Positions 1 through 63,427 are shown, counted from the stretch's first letter. The stretch: 63,427 nucleotides of DNA from a virus (IMGVR_UViG_3300011008_000006); one strand, 5' to 3'. Notes: generated by a model not told the origin, from the letters alone. Translations and numbers: made by a program.

Positions 1-151
1 CACTAGCATCTGACGCATTTTGTTCAATAGCTTCTAATCTATTAACAATATCATTAGCATCACTCATTGCGGCCTGCGCTTGGCTTACTAATGTTGCTGT
101 TTCACCCGTAAAAGACTTTGCTCTTGCGAGAATAATATCAATCATATCCAT
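1..151 (-). CDS. 5' part of a phage structural/hypothetical protein (runs off the window)
   Basis: ATG at 151 after AGGAGG RBS; MDMIDIILARAKSFTGETATLVSQAQAAMSDAN... Confidence 0.7.
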   Translation of the reverse strand, partial: MDMIDIILARAKSFTGETATLVSQAQAAMSDANDIVNRLEAIEQNASDAS

Positions 152-163
152 ATTATTCCCTCC

Positions 164-367
164 TTAGGCATATATCCAAGTCTTATCACTTTTCGCCAAC
201 ATAAATTGTAAAGTATCATTTTTAGTTTCATCTTGAAGAATAACGCAAACTGAACCAAGAGTAATTTCTTTTGGGTCAATATCTGCCATGTCCGCTTTTG
301 TATCACAGAAATGTTCGTATGCTACGATATTATCAATATTTCCTCTTTTAGTCATTGTATGTGCCAT
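164..367 (-). CDS. small phage hypothetical protein
   Basis: 67-aa ORF, GAGGTG RBS, TAA stop. Confidence 0.75.
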   Translation of the reverse strand: MAHTMTKRGNIDNIVAYEHFCDTKADMADIDPKEITLGSVCVILQDETKNDTLQFMLAKSDKTWIYA

Positions 368-383
368 AATATCACCTCAAAAA

Positions 384-415
384 ACTAATAAAAGAGGTTT
401 CCCTCTTTTATTAGT
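384..415 (-). terminator. rho-independent terminator
   Basis: ACTAATAAAAGAGG-TTTC-CCTCTTTTATTAGT hairpin followed by a T-run on the minus strand. Confidence 0.75.
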
Positions 416-429
416 AATAAAATAAATAT

Positions 430-1110
430 TCAACTTGAACGGATTAAAAATTTATCTGTCATATTTGTAATAATAGATTGTAAGTTAGAAGAAAGTGGTT
501 TAGTAGAATCAAAAGTTACGGCAGTTGCATGTGTAGAACCATTCCATGTAGTAGTCATTGTCCCAATTGCTGTACCAATTGCTTGCCAGGCTGCTCGTGT
601 TATATTACTGCCAACTGATACAGTTGTAGTATCAAAAATTTTAGCAAAGGCGTTTAACTCCGCGGCGGTAATTGTACTTTCTAAAGTTGGAATCTCTAAT
701 TTAAAACAAATCCAAGCTGTATAAGTATATTGCATTTCATAAGCACGATAGGAAGCTGTTGTGTCTATATTATATACATAAGTTGCAATATTATAATAAA
801 AAGTTGCGGAAGTATTACCAGTAGGGGTATTAATAGAAAATGGAATTGAAGTTTGATAATCAGAGTTATACCCAGACCAAGTTATGTTCCCGCGATGAGT
901 AACATTTACATCTACATGCTCAGCACTAAAAGAATCTTCGTTATATGTAAAATATATACTCGCCGCGGAGATAGTGTAACCATTTGGTACAGTAAAAGTT
1001 TTAGAACCTTCCCAATAGGTGGTGAATGGTGTAGCATTTGCATCAACTGTTTGCCTTGCTACAGCAACAGAACCAGTACCAATTGGAAATAATACATAAC
1101 AGTACGCCAT
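430..1110 (-). CDS. Thr-rich virion/tail-associated hypothetical protein
   Basis: 226-aa ORF, AAGGTG RBS, TGA stop. Confidence 0.75.
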   Translation of the reverse strand: MAYCYVLFPIGTGSVAVARQTVDANATPFTTYWEGSKTFTVPNGYTISAASIYFTYNEDSFSAEHVDVNVTHRGNITWSGYNSDYQTSIPFSINTPTGNTSATFYYNIATYVYNIDTTASYRAYEMQYTYTAWICFKLEIPTLESTITAAELNAFAKIFDTTTVSVGSNITRAAWQAIGTAIGTMTTTWNGSTHATAVTFDSTKPLSSNLQSIITNMTDKFLIRSS

Positions 1111-1120
1111 TTACATCACC

Positions 1121-2131
1121 TTATTTTACTTTAATCCAAATACGTTTATTAACTTCAATATTTCCTGTTCCCCAAGTTTTATATTCTGGTACTTCTGAAA
1201 CAATACCAACTATACAATCCGGATACTATTGTATTTCTTCTCGTGTCATTATATCTACTGTACCATTGGGAGCAGAACAAACACACATCCCGGCCTTATA
1301 ATCATAACGATCGCGGAATGTTTTAGCAAGAACTCGTCCTGAAACCGCTAACGGTGTTTTACAATTATCAGTTTCACCAATAGCAAAACCAAATGTGTCT
1401 GAAACAATCTAAGCACCTGGCTATAGGCGCTTAGTAGAAAGACTTAATGTACCGTCTGTATTATCTATTACGCATGACCCCGGTACTGCTGCTTGATTTG
1501 TATAACGATATTCTGCGTAGTCATTCCAAACAGCGCCATATATCTTTGCATTACTATAACTACGTAAAGCTCCTCCCAATGTGACTCCAACTTGAAAATA
1601 TGCGGTAACTGGCGGGCTGGCTTTAGGAGTATCATTACTATATACTGACATACCAATACGTGTGCTACCATCAGAAAATAAACCATTTTGGATAAATGCT
1701 ACTTCATTCGCAGCGTTAAAAGTAGTGGTATTTTTTTGATAGAAAGTTATGTATGAAGACCCAGTAGTTGTATTTCCTAATAACCAAGTATTATGAATTA
1801 TTTTAGAATTACTATCTGTAATTATTACTCCAGATGATTTTACATAGCCAGCATTATATAGAGTACGACCAGTAATAAGATTTGTATCAGTTGAAGTTAC
1901 TGCTGTTTCAGTTGAATTGTCTGTTACTCCTTTATCCGCGGCGGCACCTAATGAAGCCCAATAAGTAGTAGTTCCATTAGAACGTAATACCTATCCACTA
2001 GTGCCGACTCCATATGTAGCGCCGCCGCTGGTTGAAGGGGCTTTAAAAATTGATGCCTACATTGTCGTTGTATATAAAGTATCAGTAGCCCGTAGGCTGC
2101 CGGAAATTGTAGTATCTTTAAGTTGTGCCAT
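1121..2131 (-). CDS. tail fibre/spike protein with C-terminal peptidase-G2-like intramolecular chaperone (TAG-recoded, 336 aa)
   Basis: MAQLKDTTISGSLRATD... open to TAA at 1121 when TAG is read through; C-terminal GAVWNDYAEY...VSGRV...IVGIVSE...RIWIKVK pattern. Confidence 0.75.
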
Positions 2132-2145
2132 CTCCTTTTACCTCC

Positions 2146-4029
2146 TTAGCGTTCGATAAATTCATTTGCTTCACTACTTAAATTAATAAGAGATGCGTGT
2201 GATTTATCTATTCGAGTATATAAAGCTAAATATTTAGTACACATACCATTAGCACCGTGGGTGCCAAAACCAGGAATACCTGTTTTCCCGCCAGTAGAAT
2301 ATTTTGTCCAACAACCACAAGCACCCCACCATGAGCCATATCCAATATAAGTATTAGATTGATTTGCTTTTGCTAGTCCATTTACTGGATTAGTATAGCC
2401 GCTAACAGTAGTTAATCCCGCGATAGAAGAAGCAGTTGGCTATGAAGTCTAGGTCCAACGATATTCTATTCCATCTTGAATAACATAAAATTCATATTTA
2501 CCATCATAAGTATAATTATTTACGTCTTTTAATCTACTATATAAGCCAAAATCATTACAATAAGTAGCATTAGTTTTAGTGAATAAATTATTCCCATTAT
2601 CTACATAATGATATAATAATAATTTCCAATTACTTCCATCTGGAAGGGTAAGATATGGTTCTACTATATTATTATATAAGATACCAGTTTTAGTTAACTT
2701 ATTAGTTCCATTCTCATTTAATTCAAATGTATGTATATTTTGTAAATTATCAATTTTCATTCTAGTATTATATAATAATTTTATATCAGATTCAGATAAT
2801 GAAGTACAATAAATTCGGAAATCACTCATTTGTCCATTAAAATATGGTGTCGTTGGACTTGCTGTATTTGCTTCACACCCTAAGAATAAACGAGCACTTG
2901 TATTAAAATGAATACCATATGAAGTATACGCATATGTATGATGTAAATTACCATTTATATAAGTTCTTGAACCAGTTGAATCATATACAAATGTTAACAT
3001 ATTCCAATCAGTTGTTGATAGAGCAGAAATCTATATTTCTTTTGAATCATATTTATAGGCAGTTGAGGTCTATTCTGAATTAGTGTAAGCATGTACTGGG
3101 AAACGCAAATAACCAGAATTACCGTTTTCTGTGTTAAATCCACCACTTTGAGTACAACTAAATAAATGTGCACCTGACCAGGAAGAGGATTTGGCCCATA
3201 AATTAATAGTCATTTCGCGCGCGCCTTGAACAATCCAATTATTATCTATTACTTTTATGGTACTATTAGAACCATTAAATTTAACGCTATTAGAATAACA
3301 AGGCGTATCACTATTAATAACTAAATCTCCAATAATTGTTCCATTATTATTATATCCACTACTATCTGAAATAATTGTAGATATATTATCTAATTTATAA
3401 TGCAATACCAATCCCTGCGCAATTTCTTTAACTTCCACGGCAGAAAGTGCATGGTCATAAATACGAAAATCATTTAATAAACCATTATAATAATAATTAG
3501 TACTGGTAGTTTGCTATCTACCTATTCTTATAGTAGCGCCACTAGTACGTACATCTAATTTTCTATTTGAATTAATAAGAGAAGTATCATGTATTTGTTC
3601 TTCACCATTTAAATACATAAATACTTCTCCCTTTTTATAAATACAAACTACATGAGTCCAAATATCTAGTGGAAAACCATTAGGAAATGCAAATGTTTTC
3701 ATAGTACCTGTAGTTACGGTATCACAAAAACTAAAACCATTTGCATTAATAACAACACTTATCGTTCCAGCATTATTTGAAGTTCCTCTAATACAAAAGA
3801 AACCTGACATATCAGTGGTTGCTTTATACCAAAAAGATATTGAAATCTCAGACCAAGCATTTGGGTTAAAATCAGATATAGATAAATAATCATTTGTACC
3901 ATCAAATGAATAACAACTTCCAATTTTCCCACTGGTACTTACAGTTGCCCCATTATTAGTAATACTCGCATTACTGATACCTTTATTTTCTAGTGTACCA
4001 TTTAATGGTAGCCATATTTTTAAACTCAT
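2146..4029 (-). CDS. tandem LamG/concanavalin-A-like domain protein (TAG-recoded, 627 aa)
   Basis: track ORFs 3514-4029, 3070-3438 and 2449-3000 share a frame and are joined through TAG; LamG motifs WTHVVCIY...YLNG and DFRIY occur twice. Confidence 0.85.
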
Positions 4030-4042
4030 TGAATCACCAACT

Positions 4043-4105
4043 TGGTATAATAGAATATAGTTTTTATCTATATTCTATTATACCATATATATTAATAAAA
4101 GTCAA
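4043..4105 (-). promoter_or_regulatory. SigA-type promoter overlapped by a perfect 18-bp inverted repeat
   Basis: TTGACT(4105-4100)-17 bp-TATAAT(4082-4077) with TG extension; inverted repeat arms 4043-4060 and 4068-4085. Confidence 0.75.
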
Positions 4106-7100
4106 ATAAATATAAAGTCTAAAGATTGATCTGTTGAATTATATTCTAATCTAACTTTTTCATTAGTACCATCATTTATAGAATATTTTAAGGCTGAAAG
4201 TTCGCCTGCGGTTGTAGTTAAATATACGCCAGTATCACCGGTTAAATTTACATTCGCGGCAGTAGCAGTAATCGCGGTTGATGTACCAAGTAGGTATGTT
4301 TTTGTTGTAGTTGCTAATGTAGCAGAAATTGCGGAAGCACTCGCGGCATTACCACTATATGATGTTGCAGTTAATGTTCCAGTACCAATAGTTATTGTAT
4401 TTGTAGATGGATTATATTTAAAATCATTACTGTAAGCAGGGCGTCCATTGACTAAAGTACTTGTACTGGCAGCATACATAAACCATACTGGACGCGCTAT
4501 ATCATACGTGCCCGTCCCCATTCCACTGTAAGTAAAACCATTAGTGGATTTAAAGTCAAACATACCATACATGTTTCGTGCGGCTGTACTAGTAGAAGTG
4601 CCACCTACTTCTATTGCTCCGCCACTATGTTGTATATATAAAATATGAGGAGTAGTGGTGCCTTTATCATAACTCTATATTCCCTACGACCCAATTGTTA
4701 ATTCAGCATTTACACCAGTAAGTAAAAGTTTTTTATCTGAGCTAGAATCTGAATTTAAATAAAGTTCTGTAGTTCCATTAACATATAAATTTTTGGAAGG
4801 GGCCGTTGTACTATTAATGGCAATATGAGTACTATCTGCGTAATGATAACCGGCATAAATTTTTGAAGTAGAATCTGTCCATACTAATCTATTAGCATTT
4901 GCTAATTTTCCATCATTAGTTATATCTCCGTGAGTATGGCTACTTGTCGCGGCATAAGTAGAATAATTAGAAGAATCCAATAATGTTCTCCAACTAGCCC
5001 AAGTACCAGCAGCGGAAGATGCTCTATATTTCATTGAAGTACCACTAGAACTCTATGGAATTAATAACTAACTATCCCAAGCGCTAGAAGTATCCCAGTG
5101 GAAATGTAAAATATTTCCAACTATTGAATTAGTTTCATCTGCTACTTTAAAATGCTATACACCGCCATTATTAACATGTGTTAAATCTGTACTGGTTGGT
5201 CTATTTCCACTACCAGTATTAGTATTGATATTTTTTAAAGCTGAGGATGATGTTGCATTACCAGATAAATCTCCATAGAATGTAGTAGCATAAACATTAC
5301 CGCTAACTCCTATACCACCACTAACAACAAGTGCGCCAGTTGTTTTACTTGTAGAAGCGGTAGTTACGGGAATTTTTACCACACCATCGGAATAAACTCT
5401 TAAATTATTACCGTTATAATTAGCGCTACCAAAATAAGCATAATTTAATGCATTTCTAATACCATATACTCCTATGTTAAAAAAAGGAGTTGTGTCATTT
5501 TTACCAAGTGCAACTAATAAAGCAAATGTCCAACCAATACTTTCAGTACCTTCATATTTTCTATTTGTTTTAAAAATTATTCTTTTTTCACTACCAAGAG
5601 AGATATTATCAGCAAAATAGGAACCTCCATTTACATAAAAAGTATTGCTTGGCTATGAAGTATAATTAATAGCAACATGAGTAGAATCTACATAATGAGA
5701 ACTTGCATATATGTTTTTACTGCTATCTGTCCATATCATTCTATTTGCAGTTGCAAGTTTACCGTCATTAGTAATATTACCATGTGTATGATTACCTGCA
5801 GCCGCGTCTGTCGCACCGGTTCCTATTTGAATTATACCTGCAATAGAAGTTGAAGCTACTGGCAAATTCTTTTTTGTAGGAGTAATTACACCATTCGCAT
5901 CTTGACTAATAGTGTCAATAAATGAGGTCGCGGTTGTAGTTCCAGAGCCTGGTACTGTTGGATCAGAAACTGATGTTTGAATAACTTTAAATGAATTTTC
6001 AGAACCGAGTTCTCTCCAATTTGTACCATCATATACATATTCAGAACTACTATAAACAACAACGTCACCTGCGGCGAAAGTCCCCGTTGGAGCACTATCT
6101 ATTGGATTTGCTTCAACAGTACCTATATAATGCATTGCACTTGAAAGCCCCATGTCACTTAAAGTTACCCAAGAGCCGTCACCACGGAGATATTTAGTTG
6201 TTGCACCTGATGTAGGCTTATCAATATAGGCTAAATCTTTTAATGCAGTACCAGCAGTAATTACACCAGCGGAAGTCATATATATTGGCTAAGTTGTACT
6301 ACCAATATCTGCTGAGCCTTTTTGAGCATGAGCAATTATTTGCCAATTTCCCCAACTAGTATTTGTTCCACCACTATCATTTGTTCTAAATAATAATGAA
6401 TTAGAGTCAATTGTTCCAACAATCTAAAATTTATCATTACTACTTCCAACTTGTAAACCAATCCAGTCATACCCAGACCATGGGCTACCACTACCAGAAA
6501 AAGTAAAAGTACCACTAGTATTGTTTAAAGTTGTGCTAGTTACTGCTTGTGTAATTAATGCATTCGCTGATGTAGCATTAGCATTAATATAACCTTCTAC
6601 AAATGTTAATGTAGCGACTGGAGTTGTACTATCGGTTGTTTCAGTTAATGTTGTATTTATATCAGAAATTACTACATTACCTATAAAATTAGCTATTTGT
6701 ACACCAATATTACCACTTGACTATTTAGTTATTTGTACATCTAACCATAAACCATCATTATTAACTATACGTATTGCTTTTATATTACCTGCTTTAGCAC
6801 AACTTAATAATGTTATAGCTGTATTAGTACCCATTATTGACACACTTATAGTTGCTATTGTTGGTGCTCCAGTACTCCAATCGCCGCTTATTTGCATTAT
6901 AAAATTAGAAGAACTATATTTAGCGGTAATTTTACAACAGCGATACCAAGAGTTATTAGTAAAATTTGACCAAGCTGTATTTGGTAATAATTGTACTTTT
7001 CGGAAGCAACCCGCAGCATTTTCAATATAATTACCACTAGTTACTATATTATTATTATCATCAATTGTAACACCGCTATCTTGAAGCTAACCAGTTGTGC

Positions 7101-8199
7101 CATCAAAACGAGCAATAGCATTATCAGTGCTAGTTATTGCGGCAACTCCACCAAGATTAGCTAGAGCATCTGCCGCGGTAGTTGCGCCAGTACCACCATT
7201 TGCGATAGCTACTGTTCCTGTTACATTTGAAGCAGTACCACTTACATTACCAGTTACATCACCTGTTACATTACCAGTTAAATTACCTGTAAAAGTAGTA
7301 GCATAAACATTCGCCCATTTAAGACTAGAAGTTCCTAATGTTTTTGTATTAGTAGTAAGTGGATATACATTTCCTGCAAAACCTGCATTATAAGTATTCT
7401 ATCCAATTTGTAATACTGTATTCCATGTTGTTGCGGTTGTTGAACTAGTACCAGATTCAATTGTAAAATAATTTGTATCAGAAGAACCGGTACCTAATAC
7501 GCCGGTGCGCCAGGAAGCTCCTGCTTTTTTATTTGTATTATACCAAAAGTTAATAAATTTATTCGTGTCACCTGTGAGAATATTTACATCAGCAGACATA
7601 GTATTAGAACCATCTAATTTTAGATAAGTGCTATTATGATCATGAGTAGATAATGCATAGGAGCTACTACTACCTAATTTTTCCCATTTACCACTAGTTC
7701 CATCTGCCGTCCAGACATATTCATATTCTGAATCTGAATCTAAAATTACATCACCAGCAAGTGCAGATGCTCCATTGGTACCAAATGTATAACCACTAAT
7801 TGTTGGATTAGTAGTACTACCTTCTGTGATTGCTACTGTTGCTTTTCCACGAAAATGCATCGCCTATGAAAGGCCTAATGAAGTAACTAAATCAGAAGCA
7901 CTAATCGCGCCGGTTAATGAAGCAACGCTAGTTACTGGTATTGAAACATTTACATTAGAAGAACCATTATATTCATAAGTTGTTGAATCTGAAGTAATAG
8001 TTAATTTATGCGGTAGTGTTACACTAGTTAATGCTTCCTAAAGCCCTGCAATCGCGCTTATTGGTGTTGAATCTGTAATATATATATAATTAGGATTAAT
8101 TCCTATTAAAGTTCGTCCATTACGAGTAACGGAGCCACCGTTTAAAAGAGTTTCGTAATCTGTTTGAGAAATATAAATAACTTTTTGTAAATTACTCAT
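4102..8199 (-). CDS. long tail fibre protein (TAG-recoded, 1365 aa)
   Basis: five track ORFs in one frame joined through TAG; GAGG RBS; G/S/T-rich; internal duplicated HTHGxITNDGKLA module; AMH(F/Y)xG modules. Confidence 0.85.
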
Positions 8200-8350
8200 C
8201 TTGTGGCACCTCCTCTATTGGGATTTCATGCCAATTAGAAGGAGTATCAAATTTACCAAGCCATATTTCAGTAGTATAAACTTCTCCATTTGTTAAAATA
8301 AATCCTTCACTTGCCATAATATGAATAGGATTTTCTTTCAATATTCGCAT
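8192..8350 (-). CDS. small tail-fibre-associated protein (52 aa)
   Basis: MRILKENPIHIMASEGFILTNGEVYTTEIWLG...; AGGAGGAG RBS; TAA stop overlaps the next start. Confidence 0.65.
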   Translation of the reverse strand: MRILKENPIHIMASEGFILTNGEVYTTEIWLGKFDTPSNWHEIPIEEVPQDE

Positions 8351-8362
8351 TTTATCTCCTCC

Positions 8363-10627
8363 TTAATTGGCTAAAGTCCAACCTTTATTTGTTGCAATTA
8401 ATTTTTCTTCCGCGCTTAAGCGGTTTACATTCTACGTGCTTAAACTTAATGTACGGGCAGTACTAACTGTTGGTAAAGCATTTAAAATATTTAATAAACT
8501 ATCATGTGTTAATGCCAAACTTGTATTATAACTATGATTTAATGGAATAGTTACATTAGTATCTACATCTCTTAAAGACCAACAATCTCCTAATATTTGA
8601 GCAGGTGCGGTAGATAAACTAGGCATAGACCAATTCTTAAAAGTGATTTTTTTAAGGTTATAACAATGTCTAAACATTGTTGTTATTGCAGTACAAACAG
8701 GTAAATTTAGATTATTAATTGTTATTTCTTTTACTCGTAATAAACCTACACACATATTTGCTAAAGTTGTTGCTTTACTCATATCCCACTAAGAAATATC
8801 TGGTAAAGCAGATAAAGACCAACAATCCTAAAACATAGAAGAAAAATTAGTTACTTTAGCAGTATTCCAATTATTAGTATTTCCAATTGTTGTAAGACTA
8901 TAACATGATCTAAACATTGAAGCAAAAGTTGTACAATTAGCTGGGCTCCAATTTGTTAAATTTAAAGACTATAAGCTATAACAATAATCGAATATACTTG
9001 ATAGACTAGTAATAGTATCTACTTTCCAACCAGAAACGTCAACTTCTTTTAATGACCAACAATTAGCAAATATTGAAGTTAATGAATTAGTAAAATAAAA
9101 TTTCCAATTACTAATTCCGGTAATTTTTTCTAGACTATTACATCCTGAAAAAAGACTATTACAAGTATTATTTCCACTACCTATTCCTGATAAGTTCCAA
9201 TCATTTGGGAAATTAAGTTCTTTTAAACTTACACAAGTATAAAATAAATTACATATATTTGTACAAGCGCTTGTAATATGAAGCCAAGAAATATCTAAAT
9301 ATGACAAACCTCTACAATTATAAAAAAGATTACTAATAGTAGTTAATGCCCCTGTAGTCCATCCTGTTAAATTTAATTCTTTTAAACTTATACAATCCTA
9401 AAATGTACCATTCAGCACGGTAACTTTAGAAGGACGCCATTTACTTAAATCTAATTTTTTTAGTGCTATACATCCAACAAACATATTTGCCATTGTTGTT
9501 ACATTACTGACATTAAAATTTTCTATTGGTAGTATTTCTATATTACAATATGCAAACATACTACTTAAATTTGTTGCGGCAGAAGTATTAAAATTTTCAA
9601 TACCTTGTATAGTTTTTAAACCGCGACAAGTAGAAAACATTTCTGAAAAATTTGTTCCAGAGTGCGTATCCCATCCTGTTAAATTAAGAGAAGTTAATCC
9701 ACGACAATTTTTAAATGCCGCTGAAAAATTGGTAACTTTAGAAACATTAAAATAATGTAAATCTAATTCTTTTAATGCAATACATTGGACAAAAGTTGAA
9801 GATAAACTTGTTACATTTGATGTATTTAGATTAGATACATCTAAAGATTGTAATAAAGAACAAGAATTCCAACCGCAATATAAACTAGTTAAAGCAGTAC
9901 TTGTCCCATTACCAATTTTTTCGCGCTATAAAGAATAAACTCCCCAAGCATTAGAATTTGCATTTGTCATTAGATTAATTAAATGCGGCACATAAGCTAT
10001 TCTTTCTAATATAGGCTAAGCACGATAATGCTAAGTCTAATTATTTCTTGTTACACTATAAGAATAGCAATAAGTAATTTGTCCTGTTATTTTTATTACC
10101 AAATATCCGCTTAAATCATCTGTCCAACGTACAAAATTTGTATTATTATTAACACTATAAGTTTCATCTGCAATATATTCTCCATTAGTAATATGTCCTA
10201 TCTACAACGTAGCTGGCTAACTATTCGCAGTATTTATATGCCAAGCAATTGCAGAACCAACTCCTGTGGCATCATACGTCATATAAATATAATCATCACC
10301 AGACATTTGTAAATTAAGACTATCTAAATCAGGCCAATCGGAAGGACGTGTCCAAGTTCCTGTATATGGAGATATATTAGTAGTATCACTTCTTGTAATA
10401 TAATAATCTTTATTTAATAACTATGTTATATCAGGAATATTATTACTTGATTTATTCGTTCTCCATTTAGCGGCTTCCTGTAATTCCTAATATACATCAG
10501 GCGAAACTGCAACTGTATTTTCACTACTCATATCATCAATAGTAGAACCTTCTGGTACTTCAACATAAATTCTTCTTTCCTAAAAATAACTAATACCCAT
10601 CGGAGTACTACCTTTATATATTGCCAT
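8363..10627 (-). CDS. BspA/DUF285-type leucine-rich-repeat surface/virion protein (TAG-recoded, 754 aa)
   Basis: many LDLSxWxxSxVTxMxxMFxxCxxL repeats; N-terminal WTRPSDWPDL; C-terminal IATNKGWTLA. Confidence 0.85.
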
Positions 10628-10996
10628 TTATGTCACCACCATCATATCTACTATTTCAATTGTTGTATCTATACTTAAATCACCAAGTATATCCCAATAA
10701 TATACATTATTTTCTTTTGTATAAACAAAATTATAAATATGCCCTTCTTGAAGTATTTCAGCCGCGATTGCCATTCCTTCATATCTAATTGTTTTTGCCC
10801 CACTATTATTTACATTTAAAGTAGCAGAAGCACTATTGGGAGTAGTAATTTTTAATCCAATTACTACTCCTTCAATAGCCTCAAATCCAGTAATAGAAGT
10901 GGTTATTGCCGCGGCTGTACCATTTGTCACACCATATATAGTAGGTTCAATTAAATGGGCATCATTACCTATTTTTACTTTATTTATATATCCCAT
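10628..10996 (-). CDS. tail-associated hypothetical protein
   Basis: 122-aa ORF, TLNVNNSGAKTI motif; N-terminus resembles that of the upstream fibre gene. Confidence 0.8.
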   Translation of the reverse strand: MGYINKVKIGNDAHLIEPTIYGVTNGTAAAITTSITGFEAIEGVVIGLKITTPNSASATLNVNNSGAKTIRYEGMAIAAEILQEGHIYNFVYTKENNVYYWDILGDLSIDTTIEIVDMMVVT

Positions 10997-11011
10997 TTAA
11001 TTCACCGCCTT

Positions 11012-13528
11012 TTAAGTTTCTGTAAATCCTTTATTAACAGTTGAATCTGTTCCATAAACAATTGATTTAATAAATAAAGTTCCTCTATCTACTGCTGCAA
11101 CATAAGTGTAAGTAGAAGGAGTTTCAATATGGTCGTCTGAACTATCAGTATATTTTAGTGTTAAAGAATTTAACACCGTAGTAGTAGTTGCACTATATGT
11201 TTTACTTTTTATAGTAATAACTTGTCCATTTGTGGCTGTGATAGAAGTACCACCGCTACCTTTTATTTGGATACTATCACGTTTAGTAGTAGAATCATAT
11301 AAATGTAAATATAAAGTATCTGAAGCAGTAACTGCTGCATTAGAAGGTGAAGTACCTGGGCTTGCTGTTTTATTAACATATAAATGTGTAGTATCTTGAC
11401 TTGTCAAATAAGTACTTGTGTCTAATTTCCAAGTATTTGCGGCAGTTTTCGTTAAGAAACCTGAGGTACCGCTTAATGCTTCAATCGCTTTCAAATCGTC
11501 AGCGTCTGTTACATTAGTTAATGCTACAGAAGAAGCAGTTACATTAGTTAAACTTGAACCATCACCAATAAATTTAGCTGCGCTAAGTGCCCCAGTAGAA
11601 GGATTATATGTTATATTTTTATTAGCAATATCAGAGTAATATACTAAATCAGTTTCATCTGTATTATTAGCAGATTTTTTAAATAATAATCTAAATTCAC
11701 TATTTGTAGAAGAAGTATATTTTTTCTACTCTACTTTTTTATCAGTAAATACTGCGTTAGCTGGTACAGAAGTAGCAATAGTATAACCACTATCTTGAAT
11801 AAGATGGCCGCTACTGCCACTAAATGTAGCAATATGCCCGCCAGTAGAACTTGTTGGGCCAGTTACTGCACCATCAATATTAGTTTGTACAATTATCCAG
11901 TTTGCTTTTACAGTGCTTACATTAGAAGATGTTGCTGCCGCTGTACTATCTACTGTACAAATTAATACATCTCCAACCTCTACTGATTCACCATTAATTA
12001 AACCAGCAGTAGTTACTTTATATGTCCAGCCACGTTCTGCCGCGGGAGTATAAGTAGTAGAAGATGCACCGCCATCTAAGGCGCCTTTGAAAATCATAGC
12101 GTCATTAGTAGCTAATAAATTATTTACTGTATCAGTTGTCGCATATGATGTCGTATCTAAATCCCATTCGTTCGCCGCGGTTTTCTTTAATAAACCACTA
12201 GTTCCTTCTAATGCTTCAATTGCTTTTAAATCATCTGCATTACTTACATTTGTTAAAGCAACCGAATTTGCACTATCCGCGGTACCTGCAGTTGCGGCCT
12301 TACCACTATAATTAGTAGCAGTTAAAGTACCTGTAGTACTTCCATCCACAATAGATAATGTTTTTGAAGAAGGATTAAATGTTAAACCTGTATAATAGAC
12401 TGCTTCATAAGCTGTCCCGCTTGTTGGACTTGCACCAGCCGCGCTGAATAAAAGTTTATAAGCTACACTGTCTGTTTTAGCAGTTTGTTTTACTTTAGTA
12501 TCAGTCCAAGGAACATTTACATATGCTTTTTCACTATCTAATTTTACTGCATAATTACGAGAAGTATTAGAGCCAGAATTACTTTCACTATATCCAATCT
12601 AAATACCACCACGAGTACCATTTGCTGCAAGTTGTAAGGTATAACTATATGTATTAGCAATAGTAATTGATCCCGAAGCAGAGGTTAATGAAATATTATC
12701 TCCTGCTTTAATATCTATTGTTTTTCCTGCGCTACCATTAAAAGTGTATAAACTAGTTCCTTCTGTTGAACCAGAATCAAATTTTAATACTAAATTATTT
12801 GCTACTGAATTGGCCGCGCCACCTTGACTAGAAGAACCAGCATAATTTGGAAAATCAGTAATATCACTTTTAGTTAAAGAAGCCCAAGTAGCAGTACCAC
12901 TACTGCTATATTTTAAAAATTGTCCGCTACTTCCGCCAGAAGGAATATGGTTATTACCTGCTCCTGTTGGATGTGTATACATAGCAACCCAAGTACCTTT
13001 TTTAGATAATACTTGACTTTCTGTGCTACCATCAAAAGCAGTAGAAGATCTTGCGATTTTACCATCGTCTGCATCAGTTATAACTAATTTATCACCATTT
13101 GCAATAGTAACATCATTTGTCTATAATGTACCATTAGATTGAATATTACCAAAACTAACATTACTTAAAGAGCCACCAGAAACCTATGTGCTATTCATTA
13201 CCCAATTAGTACCATCATATGTAAAACTAATTACTGAATTAGCTTGCCAAGTTAATGCACCGTTTGGGTTACTAATTGGATGAGCACTATCACTACCTAC
13301 TTTTAATGCTAAATTAGAAGGTTCAGAATTAGCCTATACAAATTTAATATGTACTGTAACACCACTAGTATTTACAAATCCATCTAATGGCACAGTAAAG
13401 GTAGTTGTCTCATTACTAGTAGCAATTGTTCCCTAACTATTGGCAGTATCTAATACGGCGAATAATGTAGAACCAATTTTATAATCAGTACTATCAATAT
13501 GCACCTAACCAATATAACCATTAGCCAT
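11012..13528 (-). CDS. tail fibre protein (TAG-recoded, 838 aa)
   Basis: three track ORFs in frame; YTHP, DAMIFKG and DTKV fibre motifs; duplicated ADDLKAIEAL module. Confidence 0.85.
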
Positions 13529-14055
13529 TATTCACTCACCTCACTTATATCTGTGACCACATTTAAAGTCCCAAGATCAAGCGTAGGTGTGATGCCATTA
13601 TTAATGATTAATGCCTAATCATCAACTAACGCTGTGGTCATTATTCCTGGGTTCCAACTATTTATTATAGAAATCTATGTTTTCGTCGCGGTATATCTAA
13701 AATGTGATAATTGAGAGTATCCACTATTGGGACTATAACAATATATAACATTTCTAGATAAATCAACATATAATTTATTATCAAAACCAATAGGAGGGAA
13801 AGCATAACGATTTACACCTGTTATAATAACATCACTAAGAACTTCTCCATTAATTGTTCCTGCATCTATAAAAGGTAAACTAACAACTGTTGTATTCCCA
13901 TCTCCTATCTTTAAACGAGAAAAGGGGTGAGTATCATCAGCAGAATAAATGATGATCTCACCCTACAATGGAATGAAATTTATTTGACGATCCCAGTTGG
14001 CTTGACTGTCAGTTTTCATCATAATTCTCGTCTTAATAATTTTTTCATTCGCCAT
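13528..14055 (-). CDS. protein with Mtd-N/hyaluronidase-N-like KIGDG head domain (TAG-recoded)
   Basis: MANEKIIKTRIMMKTDSQANW...GEIIIY...RLKIGDG...LPF; AGGAGG RBS. Confidence 0.75.
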
Positions 14056-14081
14056 ATATAAAATCCTCCTTTATTCTCCTG

Positions 14082-15878
14082 TTAAAGCACTTCAGTGCTT
14101 GAACCGCAATTCAATATTACATAAGTATTATAAGATTGTAATATATCCGCTATATTACCTGTCTTCGCAATACGAGCCAATTCTAGTTTTTTATCCTATG
14201 TAATATCTACATCTTCATATGATACACCACTAGGCACTCGTGCGCCTTTTATAACCTGTAAGTTAAGTGCGGCTTCATCTATAATAACATGAACCTCTTT
14301 TTCAGCATTCGGCTAAAATTGAGTTTCATTGAAAAATATCTTTTCAATTGTATTTACTTGTGCGCCATTTTCAATGCTTGCTAATTTAAGCTATTCGGTT
14401 TCAGTATATTCATTTATTAATATATTTACCGATTTAGCTAAATCTTTTATAGTAGTAATGTTTAATTCATTATTATTTAAAAATATATGTTCTATTTTAT
14501 TAACTTGTGCGCCACTTTCAATACCACCAATTTTTTCTTCTTCTTCTGGTGTAAGTGCGCTTACACGTAAGCTTAATGAATTAGGATTTCCTTCAACTAT
14601 TGTTGGTATTGCTTCTGTACCATTTACATAAATATGCTCTATAATATTACGCTGTGCGTTTTCTTCAATATTAAGTAATTTTTGTTTCTCTTCATCGGTA
14701 TAGTCATTTGTTGAAAGTTGCTTACCATCAATTTTATCTACTTTTGAAGAAAGAATAGTTTGTAAGTTAGCTATTTTAGTTATTGCAATATTTGCTTCAT
14801 CACTAATATCAGCATCCACAATAGAGCCTCTAATAGCATAACTTCCTTCATCGCCTAATAACCGCCAATATCCATCTGCCCATACATATTCTCTATGTTC
14901 AAATAGAATTACATCGCCGTTTTTAACTTTAGAAAAATTATATCCATCAATATGTGGATCTACATTTGAATTAAAGCCAATAAATACTGTTGCTTCACCG
15001 ATAAAATGCATCGCGCCGGCAAGACCAGCAACAGCATTGTCTACGTATGCTTTTATTAAATAATTAGGCACCAAATTTGTATTTGTAGCAATAGTATCTG
15101 CAATTGGAATTAATTTAACTGGATTATTACCATTGCCAACTAATACACTATCATAATCTAATGTATCGCGGCCTGTACCACCTTGTGGAACACTTACTTT
15201 ACCAGATAAATTACTTGCAGATAAAGTGCGTCTAGTAACACTAATTTTACCATTTACCTAATCTACCGCAGTAATGACTTTGGATAAATCTTCTGTATCA
15301 GTATAATTTAAAGTATTTAATTTATCTGTAATTTTCTAATTAGTATAACCGCCAATTGTCCAGTAGTCATCTATTGCTGTACCTAACCAAGTTAATAAAT
15401 TAGCTAATTGACTTAAATCTATAAAAGTAAGTTCATCAGTAATCCAGTCACTATCATTTACGCCTTTTGACTATAAATAATATTTATTATTTATCTAAGC
15501 TAAGCGATAAGAACGTGCTTCGACAGTAATATCTCCACCTTGACCTCCGCCAGCATACTACTATACAAATGCGGCTAATCCTTGAATTTCATTTGCATTA
15601 TAAGTTGGTTTTGACTATTGTTTTGCCCAAGCATAGACATCTCCTGCAATCCCCTAAATCCAAGGAAGCTCATAAAAATAATGGTATCCATCACCAATTT
15701 TAATGCCAATTGCAGGGGGAGTATTTTCTGGACGGTCATTTGTACCCTCAATTGTATATGAAAAAGGGGCGGCCGCAATCGCGGCTTCACCTTTTTTAAG
15801 AATAACTGTACTATTTAGCCAGTTGCTTAAAGTGTCATAGCGTAACAATATACGCGTTTCAATCGTATGCTCCGCCAT
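14082..15878 (-). CDS. tail fibre protein with KIGDG N-terminal domain (TAG-recoded, 598 aa)
   Basis: track ORFs 15654-15878 and 14391-15074 in frame; KVDKIDGKQLSTNDYTDEEKQKL motif; repeated IExGAQVNxIE. Confidence 0.85.
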
Positions 15879-15892
15879 TTAATCCACCTCCT

Positions 15893-16603
15893 TTAAGCAC
15901 TGCCGCCATATATAATAAATGTATCTCCGACTGGAACATATAATTTCGTAGTAGAAACTTGATTTAATGTCATAATACCGGTTTCTGGATTTACTAAAAT
16001 AGCATCTGCCGCGGAAGAAGACCTTACACCACCAAGGCGTGCATCGGTTGCGACTTCAAGTGTAAACATTCCGCCGCCACTTCCACCGTCGCCTGTGCTT
16101 CCTACCATATCCCAATTACCGTTAATAGCCATATATTCTTCATAATGGTCTCCGGATTGGGCGAGAACCATATATAAAGTATTTGGATCGGCCACTGATG
16201 CGGCAGGAAGGTATTGTACCACTTCACGCTTTAAATGACCTGCATTACGAATCGCGTCGTCAACATATTTTTTATTTGGTACATCAGTATCATTTACTGG
16301 TGGCTCAGTAACTACTAATTGCGTAATTGCTTGCCCCGCCGCGGCTTCAAGTGCCGCGATAGTATTCATAAAATTATCACTAAATGATATTGTGCCATCA
16401 CTGTGATGTTGAAAATAAGAAGCATCAAGTTTATTTAAATAAGGGAGGTGCAACCAATCGGTTACACCATCCCCTACTTTTATTAGAAATGTGTTAGTTT
16501 CTAAACCATATTCACCTTGTGCTAATACTGGATTCCGTGTAATCCAATCGGCGGCTTCGTCGTGCCTAATTTGTAATCTTACTTTTACACTATTAGTTGC
16601 CAT
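15893..16603 (-). CDS. Mtd-N-like (KVGDG) tail protein
   Basis: 236-aa ORF; WITRNPVLAQGEYGLE...KVGDG...LPY; NKKYVD. Confidence 0.85.
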   Translation of the reverse strand: MATNSVKVRLQIRHDEAADWITRNPVLAQGEYGLETNTFLIKVGDGVTDWLHLPYLNKLDASYFQHHSDGTISFSDNFMNTIAALEAAAGQAITQLVVTEPPVNDTDVPNKKYVDDAIRNAGHLKREVVQYLPAASVADPNTLYMVLAQSGDHYEEYMAINGNWDMVGSTGDGGSGGGMFTLEVATDARLGGVRSSSAADAILVNPETGIMTLNQVSTTKLYVPVGDTFIIYGGSA

Positions 16604-17094
16604 TATGCTTCACCACCATTAAGTATTGTATTAGCAATAATCATTGCGTTCACTGGTATGTAGTCATTGTCCCAGTAATATAGTATTTTTTCTTCTAAGT
16701 CAAAATATAATTTTGAAGCAATTCCTTCTTCTGGGAAATCGGAATATTTTGCAAACATAATACTACGAGTACCTACATACGAAGTGAAAAGATTTTTGAA
16801 ATCATCCATATCGCCTTCAAAACCACTTTGCACGGCGAGTAAGAATAATTGTTGCATTAAAATATTTAGAGAAGTATTTTCCCAAGGGTATATCATTGAA
16901 AGTGTAGTAGTATGTGGTCTTGAAGGAATTGACATATCCACTACATTATCAAGTATTGAGGAACCCCAAGGATATACCATTGCAAGGCCGCCCGCGCGAG
17001 GATGAGGAGGCATAATATTTATGTCATATTCAAGAAGTAAATCGCGGGTACGATAGCGCTCGTAATTCCAATCAATTCCCTTCTTCATCGCCAT
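16603..17094 (-). CDS. phage tail-region hypothetical protein
   Basis: 163-aa ORF translationally coupled to its neighbours. Confidence 0.75.
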   Translation of the reverse strand: MAMKKGIDWNYERYRTRDLLLEYDINIMPPHPRAGGLAMVYPWGSSILDNVVDMSIPSRPHTTTLSMIYPWENTSLNILMQQLFLLAVQSGFEGDMDDFKNLFTSYVGTRSIMFAKYSDFPEEGIASKLYFDLEEKILYYWDNDYIPVNAMIIANTILNGGEA

Positions 17095-17416
17095 TCACCT
17101 CAGAGGGGGATTCTGGCTCGACAGGTTCAGGCTCAATAACTGGGAAAGCACCAGTTGAGTCACGAAGAATCATTTGACCATTTGCTTGTTCAAGAGTTAC
17201 GGTTGCCATTACGCGGGCGGTTGAACCTGCGTAGTTGGCAGATAAGCGCGCATAATATTCAGATTTTGCAGCACGTAGAGCGGCTTCCATATTGCCGTCG
17301 TAGGTGTTAGAATCGTATGTTTTTGGATAACCACTGACTACGGAAAATAAGCCGTGTGGGTTGGCCTCAGATGTGACCACCTAAGTTGCGTTGACTATAA
17401 AAATATTTCTTGCCAT
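17072..17416 (-). CDS. tail-region hypothetical protein (TAG-recoded, 114 aa)
   Basis: true start MARNIFIVNAT(TAG)VVTSEANPHG after GAGGT RBS. Confidence 0.75.
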
Positions 17417-17444
17417 AATAATTACCTCACTTTATTTTTATTTT

Positions 17445-19448
17445 TTAATGAGACCAGTAGGATAGGTCTATATTGCCATTCGCGTTTGACCATATGTTGT
17501 TGGTACCGCGGAGAGTTTTGAGGGATTGGGGAGTAAGAGTATAAGTTATTGGAGTTGTCAATTTATATACTATTGTTGCTGGGTGTTCTTGTAAGTATGA
17601 ATTAACAAATGCAATTTTATCTGCATTTGTTTCTAACTCTGGATGATCAGCAGTATATGCTGTATAAAATCTTAAATACTATTGTCCATTAGAAGTCGTG
17701 CGAATAAATGGAAAATCCCAATTATTTGGTAAGGATTGATTAACAGCATAAACAGGTATATTATTACATAAAACAGTTGAACTAACAGAATAACCATCAT
17801 ACTTACCCTTTGGAGAAAGATATACAATTCCTGCGGCGATATATGTATCATTACTATAATTAGTATTACACTTTACATTGACTCCATCCGCCACAATCTT
17901 ATGCCATGTTTCTACTAATTCACCTTTTACTAAATCTACATACCCGCCATACACCGTCCCCGTAGTTGAAGTCCAGTCTACTGGGAGAAGGTATCCAGTT
18001 GTTACATCGGGGCCAACTCTAAATTTACCAGTTCCACTTCCCGCTAAGAAAGTATTGGTTACAGTATCAAAAAACCCTGGTTCATTATCTGATTTACGAT
18101 AGCATGGAATATAATTGCGTTTAATAATTCCATTTTCTCGAAATGTAATTTCATATAAATAAATAACATAAGTATATGAATTATTAGGAATATCATTTGT
18201 AATTACGCCATCAGTTTCTTTACCAAAAATAATTACTGGAGATGTATCCTAAAAGGTAGAAGGCGCCGTAATTGCTTGCTTATAAACATTACTATTAGTT
18301 AAATTTGTTCTAATCCATTGTGTTCCCGCATCATTTGTTTCTAATAGCCATTTATTATTACGATGTGCATTAAGACCACTAGTACCATATGTAATATTTG
18401 CCCATGTAAGACGATAAGTATACCATCCATTTTTATATAATTCAAAATTATTACTCCATAATAAACTTACATATTCACTGTTACAATGTGTGGTAACACT
18501 AAATCTAGTGTCCTAATTTGCAAAGTAATCTGTTATAAAATAAGCATCATTTCTTGCTGTTTTATCACTAGGCGGCAAAAGATATTCAACTTCCTAATAT
18601 TCACTAGGTAAAGGTCTTCTATTTACACCACAAATTAAGCTATTTCATCCATTAATTGGCCTTACATTTTCTAGACTTGGATCGCCGCTACCTTCCTAAA
18701 TTGGATTAAAATAAACTTTTAATGAATCTAATGGCGCCTTCATATCTGTATTAAAGGTTGCTATGGGTGCAGCGGTAGTTGTAATTAAATGAGGAGTATT
18801 TAATATAATATTTTTTCTATTCTCAATTAAATTTCCATACTCATGTACTTCTCCACCAATTAGAAATGTACCATTACCAGAGTTGGTAAAGAAAGTATTT
18901 GATACTGTATCATACATACCTGGTTCATTATCGGATTTACGATAACATGGAATAAAATTTCCGAGTAAAGTAGTCGAATTACTTATCTTTAATGAATATA
19001 ATTTTACCTTACTCTGAAACTATGCGCCACTACCTGTTTTATACTAACAAAAAATACCATATTGAGCCTTTGTACTATTAAGCTCAGTAAGATAAGATCT
19101 ATTTCTAGTTCCTATTATTTTATCATCAACTGTTACTGTTTGATTTTTTTGAGATAATAAAGTAACAATATTATATATTTTATTAGTTATTACATTTCCA
19201 AATAAAAAATATCCATTATAAGCAGACTAAAATTTACTTGAATACTAACCATTACCAGAAGATCTATATGAAACATCATCTTCATCATACGCCGCACCAA
19301 CTAAATACTGATCACTAAGATTTGTAAAAATTTGAATTGAGTCAAAAATAATTGGAGTTTGAATTGGTATATTTGTAATGATATATTGTGTTCCTGTACT
19401 TTCTAAATATTCTACCTACTAATACTCAACCGGAATTAAACTGCCCAT
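17445..19448 (-). CDS. tail/receptor-binding protein with two lectin-like repeats (TAG-recoded, 667 aa)
   Basis: MGSLIPVEY(TAG)(TAG)VEYLESTGTQYI...; IPCYRKSDNEPGxxDTV occurs twice; YGGYVDLVKGEL. Confidence 0.8.
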
Positions 19449-21229
19449 GTCATCACCGCCGCGTATATTCCATCTACAATTGATATATCATAAATTGTAT
19501 TTACATCTAAAGATGTGGCATCAAACCATTCCGGGAATTTAACTGTATTTGGAACAGTAAGTACCGCCGCGGTTGAACCACTTGTAAAAATTACTTCACA
19601 TATACCTGACGCACATGGGGTAAAATCTAGTGTACTAATTTCACTACAAATATATCGTGCATTTGATTGTGCAATAATAGTGGGTGTAGTACCTGAAATA
19701 GTAATACTTATTGATGCGCTTTGTATATCAAGCATATTTTTAATCGCAATTTTGGCTTCACTTGTATATACTCCTACTGCATTGTTGGATGCACTCTATG
19801 TAGTATCTCCCGCCGCTTTAGCTAAACCATAGAAAGTAGATTCGTGCTGATGGTTTGGATTAAAACCGCTCCTAATATCATTTCCTGCTTTTATGTTATT
19901 TGCGGTCGCGTCCGTGAGTGTAAGGTAGCCAGATGCACTGGTGCTGATACCAAATGAACTATATAATGCTACAACGCCGAATGTTTGCTGACCCGCTGCT
20001 GGAATATTAGCTACTCCATTATTAAGGATTGACGTATTTCGCATCTGCACATCATGCGGGAATACCCCCGCCGCATTTACCACCGCGCAATTTGTACCAA
20101 CCTCTAATGTATCTCCAATTGCTATTGCGGCAGTTGCCTAATGCAATTTACCATTCAACATAAATAGTTCACCAATTGCGTATGCCTAATCCGCGGTTGT
20201 ATCGGATTCATAGGATGCGAGGTTTGTATCGGTGCCAAGCATATGTTGAATTGCGGCTTTTTGAGCGTCGGGGTAGATGCCGACAGTAGTGGATGCGATG
20301 GATGCCATGTCAGCACCGGCGGCTTTAGCGAGGCCATAGAAGGTGGATGCATGTTGTTTGGAAAGTACAACGGCATAACTTCCCAAATATCCTTCTTTTA
20401 CCTGAGTGTCGTTTGGAGTCCTTACAGATATTCTACCTTCATATGTTGTTAAACCATGTTCAGCCTTTAATACGCCGTATTCTGTAGTGCTTCCTACCGG
20501 TATATTCGCCACACCATTCTGCAACACACTCGTCCCATTAACTTGCACATCCCTTACCGCATACTCACTCAACTTAACTTCCGCCGCATTACTTCCACTA
20601 ACCTCTTCTCCCGCGTCTTGCGTAACAATTGCATCCGCCGCCGCAATTGCCGCGGTTGCTTTATATAATTTTCCATTGGAAGTAAATACTTCTCCAATAC
20701 TATATGCTTTAGATGCGGTTGCGGTTTCGGAAGGGGCGAGGAGATTTGAAATGCCGAGCATTTGTTGGATGGCGCCTTTGGCTTCGGGGGTATAAGTACC
20801 AACGGCATTGTTGCTTTGAGATTGAGTGGTGTCGCCAGACGCTTTGGCTAAACCGTAAAATGCAGATTCGTGCTGATTCATCGGGCTAATATACCCACTT
20901 CCATGTGTTCCAACTTTAATCTGTCCGCTCGATGGTTCACCGACCCTTACTTTCTTATTACCACCACCGTAGTCTTGAACAAAAAGTCCTGTGCCAAGCT
21001 TCATAACGCCATATGTATCAGCATCAGCTAACGGAACATTTGCAACCCCATTCGCCGCGATAGATGTTCCGTTTATACGTACATCCGTAACCGGTTCCGC
21101 CTGCGGCGTTACGTATATATCATTCTCATCGTATGTAACGGTGACACCATCCACAGTTATGGTGCCATTTGCAATTAATTCGGCATATTGCGCCTGAGAT
21201 AAATAAACTATTTGTTTTGAATTAGGCAT
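19436..21229 (-). CDS. modular tail fibre protein (TAG-recoded, 597 aa)
   Basis: track ORFs 20186-21229, 19796-20083 and 19436-19735 in frame; three DVxxNGTSxxxNGVANxP...FYGLAKAxG repeats. Confidence 0.85.
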
Positions 21230-21677
21230 TTGGTGTCACCTCCTTTACAAATTTTCCAACTACCCAACAATATTTTATAGGATTGCCGTCTGTATCAACT
21301 GCTGGCCAATCACTTGAACCTCTAGAAAAGCTAAACTATGTCGAAGTTGGTTTTGAGCAATACCATTCTCCATGTAAAAAATTACCAGAAGTAGGATGAC
21401 GATATGTATAACAAAATCTAAAATTATATCTCTCATCAGCATTATATGCATTATTTATTATATGCATATCCCCATATGCGCAAGAAACGCAACTACCAAA
21501 TGGTATTTTATTTGAATCCTCTATTTTAATAAAAATATAAGCGAAATCAGGAATATCGGCCAAATGATGCTCAACTACAATTTTATCAGTCGATGAAGGA
21601 ATAGTAAGTACGCCGCTGTCTACTTTTACTTGACTATTAACTAATAATCCAACCGCCTAATCTCCCAAATACATCAT
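21222..21677 (-). CDS. hypothetical protein (TAG-recoded, ~151 aa)
   Basis: MMYLGD(TAG)AVGLLVNSQ...EVTPNA-TAA; both ends overlap neighbouring genes. Confidence 0.7.
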
Positions 21678-23890
21678 ATCAACCTCACCACCTTTAAGCC
21701 ATTTACTAACTTTTCGCCGCCGGTACTATCGGAATTACAATTTATATATATGTCGCCTGCGTAGTGTGCAGTACCATCCCAGTCAAGAGTATAAGCGTTA
21801 GAACGAGCACTTGTAGCAATTCCATTACCAACAACAAAAAGAGCGTCTCCTCTACGGGAAGTTTGCGGGCCTATGTTTTTCCAATTTGCCATTGTAAATT
21901 CTGCATCATTATTGGCAATTGTACATTCAAGACATATAGGTACACGAATTGTTTGAGTAAGTATTCTTGTATGTACTACTCTATCTCCAACACTATATGA
22001 TTTATTAGCTTCCCATGCAGGATATTCACTAGCTTCAATATTACATGTACCAATTACAAACATACTAGGAAGATTAGAAATTGTATAATATCCAAAACTA
22101 CTACTATAGTTACCAGAAGCTTTTGTTAGAGTACCAGTTGCAAGTGATGTATAGCCACTTGCCTCTGTACTAAGACCAAACGCGGAACTTGCTGTCCCAG
22201 TAGCGTTCTGTGTATATGTTACATTCGCTGTTGTCGTAAATGATTTTGTTTTTATACTTCCAACGCCACTTCCATATTCAATCGGCACATCACTTTCTTT
22301 CACAAGCTTTGTTCCATTAGCAGAACCAGCATCCGCACCAACATACACATCTCCCGCAAAATACCCATTACCATCCCAATCTAACGCATACGCATTTGAT
22401 CCATGTCTTACCATTTCATGGGTTGTTGGGTCTTCTGCTTCGTATCCATTACCTACAATCGCGGCAAAGTTCATATGATGAACATCAAAGTCCCAATGAC
22501 TTATATCAAAAGATTCATCAGTATTTGCTTCTTTACAAATATAACCAACTATTGTAGCTTCATTGTTTATAAGCTATTCTCTTTTTACTTTATCGCCAAC
22601 CGCGTATGATGTATTTGCTGCCCAGAAAGGCCAATTATCATAGCTATCAGCAATATTATATCTACCAGTTACGAATGAAGAATGTCCATTTGCGATTGTG
22701 TTATCGCCGCCCGCATGTGATGCCGCGCCATTTGCTACTGTGTCAACACCTTCACTATGTGACCACTAACCATTTGCTTCAGTATTTTCACCTTCTGCGT
22801 GAGCAATATAATGCGCGATCGTGCCTTTGCCTTCCGCAAAGGCGCCTTGACTTACGGCGGCTGTATTTAAGCCGAGAGCAACGGAATAATAGCCGCTTGC
22901 TTCCGCGTCAACACCAAACGCAAGACTGGCGGTGCCGACTGTTGTGTTGTCCTTGCGGCCGCGACTTAGGGTTGTATCTAATACTGTGTCTGCCTTATCT
23001 GCTTTATTACTTACATCCGCAGATGAAGAAACGCCAAGCATTGTGCGAATAGCAGATTTAGCATTATCAGTATAAGTGCCAACCGCGTTTGAAGAAGAAG
23101 ATTGTGATGTATCACCGGCTGCTCTGGCTAAGCCATAAAATACTGCAGAATTAAGAGTATTTGGTGCTATAGGCTTCTAGACAAGTGTTCCATTTTTATT
23201 ATTTTGTTCTGTCGCAGAATCTATTATAAGATATTTATTATTACCAATTGTATATTGTACAAGACCACCATTGGTTGCTAATTTTACAACACCTGCATTT
23301 GTTGTTGTTGCGTAATCCGTCTTCTATACATAATTACTTAAATCAACATCCGCACTTCCAAACCGCTCCCAAGCATTATCCACATATGCCCACTCAATAA
23401 ATAAATTACTGCCTTCACCGCCAGGAACGAGATAGAAAGTTTGAGTATCGGGATTTTGAATAGTTGGAACGCCAGTTTCAGAATTGTATTCCGCGGCGGC
23501 ACATATGTGAATTTTCATTGTATTCACATTTGATATCGCTGTATCAACATATGATTCAGTAGCATAACCCGCATCATTTTCTAATTCACTAACTGCTGTT
23601 GGCACATTTGCATTAGGTAGAGTTAAGTTTAAAACTGGATTTGCATCTGTTCCAGTAACAGTTACCGCGGCGGTAGGTCCTTCCGTTACAGTACCAATTG
23701 TAAAGGAAGGAACCGCGCCATTTGATATATTAAAGGTAGTTGAATTGCCATCAGAAAATAGGATGGTATATGTATCAACTAAACCTTGTGTATTTGTTTT
23801 AGTAATAGATTGTATTCCAATACCCCGTTGTCCGGTGATGGAAGGAATTGCAACCCATTCATTATTTACTTTTACTTTTAATATGTCCAT
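21674..23890 (-). CDS. tail fibre with YadA-head-like (SxAxG/HAEG) repeats (TAG-recoded, 738 aa)
   Basis: three track ORFs in frame; AEG repeats; two VGNG...SNAYxLDWDG modules. Confidence 0.85.
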
Positions 23891-23995
23891 TGTTTTTTCA
23901 TCTCCTTACGGGATTTGGAAATACAATTTATTTATGTCTAATGACCGTCTGAGCCGTAGATATGATGAAGATGTTACACATTGTTTTTTCTCCTA

Positions 23996-24745
23996 TCAAT
24001 CTATTACATAGAATTTTATATCTTTTATTTTGCACGAAGCTTTATATGATCCAATATTATATGCTGATTGAGCCATACGTAATATATCCGGACTCCAAGT
24101 TGGCCCATACTCAACTTGCGGGACATTTGTTGTAAAATGCATAGTTTGTCCATTGATCGTCGCAATAAATTTATCATAACCATTACCGCCATCGACCATT
24201 TTATAAGAGCCTATTGCGTGTACAAATTCAGTCATTGGTTGTAATGGTAACGCTGGATGCATTTCTGTACTGCCTAAAAATGGATTACTTGAATTTCCTT
24301 TCATCTTCCAATTTAATATTTTATATGGCGCACCAGCATCACTATCATTAGTTCTTGTACCTATTCCAAATCCAATAGCTTTAGAAGAACTATTTACAGA
24401 TCCTATATCAAAAAAGTATGTTGCATTAGCACTTTTATACCGATTAACCCAAATATCAAATTTAAATATCCAATGATGACCAATTGAAAAACCAGGAGGA
24501 GTATTAGGTTTTGTAGCGGTTGCATATTGCGATGATTCTATAAAATCATATTGCTTATCATCATTATTATAAACATTATCTCCATATATTGTAAATGCCC
24601 ACCCGCTAACACGATCAATCCATTGATTATTTACTGGTGCGTCATCACCACACCACCAGTATTTTAAGAGTGGGAACTTCGTGGGTGCTTGTATAATAGC
24701 CCTTCTCAAACTCATCACATCCATGCCGCCGCCACCCCCAGACAT
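23996..24745 (-). CDS. lectin-like hypothetical protein
   Basis: 249-aa ORF with TGA stop and no TAG; start may be the MDVMSLRR Met. Confidence 0.75.
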   Translation of the reverse strand: MSGGGGGMDVMSLRRAIIQAPTKFPLLKYWWCGDDAPVNNQWIDRVSGWAFTIYGDNVYNNDDKQYDFIESSQYATATKPNTPPGFSIGHHWIFKFDIWVNRYKSANATYFFDIGSVNSSSKAIGFGIGTRTNDSDAGAPYKILNWKMKGNSSNPFLGSTEMHPALPLQPMTEFVHAIGSYKMVDGGNGYDKFIATINGQTMHFTTNVPQVEYGPTWSPDILRMAQSAYNIGSYKASCKIKDIKFYVID

Positions 24746-27489
24746 TTCGTCCCAACAACCTTAATATTAATTTCATAGGTCGTATCAGCATCAAGCGACG
24801 TATCATCAAAATCATTCGCCCATTCTAACGTATACCCGGTTGGAAGAGTGAATGTTAACACAGTAGCGGTACTCCCGCTCTCAAAAACCACATCAAAGCA
24901 TCCAGATTCTGGGACAGTGATTGCCAAAGTATCAACTTCTCCGCAAACGTATTGCACTCCCGCCATCGCCGTAATTGTCGGAGTTGTACCAGATACAGAA
25001 ACAGGTGCATCTAACATAGTATTAATTTTAGATAATGCTGTTTCAGTATAAACCCCAACCGCATTATTTGAACTTGCCTATGTAGTATCTCCCGCGGCCT
25101 TCGCTAATCCATAAAAAGCAATTGTATTAGTTGCGGAAGGAGTAAGAGCTACATTCTGAGTAATTCCGGCCTTAATTTCACTTAATTCTGCATGTTCAAT
25201 ATTAAGCTATCCATTATTTGTGATATAAAAACCATAACTACTTGGTTTTATTACACCTAAAGTATCATATGTAGCAATTGGGATATTTGCGGTACCATTA
25301 TTTAGAATACTTGTGCTATCTATTTGTATATCGCCAATTCTTGCAAGTTTTGTTCCACCAGAAGAATCAGCATTACATCTAACATATAAGTCACCCATAA
25401 GATGTTCGTTGCCATCCCAATCGAGAGCACGGGCGTTAGAGCGGGCATTATTTGCGGTACCGTTACCAATGATTTCAGCGTAGTTCATGTAGGTATCTAC
25501 TGTCCAGTGAGAAGCATCAAAGGTAGCATCGTTATTGGCGGTTTTGCAAACATAACCAGTTACGGTGGTTTCATTGTCTATGATAGTGGTGACTTTGCAC
25601 TTATCACCTACAACGTATTCTCCGGGTTCCCATTCGAGCCAGAAAGCATAAGAATCTTCGACGTTATATTTACCGCCAACATGAGAAGCTTGTCCATTTG
25701 CAATAGTAAATTCTCCCTCAGTATGAGTATCAGCGTGATACGCATAAGTATTATAGCCTTCTGCATGAGAACGGAAACCAGCCGCTATATTATTTTGTCC
25801 TTCTGCATGCGCATTAGACTTTAATGCGCTATTTCCTTGTCCTTCCACATGCGAAGACGTTCCAACAGCACTATTCCCAGAACCAAATGTTCCACCTTCT
25901 GCATGCGAATAATTTCCAGAAGCACTATTCGCCATACCTTCTGCATGAGAACATATTCCAGATGCCAATGTAGACATACCTTCAGCATGTGAACCACTGT
26001 TAGACGCAGAAGTTGCACCGCCCTCCGCGTGTGAATACAATCCACTTGCTTTAACTTCAAGCCCAAACGCAAAACTTCCGTCCCCAATCGTCGTTCCGGC
26101 TTTTCTACCTCTACTTAACGTAGTCTCCAACACAGTATCCGTCTTCGTCGCATATCCACTCAGATCAATATTCGCACTACCGAACTGCTCCCAATTATTA
26201 TTTACATACATCCATTCAATATATAAATTACCACTTTCTCTACCAGGCACTAAATAAAAAGTATCCTAATCTGGATTTTGTACTGTTGGTACGCCAGTTT
26301 CTGCATCATACTCTCCCGCAGTACAAATATGAATTAATAAATGCCCTGCATCGCCATTATAAATATCTGCATTATGAGTACCATTTATATCAGTAATAGC
26401 AATTCTCTTACCACCCTAAATATTAGATACTACAACAGTAGGAGAAACTAAATTGTTAGTTCCACTTGGGTCAATCCATACATTTACATTAGGATTAGTA
26501 GGAGCAGTAGTTCCATAATAAACTCCAGAATCACCATTAGTAATGTTAAAAGTCGTTGTATTTCCATTTGTAAAAGTTATAGTATAAGTATCAACTAATC
26601 CATTAGTCGCGGTTTTATTAATAGAAGAAATAGTATGGCCGCGAGGAATACCAAGAGAAAGCATACCAGTACTTGAATCATAGGATGCGGTTGCATTTGC
26701 TGTTGGTCCTAATGTACTAACTGATACTTGTAAATTACTAATTTCTGATACCGCGGCTAAAGCATCCGCTTTTGCGCTTTCTGCATTCATTGCGCTTTGT
26801 GATGCTTCATCTGCTTTTGAGGTCGCGGTTGAAGCTGCCGCTTCTGCATTGGCTTGCGCGGTTTCGGCATTACTTTTTGCACTTACTGCTATTTCAGAAG
26901 CACTTATTGCCGCGTTTTTTGCGTTAATTGCTGCTCCTGCCGCATCTTCCGCATTAGTCTAACTTTGCAATGCCGCCGCCGCGGAAGCACTAGCTTCGTT
27001 CGCACTGGACGCTGCCGCGCTTGCTGATGCCGCCGCGTCCCGCTTAGATAAATTAGTTTCACTAATAGCAGAACTAATTATATCTAACTACATAGGAGAC
27101 ATAGTAGAAGTAGGTGCATCATCTGATAATAATAAATCATCGCCTGTTTCTCTTATTTCACAAACAGGTAAAGTGAAACCTGCATAATAAGAGTCAATTT
27201 CATCTCCATTAACCAACTCTTCTTCCGCGAATACAGGATTTTTATAGAACTTAATATCCCATACATAATGGCCTGGTTTTAAATTTACAGTATCATTATG
27301 AGTAAATTCAATTGTTAAACTATCTTCACTTGTGGTGATTGTTTTCTAAAACAACTTTGTATGAGTTAGACAATCAAATATAGTAAAAACAGCAACGTCC
27401 GCGGCAGTTGCTGATGCTATTAAAGGCACAGTAAAAGTTCCTGTGTCACCGCGTGGGATGATTAAGCGACGGTTGATTAATCTAATCAT
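24715..27489 (-). CDS. long tail fibre: BppU-like N-terminus, Ala-rich stalk, YadA-head-like SHAEG repeats (TAG-recoded, 924 aa)
   Basis: MIRLINRRLIIPRGDTGTF...YVWDIK; AAASA stalk; ~10 SHAEG repeats; three track ORFs in frame. Confidence 0.85.
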
Positions 27490-27494
27490 CCGTA

Positions 27495-28052
27495 TCACCA
27501 CCCATGTTTAAGTCGTTTTTTATATTTATTATACATTGGCTACTATTCTTTTACAATATCCCCAATGTCATACCCTAATGTTTCTAATTTTATTAATTTC
27601 TTTTCTGCATGTTTTAGTTCATCACTAACATCACAAATATAACATTTAATTTTACTCGCGGCCGCGACTTCGCCAATACTTAATGCTTCTTTATACATTT
27701 CCTAATACAATTTCTTTGTTTCTCTTTCCCATTCAACCCATTTTTCCATCAAAGTTTTTACTGTATTGCGTTTTGTATTAGTATCAACTTCCATTGTATT
27801 ATACTTATACCAAGTTCCAGGTATAATATCCGGATTAGGAACATCATTAGTATTTAATAACTTATGATAATGAGTAGAATAATAATGTAATAAACATTCA
27901 TACCCCTTTATTTCTTCCATATAGTGATATAAATGACATTTAGCATAACCGCATAAACCGATAAAATCATATGCTTTAAATATAGTACAATGTATTTTTG
28001 TACCCTCTATCATATGCGTAGCTAGTCTAGCAAAAATTTCTTCAATTGTCAT
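27495..28052 (-). CDS. ferritin-like helical protein (TAG-recoded, 185 aa)
   Basis: His/Glu-rich helices (HYMEE, WERETKKLY); continues through TAG to TGA at 27495. Confidence 0.65.
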
Positions 28053-28275
28053 CTGCTCTCACCCCTATTTTTTCTAAAATAAGGTCTATTTTTTTATCCT
28101 ACTATTCTAAATGTTGATGAATTTCTTGAAGCAACTTCTGTACTGACCTATTAAGTTGCTCTTCTAATTCCTATTTATCATTCTAAGTAAGATTAGAATT
28201 AAGGTTCATTAGGCCAATACAGAAGCTGGCAATATTTAAAGCATCAAGAAACTCAAGATTCCCATTATTATTCAT
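28042..28275 (-). CDS. small coiled-coil protein (TAG-recoded, 77 aa)
   Basis: MNNNGNLEFLDALNIASFCIGLMNL...IHQHLE(TAG)(TAG)DKKIDLILE. Confidence 0.7.
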
Positions 28276-28682
28276 TAGCAGACCTTAGTAACTACTATAT
28301 TACAATGAGCGTCAGTAAGAGCTATATCGCCATTGATTACTTGTAAAGTAGTAGGACTAGAACAACAACAATTGGTATTATTTTGAGAAACTTGAACTAA
28401 AGTTTGGAAAGATAATGCTGTTAGATCACCAGTCGCGCCAGTAGCAGAACTAATAGCCTGTGGTAAAGCAACACCATTACGATATAATTGAATTGAAACA
28501 TCACCCGCGGCTCCTGGCTCACCATAAGCATCAACAGAAACCATATATAACCCACGAGCATTTAATTGAATTGTTGCTGGTGCAGATAAAACTGCGGTGC
28601 AACCTTTCTCTATAATAGCATTATTAAAAGGAATAGCGACTCTGGCCGCGACATCAAGGTTAGAACTATATGCTTGTATCAT
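28275..28682 (-). CDS. C1q/BclA-C-like beta-sandwich protein of a spore-associated phage gene cluster
   Basis: 135-aa ORF; GLYMVSV, IQLYRNGV, Cys-rich loop; GGAGG RBS. Confidence 0.7.
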   Translation of the reverse strand: MIQAYSSNLDVAARVAIPFNNAIIEKGCTAVLSAPATIQLNARGLYMVSVDAYGEPGAAGDVSIQLYRNGVALPQAISSATGATGDLTALSFQTLVQVSQNNTNCCCSSPTTLQVINGDIALTDAHCNIVVTKVC

Positions 28683-28684
28683 AA

Positions 28685-28999
28685 TTATCGTCCTCCATTA
28701 TATAAAGCGATTATACTTTTCGCCGTAATAGTGTCTGAAATATGCTTTTCATGTAGAATATCATATAATATCTACATTTCCTTTGGTACATCACCTTTGG
28801 CTTTTTTGTATTCAGTAATGATATTTACTATCTAAGTATGGAAAGAGTTCATAATATCTAACATCTACGCCGCGGCCTTAGCATAAACTTCAGCCAATGC
28901 TGGATAATCTTCTTTTAATTCCATCGCGGCCTTACCATAGCACTATGCCATTTCAATTTGTTCTTCAATATCATCTGACACTCGTTTAATTACTTTCAT
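28685..28999 (-). CDS. helical hypothetical protein (TAG-recoded, 104 aa)
   Basis: MKVIKRVSDDIEEQIEMA(TAG)CYGKAAMELKEDYPALA...; GGAGG RBS. Confidence 0.75.
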
Positions 29000-29074
29000 A
29001 TTCAAACCTCCGTGGGGTAAAATAAAAAAGGGACGCACTTAGTACGTCCCTATTATGGCGTACTCAATACGCTC

Positions 29075-29707
29075 TTACATATTACAACCACCACAGAAAG
29101 GACTATTACCAGCATTATAAGTCCAACCATTTGGGTAACGGACAACGCCCTGTAATTGATTCTGTAGTTCTAATTGGTTAATGCGATTCTACATAGCTTC
29201 TATTTTATTACCCATGATAGCATCAAGAATCTTCTGATTCTGAGCAACAATGTTAGCATTAGTTGCGGCATCACGCATTGCAGCGTCATAATTCATTTGC
29301 TGTAATAATTGTTGAGTAGCATTGCAACATTGATTTTGATTAGCTAGTAAATTAGCCTGACCGACAGCAAGACCGCCTACATCACGCTGTAATTCCATAT
29401 ATTTGTCGCCCACATAATTTACAACATCATGGAAAACTTGATTTGTTGCCGCAACTGCTTGTGCAGTACCAGAGTTTACGGCTGCGAGAATATCACGAGT
29501 TTGTGCTTGTAAGTTCTAAGTATCAAATCCGTTTTGTACTTGGTCACGAGTGGCATACTGTTGAGCGTTACCGCCCCAACCGCCGCCAAAGCCACCGCCC
29601 ATTAGAGCAAGAATAGCAAATAGCCAAATACCCCAACCATCTCCGAAGCCATTGCCATCACGATTCATTAAGGCAACGTCAGAAGCAGATAATCCATTTT
29701 CACCCAT
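29075..29707 (-). CDS. Gly-rich spore-coat-associated-like phage protein (TAG-recoded, 210 aa)
   Basis: MGENGLSASDVALM...GGGFGGGWGG...NQCCNATQ...FCGGCNM; track ORFs 29516 and 29189 in frame. Confidence 0.8.
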
Positions 29708-29852
29708 AAATATCATCCTCCGAGAAAATAATATAAATAAGGAAACCAATTAAAGATAGGCAATAAAATGTCTATCCTATGATATAGGTAGAGTAATCAG
29801 TACTAAACCATTCTATTTTCTTTACGAGGATAAAAAAAATAAAGGCGACTTT

Positions 29853-30080
29853 TTAAGTCGCCTTTAATTGATTTATTAAATCATTAATATCTACGCCTTT
29901 CGCCGCGGCTAAAGAACGAGCAATACTTTCTAAACTATTACCGTTCCTTAACATTTGTGCGATAGCACTGCTATTTGGATTATTTTGCAGCATCTATACC
30001 AATGCTTGTTGCTTATCTTTTGCCATTTGAATTTGCTACATAAGCTATTTTGCCTAAGCAATAGAATTATTCAATGACAT
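29853..30080 (-). CDS. small Gln-rich helical protein (TAG-recoded, 75 aa)
   Basis: MSLNNSIA(TAG)AK(TAG)LM(TAG)QIQM...AKGVDINDLINQLKAT; terminator hairpin at 29840-29866. Confidence 0.7.
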
Positions 30081-30456
30081 TTGCTGCGGTTGACTCTGTT
30101 GCATTTGCGCGTTTCGCATTTGACTTATTAAACTTGGCATTTACTTTTTCCTCCAAAGAATCTAATCGTGTAAGAATAGCATTTATATCTATTGGTTCAG
30201 GCTTTTTATGAGGACTTACATCAAAAGGCGTTACACTACGATTACCATTCTGGTCTGTACGTATCCACCAAATAATATTTTCTGTATCATCAGGTAAATA
30301 AATTTCACTGTTAGGCCCCATCATAAACTACCAGGCCGAGTTTTCTCCATGAATTGGATCGGCGCGATATACTGGCAAACGAGATTGAGCCATCCAATTA
30401 TAGGGATAATTATTAATTTGCTAATTATTATTATTATTTGGCATCCAGTTATTCAT
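30067..30456 (-). CDS. hypothetical protein (TAG-recoded, 129 aa)
   Basis: MNNWMPNNNNN...; own promoter TTGACT-17-TATAAT at ~30508-30480. Confidence 0.75.
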
Positions 30457-30504
30457 TTATATTCATCCCCTTTTTTTATATTATATCATAAAAAAGGTAA
30501 AAAG

Positions 30505-31236
30505 TCAAGCATTTAACGCGCGAAGAACATTAGTCTAAAATTCTTCTGGTATTTCAATACCATAAGTAATCGCACCAATTTCTTCAATGGTTTCTAATGA
30601 ATTAATATATGCCTTTAAAGCATTATAATATGTCGTTTGATATATCTTAAATCTTGTTGCTGCCGCGATAATTTGTTTCATTTCTGCGGCAGTATAAAAT
30701 TTACAAATTTCACCATCTGCATGATAAGGAATAATTTCTTCTGTATCAGTTAGTGCAGATAATGTAATTAAATTAAGCTGGTCTTGAGTATCAAGGGAGA
30801 AGTGATGTACTTCTCCCTCGATTTCAATATCAAAACCATTTTCAATTGTTTTATTGCATGCGCGAGACATTTCATTAATTTTAGAAGTACGAACATATTC
30901 TAAAGTAATTTCATCAAGAGGATTTACTGAGTTAACAATTACAATTGGCTCTTCCTCTTCTTCAATATAGACGGGCGCATTTTCAACCGCGGGTTTAAGT
31001 ATATCATACTCTTGCTACGTAATTTCAATTACGTCTGCAATAAGATATTCATATAAATCTGTTTTTATTGGCCTCATCCAATAAGCATGATAAAGAATTC
31101 CTGAGCATTTGATATATTCCGCTTCTTTTTCATTTGTGCGCTCTAATATAGAGTGTTTTTGCTAAAATTTAAATAAATTTTCTAAACTACCCACTCCAGA
31201 AATTTCATTATTCTAAATAATTTTATAATATAACAT
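30505..31236 (-). CDS. DUF4376-like tail-assembly/chaperone protein (TAG-recoded, 243 aa)
   Basis: HFSLDTQDQLNL...YHADGEICKFYTAAE...YYNALKAYI; GGAGGTG RBS. Confidence 0.75.
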
Positions 31237-31250
31237 AAATGCTCACCTCC

Positions 31251-34200
31251 TTATAATGCTAATGAATAGACAATACCGCGTGAGGTTATATTACCATAAC
31301 CAGTATTACCATTAAAGTTATTAATATATGATAATTTACTTGACCTAGTGTTACCAAATGCTTCTGGCTATGTAGAACGTAGCCACCAAGAAGTGGATTC
31401 AATCCAAGCGCCTGTAGATGTTGCTAGATAAGCATCTGTTGAAGTTGTAATAGGCGCTCCCTTAGATACTTCATTGCTAGAGACATAAATATATGCAGCA
31501 GTATGGCTTTCAGGAACCAAAATATCACCAGTCTTTAACCCTAAATTATTTGAAATAGCATAACTTTCAAAACTGGTATTATTAGAAGTATAATCTATAA
31601 ATACCTAAGTACCACTAATTGCAATAGGCATAAATGGGAAGCGTAAATTTTCATAAATATCAGTATTACCAGTGGCAGTAATAAATTGTCCACCAGAATA
31701 TTGTTTTGTTAATAAACCGCTCCAACCCCAGCGACCGGCTGCTTCTCCATTATATTTATTACTATCATTAGAAGAAGTTTCTACTTCTTTGAAACTTGGA
31801 GCAAAAATATAATCTAAAGTAGGATCAGTTCTGGTTCCTATTGCATATTGTCCATCTGATTTATAGGCTTTAATATGATTAATATTCGCGCGTGTAACAA
31901 TACTCTGCATCATTGTTGGTAATCCTTGATAGATACGATTATTATAGAATGTTCTAATTGTAGATGGATCCCAACCAACTGAATCATTAGCAAAGTTTAT
32001 TTGATCAACACTAATAGTACCCATTTGAGAAGCATTCATAGTATGTAATAATATATTACTACCAGAAGGAAGTCCACTATGTGTACTATTTTCATAGAAA
32101 TCAGCCACAGCAAAGTGCATTGTTTCATGACACCAATTAGCAAGCTATACACATTCACCTTCACCTAAATCTTCTTCCCAGTATTTTACAGAATATAAAG
32201 TACCAGTAGCATTTATTGTACTAGTGCTATTAGAATTAACTCCACCTAAAATAATGTTTGCGTCTGTTTCAGTTGAACCAGATACACTTAGTGTATGTCT
32301 AAAAGCATTTGGGTCATAATCTGTAATTAAGCCGGAAGAATTTGTTCCGGAATAAACATAAAGAGTTGGTTCACCTGCACGGTGTTTTAGTACAACTATA
32401 CCACGTTTGTCTATTGTTGAATTAAGTCTAAATACATTTGTATCACTAATAATATCAGTGCTACCAAAACTAATTTGAGGAGCAATCGTATCCGCGCTTG
32501 GATTATAGAATAATTTAAATCCATATTTTGAACTACCAACTTCTTTATAACAAGATAATAATACTGCTTCATTAACTGAACTATTTTGTATTGGATCGAA
32601 ACGATAATCAATAGCAATAGTGAAACTCTTATTTAAACTAAATGGAGTATAAGTAGTAATTGGACTATCAGCGGTTCCTCTATATCGTTTTGGCGTGGCC
32701 AATAGATCAATTGCTGGTTTAGTACCATCATATCCCATCGCGACTGAATACATATCTAGAATATTCAACTAACCACGAGGTACACTCATACATTTTAGTA
32801 TAAGTAATTTTTCTTCTACACTATAATCATTACTTGTTAAAACAGTATTATAATTCACATTTGTTCTTGTTAGCCAGGTAGCATTAATATCATATGGTAC
32901 TCCTAATTGTGTTGGAGCAATATTTGTTGGTAATTTATCCCATCCAGTCATAATACTATAACTACAAGTTCCATTACCATTATCATGGAATGTATATGTA
33001 TCAGTTTTTAACTATACATCTTTAATAGTTGGAGCATATAAATTATATCCTCCGCCATAATTTTGGCCCTATACACTACTAATTTCAGTAGAGCCAACCA
33101 TCCAACGTACAGTATATTGTTGTGGAGTAGAAGAATATACAGTATATAATATAATATCACTATTTCCTACTGTTGGAATAATACCATTATATTTTCTATA
33201 AATTGAAACTGAATCATTTTCTTCTCTCCAACCAGTAAATGGCTACCATTCACCAGAAATATATTCACCAAAAGTATATTGATTTTGTATATCTGGTGCT
33301 TTTTGAGGAGTATCAATTATTCCCGCGGCAACAACATCTATTAATTGTTGTCCCTAATTTATATATCTAGTATGTAAAACTGTACCATCATAGTTTTTAT
33401 AAGTAATTAAACGCTACTAAATATAATTAGTTGCTTGTGAAACATCAATAACTAAATCTGGACTCCAAGCATTTGTATATTTAATATAATCACCACTATA
33501 TACAGTACCAGTTAAACTAACTGTACCAGCAAGATAAGATTGATTAATAGTATAACCACGTTCATCCATACCCATGATATTAACTAATCTTTCTAATAAT
33601 GTATTATTATTTAATGTCCAATTAGCTCCAACTAATCTAATAATATTTAAATTAGTTAAACTTTCAATAAGTGATAAATTATTAAAAAGTTTACATCCTT
33701 CTAATCGTAATTCTAATACAGAAGTAGGATCTGTTAAATGGAAATTTTCATTACTTAAGAAATCTAAATTACGCATTTCTAAACTAGTAGGATTATTAAG
33801 ATATACTTCATTTAATAATCCACCATTAGCAAATGTAATACTAGTAAAACTAGAGCCATGCGCGTCAAGATATGTAAGAGCAGGACAATCAGCTAATCTT
33901 AATGGCTAATTAGCATTAGATAGATTTTGTACTTCTAAATGTTCTAACATATAATTCGCGCCAAAATCTACGGTACCAGTTTCTGTATTTGTAATATGAG
34001 GATTATTATATCCAGGAGTAGAATCACCAATTTTAATAGAACGAAGACGAGTTGCCGCGCTAAAAGATGCTTGTCCCGGGTATAAAGGAGCTAAATCACC
34101 AATTTCTTGTATCATAGAAGCAGTATCAATCTTAATAACTACATCAGAAAGATGCATATATTGACCATTTTCTAAAAATCTTAATGTTACTAATTCTCCT

Positions 34201-37200
34201 TTTCCTGCTTTCTATGTTTCTATATTATCATCAAAATGTACAGTTAAATAACATTTATTGTACATTTTAACTGAAATTTCAGATTTCGCAGGTACTGCAT
34301 CTAAACTAGGATCGTCATTATCAGGAGTATAGCCACGTAATGTAACTGTATTAGCAGTAGAAAAATTACTACGATATTTAGAAGCATCATATAATTCTTC
34401 AAATGTTTCATAATGTTTACGCTGATGTATTTTTTGCCCACCATCGAGGAATGTAATCCAAGATTTATCAATAATTTGAGTATCTTGATCTGTTTCTTCA
34501 TTATATACTTTACCTGTTTCATAAGTACGTAAATAATCATACCAATAACATTCATTCCAAACGCGTTCTGGAATCTTTCGCTATTCATTTAATAAATAAG
34601 TATGATAAACAGAAGCATTCCAAGCATTTTGCCATTTACCGTTCTTAGAAGTCGCGGCTTCGCGATTTTGGAACATAACCTAACAAGCTTCGTATAAATT
34701 ACTACTGAAAACAAACCAAACTGCATCCGCGGCGTTAAATATTGCTTTTCCATCTTGTCTATCATTCGCCTCATTACCATAATCAAATATTAATTGGCCT
34801 TCATTATTATTACCATCAGAAGTGTCATTATCATAATTTTTACTTAAATCCCAAATCCAATATCCTTCTGTATCTGGTTGTTCTATACCATTAATATATT
34901 GATTAGTTTTCATAGCAGACCAGAATGTATTTTTAGATACATTATCAACCATAGTATGGCGTTCAATGAATAAGAAATGATAAATAACAGAGTCCATTGC
35001 CATATAGTCTTCACATTCAGATAACATTTTTGCCATACGACGTTCAAAGCTATCAGTTGTATAAGTGCCGGCATATTGATTGACAGTTGTACCACGTAGT
35101 ACTTGTGTTCCTTGGCGTTTATGGCCTTTAAATGTATAAGGAGCATAAGTTTCCGGAGAATTTAATGCTGTATTAGTTGCTGCGTTAGGATTGTTATCAG
35201 CCATCCATTTTACAAAGCGCGCCCAACCAGCCTTAATTTCTTTAGATGGATTTTTAGTATCTGGGAAACGCATTTCATAAGAGTGGTCTTTTGCTTTATT
35301 ATCTCCACCCCAATCATAATTAGTCATACTTTCATATTGCTCATTTTGATAAGCAGTATAGTCTGCCTATAAATCTGAAGGAATAGAAATCATACGGCAA
35401 CCCGCGTTTTGATTATTCATTACTTCAACACAGCATTCATTTTCATTATGGAAAATATGAGTATTTTTCTTAGAAGTTCCTAAATTACCAATAGAATACA
35501 TATAATATTTATTTGCTTGTCTATTAGTTTTTTCATTAAATAAAATTACTTCGCCAGAAGGCTCATTTTCACCTCTATCATGAATAAATTGAACACCCAT
35601 GCTAAATTCCATACAATCACGAGGGCTTAAACTTGGATAAGGCTAAAATTGTTGATACCATTCAGCATTACACATATTATTTACTTGCTCACAAGAAGCA
35701 AAGTTAACTTTCATATTAGAATATGTAATTGGAACTGAATCCGTATTAATTTTAAAACCCCTTTCATTTTCCGGTTTAAGAACTTTTTCACCATTAACTA
35801 TATTATATAATAAATCATTATTTTGACCATCATAAAGTTCACATAATGCTAAACGACCTTCATCTTTTGTATCATAGAAATTTATATCAGTATTTGCCGC
35901 GCCTTTACGATAGTTTACAGAAGAAGTTCCTTGTACTGTTAATGTACCTACACCATGTAGATTGTCCTAATAAGCAGTACCATTTTTATAAATTTGCTAA
36001 AATCCTACTCCACCAACATAATCTTTCTTACCAGTAGTCATACGAGGAATATCGTATAACCATACACGGCAATCTTTATTTTTATTTGCTAATGCATTAA
36101 AATCAATATCGCCATCTTCATCAAGAATATTATTTCTTTCATAGCGGCGAACCATTTCAGTAGCATTTGGAGCATCTGCAATAAAATTAGAAATATGGTC
36201 AGCAATAGTTAATACATTAGGATAATATTTTACTAAATAAATATATACATCACAATCATCAGAACCAATAATAATATTTGAAGGAGTATTTTGTACAAAG
36301 TTGCCATCATATGGACGCGCAGAAGTCATAACACCGTCAATCCAAGCCATCATATATGGATTAGAAGCTTGAACTTCTGTATTTCCTACATGATTTTTAT
36401 ATACTTCAAATTCTAATTCAGTATATTCATTTTCTCCGTACTAAGTAGAAATTTCAGTAGCAGTAGACTTGAATATTGCATTATGCGCATTTAGCTAAAT
36501 ACCAATATTATTAGCAACATTTGTTGCAATAACTGCATCATAATTACGACAATTCTGAATTTTAAAAATAATTTTAAAATTACTACCTGACACTTTAGGA
36601 TCAGTCGCAAACATTTGATATGGTATAGTCATTCTTGTGCCAGATTTTATACAAATATACTGCCGTAACTATTTATTTTCATCATATTCAGTTTTAATAC
36701 CGCCATTTATCCAGTCAAAATTATTAGAAAATTGAAGTTTAGTAGTATTAGGATTACCATAATACCAACTCTATAAAGCGCTATTACTTGGTAATTCATT
36801 TGCTTTTAATTTAAAAGAATATCCGCCAATTTCTGTATTATTTATTTGTACACTATTAGTAGTTAAAATTAATGTTTTTGATGAACTTCCACTTCTAATC
36901 ACTAGTGTATGAGTACCACTAACGGGATTATCATTTTCATCATATATAATATCAGTACCTAATGTAGAAGGTGTATAATTCCATATTTGAGTAGTTCTAT
37001 TAATATCTGTACGAGTATCCTATACAACACCATTTACTTCTAAAGTTACAGTAGAAAGTGAAGAAGTAGGAGTATAAATTACAAATGGAATAGAAATCGT
37101 ATCATATTGATTTATTGTTGTTTGTGGTAAGGTTGCCGCAATAATAGGGGTAGAATTTCCACTATCGACTACTATAAAGTCATGTAAAATATGTGGAGTT

Positions 37201-39548
37201 TCTTTTTGAGTGCCATTAATTGTCGCGGTCATCCACATTTCAGCAGTATAACTACCGTGCGCGAAACTTTCTGTTAATGTTACTGTAACAGGGATGCTAC
37301 TAGTAGTAACAATTTGAGATTGCTAGTGATTACCAACTTTTAAGTATAAAGTTTTAGTAATATCAGAGCCATAAGGAGTACAAGAAAAATTAATCTCGTC
37401 ACTACTATTAATTGTACTTTCTTCATATTCCCATGTTAAAGAAAAATTAATAACATTTGCTACCCAAGTTTTTGTACGACTAATAACTTGATCATTTACA
37501 GAAATAGTAACGGTTAATGTAATATTATTTGTACCAGTATGTAAATATGGACCAATATTAAAAGTATTATAGTCAGTATTATCAGAAATATCATTAATTG
37601 ATACATCCTAAGTAGCTACTCGTGCCCCATTAATAGACCATGTACCGGTACCAGTAGTTGCAATTAATTCATCCTACTAGCCTACGCGTTCAGTAGCAGT
37701 ATATATATAATTAATTATGCAATCTTCTCCAGAAATAGTAGTAAGATTTGCATCAGTAACACGATTAATAAAAGCAGTAATACCAGAGCTACTTCCACCG
37801 CCGCCACCTGTAATAGTTACTTCATCAGTTCCACCGTCTATATCAACCCATGTTAATGTTGTTCCATTTTCATTTTGAGTATATCCAATAGATTGAATTG
37901 CAGTAAAGTTAGCTAATAAATTAGTATTACTACCAACTTCCTTTATAACTGGTTTACTCTTTCTTGGTGCACCTTCTTCATTACTAACTAAACTATTATC
38001 AAGAGTAACACTATTAATTAATCCAGCGGGTAGAATTTGTACCCATGTATTATTTAAATAGCGATAATGTATATAATTTAAATTACTTCCAATAAAATAG
38101 TCTACTGTATCTGAATATGGTGTTGGTATATCAGTTAAAGTAGCATAAAATTCAGCAGAAGAAGTTCCGCCTTCACTTTCTCCACCGCTGATTAATTGCC
38201 AAGTATTATTAATATAACGCCAATAGTAATACTTATTATCTTTCTTTAATAAATAATCAACATCAGCAGATGGATTTAAAATACTAGTAGGAATACCATC
38301 ATTATTATAAGTAACAACATCTATAATTGTAGTAGTAGTAGATTGTGGATTATTTTCTAACGCTGTTACACGCGCTTTTAATCCCGTTGAAGCAGTGTTT
38401 AAATCACTTTCAATAGTAGTAACTCTCGCCTTTAAGCCAGTAGATGCAGTATTTAAATCACCCTCAACTGTAGTTAAGCGTCCGTCTAATCCATTTATAG
38501 CAGTATTAACAGTAGTTGCTACTGCCGCAGCGTTAGCTGTTGCTTCAACCGCGTCAAAACGAGCGTCAATAGAATTATAAATGTCTTTCGCACTGGTTAA
38601 TTCTGTTTCAATATCATCAAAACGAGTATCAAGTGTGTCTTCAACAGTACGATGTGCGCTATCAATCTCATTTACTTTACCTTCTACTGTACTAATGCGT
38701 CCTTCCGCGGCCGCAATTCTATTGGGAATTGTAGTAGTGGTTGCAGTCTCCGTTGTAGTAAGGCGTCCTTCAACCGCTGCAATACGTGCTTCATCATCTA
38801 CAAAACGTGCATTTAAATTGGCCCGTGCGACATTTAAACTATCTACTCCGCGCGCGGTTTCAACTTCATCTTTTACATCATCTATGTCAGAGTATAAAGT
38901 AGAAATATGTTGTTCAAGATTTTTCGCGTCGCCTGATACTGGTGTATTTAATCTATCTTGAATAGTTCCAATAGCAGTATCTTGGGTACTGTTTTTGGTT
39001 TCAATATTATTTAGCCTCTGAGCTAAACTATCTGCTGTGCCTTTAGCGGTATTAATTGCTTCAATAGCCGTATTAGCAGTTCCTTGTGCTGTATCAATTC
39101 GCCCGCTTAAAGCAGTATCTGCTGCTTTATAGGCAGTATCAATAGAGCTAATAGAAGCGCGAATAGTTTCTAATACTGATTTTAAATTAGCTTGAGTAAT
39201 TTCTTGTGTACCACAGGCATTATTAATAATTGATAAAAGTGTACTGATATTAGCAGTATTTTGTTGCACTGAGTTAGAATCAATACTTAAATTACTAATA
39301 CGTTGGGCAATAGAACCATGCTCATTTACTTCCGCTAAGCTATATCCTACAATAGTAAATAATGTATTTAATTTAGTAAGTACATTACCATTATTGAGTT
39401 CCTAATCAGAATATCCAAGATAACTTAAAAGTTTATTAATATTTGTTTCACTATAAGCATCAATTGCAGCTATACCATCTTCGATATTCTACATTTTGGC
39501 TTTAGTAATTGGCTCTTTAGTATTCCAAGTATGTTTAGTATATGCCAT
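31251..39548 (-). CDS. giant multidomain virion protein (~2,765 aa, TAG-recoded): coiled coil, Ig/LamG-like, CotH-kinase-like, LRR, WWLRS C-terminal domain
   Basis: ten track ORFs lie in one frame from ATG 39548 (GGAGGG RBS) to TAA 31251; the track fragments end at TAG. Confidence 0.85.
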
Positions 39549-39739
39549 TCCTTTTTCCCTCCTTTTCCTCGGCATTATGCCGTATAAATACCTTTTCAAA
39601 ATACTCTCGTGAAGAGAGTTATTTCTCTATAAAAGTAGTATTAACTCTAAAACAAAAACATTCTTTTTTACTTTTACACCAAAACTTTTTACAAAATATT
39701 AGTCATTGTTTTACTACTAAAAAGTAAGGAGGTGGTACT

Positions 39740-41218
39740 ATGGAAATACAAGTACAACTAACAAGACAAGAAAATGCATAGTTTTATAATGTAGAAGTAG
39801 GTACTATTGTTAATATTGAATTTGAAGAATATGTCGCGGCAGTTGTAGCGGCAGAAATTGGTAATAGTTATTTAGAGGCTTGTAAAGCACAAGCAATAGC
39901 CGCACGCTCATTTGCTATTTCAAGAGGAGTATTACGCGGCCTAGCCATCTCTGACTCTCCTAGTACAGCATAGTGTTATAGAGCAGTACGCTATAATGAG
40001 AATGGATATCCAAATTGTATTCAAGCCGCGAAATAGACTGCGGGGTTAGTTTTAAAATATTAGGATACAGTTATTAATTCTATTTATACAGCAAGTAATG
40101 GCGGTCAAACTGTATCTGCTTATGAGCGTTGGGGTGGCAAAGATTATCCATATTTAATTTCACAGCCTGATCCTTGGGATGCGGCAGTAGGGCTTGCTCG
40201 TGCAGGTTCTGGTGTTGGTATGAGTTAGAGAGGATGTATGTATGCCGCAAAATAGGGTATTACATATGAAGCTATTCTTGCTTTTTATTATCCTAATACT
40301 TATATAAGTGATAATTATGGTAAATCAAAAGCGGATATTGTTGTTGACCTTGCACGTTCTCGTTTAGGTTATCCATATGTATTTGGCGCTGTTGGAGAAG
40401 ATTGCTCTCCTAAAAATAGAGACCGCCGCCGCAATGCTTCTTATCCTTCAATAGTAAGTAAATGTTAGGTATTAAGTAAAGAAGCGGTTGGTTGTGATGG
40501 CTGCGAATATAAAGGTATGTAGATATTTGATTGCCGCGGTTTTACATATTGGTGCTTAAAATAGGTAGGTATAACAATTAGTGCAGTAGGCGCGACAACA
40601 TAGTATAACGGAAATTATTGGGTATAGAAAGGTTTAATAAAAAATGGTATGCCAAATGTAGTTTGTTGTGTTTTTAAATATAAAAATGGAGTTATGAGCC
40701 ATACTGGATTACATATTGGAGATGGATTTATTATTCATTGTTCCGGCGAAGTAAAAGAAGGTTCTATTGATGATACTTCTTGGACGCATTATGCTATTCC
40801 TAAGGGGCTCTATAATAATTTAGAAGATATTACGGAGGTAAGTAAGATGACTTCTTATAAAAATGGTAGTCAAGGTGAAGGCGTTCGATAGTTATAGATT
40901 AAATTAAATAAATTAGGTTTTAATTGTGGTGAAGCAGATGGTATATATGGTAAAAAAACTACCGCCGCGGTTAAAGCATTTTAGAAGGCCCATGGATTAA
41001 CAGAAGATGGTAAGGCGGGGCCAGTAACACTTGCGCGTGTTGAGGTAGAGTATAATAAAATTGTTAATCCTATAAATCCTCCTGAAGAACCAGTAGAAGA
41101 TATAGTATAGTATGAAAAACTTACAGAAGAATTAATAGATATTAAATCTTCATTAAGTTCATTATTAAATAGAGTAGATGTTCTTTAGGAAGAATTAGAT
41201 AATTTTTTAAATAAATAA
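39740..41218 (+). CDS. modular endolysin/cell-wall hydrolase: SpoIID/LytB + NlpC/P60 + PG_binding_1 (TAG-recoded, 492 aa)
   Basis: EEYVAAVVAAEI...EACKAQAIAARS; GVGMS(TAG)RG; ILAFYYP; LGYPYVFGA...FDCRG...HTGL; DGIYGKKTTAAVKAF(TAG)KAHGLTEDGKAG; AGGAGG RBS. Confidence 0.9.
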
Positions 41219-41256
41219 AAAAAGGGAAGAGGTTATAAACCTCTTCCCCTTTTATT
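41219..41256. terminator. bidirectional terminator between convergent genes
   Basis: GGGAAGAGGTT-ATA-AACCTCTTCCC with A- and T-tracts on both sides. Confidence 0.85.
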
Positions 41257-41259
41257 TTT

Positions 41260-41427
41260 TTATTCTAAAATAACTGCCGGGCCGATAGCTTGGGCGGGAT
41301 TTTTAGAATCCCCAAAATAAAAACTATCATCAAGATATACATTCTTTAAGCGTGTATACCCAATCATTACTGGATAATCATCAGAGTATTCACTTAGCAT
41401 ATCAATTAATTCACCAACTGTAATCAT
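41260..41427 (-). CDS. small hypothetical protein (55 aa)
   Basis: MITVGELIDMLSEYSDDYPVMI motif common in phage small proteins. Confidence 0.7.
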   Translation of the reverse strand: MITVGELIDMLSEYSDDYPVMIGYTRLKNVYLDDSFYFGDSKNPAQAIGPAVILE

Positions 41428-41861
41428 TCGTTATTTTCAGTCTCCTTATTGAGATATTCCTCAATATTTTTTTCGCGCTCTTCATCATTAGTAGCTAGGC
41501 GCTCGACGAAATCATTAAAACTATTAACAATATTTGTATATTCGTTGTCAATTCTATCAACATACTTTTGCGCACGCTTAAAGAAACTAGTATTTAGCTT
41601 TCTCTTTGCCTTATGATACGCAAGCTGCATACCAAATTCAGGATCAAAAGTATCATTTTCGCTGCAAGTAGCAATACCAACAAAACGATGAGGCATTAGA
41701 AGTTCCGACCAGAATTTATCCCCTGCTTTAATTATAATAAGATTAAACTCATCAATATATCTTAGGAATAGTTCTGTCGTGTGGGGAATTACACAAATTA
41801 CCTTACGCTTTTCTTCATCGACATAAAACTGACAATCTTTCTGAGAAATATTAATATTCAT
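41424..41861 (-). CDS. hypothetical protein
   Basis: 145 aa; GIATCSENDTFDPEFGMQLA motif; AGGAG RBS. Confidence 0.8.
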   Translation of the reverse strand: MNINISQKDCQFYVDEEKRKVICVIPHTTELFLRYIDEFNLIIIKAGDKFWSELLMPHRFVGIATCSENDTFDPEFGMQLAYHKAKRKLNTSFFKRAQKYVDRIDNEYTNIVNSFNDFVERLATNDEEREKNIEEYLNKETENNE

Positions 41862-41874
41862 TTTTTGCTCTCCT

Positions 41875-42258
41875 TTAAAATGTAATTAAATTAAAATTAT
41901 TATAAATCTTAGGATAGAAAATTCCAATCCAAAGATTATTTTGATTTACTCGACAGTCTGCAATTGTTGCGTTCCATGCAGTAATTTCTACCATAAGCTC
42001 TCTTAAAGCCCTGTCATCTTCATAAATATTATTTTCTAGCTGATACATAATTGTATCATATTTAGCCTGTAGCCTTGCTTGTTCTGCATCAGCATCTGCA
42101 AAAAACATAATATGAGCAAAAATTAAAGTAAGACAAACTAAAACAGAAAATACAATCATAACTGAACCTACAAGATGTTTAATTTCCCATTCGCCGTGAG
42201 AAATTTTTACAAGGATAAAACCTACAAGACCAAATAGAGCTACTAATACAATAATCAT
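41875..42258 (-). CDS. membrane protein (2 TM + coiled coil)
   Basis: two N-terminal hydrophobic segments; AGGAG RBS. Confidence 0.8.
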   Translation of the reverse strand: MIIVLVALFGLVGFILVKISHGEWEIKHLVGSVMIVFSVLVCLTLIFAHIMFFADADAEQARLQAKYDTIMYQLENNIYEDDRALRELMVEITAWNATIADCRVNQNNLWIGIFYPKIYNNFNLITF

Positions 42259-42494
42259 TTCTTTTCTCCTTTATAAAAATTACAATTTCTCTTAAAGCCA
42301 TTACAACTACAAATATCTTTTTCTTTTGTGCCCCAACAACGTGGTATACCATATTCTATATGATAACAATCACAATACCTAGTATCAAAATTTTCCATCT
42401 TTTTGCCGCACCAAGGGCAATATGGCGTAATGCGTTCAGTAGTAATATTACAATTACTACAATAAATTAAATTATCTTTATAGACCCATCGCAC
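42255..42494 (-). CDS. Cys-rich zinc-ribbon protein
   Basis: CSNC...CPWCG plus further Cys clusters. Confidence 0.75.
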   Translation of the reverse strand: MRWVYKDNLIYCSNCNITTERITPYCPWCGKKMENFDTRYCDCYHIEYGIPRCWGTKEKDICSCNGFKRNCNFYKGEKK

Positions 42495-42783
42495 GTCGCC
42501 GCCTTCCTTTCTTTACAATAGTAATATGAGGAAGAATATAATGATGACGCCACCAATAAAATTTACTTTTAGTTTCATCATATAAAGAGCGTTGATAGGC
42601 TTCTTTTACACATTTATTATCTACTGCAATCCAAGCACCATATTTATATTCTGCTGTTACATGGATACAAGGCAATAGTCTAGCATCATATTCTATATAT
42701 CCTTCACGCATATTTTTTTCATCAATCACAATGTCACCAATTGTTAATAGTCTTCCCATACAATCTTTCCAAGGATACCGCAT
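42478..42783 (-). CDS. hypothetical protein (YopX-like DxxG...GD motif)
   Basis: start MRYPWKDCMGRLLTIGDIV after AGGAG RBS. Confidence 0.65.
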   Translation of the reverse strand: MRYPWKDCMGRLLTIGDIVIDEKNMREGYIEYDARLLPCIHVTAEYKYGAWIAVDNKCVKEAYQRSLYDETKSKFYWWRHHYILPHITIVKKGRRRRAMGL

Positions 42784-42797
42784 TTTACTCTCCTTTT

Positions 42798-43223
42798 TTA
42801 TAACAATTCTTCGTGACAATAACCTGTTTCTGTGGTATAATACAGATGCTTTATTCCCAATGCTTTCGCCGCGGCAGTACAAGCCGCGCAGGGTTTAGAC
42901 ATAGCTAATTTACCATTACGCAATTCACGATATACATATAATTTTACTTTTGAGAAATCAATATCCAAGTATTTAATTTTATTTAGTGCCATAATTTCTG
43001 CATGGCATTTGCTTGGTAGATACCTATTTCCGCTATCCTTATAGCGCAAATTATTAAATCTCATCTGTTCTGTATGAGTTTTATCAGTATTACAACCTTT
43101 AGCTAGTACGGTACCCTTATAGGCAATAACACATCCAATTCTTGCTCGTCCACCGCCAGTATAATCAGATTCCAAACTACACTCGCGGGCGAGCTGAAAC
43201 AGGTGATAGTCAGACTTTTTCAT
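42798..43223 (-). CDS. cytidine/deoxycytidylate deaminase family protein
   Basis: GCVI...HAE...PCxxC zinc-deaminase motifs; start MKKSDY after AAGGAG; promoter at ~43282-43254. Confidence 0.85.
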   Translation of the reverse strand: MKKSDYHLFQLARECSLESDYTGGGRARIGCVIAYKGTVLAKGCNTDKTHTEQMRFNNLRYKDSGNRYLPSKCHAEIMALNKIKYLDIDFSKVKLYVYRELRNGKLAMSKPCAACTAAAKALGIKHLYYTTETGYCHEELL

Positions 43224-43300
43224 AAGATCTCCTTTCTTCTCTCTTATATATAAATTATAACATAAATTTCGCAAAAAGTCAAATAAAAAGGATGTGGATT

Positions 43301-44254
43301 TTAACCACATCCAGAATTTGAATTTCGCGGCGAACCATCTACAAATAGTGAAGGTCTACAAATTTCTTGCTGGCCGCTATTTGTAGTTACTACTGTATTA
43401 TTACTCTCATTATTAAAGACAAGATTAACTAAAGCAAAATTATTTGAGTTATTTGTAACTACGGTAGTATTATTATAGTCGCCCTTAACCGCGACAGCAG
43501 TTGTAGTTGTTACATTGTTATTACCTTCTACAATTACATCAGCAGTGGCAGTATTAGAACATCCAGTATTACTTACAATTACAACAGAATTAACTTCTTC
43601 TTCTACTGTATTATTAACTACAACTGTACTATTATTATTTGTATTAGTATTGATGTAAATATTTACGCCAGGAGGGAAACCAAGTTCGTAATGACCATTA
43701 GAATCAATATCACCCTTTAGAATAGGAATCCAGTAATTATAATAACGTAGAGTACCTACTCTAGTCGTAATCATATCGCTAGTATAAAAGATATAGCCAG
43801 CATAGTTATTAATACGATAAATTGCCGCCGCGAGAACACTATTGACGCATAGTTCGTCAACTTGCACTCGTTCATTTACAATTGCTGTAACATCTGTAAT
43901 ATCTTCCGCATCAAGTTCTACTGTTAGTGGAACACGTGAGAAGCCATAACCATATTCTTCTACATACTGTAGACCCTTTTCACGAATTACCTTATTATCT
44001 ACAATTCCCTGAATGTAAGTAGTACCAGTAAAGTAATTCATTGAAAGATGAATAGTTGTTTCATTCATATTCTTAATTCCGGGAAGTTTATGATTCTCTG
44101 TGAGAAGAATCGCGGCTTCCGCATTATAGAATGAAATTGTCTCATTTGTGATTGTCATAGTTGCAGACTGCGGCAGATATACTGAGATACACTCCGCCGC
44201 GGCGAGAGATACGAGTAGAGATAGGGTTAGGAGTAGTGCAAAAATCTTCTTCAT
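43301..44254 (-). CDS. secreted/surface protein with Asn/Thr/Val-rich tail
   Basis: signal peptide MKKIFALLLTLSLLVSLAAA; own TTGACA/TATAAT promoter at ~44334-44305. Confidence 0.8.
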   Translation of the reverse strand: MKKIFALLLTLSLLVSLAAAECISVYLPQSATMTITNETISFYNAEAAILLTENHKLPGIKNMNETTIHLSMNYFTGTTYIQGIVDNKVIREKGLQYVEEYGYGFSRVPLTVELDAEDITDVTAIVNERVQVDELCVNSVLAAAIYRINNYAGYIFYTSDMITTRVGTLRYYNYWIPILKGDIDSNGHYELGFPPGVNIYINTNTNNNSTVVVNNTVEEEVNSVVIVSNTGCSNTATADVIVEGNNNVTTTTAVAVKGDYNNTTVVTNNSNNFALVNLVFNNESNNTVVTTNSGQQEICRPSLFVDGSPRNSNSGCG

Positions 44255-44345
44255 TTTAAATATCCTTCTTTCTTTTTTTTTGAGATTTCTCTCTTTTACA
44301 TTTATATTATACTATAATTTTTATTAATTGTCAAATATATTTTTA

Positions 44346-44576
44346 TTAAAATTCTCTACCGCAATAAGAACATATATGCGAGTCTTGTAAATTATGATAA
44401 TAGGGGTTACTGCAATAAGGGCATATAATACTTTCTTCTTCTTCATTTATTAAAAAGAAGTATATATCATCTATCAAAGTATCAGTACAATTTTTATCGC
44501 GGCTAAAATATGGGCATTTATGACACAGGCCGCTGCGACATATTTCAATCCTACGGATTAGCTCTTTTTTTGTCAT
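44346..44576 (-). CDS. small Cys-rich zinc-finger protein
   Basis: CHKCPY, CPYC, CSYCG. Confidence 0.7.
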   Translation of the reverse strand: MTKKELIRRIEICRSGLCHKCPYFSRDKNCTDTLIDDIYFFLINEEEESIICPYCSNPYYHNLQDSHICSYCGREF

Positions 44577-44808
44577 ATTTTTCTTTTATTGCTTTCTCCC
44601 ATTCAGGAAGCTCTCCCTCATTCCAAGTTTTTATTAAATTATAATAAGTACGTCCTTCTGCTACATGCCCACAATTATTACATTCTAGACATTCAGAAAC
44701 AGTTTCTTCAACAAACCAAAAATCATTTTCATCACGACGGGCCAGACCTTCTTCATAATAACGTACATCTGTACTGCCGCAAACAGGGCAAGGTTTAATT
44801 TCTTCCAT
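44551..44808 (-). CDS. Lar-like (restriction alleviation) zinc-ribbon protein
   Basis: IKPCPVCGS...ECNNCG...IKTWN pattern typical of Lar-family proteins. Confidence 0.6.
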   Translation of the reverse strand: MEEIKPCPVCGSTDVRYYEEGLARRDENDFWFVEETVSECLECNNCGHVAEGRTYYNLIKTWNEGELPEWEKAIKEKYDKKRANP

Positions 44809-44811
44809 AAT

Positions 44812-45126
44812 TTACCTCCAATCTTTTACAAATTTTGCAGTGCCGCGAATAATTTTACCATAATGAACTTCTTCTTCATCAAAATGAATTAGGTTTTGTG
44901 CTAACATATGTTGGCTAATATGGTAAGCAATTTGTTCCTTTATTTCATTTTCAAGTGCGTGTTCATTACCAATAAATTGAGTAAGAGTATAATTATCAAT
45001 TAATTGATTATCTGCAAGTGTAATAATGGGGCATACATTTTGAGTAATTTTATACTCATTAATTATTTGTTCGCTTTTAAGAATGCCGCCAAGTTTATGG
45101 ATTAACCATTTTCTAAATTTACTCAT
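44812..45126 (-). CDS. hypothetical protein
   Basis: 104-aa ORF coupled to its neighbours. Confidence 0.7.
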   Translation of the reverse strand: MSKFRKWLIHKLGGILKSEQIINEYKITQNVCPIITLADNQLIDNYTLTQFIGNEHALENEIKEQIAYHISQHMLAQNLIHFDEEEVHYGKIIRGTAKFVKDWR

Positions 45127-45418
45127 TTTCTTCGCCCCAAGAAATTAGAATAGTTTCATTTGGATAAAGTGTTTCTTTTTTATCTGTAATTGGAAGCCAT
45201 TTATTGTCATATAAATGACTTTTTTTATATACTGAAAATTCTTCTTTTAAAAGATATTCAAGAAATTCTTCTGTAAGTTTAGTATTTTCAAAAATTACAT
45301 AGTCTCTACCTGAATCCGCAGCCTGACGCATATCAGTAAAAAAATTATAATATCTTTTATTAAAATCTCGTCCGCGTGAGGCATTCATATACACAATAAG
45401 TTCTTGTTTTGTAACCAT
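45119..45418 (-). CDS. hypothetical protein
   Basis: 99-aa ORF; weak similarity to the adjacent 45425-45679 ORF (A..G...L..EGF/EEF...I.W). Confidence 0.7.
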   Translation of the reverse strand: MVTKQELIVYMNASRGRDFNKRYYNFFTDMRQAADSGRDYVIFENTKLTEEFLEYLLKEEFSVYKKSHLYDNKWLPITDKKETLYPNETILISWGEENE

Positions 45419-45424
45419 TTAATT

Positions 45425-45679
45425 TTATCCTTTCTTATCCCAACGTATTTCTACAACATCTGATATTTTACTAATATAAACCCAAAAACCTTCTTGTTGT
45501 AATTGTTCAAAAACCAACGATGGATAATCATTAGTTGAACATAAATAATAAGTTAATCCTCTTTTTGCGTGTTTAATAATTTCTTTTTCAATTATTTTCA
45601 TTTGCTTTTTTATATATCTACTTTCTTTTGTAGGCATAATATTACGAATATGCTCCGCGTTAATCATTTTTTTCTCCAA
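45425..45679 (-). CDS. hypothetical protein
   Basis: 84-aa ORF. Confidence 0.7.
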   Translation of the reverse strand: MEKKMINAEHIRNIMPTKESRYIKKQMKIIEKEIIKHAKRGLTYYLCSTNDYPSLVFEQLQQEGFWVYISKISDVVEIRWDKKG

Positions 45680-45878
45680 TAATATTTTTTATATTAATAA
45701 TTTTGCCGCATTGAGGACAATACTTCCACTCCATATGAAATGGGAAACTATTTATATTCCAACAATTACATTCTTGCCTTTTAAAAAGACTTTCAAATTC
45801 AAAATCTGGCCGCAATTCTACTGGGCCATTTTCATGCCAATGATTAAGAAGTAAGTTATGCAATTCCATATTAGTCAT
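45660..45878 (-). CDS. zinc-ribbon hypothetical protein
   Basis: YCPQCG; AGGAGG RBS; promoter TTGACT-17-TATAAT at ~45936-45908. Confidence 0.7.
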   Translation of the reverse strand: MTNMELHNLLLNHWHENGPVELRPDFEFESLFKRQECNCWNINSFPFHMEWKYCPQCGKIINIKNIIGEKND

Positions 45879-45958
45879 ACATATTTCCTCCTTTTTCTTT
45901 ATAATTTATTATACCATAAATTTAATTGAAAGTCAAATAAAAAAGAATAAGATTATTC

Positions 45959-46162
45959 TTATTCTTTAAAATCAAAGAAAAGCATTGATTTATATGGCGG
46001 CAAAACATTACTTGCACGGTTTTCTACTTTATAAAAATCTTCTTTAATCCAATTGCAGGCCCAACTTTCGGGAGTTTCACTTTCATCTTGAGAATATGAT
46101 AACTATTCATTATTGGTGAACTCATATTCAGTTTCAAGAATGTATTTAACTTTTACTTTCAT
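45959..46162 (-). CDS. small hypothetical protein (TAG-recoded, 67 aa)
   Basis: MKVKVKYILETEYEFTNNE(TAG)LSYSQDE...; GGAG RBS; TAA stop. Confidence 0.55.
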
Positions 46163-46587
46163 TTTTAATTTCCTCCAATTAAAAATGCAACATGTTTTTA
46201 TATTTTACTTGTTTATATTTATTTGTACTATATTCCTAATGATCTACTATAAGATTTTGTAAAATTTCTATCATTATCTATTCATAATTAGAGAACTCAT
46301 ATTCACAGAAAGAGCAAATAGGCCCTATTACTGGTTGCCGCATCATACATTCAGAACAATAATAATCTCCATTCTTATTCTTTTTTAATGTTGCTATCAT
46401 TTTTTATTTCTCCATCATAACTCAAATCTAATTTTACACGCTATCTTATATGACAGGCCGGACAATATACAAAATGATTTTCATTTATATCATTCTAATT
46501 ATAAGAAAAGAGGGCACCGCAATCAGGGCATATCATTATAGAACCTGGATAAGTTAGTGATAATAGTTTCAAAATGAAATTCACCTC

Positions 46588-47085
46588 TTAATCCCATAGA
46601 TAGTCCCAAAATTGTACGATCCCCATCAAAGCTTTAGTTCGTCTTTCCTTAGCTTCAGCCGCAAGTTCTTTATCGCGCGCGAAGTACAACCTATCAATTT
46701 CTGTACTTTCGCGGCTAGCCCAATTTTTATCTTCAAATTGCTTCACATATTCATCATAATATTCATTACGCCGCTCATAATTTTCTTCCTTGCTTACTTC
46801 AAGTTCACCCGCGATGTAATAAAGCCATGAAGTCCATTTTTCTGGAGTTTCAAAAGGTTCAACGCCTGGATACCCATGAGCCCCATACGCAAGATTGCGA
46901 AACATATCAATTATAATATTAGTAAGATAGTCATTCATATCCCATAAATCTGTATAACACCAGCCACGCGTAATGCGCATCCACGCATTTTTTAAATTAA
47001 TAAAACATTCGCGCGCAAATTTCCAAGGATGAGTAAGGTAATAGCGAGGTCTATATGGGAAATCTTTCAATACATTCATACTCAT
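46588..47085 (-). CDS. hypothetical protein
   Basis: 165-aa ORF; AAGGAG RBS; ends FWDYLWD. Confidence 0.8.
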   Translation of the reverse strand: MSMNVLKDFPYRPRYYLTHPWKFARECFINLKNAWMRITRGWCYTDLWDMNDYLTNIIIDMFRNLAYGAHGYPGVEPFETPEKWTSWLYYIAGELEVSKEENYERRNEYYDEYVKQFEDKNWASRESTEIDRLYFARDKELAAEAKERRTKALMGIVQFWDYLWD

Positions 47086-47328
47086 TTATTAATCTCCTTT
47101 AACATCTTAGCATATGTCATCGCATCATCTAAACTTTGATATAAGCAATAACCATAATTGTCCTATTCTTCAATAGGTAGTCCCAATTGCGGCTAACCCC
47201 AATCTAAAGTTGTTTCAACAACAGCATACTATCTATTATTTATTCTATAAATATAATGTATAATCTCATTCTTTGCGGCCGGAACATACTATGAATATGG
47301 TTTAATTAAGAAGATTGTCTACTATGCA

Positions 47329-47544
47329 TTAGTAGCCAAGTAGAATATCTAAATAATCTGGCTCTAAGCCTAAAATTAAATAAACCGCATCGACAGCTTC
47401 CTCATAAGAACCGCTGCGCGAAGTAATATAATCTAACTCACACTGACAATCTTCTACCATATAACGGGCCTCGTTATAGGAAATATTATCTCTATCCATA
47501 ATTAATTTAATAATATCTTCAATTGAATTACAATTCATCGCCAT
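47329..47544 (-). CDS. small acidic hypothetical protein
   Basis: 71 aa; LMDRDNISYNEA...LGLEPDYL. Confidence 0.75.
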   Translation of the reverse strand: MAMNCNSIEDIIKLIMDRDNISYNEARYMVEDCQCELDYITSRSGSYEEAVDAVYLILGLEPDYLDILLGY

Positions 47545-47873
47545 TCACTCCCAAAATCTGTATATTTATTTAAACCACCTTCATTGATAGGAATAATACC
47601 AAATTCTTTAGCAATTTTTTCAGGTATTCTTAAACGTACAATTTCATGTAATTGCATATTTTTCTTATCTGGAAACATATAGTGAATTAATTCTAATAAC
47701 GTGGGATATATATTGGGTTGCCATTTACTTACAAGATTTTCAAAATCTTCAATTTCATTTGGATTTAAAGTTAGTAAATGATCGCAATAGTTATTAATAG
47801 GACAATTTTCACATTCATCTTCATAGTAATCACAAATCTTTTTTGTTTTATCAATTATTTCTTTGAATTGCAT
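47535..47873 (-). CDS. hypothetical protein
   Basis: 112 aa; AGGAGG RBS; CENCP. Confidence 0.75.
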   Translation of the reverse strand: MQFKEIIDKTKKICDYYEDECENCPINNYCDHLLTLNPNEIEDFENLVSKWQPNIYPTLLELIHYMFPDKKNMQLHEIVRLRIPEKIAKEFGIIPINEGGLNKYTDFGSEWR

Positions 47874-48296
47874 CGGGGTCCTCCTTCAAATAGGGTAGAG
47901 TTTTGGGCTACCTTAAAATATATATTGAAATTGAAAATGAAATTGAAATTCCAACTTCTTTTCTTTTTCTATAAAAATTATACCATAAAAATTATAAAAA
48001 GTCAAATAATAGATTACATACAAGTACCTCGTATACTGAAATAAAAAAGAAAGGAGAAGAAAGTGGAACAAAAATTGGGGTAGGGGACTACGGGAATAGG
48101 TATGTAAAAAAATTAGGAAAAAATTATATATAGGAAATTTTTAGTATATTAGATGGGAGTGCAAATTTTGACTTCACGCCTTATCCGATAAGGCTTCTAC
48201 TATAATTTTTTTATAGTAAAATTGTATAATTATTTGTATTTTTTGTATAAAAATTCAACCAGAAATTACCAATTTTTCCAAATTTTTACAATATGA

Positions 48297-48640
48297 AATT
48301 TTATTTATTTTTATTTTTATTTATTTATTTTTTATTTATTTTTATTTAAAATTATTTTTATTTATTTATTTAATTTTATTTAAAATTTATTTTTATTTAT
48401 TTTTATTTATTATAAGTCGCAATGCCGCTTCGCGTCATTGCCGTTCCGCTGCGCGGAACGCGGAAATATAATTACTCGCAATGCGCTTCGCGCATTGCTC
48501 GTAATTATATTATATTATATATTATTATATTATATATAGTAATTTTTTTGGTGGTATTTTTTATATATAGTAAAAAAGTAGTATCTTTTTTTGACTACCT
48601 ATATAGGAGGGGGGGGGGGTAGTCAAAAAATGATACTATT
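48297..48640. repeat. AT-only (TTTAT)n tract followed by clustered inverted repeats; putative replication origin
   Basis: ~115 bp of A/T only; hairpins at 48419-48441, 48442-48460 and 48466-48510; IR 48579-48599/48618-48639 around a poly-G run. Confidence 0.5.
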
Positions 48641-48777
48641 TTTAATATCACTATTTTTATTATTTATAGAATAATTTATTAAAGTTAAAGTATCATTTAA
48701 TTACTTTTATTATGATAAAAGTGATACACTTGACTTTTATTACAATTTATAGTATAATAAAAATAGAAGGTGATAAT

Positions 48778-50136
48778 ATGAATGAAATTACAGTCACTGA
48801 TTTACAATTACAAAATAAATTAAATTTTCGCCGCGGCGACTATAATATTTTGGACTGCGGCATTCGCACAGGCAAGACATATTGGGCAGTTAATAATTTA
48901 AAGTAGTTTGCACGTGATGAACAGCTTAATCGTATTCTTTTCTTAGTAGATACTAATGCACTTAAAGAGTAGATAATTCAATAGTATGGTGATAAATGTA
49001 CAGATGTAGATATGTTTTGGGAGAATCCACGTAGCTGGTGTGAGTGCATAAATAAAATTGGTATAATGTGCTATTAGGCATTAGGGATGCGTGCGCTTAA
49101 AGAAGACTTGGCTTTCTTAGATAATATAGATGTAATATGCTGGGATGAGTGCGATAGCGTATTTGATTTTGCTACACAAGCATTTGTTCGCGCGCGAAAG
49201 ACTGATTTTGCGCGAGCAGCTTCTTCAAATATGGAAGTTCTTTCTGTTATACAATCCTTTTCTACTAAAAAGGAATATATGCCTTTAATTATACTAGGCG
49301 AGTGGGAAAAACTAATTGAAGAAGGCCGCATTATGTGTATTGGTCTCTCAGCTTCTCCAGAGCGAGCATATGCATATTATAAATCATTAGTAAGCGCCAG
49401 CTATCAAGGTAAATTAGAAGTTGGTTATAGAATGGCTAATGACATTTATTTTACTAATGTACTTTAGCATGTAAATGAATTGCGGCCGGAACTTAATAAA
49501 GGTTATTGGTGTTTCTCTCCTTTGATTGAACCAAACCAACGATTGGTTGAAGCAGCTAATGCGCGCGGTTTTCACGCAATTGAATTACACTCTCCAAATA
49601 ATACTGATAAACCAATGACTGCGGAATAGTTGCGTGTGTACAATACTGTTGTTGCAACTGGTATGGTACCATTAGAATATGATTTTGTTATTGTAAATAA
49701 AGCGCTGGCCCGCGGAATTACAATAATTGATAAGCGTTTTGACCATATTATAATTGATTCAGTTAATTAGGTAGACCGTATTCAAGCAGCTCGTTAGACA
49801 TTCTAGTATTAGCGGCATCTAAAAGTTTTTGCTCCACAAATACCAGAAGAATATCTTAATACTTGGATTACAATAGATTAGTGTCGGGATTTAGCAGAGT
49901 ATATGAGCGTTCCTGAAATGGATAAGAATAATAAAAATAATTCTCGTATAATGACTTGGAATAAGTTAAAAGAATATTTGCCAGCACTTGGATATAATGT
50001 AGAAGGAAAAAGACGCCGTATAAATGGTAAATTAATTTAGTGCTATTATATAACTGGGGAATGGCATGATGTAGAAGTTGTAGATAATGATTTTCTGCAG
50101 CTTGTAGAAGCATAGCAAAAGAAGCTGGAAGAATAA
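48778..50136 (+). CDS. superfamily 2 (DExD-box) helicase-like protein (TAG-recoded, 452 aa)
   Basis: Walker A CGIRTGKT, motif II ICWDECD, motif III GLSAS, RGITI, IQAAR; promoter TTGACT(48730)-17-TATAAT(48753). Confidence 0.85.
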
Positions 50137-50360
50137 AATTCTTCCAGCTTTTATTTATGCGCAGTCAAATACTTGACTTCCAGCTTAACTTATGTTAAAT
50201 ATTTATATTTATATTTCCCCTTTTATTATATCATAAATTTCCCAGCTTGTCAAATATTTTTTTGCCCAGCTTACCCAGCTTCTCCCAAATTTGGAAAATT
50301 TTTTCAGTTGGCCGGCCGGTTCTTCCAGCTTCCAGCTTCCAGCTTATCCCAGCTGGCCGG
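50121..50360. repeat. cluster of CCAGCT(T) direct repeats; first pair forms the helicase terminator
   Basis: about nine (T/C)CCAGCT copies, including tandem TTCCAGCTTCCAGCTTCCAGCTT at 50323-50345. Confidence 0.65.
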
Positions 50361-50582
50361 CATGTTAATATTATATAATAAAATTTGGAAGAATTGTCAA
50401 AATTTGACAAGCCGGCCTGTCAACTCCAAAAGAAGTGACTGGAAAAATTTGGAAATAAATTGTAACAAAATTGTAACAAAAAAGTAAGAAATTTGTAACA
50501 ATTTCCTACTTGACAATTTGACAAATATATGATAATATGTTAGTGGTGGGAGAGACATAAAATCGGGCCGGCCAGAAATGCC

Positions 50583-50837
50583 TTACGGCATTTTGGTACA
50601 AAGGATAACATTGCTGTAATGAGTTAAGTACGTGATACCGTTCATAGTAAACTGAACGCAATCGGATTCACTAAAATCGCGCCAACTGGAAACGGGTCCT
50701 TCAATAAGTTCGCCATTACCTAATTGGAGAATGACCCATTTGAAATTCCATTTAGTATCAAACCCAATTTCACGATTGCAACCGCAGAGACAGATGAAAA
50801 CCAGAACCAACATAATAATCAATACAATTTTCTTCAT
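50583..50837 (-). CDS. putative lipoprotein
   Basis: MKK-hydrophobic stretch-LCGC lipobox. Confidence 0.8.
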   Translation of the reverse strand: MKKIVLIIMLVLVFICLCGCNREIGFDTKWNFKWVILQLGNGELIEGPVSSWRDFSESDCVQFTMNGITYLTHYSNVILCTKMP

Positions 50838-50857
50838 TTTTTTCTTCCTTTCTAACT

Positions 50858-51088
50858 TTACTCACCTGCAATGGTTTCGGTTAAGTCCATCCAATCATGA
50901 TAGTATCTAAGGATTTTTACTTCATTGGGTTCAAATTCACTACCACAACAACCACAAATAATTCGGAGAGGGATAGTTTTTTCATCAATATGGTCGTCGA
51001 TAGTTTCTGCAATACCACCAAAGATATTGTCAGAATCATCTACCATAAGATCAGGAGAAATTACCTGAAATTTTACTTGTTGCCACAT
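50858..51088 (-). CDS. hypothetical protein
   Basis: start MWQQVKF after GAGGAGG; IICGCCG motif. Confidence 0.7.
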   Translation of the reverse strand: MWQQVKFQVISPDLMVDDSDNIFGGIAETIDDHIDEKTIPLRIICGCCGSEFEPNEVKILRYYHDWMDLTETIAGE

Positions 51089-51317
51089 TCTTCTTCCTCC
51101 TCTTCTTCCGCCAGAATAATGGGGTTTCGACGCAGTTCCAACACAAATTTGATGGCTTCCCACCAGGAACATTTGAGGGTTTTACGGGCAATCTTGATTT
51201 CTTCGAGCATTCTCATCTCTCCTTTCAACATACTTATTATAACATAAAATTGTTACAAAACAATAACGAAAGTATTACAATTCTGTTACAAATTTGCTGG
51301 CCGGCCAGAAGATGTGG

Positions 51318-51566
51318 TTATTCCACATCTTCCACTTCGTGATAGTTATCGTGGAAAAACATATTTTCCGCTTCATAGACAGCGTCATTAAAATCATCCC
51401 AGAAATTGGGTTGTTTTATTGCCCACGCCAATAACGTAGTGAAACTGATAGATGTTTTTAATCCTTCAATTAGATCAATTTGATCCATTTTTTCATAAAC
51501 ATCATCACGCGCTTCTTCTTCGGTTTCAAATTCTTCACCAAAATCATTTTCCCAATGCGTACTCAT
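51318..51566 (-). CDS. highly acidic small protein
   Basis: 82 aa, D/E-rich; AGGAGG RBS. Confidence 0.8.
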   Translation of the reverse strand: MSTHWENDFGEEFETEEEARDDVYEKMDQIDLIEGLKTSISFTTLLAWAIKQPNFWDDFNDAVYEAENMFFHDNYHEVEDVE

Positions 51567-51578
51567 TATTATTCCTCC

Positions 51579-51794
51579 TTATTTCACGAAATATCGCTCA
51601 ATGATAAATTCACCCATATTGGTATAGATGTGAATGCTCTCGGTGTCTTCATAGCGATCTTCTTCAATTTCGCCTTCTTCATAGAAGTTGAGAACGTCAT
51701 TTAACGCACTTTCACGAGTGTAATATACACCACCAATACCATTGTCACCACAAGTTGACCACCACTGCATTATCCATACGTTCATCATCATCAT
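51579..51794 (-). CDS. small acidic protein (VW...GVYxTxExA family)
   Basis: AAGGAG RBS; own promoter at ~51847-51820. Confidence 0.8.
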   Translation of the reverse strand: MMMMNVWIMQWWSTCGDNGIGGVYYTRESALNDVLNFYEEGEIEEDRYEDTESIHIYTNMGEFIIERYFVK

Positions 51795-51928
51795 CTCTCC
51801 TTTCGTTTCTTACATTATTATTATAACACAAAAATCTAAAAAGTCAATACTTAAAATGTTACAATTTTATTAATAATTACGGGCCGGCCCGTTAGTTATA
51901 ACTAACTCGGTAGTAAAAGAAAAGGGGA

Positions 51929-52303
51929 TTACTCCCCTTTCTCTTCCGCTTTCTTGGCGCGCCGAACCTTGTCCGCTTCCGCTTTCTTGGCGCGGGCTTC
52001 TGCCTTTTCCTGAGCCTTCGCCTGCTTTTTGGCGTACTCGTCAATTTCTTTCTGCATCAGTTCGCGAGCGGTCATATCTTCGCGCTCTTCCGCGACAATA
52101 GCGCCCAAGCGCACATAACGCTCAACGCCATTCTTGTCAATGAGAATAGCGCCCCACTGACGGTCATTAACCTTACGGTATTCAGTGTCATTGTCAGTCG
52201 TAAAGGCATCAATAGTTCCCGCTTCGGTCTCAAGCTCGAAAATTTCGGAGAAGATACGGCTACGCAGGTCAGCATCCACAACAGTGCGAGAATACTTAGG
52301 CAT
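51929..52303 (-). CDS. hypothetical protein with Lys/Ala-rich C-terminal helix
   Basis: 124 aa, GC-rich codons, conserved leader hairpin, own promoter. Confidence 0.85.
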   Translation of the reverse strand: MPKYSRTVVDADLRSRIFSEIFELETEAGTIDAFTTDNDTEYRKVNDRQWGAILIDKNGVERYVRLGAIVAEEREDMTARELMQKEIDEYAKKQAKAQEKAEARAKKAEADKVRRAKKAEEKGE

Positions 52304-52402
52304 ATGAGTTTCCTTTCTGGTTTGAAGAGTTTCCTTCTCTTTTTTACATATTCATTATACCATAGAATTTGTACTTTGTCAAGCACTTTTTTGAAATTTT
52401 TC

Positions 52403-52523
52403 TTCCAAGGGACTTGCAAGTGAGGTTTGTTTTTCCCTGCTATATGCGTCAACTGTCGGTGAATTTCGCACCCGTTGTTCTATCCTCACATAGCCAGGTG
52501 TTCTTTTCCTCTCCCTTGGAACA
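52403..52523 (-). ncRNA. putative small structured RNA
   Basis: promoter TTGACA(52557)-17-TATTAT; 5' TTCCAAGGGA pairs with 3' TCCCTTGGAA; inner GTGAGG/CCTCAC stem; no convincing ORF with RBS. Confidence 0.6.
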
Positions 52524-52623
52524 TATATATAATATCATAAATTTTATGAAATGTCAAGTAAATTTTAAAAAAAATAATTATAAACTTTTCTGTATAAATA
52601 TGCGCGGGCCGGCCCGAAGAAGA

Positions 52624-52896
52624 TTACTCTTCTTCGGTGCTAACAGAGATAAGGAAAGAATTATTACAATGAATAGTGAGCAAAATGTCATCTTCGGAAT
52701 CACTATAATCACTATGAAAATTGATAGTATATCCATCTGCGATTAGCGCTTTGATGGCATTTTGAAGGTCATGAAGATTCATTAAACGCCGTTGTTCCCG
52801 CCGCTGTGTTAAAATCTCCTTGATTTTATTTGTTGCGTCAAAAAGCATTTCATCACTGGCGGAGTTAAGCATTTCATACAGATCTGTGTAAGTCAT
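52624..52896 (-). CDS. hypothetical protein
   Basis: 90 aa, AAGGAG RBS, own promoter. Confidence 0.8.
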   Translation of the reverse strand: MTYTDLYEMLNSASDEMLFDATNKIKEILTQRREQRRLMNLHDLQNAIKALIADGYTINFHSDYSDSEDDILLTIHCNNSFLISVSTEEE

Positions 52897-53062
52897 TGTG
52901 ATCTCTCCTTTCTTTTTACATTATAATTATATCATAGATTTGGGAAAAGTCAATACTTAAATTATTACAATTTTATGAACAAATTACGGGCCGGCCCGCT
53001 TCATCGCATTAAAGCATTAAAGTAAGCGGATAAAAGAAAAGAGGGCTTGCGCCCTCTTCCCC

Positions 53063-53395
53063 TTACCGCAGGGAGTAGGAATTGACCTTCCCTTCGGTCT
53101 TGACGACCTCGTTAGCCCACTGGTGGGTCAAACCGTACTGCACCCGAGCCTTGGTAAAACCTTCGGGCAAATTGCTCTCGCAATCCTCGAAGATTTCCGC
53201 TACGGTCACAGGCTTGCCCGCGACACGAAGGGTTTCAAACACGATAGCCTTGGCTTCATCGTACTCGGCGTTCTTCTGCGCCTTGGCTTCCGCACCACGG
53301 TTGATTTCCTTGCGGAGTTCGTCAAGGATGGTTTCATCGGAGAAGTTAGCGGACACAAGGGCGTTCAGGATGACTTCGTAAGAGGTTTTCTTCAT
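53063..53395 (-). CDS. winged-helix-like small protein, paralog 1
   Basis: start MKKTSYEVIL; PVTVAEIF...LPEGFTKARVQYGL...WxxEVVKTEGKVNSY; terminator at 53037-53058. Confidence 0.85.
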   Translation of the reverse strand: MKKTSYEVILNALVSANFSDETILDELRKEINRGAEAKAQKNAEYDEAKAIVFETLRVAGKPVTVAEIFEDCESNLPEGFTKARVQYGLTHQWANEVVKTEGKVNSYSLR

Positions 53396-53500
53396 AGTGG
53401 TAATTCCTTTCTGGTTTTTAAGAGTTTTCCTTCTCTTGATTACGTATTTATTGTACCACAGATTTGGGAGTTTGTCAAGTAGTTTTTTGAAAATTTTTTT

Positions 53501-53591
53501 GTTCCGTGCACAAGTTGTCATCTTGCGCGAAGCTCACACGCCAACCGCATTGACGAATTGCTGGTCTGTGCATCCCTTGCCTCTTGGAACA
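53501..53591 (-). ncRNA. putative small structured RNA
   Basis: TTGACA-17-TATAAT promoter; 5' GTTCC/3' GGAAC and TGCACA/TGTGCA pairings. Confidence 0.55.
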
Positions 53592-53650
53592 TTTTTATTA
53601 TACCATAGATTTGGGAGTTTGTCAAGAGGTTTTTTTAAGAAATTTTTTTT

Positions 53651-53755
53651 AGATGAGAGAATTGCGGTCTTGTATATGTGTCCTCTCTGCTACTCACATA
53701 CCACGCTTAACTAATAGGGTGGAATCCTCTCCTTTCCTTCATTTCCCTTGGAACA
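53651..53755 (-). ncRNA. putative small structured RNA
   Basis: starts TGTTCCAAGGG behind a promoter; GAGAGGATT/AATTCTCTC stem; 3' AGACCGCAAT motif shared with the 59188 and 61411 units. Confidence 0.5.
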
Positions 53756-53915
53756 ATTATATAATATCATAAATTTCACTATTTGTCTATTGGTAAATTG
53801 CACAAACTTTATTTAACTTTTTTGTGCAATTTGCGGGCCGGCCCGAAGTTAGTTATATCTAACTAATAATAAAAAAAGGCCCTCCCATTTGGGAGGGTAG
53901 AAAGGAAGGAGGAAG

Positions 53916-53991
53916 TGGTCACGAAGGGAGGACTTGAACCTACCAACCGTTTGAGTAGTGTCAAACCATCTACCGTTGATTGTACTTCGTG
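53916..53991 (-). tRNA. atypical tRNA-like element with CUA in a 6-nt anticodon loop
   Basis: CACGAAG/CTTCGTG acceptor stem + A-CCA; D arm with GG; T arm GTAGG-TTCAAGT-CCTCC; GTTTGA-CACTAC-TCAAAC anticodon arm. Confidence 0.65.
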
Positions 53992-54004
53992 ATGAAGGGG
54001 GGGC

Positions 54005-54340
54005 TTACGCCCTCACCTTGTAGGTGTTGACCTTGCCCTCGGTCTTTTCGACCTCGGCAGTCCAATAGTGGGTCAGACCATACTGCACCTGGGCCTTTGT
54101 GAAGCCACGGGGCAGTTCGTCCTTGCACTCTTCGTAGAGTTCAGCCACGGTCACGGGAGTGTTGGCAATAGCCAGAGCGTTCAGCACCGCGGTTTTAGCG
54201 GCGTCATACATGGCAACCTTCGCGGCCTTTTCGGCTTCACCGCGATGGATTTCCTTTTCCAGTTCAGCCATAGCGGTTTCGTCAGAGAAGTTAGCGGCGA
54301 TCAGAGCGTTGTAGATAGCGGTCAGAGAAGCCTTCGTCAT
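54005..54340 (-). CDS. winged-helix-like small protein, paralog 2
   Basis: start MTKASLTAIYNAL; highly similar to 53063-53395. Confidence 0.85.
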   Translation of the reverse strand: MTKASLTAIYNALIAANFSDETAMAELEKEIHRGEAEKAAKVAMYDAAKTAVLNALAIANTPVTVAELYEECKDELPRGFTKAQVQYGLTHYWTAEVEKTEGKVNTYKVRA

Positions 54341-54440
54341 AGTAGTACCCTTTCTGGTTTTTTGGACTGTCCTTGTCCTTTTCGTGTATTCATTATAGCA
54401 CATTGTGCTTATAATGTCAAGTGGTTTTTCAATCTTTTTT

Positions 54441-54560
54441 TCGTAGCAGGAGAAAGATTGAAAGAAAACCTGTCCAGTTCCTGCCTTGGAATAACGGGCA
54501 TTTCCTGGCAACCTTCTACATCTCACCTCCAAGGGTTCATTCCTGTTTCCTTGGTACATC
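54441..54560 (-). ncRNA. putative small structured RNA
   Basis: TTGACA-17-TATAAT promoter; starts TGTACCAAGG; CCTTGGA/TCCAAGG and CAGGA/TCCTG pairings. Confidence 0.5.
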
Positions 54561-54621
54561 CTTATTATAGCACAGGATTTGCTTTTTGTCAAGGGGTTTT
54601 TCAAAAGTTTTTGAAAAAATT

Positions 54622-54729
54622 TTGTGTCCTCTCCTTATAAGCCAACCCTCTGGGGTGCTTATCCGCGTGCGTTTCTTTACCGCCCTGCCGAAGATTTCTT
54701 CGGGATGGTCGTCACTTCCCCTTGGAACA
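54622..54729 (-). ncRNA. putative small structured RNA
   Basis: TTGACA promoter; starts TGTTCCAAGGGG; CCGAAGA/TCTTCGG and ATAAGC/GCTTAT hairpins; GAGAGGACACA shared with the 53651 unit. Confidence 0.5.
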
Positions 54730-54830
54730 ATATTATAATACCATAGATTTGGGAAAATGTCAAGCACTTTTTGAAAAAAATAATTATTCTTTTTTCTGAA
54801 TTAAAATTCGCGGGCCGGCCGAGAGTTAGA

Positions 54831-55022
54831 TTACTCTAACTCTTTTACTTCTTCCAAATTATCACAGTATGCGAAATTATATACTTCATCCCAGTAAAAA
54901 TTTCTTTGACATTTGGGACAATACCCTTCCCAAGTTTCATAATAATAATCACCTTCATTTTGAGAACGGCGAAGTTCAGTATATTCTAATTCTTTATTAC
55001 AATAAGGGCATTTAGGCGACAT
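54831..55022 (-). CDS. zinc-ribbon protein
   Basis: CPYC...CPKC. Confidence 0.75.
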   Translation of the reverse strand: MSPKCPYCNKELEYTELRRSQNEGDYYYETWEGYCPKCQRNFYWDEVYNFAYCDNLEEVKELE

Positions 55023-55023
55023 T

Positions 55024-55215
55024 TTATTTCACTCCTTTTAGAAAGTATGGTTTGATAAAAAACCAATTAGAACATTCAGGGCATTCGATCCATGGCAGTA
55101 TCTTGTCATTTTGAATTGCGGGGTCATTTTCATCAAACTCAAAAACACATCCACAGGCACACTGAATTTTATACATATAAATGGGATTTTTAATTCTATG
55201 TTTTAAGATTTTCAT
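55024..55215 (-). CDS. zinc-ribbon protein
   Basis: CACGCVFEF...CPEC. Confidence 0.75.
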   Translation of the reverse strand: MKILKHRIKNPIYMYKIQCACGCVFEFDENDPAIQNDKILPWIECPECSNWFFIKPYFLKGVK

Positions 55216-55624
55216 TCTTCATCTCATCCTTTCAATTTTTATTACATGTTCTTTATATTGTACTTGTCTAAATAATTTAGCCAATAAAAATAAACAATAA
55301 TCTTTAATAGTTGAATAAAAAGTTTGTACGGTATTATCGTCAAATAAAACTCGCATTTTTATTTTCATTCTTCATCCCATCCTTTCTTATACTTCGGTTT
55401 CTTGTTGCGCTTGTCTGGAATTACTTTGGTTACGGGATTGAGAACACCCCAATCTTTTCGGATTGTGCGATATACTTCGTAATTGGTACGTGCTTTCAGT
55501 GCTTTCTTCTTGCTCATTTCTTCTTCCCTTCCTTTCTACATATAGAGTATAACATACTTTGAGTAGAAAGTCAATAGTTTTAATTGTTAAAATTTTATTA
55601 CAAATATTACGGGCCGGCCCGAAG

Positions 55625-56314
55625 TTAGCCTTGGCTAACTTCTTCTTCGGTCGGGAGGGGGTAGCCCCTCCGCAAGCACTCCATGAAGATTTTGGCTTCG
55701 ATTTCTACATCCTCCAAACCCGTATGTGATTCCTGGAAATTATTGTCACCAGTGAGAAAACGCCACAAGATTTCTGCGGTCAGACGCGGGCGAGGAATGG
55801 CGTGATTAGTCATGTAATTATTGGTAACACAAAAGTCAATGTATTCTTTGGTATTACCAATGACCGTTCTTGCCATCTTCATTGTATCCATAATGGGGAT
55901 GCCAAAAGGGAGGAAATAGCGCAACCGCGATTTGAGTTGATAGCGAAGTGTTGCATTTAATACTTTTACATCAAACCAAATATTATGCCCTGCAATCACT
56001 TCAATTTTATAATCCTTGATAATTTGGCGAATAATCAACCACATTTTCAATGTATCTACAATTCGCCGTTGTCCCATCCGCATTTCGGTCAGGTATTGGG
56101 GTATTTTTTCCGCGAAATAGGCTTGCTCCATCGTCAAAGGCATACCAAAAAATACATCCTCATTTACAAGGCTAATTTTGGTAAGCAATTCGCCCGTGTC
56201 TGTTTCCAGTACACTACCACCAAGGTCATAGACCTGTCCGTTTTCGGTTTCAAGCTGTCCCTTTTCGTTGCAGTAAGTTTCACCAGTTTCGCCATCCAAA
56301 ATCAGTATACGCAA
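55625..56314 (-). CDS. DEDDh 3'-5' exonuclease
   Basis: ILDGET (ExoI), GHNIWFD (ExoII), HTGLED (ExoIII); TTG start after the conserved leader. Confidence 0.85.
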   Translation of the reverse strand: MRILILDGETGETYCNEKGQLETENGQVYDLGGSVLETDTGELLTKISLVNEDVFFGMPLTMEQAYFAEKIPQYLTEMRMGQRRIVDTLKMWLIIRQIIKDYKIEVIAGHNIWFDVKVLNATLRYQLKSRLRYFLPFGIPIMDTMKMARTVIGNTKEYIDFCVTNNYMTNHAIPRPRLTAEILWRFLTGDNNFQESHTGLEDVEIEAKIFMECLRRGYPLPTEEEVSQG

Positions 56315-56436
56315 GAGAGTTCCCTTTCTGGTTTGTGTTGTTTTCCTTCAACTTTCTTTTACATTATAGCATACAAAAAGCGAATTGTCAAGCCTGAATT
56401 ATTACAATTTTATTACATTTTCGCGGGCCGGCCCGA

Positions 56437-56711
56437 TTATTGTAATCGGGCATCAAGCGGGACTTTTTCAATATCATATTCACACTCATATAACCCATAT
56501 TTATTACCGCAAGTGGTGGTAATGCAGATAGCGCATCTTCTTCATACGTTCGTTGAATTAAACCATCTTCCAAATCATCTTCATCAAACATTTCTAATAG
56601 ATAGTTATACAGTGCTTCAATGGCTTTTTCCTTAGTAGAATACCAACCTTCAATTCCTTCCACACGTTCTTCATCGACAAGAATTGTTTCAGTAATAATC
56701 CAAATTTCCAT
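56437..56711 (-). pseudogene. VW...GxYSTxExA family small protein, apparently frameshifted near 56530
   Basis: the track ORF runs through the GGCCGGCC junction into the next promoter; an alternative frame (ICITTTCGNKYGLYECEYDIEKVPLDARLQ-TAA) ends at the junction hairpin as other cassettes do. Confidence 0.5.
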
Positions 56712-56845
56712 ATTAGTTCCTTTCTGGTTTTTAAGAGTTTCCCTCTCTTTTACATATATATAATATCATAAAAAATCAGAATGTCAATAGGTTTTTGAAA
56801 AAATTTACGGGCCGGCCCGCGTATAATTATACAAAAAGAAGCGGA

Positions 56846-57265
56846 TTACTCCGCTCCTTTTACCATGTTCTGAAAGCCTTTTTCATTCAGGTCTTTCACA
56901 ACCTGCTTGGCTTCCTGCTTGCGCTTCTTCGCGGCGATAGCATCAGCTTTCTTCTGTTCTGCCTTTGCTTTCTTCGCCCGCTTTTCTGCGAGGTCTTCCT
57001 GATAGGCTTCTGCCGCGGCGTACCCATCATAAGGGATGTAACCACCATCACCATCACGCTCACCGCGAGGAATGGACACCTTCACCACGGGGAATTTTTC
57101 ATTCCCTTCCTTGTCACACAAGGGCAAAGTGATTTCGTTAGCACTCACGAAAGGAACTTGGGTTTTGGGGTCAAGGTCAAAGTGTTCTGCGAGAGCCTTG
57201 CAAATGACTTCGAGAATTTCGGTGCGCATTGCGGTTTCCAATTCGGCTTTAGTCATAATTTCCAC
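56846..57265 (-). CDS. hypothetical protein with Lys/Ala-rich C-terminal helix
   Basis: 139 aa, GC-rich codons, own promoter. Confidence 0.85.
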   Translation of the reverse strand: MEIMTKAELETAMRTEILEVICKALAEHFDLDPKTQVPFVSANEITLPLCDKEGNEKFPVVKVSIPRGERDGDGGYIPYDGYAAAEAYQEDLAEKRAKKAKAEQKKADAIAAKKRKQEAKQVVKDLNEKGFQNMVKGAE

Positions 57266-57394
57266 TTCCTTTCTTTTTACATATAGATTATATCATAAAA
57301 TTTGAAATTTGTCAATAGTTTTTTGAAAAAAATTTTTATACAAAATTTTGTATAAATATGTGCGGGCCGGTCAAGTAAGTTAGCTTGCGCTAAC

Positions 57395-57583
57395 TTACTC
57401 CACAATAGATACTTTCCACGGAGGGACAAAGAAAATTTTTATTTCTTCATTAAAAATACCAAGGTACTTTTTGAAAAGGTATTCAAAGTATACTTTCCAA
57501 GGAATTGCCGCGAGGTAAATTTCATTACCATCATGTACTTCAACCATTGCATTTTTGTAAAGAATCAGTTTTTTCATTTTCAA
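57395..57583 (-). CDS. small hypothetical protein
   Basis: 62 aa; conserved leader hairpin and promoter upstream. Confidence 0.7.
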   Translation of the reverse strand: MKMKKLILYKNAMVEVHDGNEIYLAAIPWKVYFEYLFKKYLGIFNEEIKIFFVPPWKVSIVE

Positions 57584-57724
57584 TTCCTTTCTGGTTTAGG
57601 GAGTTTTCCTTCTCCTTTTCATTTACAAATAGATTATAACATATGAAAATGAAATTGTCAATATAAAAATTATTACAAAATTATTAAATTAACGGGCCGG
57701 CCGAAAACCCATCGGGGTGATGGG

Positions 57725-58171
57725 TTAGTGGAGAAGGTTTTTCAAAATTTCGATGATTTTATCGGGGGAATATGCTTCATCCTGCCACGCTTCACGGTTG
57801 CCTTCTTCATCATCAAATAAGATACCACCACCACACGCTTCATATTTATTCGTGCCGTAGTCAACAATCTTGATTTCATCCCACCGAACGCTTTTCAAAT
57901 GTTCGTGAAGCCAAACCAACTTTGCAAGAGCAATTTCACCGCAATACAGCTCACTTCCGCTTTTGCTCGTCCAACTAATTACGCCAAGCATCCAGCCTTG
58001 GGCTTGCAAACGGTTCAACAAACGAGCAAGCAGGGATAGATTTAGGAGAGGTTCAGCTTCTTCATAGGGGAAAACATCTTCATTCACCAGAAAATCAAGC
58101 CAACCTTCAACACCGTACAAATCCGCAATCGTGCCATCCATGTCAAACCAAATCATTTTCTTCATCTTCAT
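57725..58171 (-). CDS. HAD-superfamily phosphatase (5'-nucleotidase/deoxyribonucleotidase-like)
   Basis: motif I FDMDGT, motif II ISWTS, K, motif IV LFDD; GGAGGT RBS; own promoter. Confidence 0.85.
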   Translation of the reverse strand: MKMKKMIWFDMDGTIADLYGVEGWLDFLVNEDVFPYEEAEPLLNLSLLARLLNRLQAQGWMLGVISWTSKSGSELYCGEIALAKLVWLHEHLKSVRWDEIKIVDYGTNKYEACGGGILFDDEEGNREAWQDEAYSPDKIIEILKNLLH

Positions 58172-58273
58172 TACCTCCCTTTCACACTCATATTATAACG
58201 TATTTACCTCCATTTGTCAACCCTTTTTGAAAAAAATTTTTCAGTTAGAGGTATCTAACGGGCCGGCCAGATT

Positions 58274-58501
58274 TTAACTGTCCATTGTAATGGATTCCAT
58301 ACGCCATATACCTTTGTCTGTGGTAAAAGTGATAAGAGTTGGACAATGTGTTGTATAATTTAATTGAGTTTCATTACAAATGGTTCGATATTGATGATAT
58401 GCTTCCATTGCTTTATATAAAGAAGAATATACGCCCCATACGCCAGTAATAAGATTGCCGAATTCATTATTCTTTTCGAGTGACAAAACCCAAACTTTCA
58501 T
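58274..58501 (-). CDS. small protein (VW...GVYSSxxxA family)
   Basis: start MKVWVLS after AAGGAG. Confidence 0.75.
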   Translation of the reverse strand: MKVWVLSLEKNNEFGNLITGVWGVYSSLYKAMEAYHQYRTICNETQLNYTTHCPTLITFTTDKGIWRMESITMDS

Positions 58502-58756
58502 TTTTATTTCTCCTTTACATCTCAAAGTAGTCTTTAATTTTTTCACCGATTGTCTTTCCCGTACTTACGGAAATAATAATCCATACTGCTATGATTGCTA
58601 CAATTGCTACCATTGTCCTCTCTCCTTTCAATAGTAGTATAACACAGTATATATTATTTGTCAAGGGGTTTTTAAAAATTTTTTACGGGCCGGCCCGAGT
58701 TAGTGATGTCTAACTCATAGGGCAAAGAAAAGCCCACCTTTGCGGTGGGCAATTCC

Positions 58757-59086
58757 TTACGCTTTACGGTACTGGTTGGGCTGACCTTCAACCTTGACCA
58801 CTTCATCCTTCCAGTAGTTCAGCAGACCATACTGAATCTTGGACTTAGAGAAGCCATCGGGCAGAGTATCAGCGCAGGCATCGTAGATTTCCTGCACAGT
58901 CATCAGACACGAGGTCATCACAGCCATAACGGCATCGTGGGCTTCGGCGTAAGCATCGCGGTTAGCCTGCGCTTTGGCTTCACCCTTGGACAGTTCATTT
59001 TCCAGCTCCGCTTTCAGTTCGGACAGGTTGGCAACAGTTTCACCGTTCAGGTAGGCAATCAGGGACTTCATGGTGGCTTTCTTCAT
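58757..59086 (-). CDS. winged-helix-like small protein, paralog 3
   Basis: MTVQEIY...LPDGFSKSKIQYGL...WKDEVVKVEGQPNQY; terminator GCCCACC/GGTGGGC. Confidence 0.85.
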   Translation of the reverse strand: MKKATMKSLIAYLNGETVANLSELKAELENELSKGEAKAQANRDAYAEAHDAVMAVMTSCLMTVQEIYDACADTLPDGFSKSKIQYGLLNYWKDEVVKVEGQPNQYRKA

Positions 59087-59187
59087 AGTGGTATCCTTTC
59101 TGGTTTTTAGGACTTTTCCTTGTCCTTTGTGTATTCATTATAGCACAATTTGTGCTTAATGTCAAGAGATAATTTTGTTAAGTTTTT

Positions 59188-59298
59188 GTTACAAGGGAGA
59201 GGATTGCGGTCTGTATAGGTTAAGATTGAATCTTCCCGCAGAGTTTTTCCGACTTACCTCCTTATGCCGTGTCACACGGCGTCCTCTCCCTTGGAACA
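59188..59298 (-). ncRNA. putative small structured RNA
   Basis: promoter upstream; 16-bp terminal stem GTTCCAAGGGAGAGGA/TCCTCTCCCTTGTAAC (1 mismatch); GCCGTG/CACGGC hairpin. Confidence 0.65.
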
Positions 59299-59392
59299 AT
59301 TATATAATACCATAAATTTTATAGTTTGTCAACTACTTTTTGAAAAAAATAATTATAAATTTTTTTTGCATAAATTTGCGGGCCGGCCAGAA

Positions 59393-59650
59393 AAAAGCCT
59401 TGAGGGACGCTTTCTTCAGAAGTGCGTTTCAGAGGGCTTTTATTGGGAGAGGTCTTCACGAGATGAATCCCTGCCTATTTCAGTCTCCCGCAGGTGCTGC
59501 CTTGACATTTGAGCTTTCGCCCCAGCGCTCGCCACACTGTATACCGCACCATCTCGCTCTTTCGGCGTGCGGTAGGTTTCATTGGGATGGGTCTTACAGA
59601 CTCGCGTGGGTCACACCGTTTCTTGGCTTTGCCCTCCCTCGACCGTGATA
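59393..59650 (-). ncRNA. putative ~255-nt structured RNA
   Basis: TTGACT-17-TATACT promoter; GAGGGA/TCCCTC and GAGGGC/GCCCTC long-range pairs; TACCGCAC/GTGCGGTA stem; GAAA loops; ends in a T-run at a GGCCGGCC junction. Confidence 0.6.
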
Positions 59651-59917
59651 TAAGTATATCACAAGACAAGTAAAAAGTCAATACATTTTTTTTGATTTAA
59701 TAATTTTGTAACAATTTCGGCGGGCCGGCCCGAAATGGTCACCGCAAGATGACCATTTTGACGATCCAGTGATATCGAGAGAGATTAGTACGCAGTTCCG
59801 CGGCTTCCGCGGCTTCTTCGTAAGTATTATAATATTTCATGCCTTCCATGCCCGTTTCTTTACATACGATTTTGTACATAGTCATTTTTCTCCCTCCTTT
59901 TACATTCTTATTATATC

Positions 59918-60100
59918 TTAATTTTCATTTTTTGTCAAGTCTTTTTGAATGGCACGATTAAAAATTTTTCTTTCTTGTCTATGCAAGATTTTTTTAAGTC
60001 TACGCCGCGCGGGTGTGGATTGATCCACAATACCACGGTAGCCCTTGTCCATATCCCATGCAGCCATATTAGAATATTTTTTGTAGCTTGCTCGTGTCAT
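59918..60100 (-). CDS. small basic protein
   Basis: 60 aa, AGGAGG RBS, own promoter. Confidence 0.7.
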   Translation of the reverse strand: MTRASYKKYSNMAAWDMDKGYRGIVDQSTPARRRLKKILHRQERKIFNRAIQKDLTKNEN

Positions 60101-60147
60101 TGTTAACCCTCCTTACATTCTTATTATATCATAGTTGGCGTAGCTTG

Positions 60148-60600
60148 TCAAGCTACTGCCAACATTTTCCGCAGGATTTTTTCGTTGGTCAGTTCGGCAT
60201 TGTCGAGCTTCACCTGCACCTGTTCACCGTTCAGCTCTACATCGCCCGCCACGTTGAAGGGCACGCTGTCTTTTGTCCAGGTCATACCAGCCACCCGTTC
60301 AGTGATGACTTTCTCAAAGTTTTCGCCCTTGTTGTATTTGGTGTCAGCTTCCAGCAGGTCAGCAGAGCCAAGCAGGGTAGCCACGGCGGTCAGCTCGCGC
60401 CGTTCGTCAGCGGTCAGGCGGATACGGATTTTAGCAAAACCGCCACGCTTGGAGCTCGCACGGTCAAGCTTGAAGTACACAGCCAACTGGGCGAAAGTCA
60501 GCTTGACAAAGTACAGCTTGCCATCACACACAAAACCCAAAATATAGGTATGGGCCGCGCTCCAACGCTCGTACATGGTCATCATTTCCTGCTTGCTCAT
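60148..60600 (-). CDS. hypothetical protein with a PD-(D/E)XK-like motif
   Basis: start MSKQEMM; NKGENFE...GDVELNGEQVQVK; GC-rich codons; own promoter. Confidence 0.75.
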   Translation of the reverse strand: MSKQEMMTMYERWSAAHTYILGFVCDGKLYFVKLTFAQLAVYFKLDRASSKRGGFAKIRIRLTADERRELTAVATLLGSADLLEADTKYNKGENFEKVITERVAGMTWTKDSVPFNVAGDVELNGEQVQVKLDNAELTNEKILRKMLAVA

Positions 60601-60674
60601 CCGGGACACCTTCCTTTCCTTTCCCTTTGGGACACCTCTATTATACCACATCCGGCGCGAAAGTCAAGCTTTTT

Positions 60675-60870
60675 TTGTTACAATTCTGTTACAATTTTAT
60701 TAACAAATTATGAACTATTCCAGCCCAGCCGTAACACTTTTGTAATATTTTTGTAATAATTTGTAACATTTTTATAATACTTTTGTAACAAATTCGTAAC
60801 ATTTTTGTAATAAATTCGTAACAAAAAGTTCATAAAAATGTAATAAATTTGTAACACTTTTGTAACATTT
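60675..60870. repeat. ~11-bp-period GTAACA/GTAATA tandem array
   Basis: about 12 TTGTAA(C/T)A units at 60730-60870 and inverted TGTTACAA units at 60675-60700. Confidence 0.85.
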
Positions 60871-61410
60871 ACCCCTTGACAAGTTGCCTTCGGTGTGGTA
60901 AAATGTTAGTGGTGGAAGAGGGCCACGCTATACTGGCCGGCCAGTATATTTGATTAAAGGTATTTTCACACTTTAATGCGTTAAAGTGCTCAGGCCGGTC
61001 CTTTTATATTGGATCAAAGTTAGTTATAACTAACTAGACTGGCCGATATATTTGATCAAAGGTATATTTGCGTACTTTAATACTTTAATACGTTAAAGTA
61101 TTCGCCCGGCCCGCCTGGAGGATGTATATTCTGGTACCATTTTCTTGACTTTTCGACTCTAAGCGATTTTCTCGCAATCCATCAACCGGCCGGTTAATAG
61201 TTATAACAAAAATGGCTTAGAATTGAAAAGTCAAAGAAAGTCAAACTCCGGCCGGCCAGAAAATAGTTAGATATATCTAACTAGTGTCTAGTCTCCTCCT
61301 GATCCTACCCAACCTCTCTCCGGTCTCCCCGGTGTCCTCGACTGTGATTATATTATAGCATGGCCGGCCGGATTTGTCAAGGGGTTTTTGAAATTTTTTT
61401 TAAAAAAAAT

Positions 61411-61535
61411 AAGGATCGCGGTCTTACCTGTCCGATCCTTCTGCCTAAGAGGAACCCTGATCTCACCGACTCTGGCAGGGCTGCTTCTTGTTTTTCTTCG
61501 GCCTCTTAGTGGTCTACTTGGTTTCCCTTTCGACA
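61411..61535 (-). ncRNA. putative small structured RNA
   Basis: TTGACT promoter at ~61569; CTAAGAGG/CCTCTTAG stem; terminal AAGGATCG/CGATCCTT hairpin + T-run containing AGACCGC. Confidence 0.55.
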
Positions 61536-61539
61536 TTAT

Positions 61540-61647
61540 TATTCTATCATAGTATAGGGTAAAAGTCAAGGGTTTTTTGAAAATTTTTTTGAAAAAGTTT
61601 TTTTCAAAAAAGTGTTGACAAGTGTGCCGGTGTATGGTATACTATAA
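61540..61647. promoter_or_regulatory. divergent SigA-type promoter pair where the cassette array changes strand
   Basis: minus-strand TTGACT...TAGAAT and plus-strand TTGACA(61615)-17-TATACT, separated by A/T tracts. Confidence 0.8.
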
Positions 61648-61692
61648 CCGTAAAAGGGAAAGGAAAATCCCAAACACCAGAAAGGGAACACC

Positions 61693-61842
61693 ATGGAGAT
61701 CAAGAAGCTGTATGTCGTCATTCTGAACAACGGCGAAAAGCACTATTTTGCTACTGAATGCGATCGTAACTATTATCTCAACCGCCTTCCTGATTATCTT
61801 CATATCACCGCAAAAACTTCTGAAATTGTTCTTGATGCTTGA
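61693..61842 (+). CDS. small hypothetical protein (49 aa)
   Basis: MEIKKLYVVILNNGEKHYFATECDR...; conserved leader + RBS; hairpin after the stop. Confidence 0.7.
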   Translation: MEIKKLYVVILNNGEKHYFATECDRNYYLNRLPDYLHITAKTSEIVLDA

Positions 61843-61960
61843 AAAAGCATCAAGAGCAACCAAAAAATTTTTGAAAAATCTATTGACAAGCAAATTCGGC
61901 TATGATATAATAAGACTATCGAAGGGAAGGAAAACCCCACAAACCAGAAAGGATAAAACG

Positions 61961-62122
61961 ATGAAAGAATATTTATTTGCTATTATTATTTTGTGCTGGC
62001 TATTTTGTGGTTTTATGGGAATTATGTATTGTAAAGATGACAAAACTAACTGGTGGATGATTGTTTTTTCTGGTATGGTCGTGCCTATTGCTTTTATTGC
62101 TGAATTTTGTGGGTTGTTATAA
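61961..62122 (+). CDS. small membrane protein (53 aa)
   Basis: MKEYLFAIIILCWLFCG...; two hydrophobic segments; promoter and conserved leader. Confidence 0.7.
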   Translation: MKEYLFAIIILCWLFCGFMGIMYCKDDKTNWWMIVFSGMVVPIAFIAEFCGLL

Positions 62123-62193
62123 AAATCAAAAAAGTGTTGACAAATGTTTTCCGATGTGTTATAATATGGCTGTAAAAAGGAAAGGGGATCACA

Positions 62194-62505
62194 GTGATGA
62201 TTAACACGCGGACGATTAAAAATCTCAAAAATAACGATGGATTGACTTTGAAGAATGGTCGGAAAATCACTTACAAAAGTGGCTGGCAAGTTGCTACGGA
62301 AGGCGTAGAATGCCATACAGTTGAAGAGACTATGCGCGCGATTAAAGCGTATAATGGAAATTGTGGCATCTGGTTTTCTGATGGCGTGTATTATGTAGAT
62401 AAGTCGCACCGCGTCAATACTAAACGCGACGCCTTGCGGATTGGCAAAGAGTGCAACCAAATTTCCGTTTTACGGTGGCGTGATCTGGGTTTAGTATATT
62501 GCTAA
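62194..62505 (+). CDS. hypothetical protein
   Basis: 103 aa; TTGACA-17-TATAAT promoter; terminator-like hairpin at ~62531-62558. Confidence 0.8.
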   Translation: MMINTRTIKNLKNNDGLTLKNGRKITYKSGWQVATEGVECHTVEETMRAIKAYNGNCGIWFSDGVYYVDKSHRVNTKRDALRIGKECNQISVLRWRDLGLVYC

Positions 62506-62713
62506 AATTTTCAAAAAGTATTGAAGGCTGGCGCTCTCCGCGTGAGAGTGTCTTTTTTCTGGCCGGCCAGAAATTGATTGAAAATAACTACTGGCCGGCC
62601 CGCTGCTTTAGTACACTAAAGTAATAAAGTAAAAAATTTTTTTAAAAAAGAGGTTGACAACCGGCGCGATGTATGTTATAATAAGACTGTAAGAAAGAAA
62701 GGGAGGGAAAACA

Positions 62714-62845
62714 ATGTTTGAGATTTATGACATCAATTCCGGTCTGGTGCTCCTCGGTGGTTTCACCACTACCGCTGCGGCGCGGAAAGCCGCGTTCCTG
62801 ATCTTCCCTGACCGCATGTGGTCGGTGCGGATCACCAAGGCGTAA
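62714..62845 (+). CDS. small hypothetical protein (43 aa)
   Basis: MFEIYDINSGLVLLGGFTTTAAARKAA...; GGAGG RBS; consensus promoter. Confidence 0.7.
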   Translation: MFEIYDINSGLVLLGGFTTTAAARKAAFLIFPDRMWSVRITKA

Positions 62846-62933
62846 AGCCTTGAAAAAAATTTTTAAAAAGTGTTGACAACCGGACAAACTTATGCTATAA
62901 TAAGACCATAAAGAAGAAAGGAAGGGCAAGACA

Positions 62934-63119
62934 ATGGAAAAATGGATCGTAGTAGAGTTTAATGACATGGGTGACGCGCGTGTAGTTAGTGCAAGATATG
63001 ACACTTGGGAAGACGCCTGTAAAGTACAGAATGCGATGGAAATGCTTCATTGTGAAAATGCTTATATGATTTATACCGAAGACGAGTGGCAGTGGAATAA
63101 GCAGATGGGGTGGTATTAA
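62934..63119 (+). CDS. small hypothetical protein
   Basis: 61 aa; consensus promoter; RYDTWEDA motif. Confidence 0.75.
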   Translation: MEKWIVVEFNDMGDARVVSARYDTWEDACKVQNAMEMLHCENAYMIYTEDEWQWNKQMGWY

Positions 63120-63224
63120 TACCACCCTATTTTTTTAAAAAAATTTTTTCAAAAAGTGTTGACATTTATGCCGGCATATGCTATAATAAGACCGTGAAAA
63201 GGGAAAGGAAAGGGAGGAAGAAAG

Positions 63225-63320
63225 ATGACTACTTGGTACGATTATGCGGAAAGCTTCGCTGATGACTATGAGGAAATGATCGCTTTGGAAAAGGTGCTGG
63301 CGGAGGAAGAAGGGAAATGA
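63225..63320 (+). CDS. acidic peptide (31 aa)
   Basis: MTTWYDYAESFADDYEEMIALEKVLAEEEGK; GGAGG RBS; consensus promoter; terminator AAGAAGGGA/TCCCTTCTT + T-run. Confidence 0.65.
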   Translation: MTTWYDYAESFADDYEEMIALEKVLAEEEGK

Positions 63321-63427
63321 TCCCTTCTTTTTTTTTATGTACTACTTTAGTGCTTTAGTGTACTAAAGTATTTGCCCGGCCGGCCCGTTTATGATAGATC
63401 CGGCCCGCTATATGCCATTCTAAGCCA

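Follow-up and report, generated by a model that had tools for sequence, protein, structure and literature searches.

In coliphage T7, several strong early promoters of the host type (A1-A3) stand in a row, followed by a non-coding leader and gene 0.3. The region described here is similar in that a small early gene follows a series of strong host-type promoters, with predicted read-through of those further downstream. It differs from T7 in that the gaps between promoters (hereafter slots) can hold a distinct, conserved, folded element of 60-250 nt or a tRNA, and in that stacks recur in front of paralogues, with slots moving between phages.

PeSLs are mobile regulatory cassettes found in T4-type phages (Arbiol et al., 2010; PMC2839356). 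The available text of that report describes repeated sigma-70-type promoters, AT-rich upstream tracts, small ORFans, and gain or loss by recombination between promoter copies, all of which have a counterpart here; the shuffling is seen as the loss of one slot in two relatives and as unrelated RNAs before near-identical genes. Unlike the short promoter terminators described in the same text, the slots hold long elements of several helices that lie 3' of +1, rarely carry a terminator (2/87) and have conserved loops specific to each family. Racrs (RNA anti-CRISPRs, crRNA mimics), as presented in the accessible parts of two sources (PMC10651486; rAcrIIA1, 10.64898/2026.06.03.729762), share with the present units a promoter-driven RNA of ~100 nt, a location in phage accessory regions and adjoining small protein genes; unlike them, the units fall into many unrelated families and do not resemble the CRISPR repeats sampled, which are nearly all of one kind. 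A further comparison is with phage-encoded tRNAs (RF00005), including the suppressor tRNAs of a code-15 clade (phAss-1; PMC10607447, available text). Relatives of this phage hold true tRNAs in such slots, one element here carries CUA and TAG is read through, whereas the seven units studied are not tRNA-shaped and the CUA element has a 6-nt loop. Our literature search found no description of these RNAs, which may be among the unnamed candidates of a 10,006-candidate screen (PMC10690425).

Promoters and units of the early region

The window analysed is the whole 63,427-nt stretch of an uncultured animal-gut phage (IMGVR_UViG_3300011008_000006), and the units lie in its early region (Table 1). 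The bordering element GGCCGGCC occurs in 22 copies, all inside this region (0.19 expected), which also contains 83 promoter-like sites compared to 33.5 +/- 6.2 in shuffles. TAG is recoded in this phage and read through.

Table 1. Features of the early region, with positions counted from the first letter of the window.
Feature	Position	Strand	Promoter	Remarks
Early region	50310..63385	.		single-gene cassettes bordered by GGCCGGCC elements
124-aa gene	51929..52303	-	52382-52354 (own)	Lys/Ala-rich tail; directly 3' of unit 52403
Unit 52403	52403..52522	-	52557-52529	family A; clamped RNA
Winged-helix paralogue 1	53063..53395	-		110 aa; behind units 53651 and 53501
Unit 53501	53501..53590	-	53625-53597	first five bases pair with 3' end
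Unit 53651	53651..53754	-	53789-53761	closing stem and hairpin with conserved purine loop
tRNA-like element	53916..53991	-	none of its own	76 nt; read from sequence
Winged-helix paralogue 2	54005..54340	-		111 aa; behind units 54622 and 54441
Unit 54441	54441..54557	-	54592-54564	two-domain RNA
Unit 54622	54622..54728	-	54763-54735	multi-hairpin RNA
Winged-helix paralogue 3	58757..59086	-		109 aa; behind unit 59188
Unit 59188	59187..59297	-	59332-59304	15-pair closing stem, multi-branch interior
Extra unit	59390..59647	-	59681-59653	~250 nt; hairpin and U tract
Extra unit	61285..61347	-	61380-61352	~65 nt; adjoins divergence point of early region
Unit 61411	61400..61534	-	61569-61541	3' hairpin and U tract

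The initial annotation had proposed that seven units form one family of GC-rich structured RNAs, each with its own promoter and no credible ORF. Own promoters are indeed present: all seven units lie on the minus strand behind near-consensus sigma-A promoters with a TG extension (10-12 of 12 matches), and the start of 52403 was inferred from promoter spacing. The lack of a credible ORF is also borne out for the six units with homologues (59188 has none): in no case do the homologues share an ORF preceded by a ribosome-binding site, and ORFs vary in frame, length or presence from one homologue to the next. The units are GC-rich at 43-54% relative to the window (35%), but only modestly so, since the early region itself is at ~41%.

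The proposed kinship does not hold. Unit interiors do not align with each other and give no blastn cross-matches, and a model of family A (unit 52403 and its relatives) lists only 59188 among the other window units, at E 0.022. The seven units are thus several unrelated folded sequences, not one family. They do share a start, GT(T/A)CCAAG, in six cases (61411 has GTCGAAAG instead), which is found in none of the 24 coding promoter units of the window. In relatives, the motif opens 140 coding and 90 short non-coding units of 259, so that TGT(T/A)CCAAG is a transcript-start module rather than an RNA-specific scaffold. Its first bases are paired within 25 nt in 101/140 coding versus 10/90 non-coding units, and with the far end in 39/90 non-coding units. 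The other reported common motifs fared less well. The 7-mer AGACCGC, noted in three units, is within chance (98/500 shuffles) and the remainder of that motif is a closing-stem strand; GAGAGGACACA is common to two units as claimed, but borderline relative to chance (14/500 shuffles). The combined motif pattern matched no viral contig, and the 16-mer was found in 15 viral contigs, in none of them in a promoter cassette.

Folding and conservation of the units

Long closing stems had been described for two units. That of 52403 is present, with 10 bp and, past a 9-nt bulge, 4 further pairs (z -3.61); that of 59188 is also present (z -5.10), with 15 pairs and one mismatch rather than 16 bp. Pairing of the 5' end with the next -35 box is seen only weakly, in 54622 (pairing probability 0.3); 52403 and 59188 close 20-26 nt before that point. 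Folded alone, the other five units are no better than shuffles (z +0.46 to -1.69). The notion of a repertoire of structured non-coding units is nevertheless backed by conservation and compensatory changes: related phages contain separate homologues of 6/7 units, with compensatory changes in the case of five, and none was found for 59188 by searches including blastn, pattern and 16-mer searches. These comparisons are to be read with the caveat that kinship alone can beat shuffle controls without structure, and that several families comprise 2-5 members.

Unit 54441 aligns with 7 homologues, with double changes in 5/14 pairs, and 54622 with 4 homologues (compensatory pairs 7/25; 92-95% identity across phages). 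Unit 53651 has homologues in loci L164 and L241 (compensatory pairs 3/21), and 53501 a single one at 96%, with 4 pair-keeping changes, 0 compensatory, and z -1.40. The one homologue of 61411 (80%) shows compensatory pairs at 7/33, none broken; judged from its 3' hairpin and U tract, 61411 would be the likeliest of the seven to form a discrete transcript. Separately, the purine loop of 53651 has 8 bases in common with the sarcin-ricin loop of candidate-host rRNA operons; since neither L164 nor L241 keeps the 5' half of the loop, we regard this likeness as a weak lead only.

Three further units had been overlooked: 59647-59390, 61347-61285 and the tRNA-like element 53991-53916. Unit 59390-59647 belongs to an 11-member family whose core helix has double changes in 2/6 pairs; folded alone it reaches z -0.27, and its end is terminator-like. 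Unit 61285-61347 belongs to an 8-member family with a weak consensus fold (compensatory pairs 1/9). The tRNA-like element has an acceptor stem, D and T arms with one T-stem mismatch, a CCA end, and CUA at positions 34-36. It lacks the 7-nt anticodon loop with U33 and a purine at 37, the loop being of 6 nt, and neither ARAGORN nor Rfam calls it. The element is kept in 4/4 relatives with the 6-nt loop unchanged, and relative X8 shows a double change in the D stem. A true tRNA-Lys(TTT) occupies slots of the same type in locus L249.

Family A has 45 members (44 distinct and L228). The fold of 52403 comprises the 10-bp stem, the 9-nt bulge, the 4-bp stem, an A-rich internal loop and a variable hairpin. 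At the 5' end members retain a purine-rich segment and at the 3' end a stretch of 19 bases, between which lie unrelated, paired hairpins; total length is 82-150 nt and the interior cannot be aligned. The 3' motif of most members was fixed by the design of the search. The 5' purine motif was absent from the search pattern and is invariant in 42 aligned members; among promoter-started units with this 5' motif, 41/42 have the exact 3' motif. In one subfamily, 97.8% of cells are paired and 10/21 pairs show double changes, a level of pairing reached by 0/500 shuffles and compared to at most 47.7% in slid controls. The closing-stem extension covaries (GC 21, AU 15, GU 4, unpaired 2), and an unpaired AAAA and the 9-nt bulge are fixed. 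Fixed unpaired bases together with an interior that cannot be aligned go beyond the needs of a plain stabiliser. The conserved scaffold with variable interior, which had been suggested for the units in general, applies to 52403 and not to the others. Downstream neighbours of family A include other slots, Lys/Ala-rich genes and a tRNA-like RNA, so the family precedes varied elements and is not tied to one gene; the 124-aa gene in the window has no Pfam or PHROG match. An exact family A 17-mer was found in 18 stretches of genome contigs, of which one truly belongs to the family and lies on a binned contig that looks phage-like. With the model, 120 genomes from a single candidate host family yielded no convincing chromosomal homologue at 30 scored candidates per genome.

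No unit matches a known Rfam family: Rfam 15 gives no match in the window at the gathering threshold, and at E <= 10 the sole match within the seven RNA bodies scores 22.6 bits versus a threshold of 47.9. On 13 related loci Rfam returned tRNAs only, and no window unit matched RNase P, 6S, tmRNA or SRP RNA. Mimicry of rRNA was at chance level, with exact matches of at least 12 nt in 10/162 slots versus 9.5 in shuffles (three candidate-host rRNA operons). A search for the host by spacer match covered two of 12 loci and found no array in them.

Winged-helix genes and competing explanations

Five units precede predicted winged-helix paralogues of ~110 aa, directly or via another unit. The AlphaFold2 model of paralogue 3 (82 homologues) has a pLDDT of 93.8 and matches winged helices at Z 7-9; a search for related loci with paralogue 2 as query gave no match. 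Across independent loci, an ORF-less promoter unit lies upstream of 61/79 winged-helix genes compared to 82/716 other genes; 1-4 ORF-less promoters are stacked before 62/79 winged-helix genes, and 17/79 are without a slot. This link persists within the same leader type (49/62 versus 23/119). Pairing of each RNA with a cognate protein was considered and rejected (Spearman -0.02 over 78 pairs), and 17/19 close protein pairs have unrelated RNAs. In a sample of related phages, 251 candidate slots, false positives included, fall into 164 clusters, 133 of them singletons. Slot content ranges from near-empty to true tRNAs, and terminators are rare: before winged-helix genes, 2/87 slots have a hairpin and U tract, and 27/87 are nearly empty (70 nt or less), so a promoter stack can exist without cargo. 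Slot 53501 is precisely missing in relatives X4 and X8 (joint 53488-53645).

What the sequences show are the promoters, their stacks, the gene-family link, the conservation and the compensatory changes. On the basis of the sequences, we tentatively favour the explanation that the slots carry unrelated conserved folded cargo, which would likely be transcribed and trimmed to stable protein-binding RNAs. A close rival, though somewhat less likely, is that the units are nested mRNA leaders, an option that the initial annotation had itself named; the stack would then yield much early winged-helix protein, as A1-A3 of T7 do for gene 0.3, and the slots would have a cis role only, stabilising 5' ends or spacing promoters. 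The stacks before most winged-helix genes, the persistence of the link within one leader type, the scarcity of terminators, the nearly empty slots and the fact that any RNA fills a slot all agree with leaders, as does the precedent of phage SP82 mRNA, reported in the accessible text to be stabilised by its purine-rich ribosome-binding site (PMC7509114). Against leaders stand the invariant unpaired bases of family A, the identity of 54622 across phages, the terminated units 61411 and 59390-59647 and the true tRNAs in such slots; moreover, the purine tract of clamped units is paired and would not hold a ribosome. We consider it decidedly improbable that the winged-helix paralogues bind slot RNAs by helix shape, in the manner of Z-alpha, to form interchangeable particles that shield or present the RNAs. 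A strong positional link without co-variation fits this idea, and Z-alpha-type proteins are among the leading matches of both fold searches (Z 8.3 for ZBP1 and PKZ, with rmsd 1.6-1.8 over 59 residues, and 8.2 for ASFV I73R), with a swinepox dsRNA-binding PKR inhibitor ranked second (E 0.007). Yet cullin, Fur and IclR winged helices tie (Z 7.5-9.2), the tool itself warns that a Z near 8 can mean a common arrangement, the best 25 of 72 Pfam families do not include Z-alpha, and some winged-helix genes have no slot.

The cassette architecture, the precise slot loss, the many singletons and the bulge of family A, a DNA palindrome near the next promoter, would also suit DNA-level relics of cassette shuffling, akin to PeSL promoter/stem-loop repeats and without RNA function. 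This is very improbable in view of compensatory and G-U changes along interior helices and of the transcribed strand of 52403, which folds better than its complement (z -3.61 versus -2.06); PeSL stem-loops, in the available description, are terminators at or near the promoter (PMC2839356), not multi-helix elements of 100-250 nt. Least probable of all are guide RNAs or Racr-like crRNA mimics with a shared scaffold, which had been among the functions first proposed. The ends of family A are fixed and its interior varies, solitary promoter-driven RNAs beside small genes are the Racr layout in the accessible parts of the sources (PMC10651486; 10.64898/2026.06.03.729762), and the latter refers to a crRNA mimic whose sequence similarity is negligible. 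The units here are likewise solitary behind their own promoters, and no Cas match was found among the 26-27 window proteins scanned. Guides find no support in the interiors, which in family A are paired hairpins and carry compensatory changes, or in complementarity within the window, where the longest match is 10-12 nt, as in shuffles. Mimicry by sequence finds no support either, as 30-98 of 100 shuffles reach the score of window units against CRISPR repeats (26 of 30 cas2 loci, nearly all of one repeat kind, the host not being established).

Proposed mechanism and significance

Under the cargo explanation, host RNA polymerase would fire every promoter at infection, so that each slot would be the 5' part of a transcript into the next gene. 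The first bases, GTTCC, would pair with nearby sequence in mRNAs, whereas in RNA units their partner would be the distal end of the slot; this pairing may shield both ends from exonucleases, leaving a closed RNA after cleavage of A/U-rich linkers, and units 61411 and 59390-59647 have terminator-like ends. Recombination between promoter copies would swap slots, with the result that any RNA useful at a very high early dose could ride there. In the least certain step, fixed unpaired bases such as those of family A may be protein-binding sites, most likely making the RNAs ligands, or decoys, of host proteins that bind RNA or act in defence, with a separate target for each family. A role of slot RNAs as decoys is plausible. 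A bolder version, which we think quite unlikely, is a plug-in library of a phage clade, in which dozens of unrelated decoy RNAs would be made from promoter stacks as infection begins and be chaperoned by the co-encoded, Z-alpha-like winged-helix proteins. Its RNA families, among them family A, mimics of tRNA and tmRNA ends, and repeat-like hairpins, would each titrate a different host defence or RNA-binding protein. If true, such a library would be to RNA what anti-defence islands are to proteins.

Large gut phages have early regions that are read as a series of small proteins of unknown function. In the present case, a considerable fraction of the promoter units has no ORF and consists of folded elements under selection. 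If these are stable RNAs, they would form a large and easily enumerated pool of phage RNA, and pull-downs would point to the host proteins bound; family A offers a test case of 45 members, in which the fixed unpaired bases show where mutations should be placed. Were the elements leaders only, they would still be natural 5'-stabilising designs for Clostridia.

Promoter-driven units and the family A scaffold

All seven units described in the initial annotation are present on the minus strand with their own promoters. Where a unit has homologues, they share no conserved ORF preceded by a ribosome-binding site. Of the closing stems it noted, that of 52403 (z −3.61) and that of 59188 (z −5.10) are confirmed; for the remaining five units, folding alone was no better than shuffles. 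The 3' motifs it described as shared are weak, the 11-mer being reached in 14 of 500 shuffles and the 7-mer in 98. A conserved scaffold with a variable interior, proposed for the whole set, holds for 52403 (family A), but each other unit is its own family. The feature is real and widespread, but was misread as one family.

Coordinates of features in the window and in related loci (L-numbers)
Feature	Position	Strand	Homologues	Compensatory pairs
Unit, family A	52403	−		
Unit	53501	−	1	0/30 (4 single changes keep pairing)
Unit	53651	−	2	3/21
Unit	54441	−	7	5/14
Unit	54622	−	4	7/25
Unit	59188	−	none found in search	
Unit	61411	−	1	7/33 (no pair broken)
Non-coding unit, newly listed	59647-59390	−	10	
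Non-coding unit, newly listed	61347-61285	−	7	
tRNA-like element, newly listed	53991-53916	−		
ORF-less divergence point	60660-61280			
Slot RNA with T arm	L248, near 10091	+		
Slot RNA with T arm	L020, near 9043	+		
Slot RNA with T arm	L249, near 2811	−		
tRNA-like gene	L243, 5084-5176	−		
tRNA-like gene	L022, 574-666	−		
tRNA-like gene	L148, 7795-7887	−		
Hairpin with 3' tail	L141, near 6470	−		
TGACGA-loop hairpin	L040, near 4900			
RNase P-like slot	L248, near 4071	−		

The 19-base 3' motif of family A matched 13 viral and 62 metagenome stretches. Among 51 distinct matches, 44 carry the upstream 5' purine motif, one is cut by a contig end and six are chance; a promoter is flagged in 43 of the 44 members, the remaining one having been anchored wrongly in the scan, and locus L228 adds one further member. 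The 5' purine motif is invariant in the 42 of 44 members taken into the alignment, although it lay outside the search pattern. Conversely, the exact 3' motif is found in 41 of 42 promoter-started units bearing the 5' motif. The outer pair of the closing stem covaries, and a subfamily of 17 members shows pairing in 97.8% of cells, with double-sided changes in 10 of 21 pairs. Among the units, only family A is a true scaffold. Its interior folds into a hairpin whose sequence is unrelated from member to member and is therefore not a guide, contrary to a role suggested earlier. The fixed positions of the family include bases outside any pair; such bases usually indicate a binding site and may mark one here.

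Because the alignments of the other units are small, each compensatory count in the table is support, not proof. That the folds of RNAs in slots (ORF-less stretches between stacked promoters) are under selection is very likely, and much surer than any functional reading. The ~250-nt unit at 59647-59390 has a terminator-like end; its family of 11 members keeps a core helix and single-stranded tracts and has no Rfam match.

A 5' clamp and stacks before winged-helix genes

The common 5' motif, previously taken for part of an RNA scaffold, is a start module that opens coding units too. A scan of viral contigs gave at least 132 loci with promoter and motif, and all phage-like loci gathered hold 259 distinct units opening with it: 140 coding, 90 non-coding (next promoter within 300 nt) and 29 other. 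Of the 140 coding units, 101 pair their opening bases with a partner no more than 25 nt away. This partner tracks the start variant, GAAC following GTTCC in 78 of 109, and GTAC following GTACC in 6 of 31 but GTTCC in none. Non-coding units pair locally in 10 of 90 and with their far end in 39 of 90. The motif is thus a 5' clamp common to both classes, which may guard against exonucleases.

Three paralogous genes of the window, predicted to encode winged-helix proteins, stand behind units (53651 and 53501; 54622 and 54441; 59188). Identity to the third is 37-38%, and a confident model (pLDDT 93.8) gives a long helix and a winged helix, with cullin, Z-alpha, Fur and IclR winged helices tied in score. 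With the loci that the family A motif had brought in set aside, an ORF-less unit lies directly upstream of 61 of 79 winged-helix genes versus 82 of 716 others, and within the same leader type of 49 of 62 versus 23 of 119, although P values for this link are overstated because the genomes are related. Judged by reading N-termini, such a gene follows roughly 27 of the 43 units of family A; 52403 itself sits before a different small gene.

Stacks before winged-helix genes hold 1-4 extra promoters. Their 87 slots include 27 of ≤70 nt and 48 of >100 nt, with terminators in two, and true tRNAs fill some slots in relatives. The three T-arm slot RNAs, each before a winged-helix gene, have a tRNA-Ala/tmRNA-like acceptor end. 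Cognate pairing, as RNA-protein co-variation, was rejected: among 19 pairs of closely similar proteins, the accompanying RNAs are unrelated in 17.

Genetic code, tRNA-like elements and cassettes

The window is a phage fragment. If TAG is left open, minus-strand frames of ≥150 codons span 68% of it, versus 40% under table 11, the longest TAG-open frame reaching 2816 codons. On this reading of the frames, the late genes (1-48000) use table 15 and pass through TAG, whereas the early genes do not end in it (0 of 19 coding units). No canonical tRNA was found in the window. The 76-nt tRNA-like element has a CCA end and CUA at 34-36 in a 6-nt loop, and is kept in four relatives, where the D stem shows a double change. 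By its sequence, it may be an amber suppressor that has decayed or is non-standard, or else act as a decoy for tRNA. The tRNA-like genes of L243, L022 and L148, called tRNA-Ser(TGA) by ARAGORN, directly follow a clamped RNA and have an odd anticodon arm and long variable arm.

The best match among cultured or deposited phages, a short one only, is phAss-1, filed in its record under a code 15 clade; its predicted host is Clostridia, according to PMC10607447. The runs that contain relatives carry gut or bovine gut metagenome labels. From 50.3 kb onward, single-gene cassettes follow in series with near-perfect sigma-A promoters, bounded by GGCCGGCC elements (22 copies within 50310-63385 versus 0.19 expected). 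These palindromes, which often adjoin a TTAG...CTAA palindrome, are likely protein-binding or recombination sites. Numerous palindromes and TTGTAA/TTGTTA repeats lie at the divergence point, which may represent an origin or the end of the genome.

Possible roles of the slot RNAs

Rfam gave no target for the units, and none was found among CRISPR repeats, rRNA, RNase P, 6S, tmRNA and SRP of one candidate host group, picked on the weak hint of a bin holding several phage contigs. Bin G001, to which L228 belongs, groups several contigs from this clade of phages, which hints weakly at a host but also points to bin contamination. Slots of one small family, built of a hairpin and a 3' tail that is conserved (L141, L128, L075, L167, L233), had the top local score of 251 candidate slots against sampled CRISPR repeats (15, without shuffle control), a weak lead to an RNA anti-CRISPR (Racr). 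The slot family of TGACGA-loop hairpins (L040, L181, L192, L197, L250), whose tails end in AAC or AAAT, is repeat-like by eye. The short L248 slot resembles a host RNase P RNA stretch (E 0.001, one of 220 queries), which may be chance.

We tentatively favor slot RNAs that bind proteins and act in trans, most likely as decoys. Close behind, though somewhat doubtful, is a role purely in cis as leaders. A particle of RNA and winged-helix protein is unlikely; relics at the DNA level are improbable, and guides or crRNA mimics, given family A's hairpin interior, still more so.

The T7 A1-A3 promoters offer a likeness for the promoter-stack frame. The T4-type promoter/stem-loop (PeSL) cassettes have a similar frame (PMC2839356), and Racrs resemble the cargo in layout only (PMC10651486; 10.64898/2026.06.03.729762). 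A literature search, its reach ending short of three supplements of PMC10690425, found no description of these RNAs. New here are family A as a defined group, the rejection of cognate RNA-protein pairs by test, the contrast between local and distant clamping, and the tRNA-like element carrying CUA.

Under the protein-binding reading, the promoter stack would be a frame and the slot RNAs its cargo. On infection every promoter would be active, so that protein and slot contents are made at high dose; once the A/U-rich linker is cut, the slot would persist as a stable RNA owing to its clamped ends.
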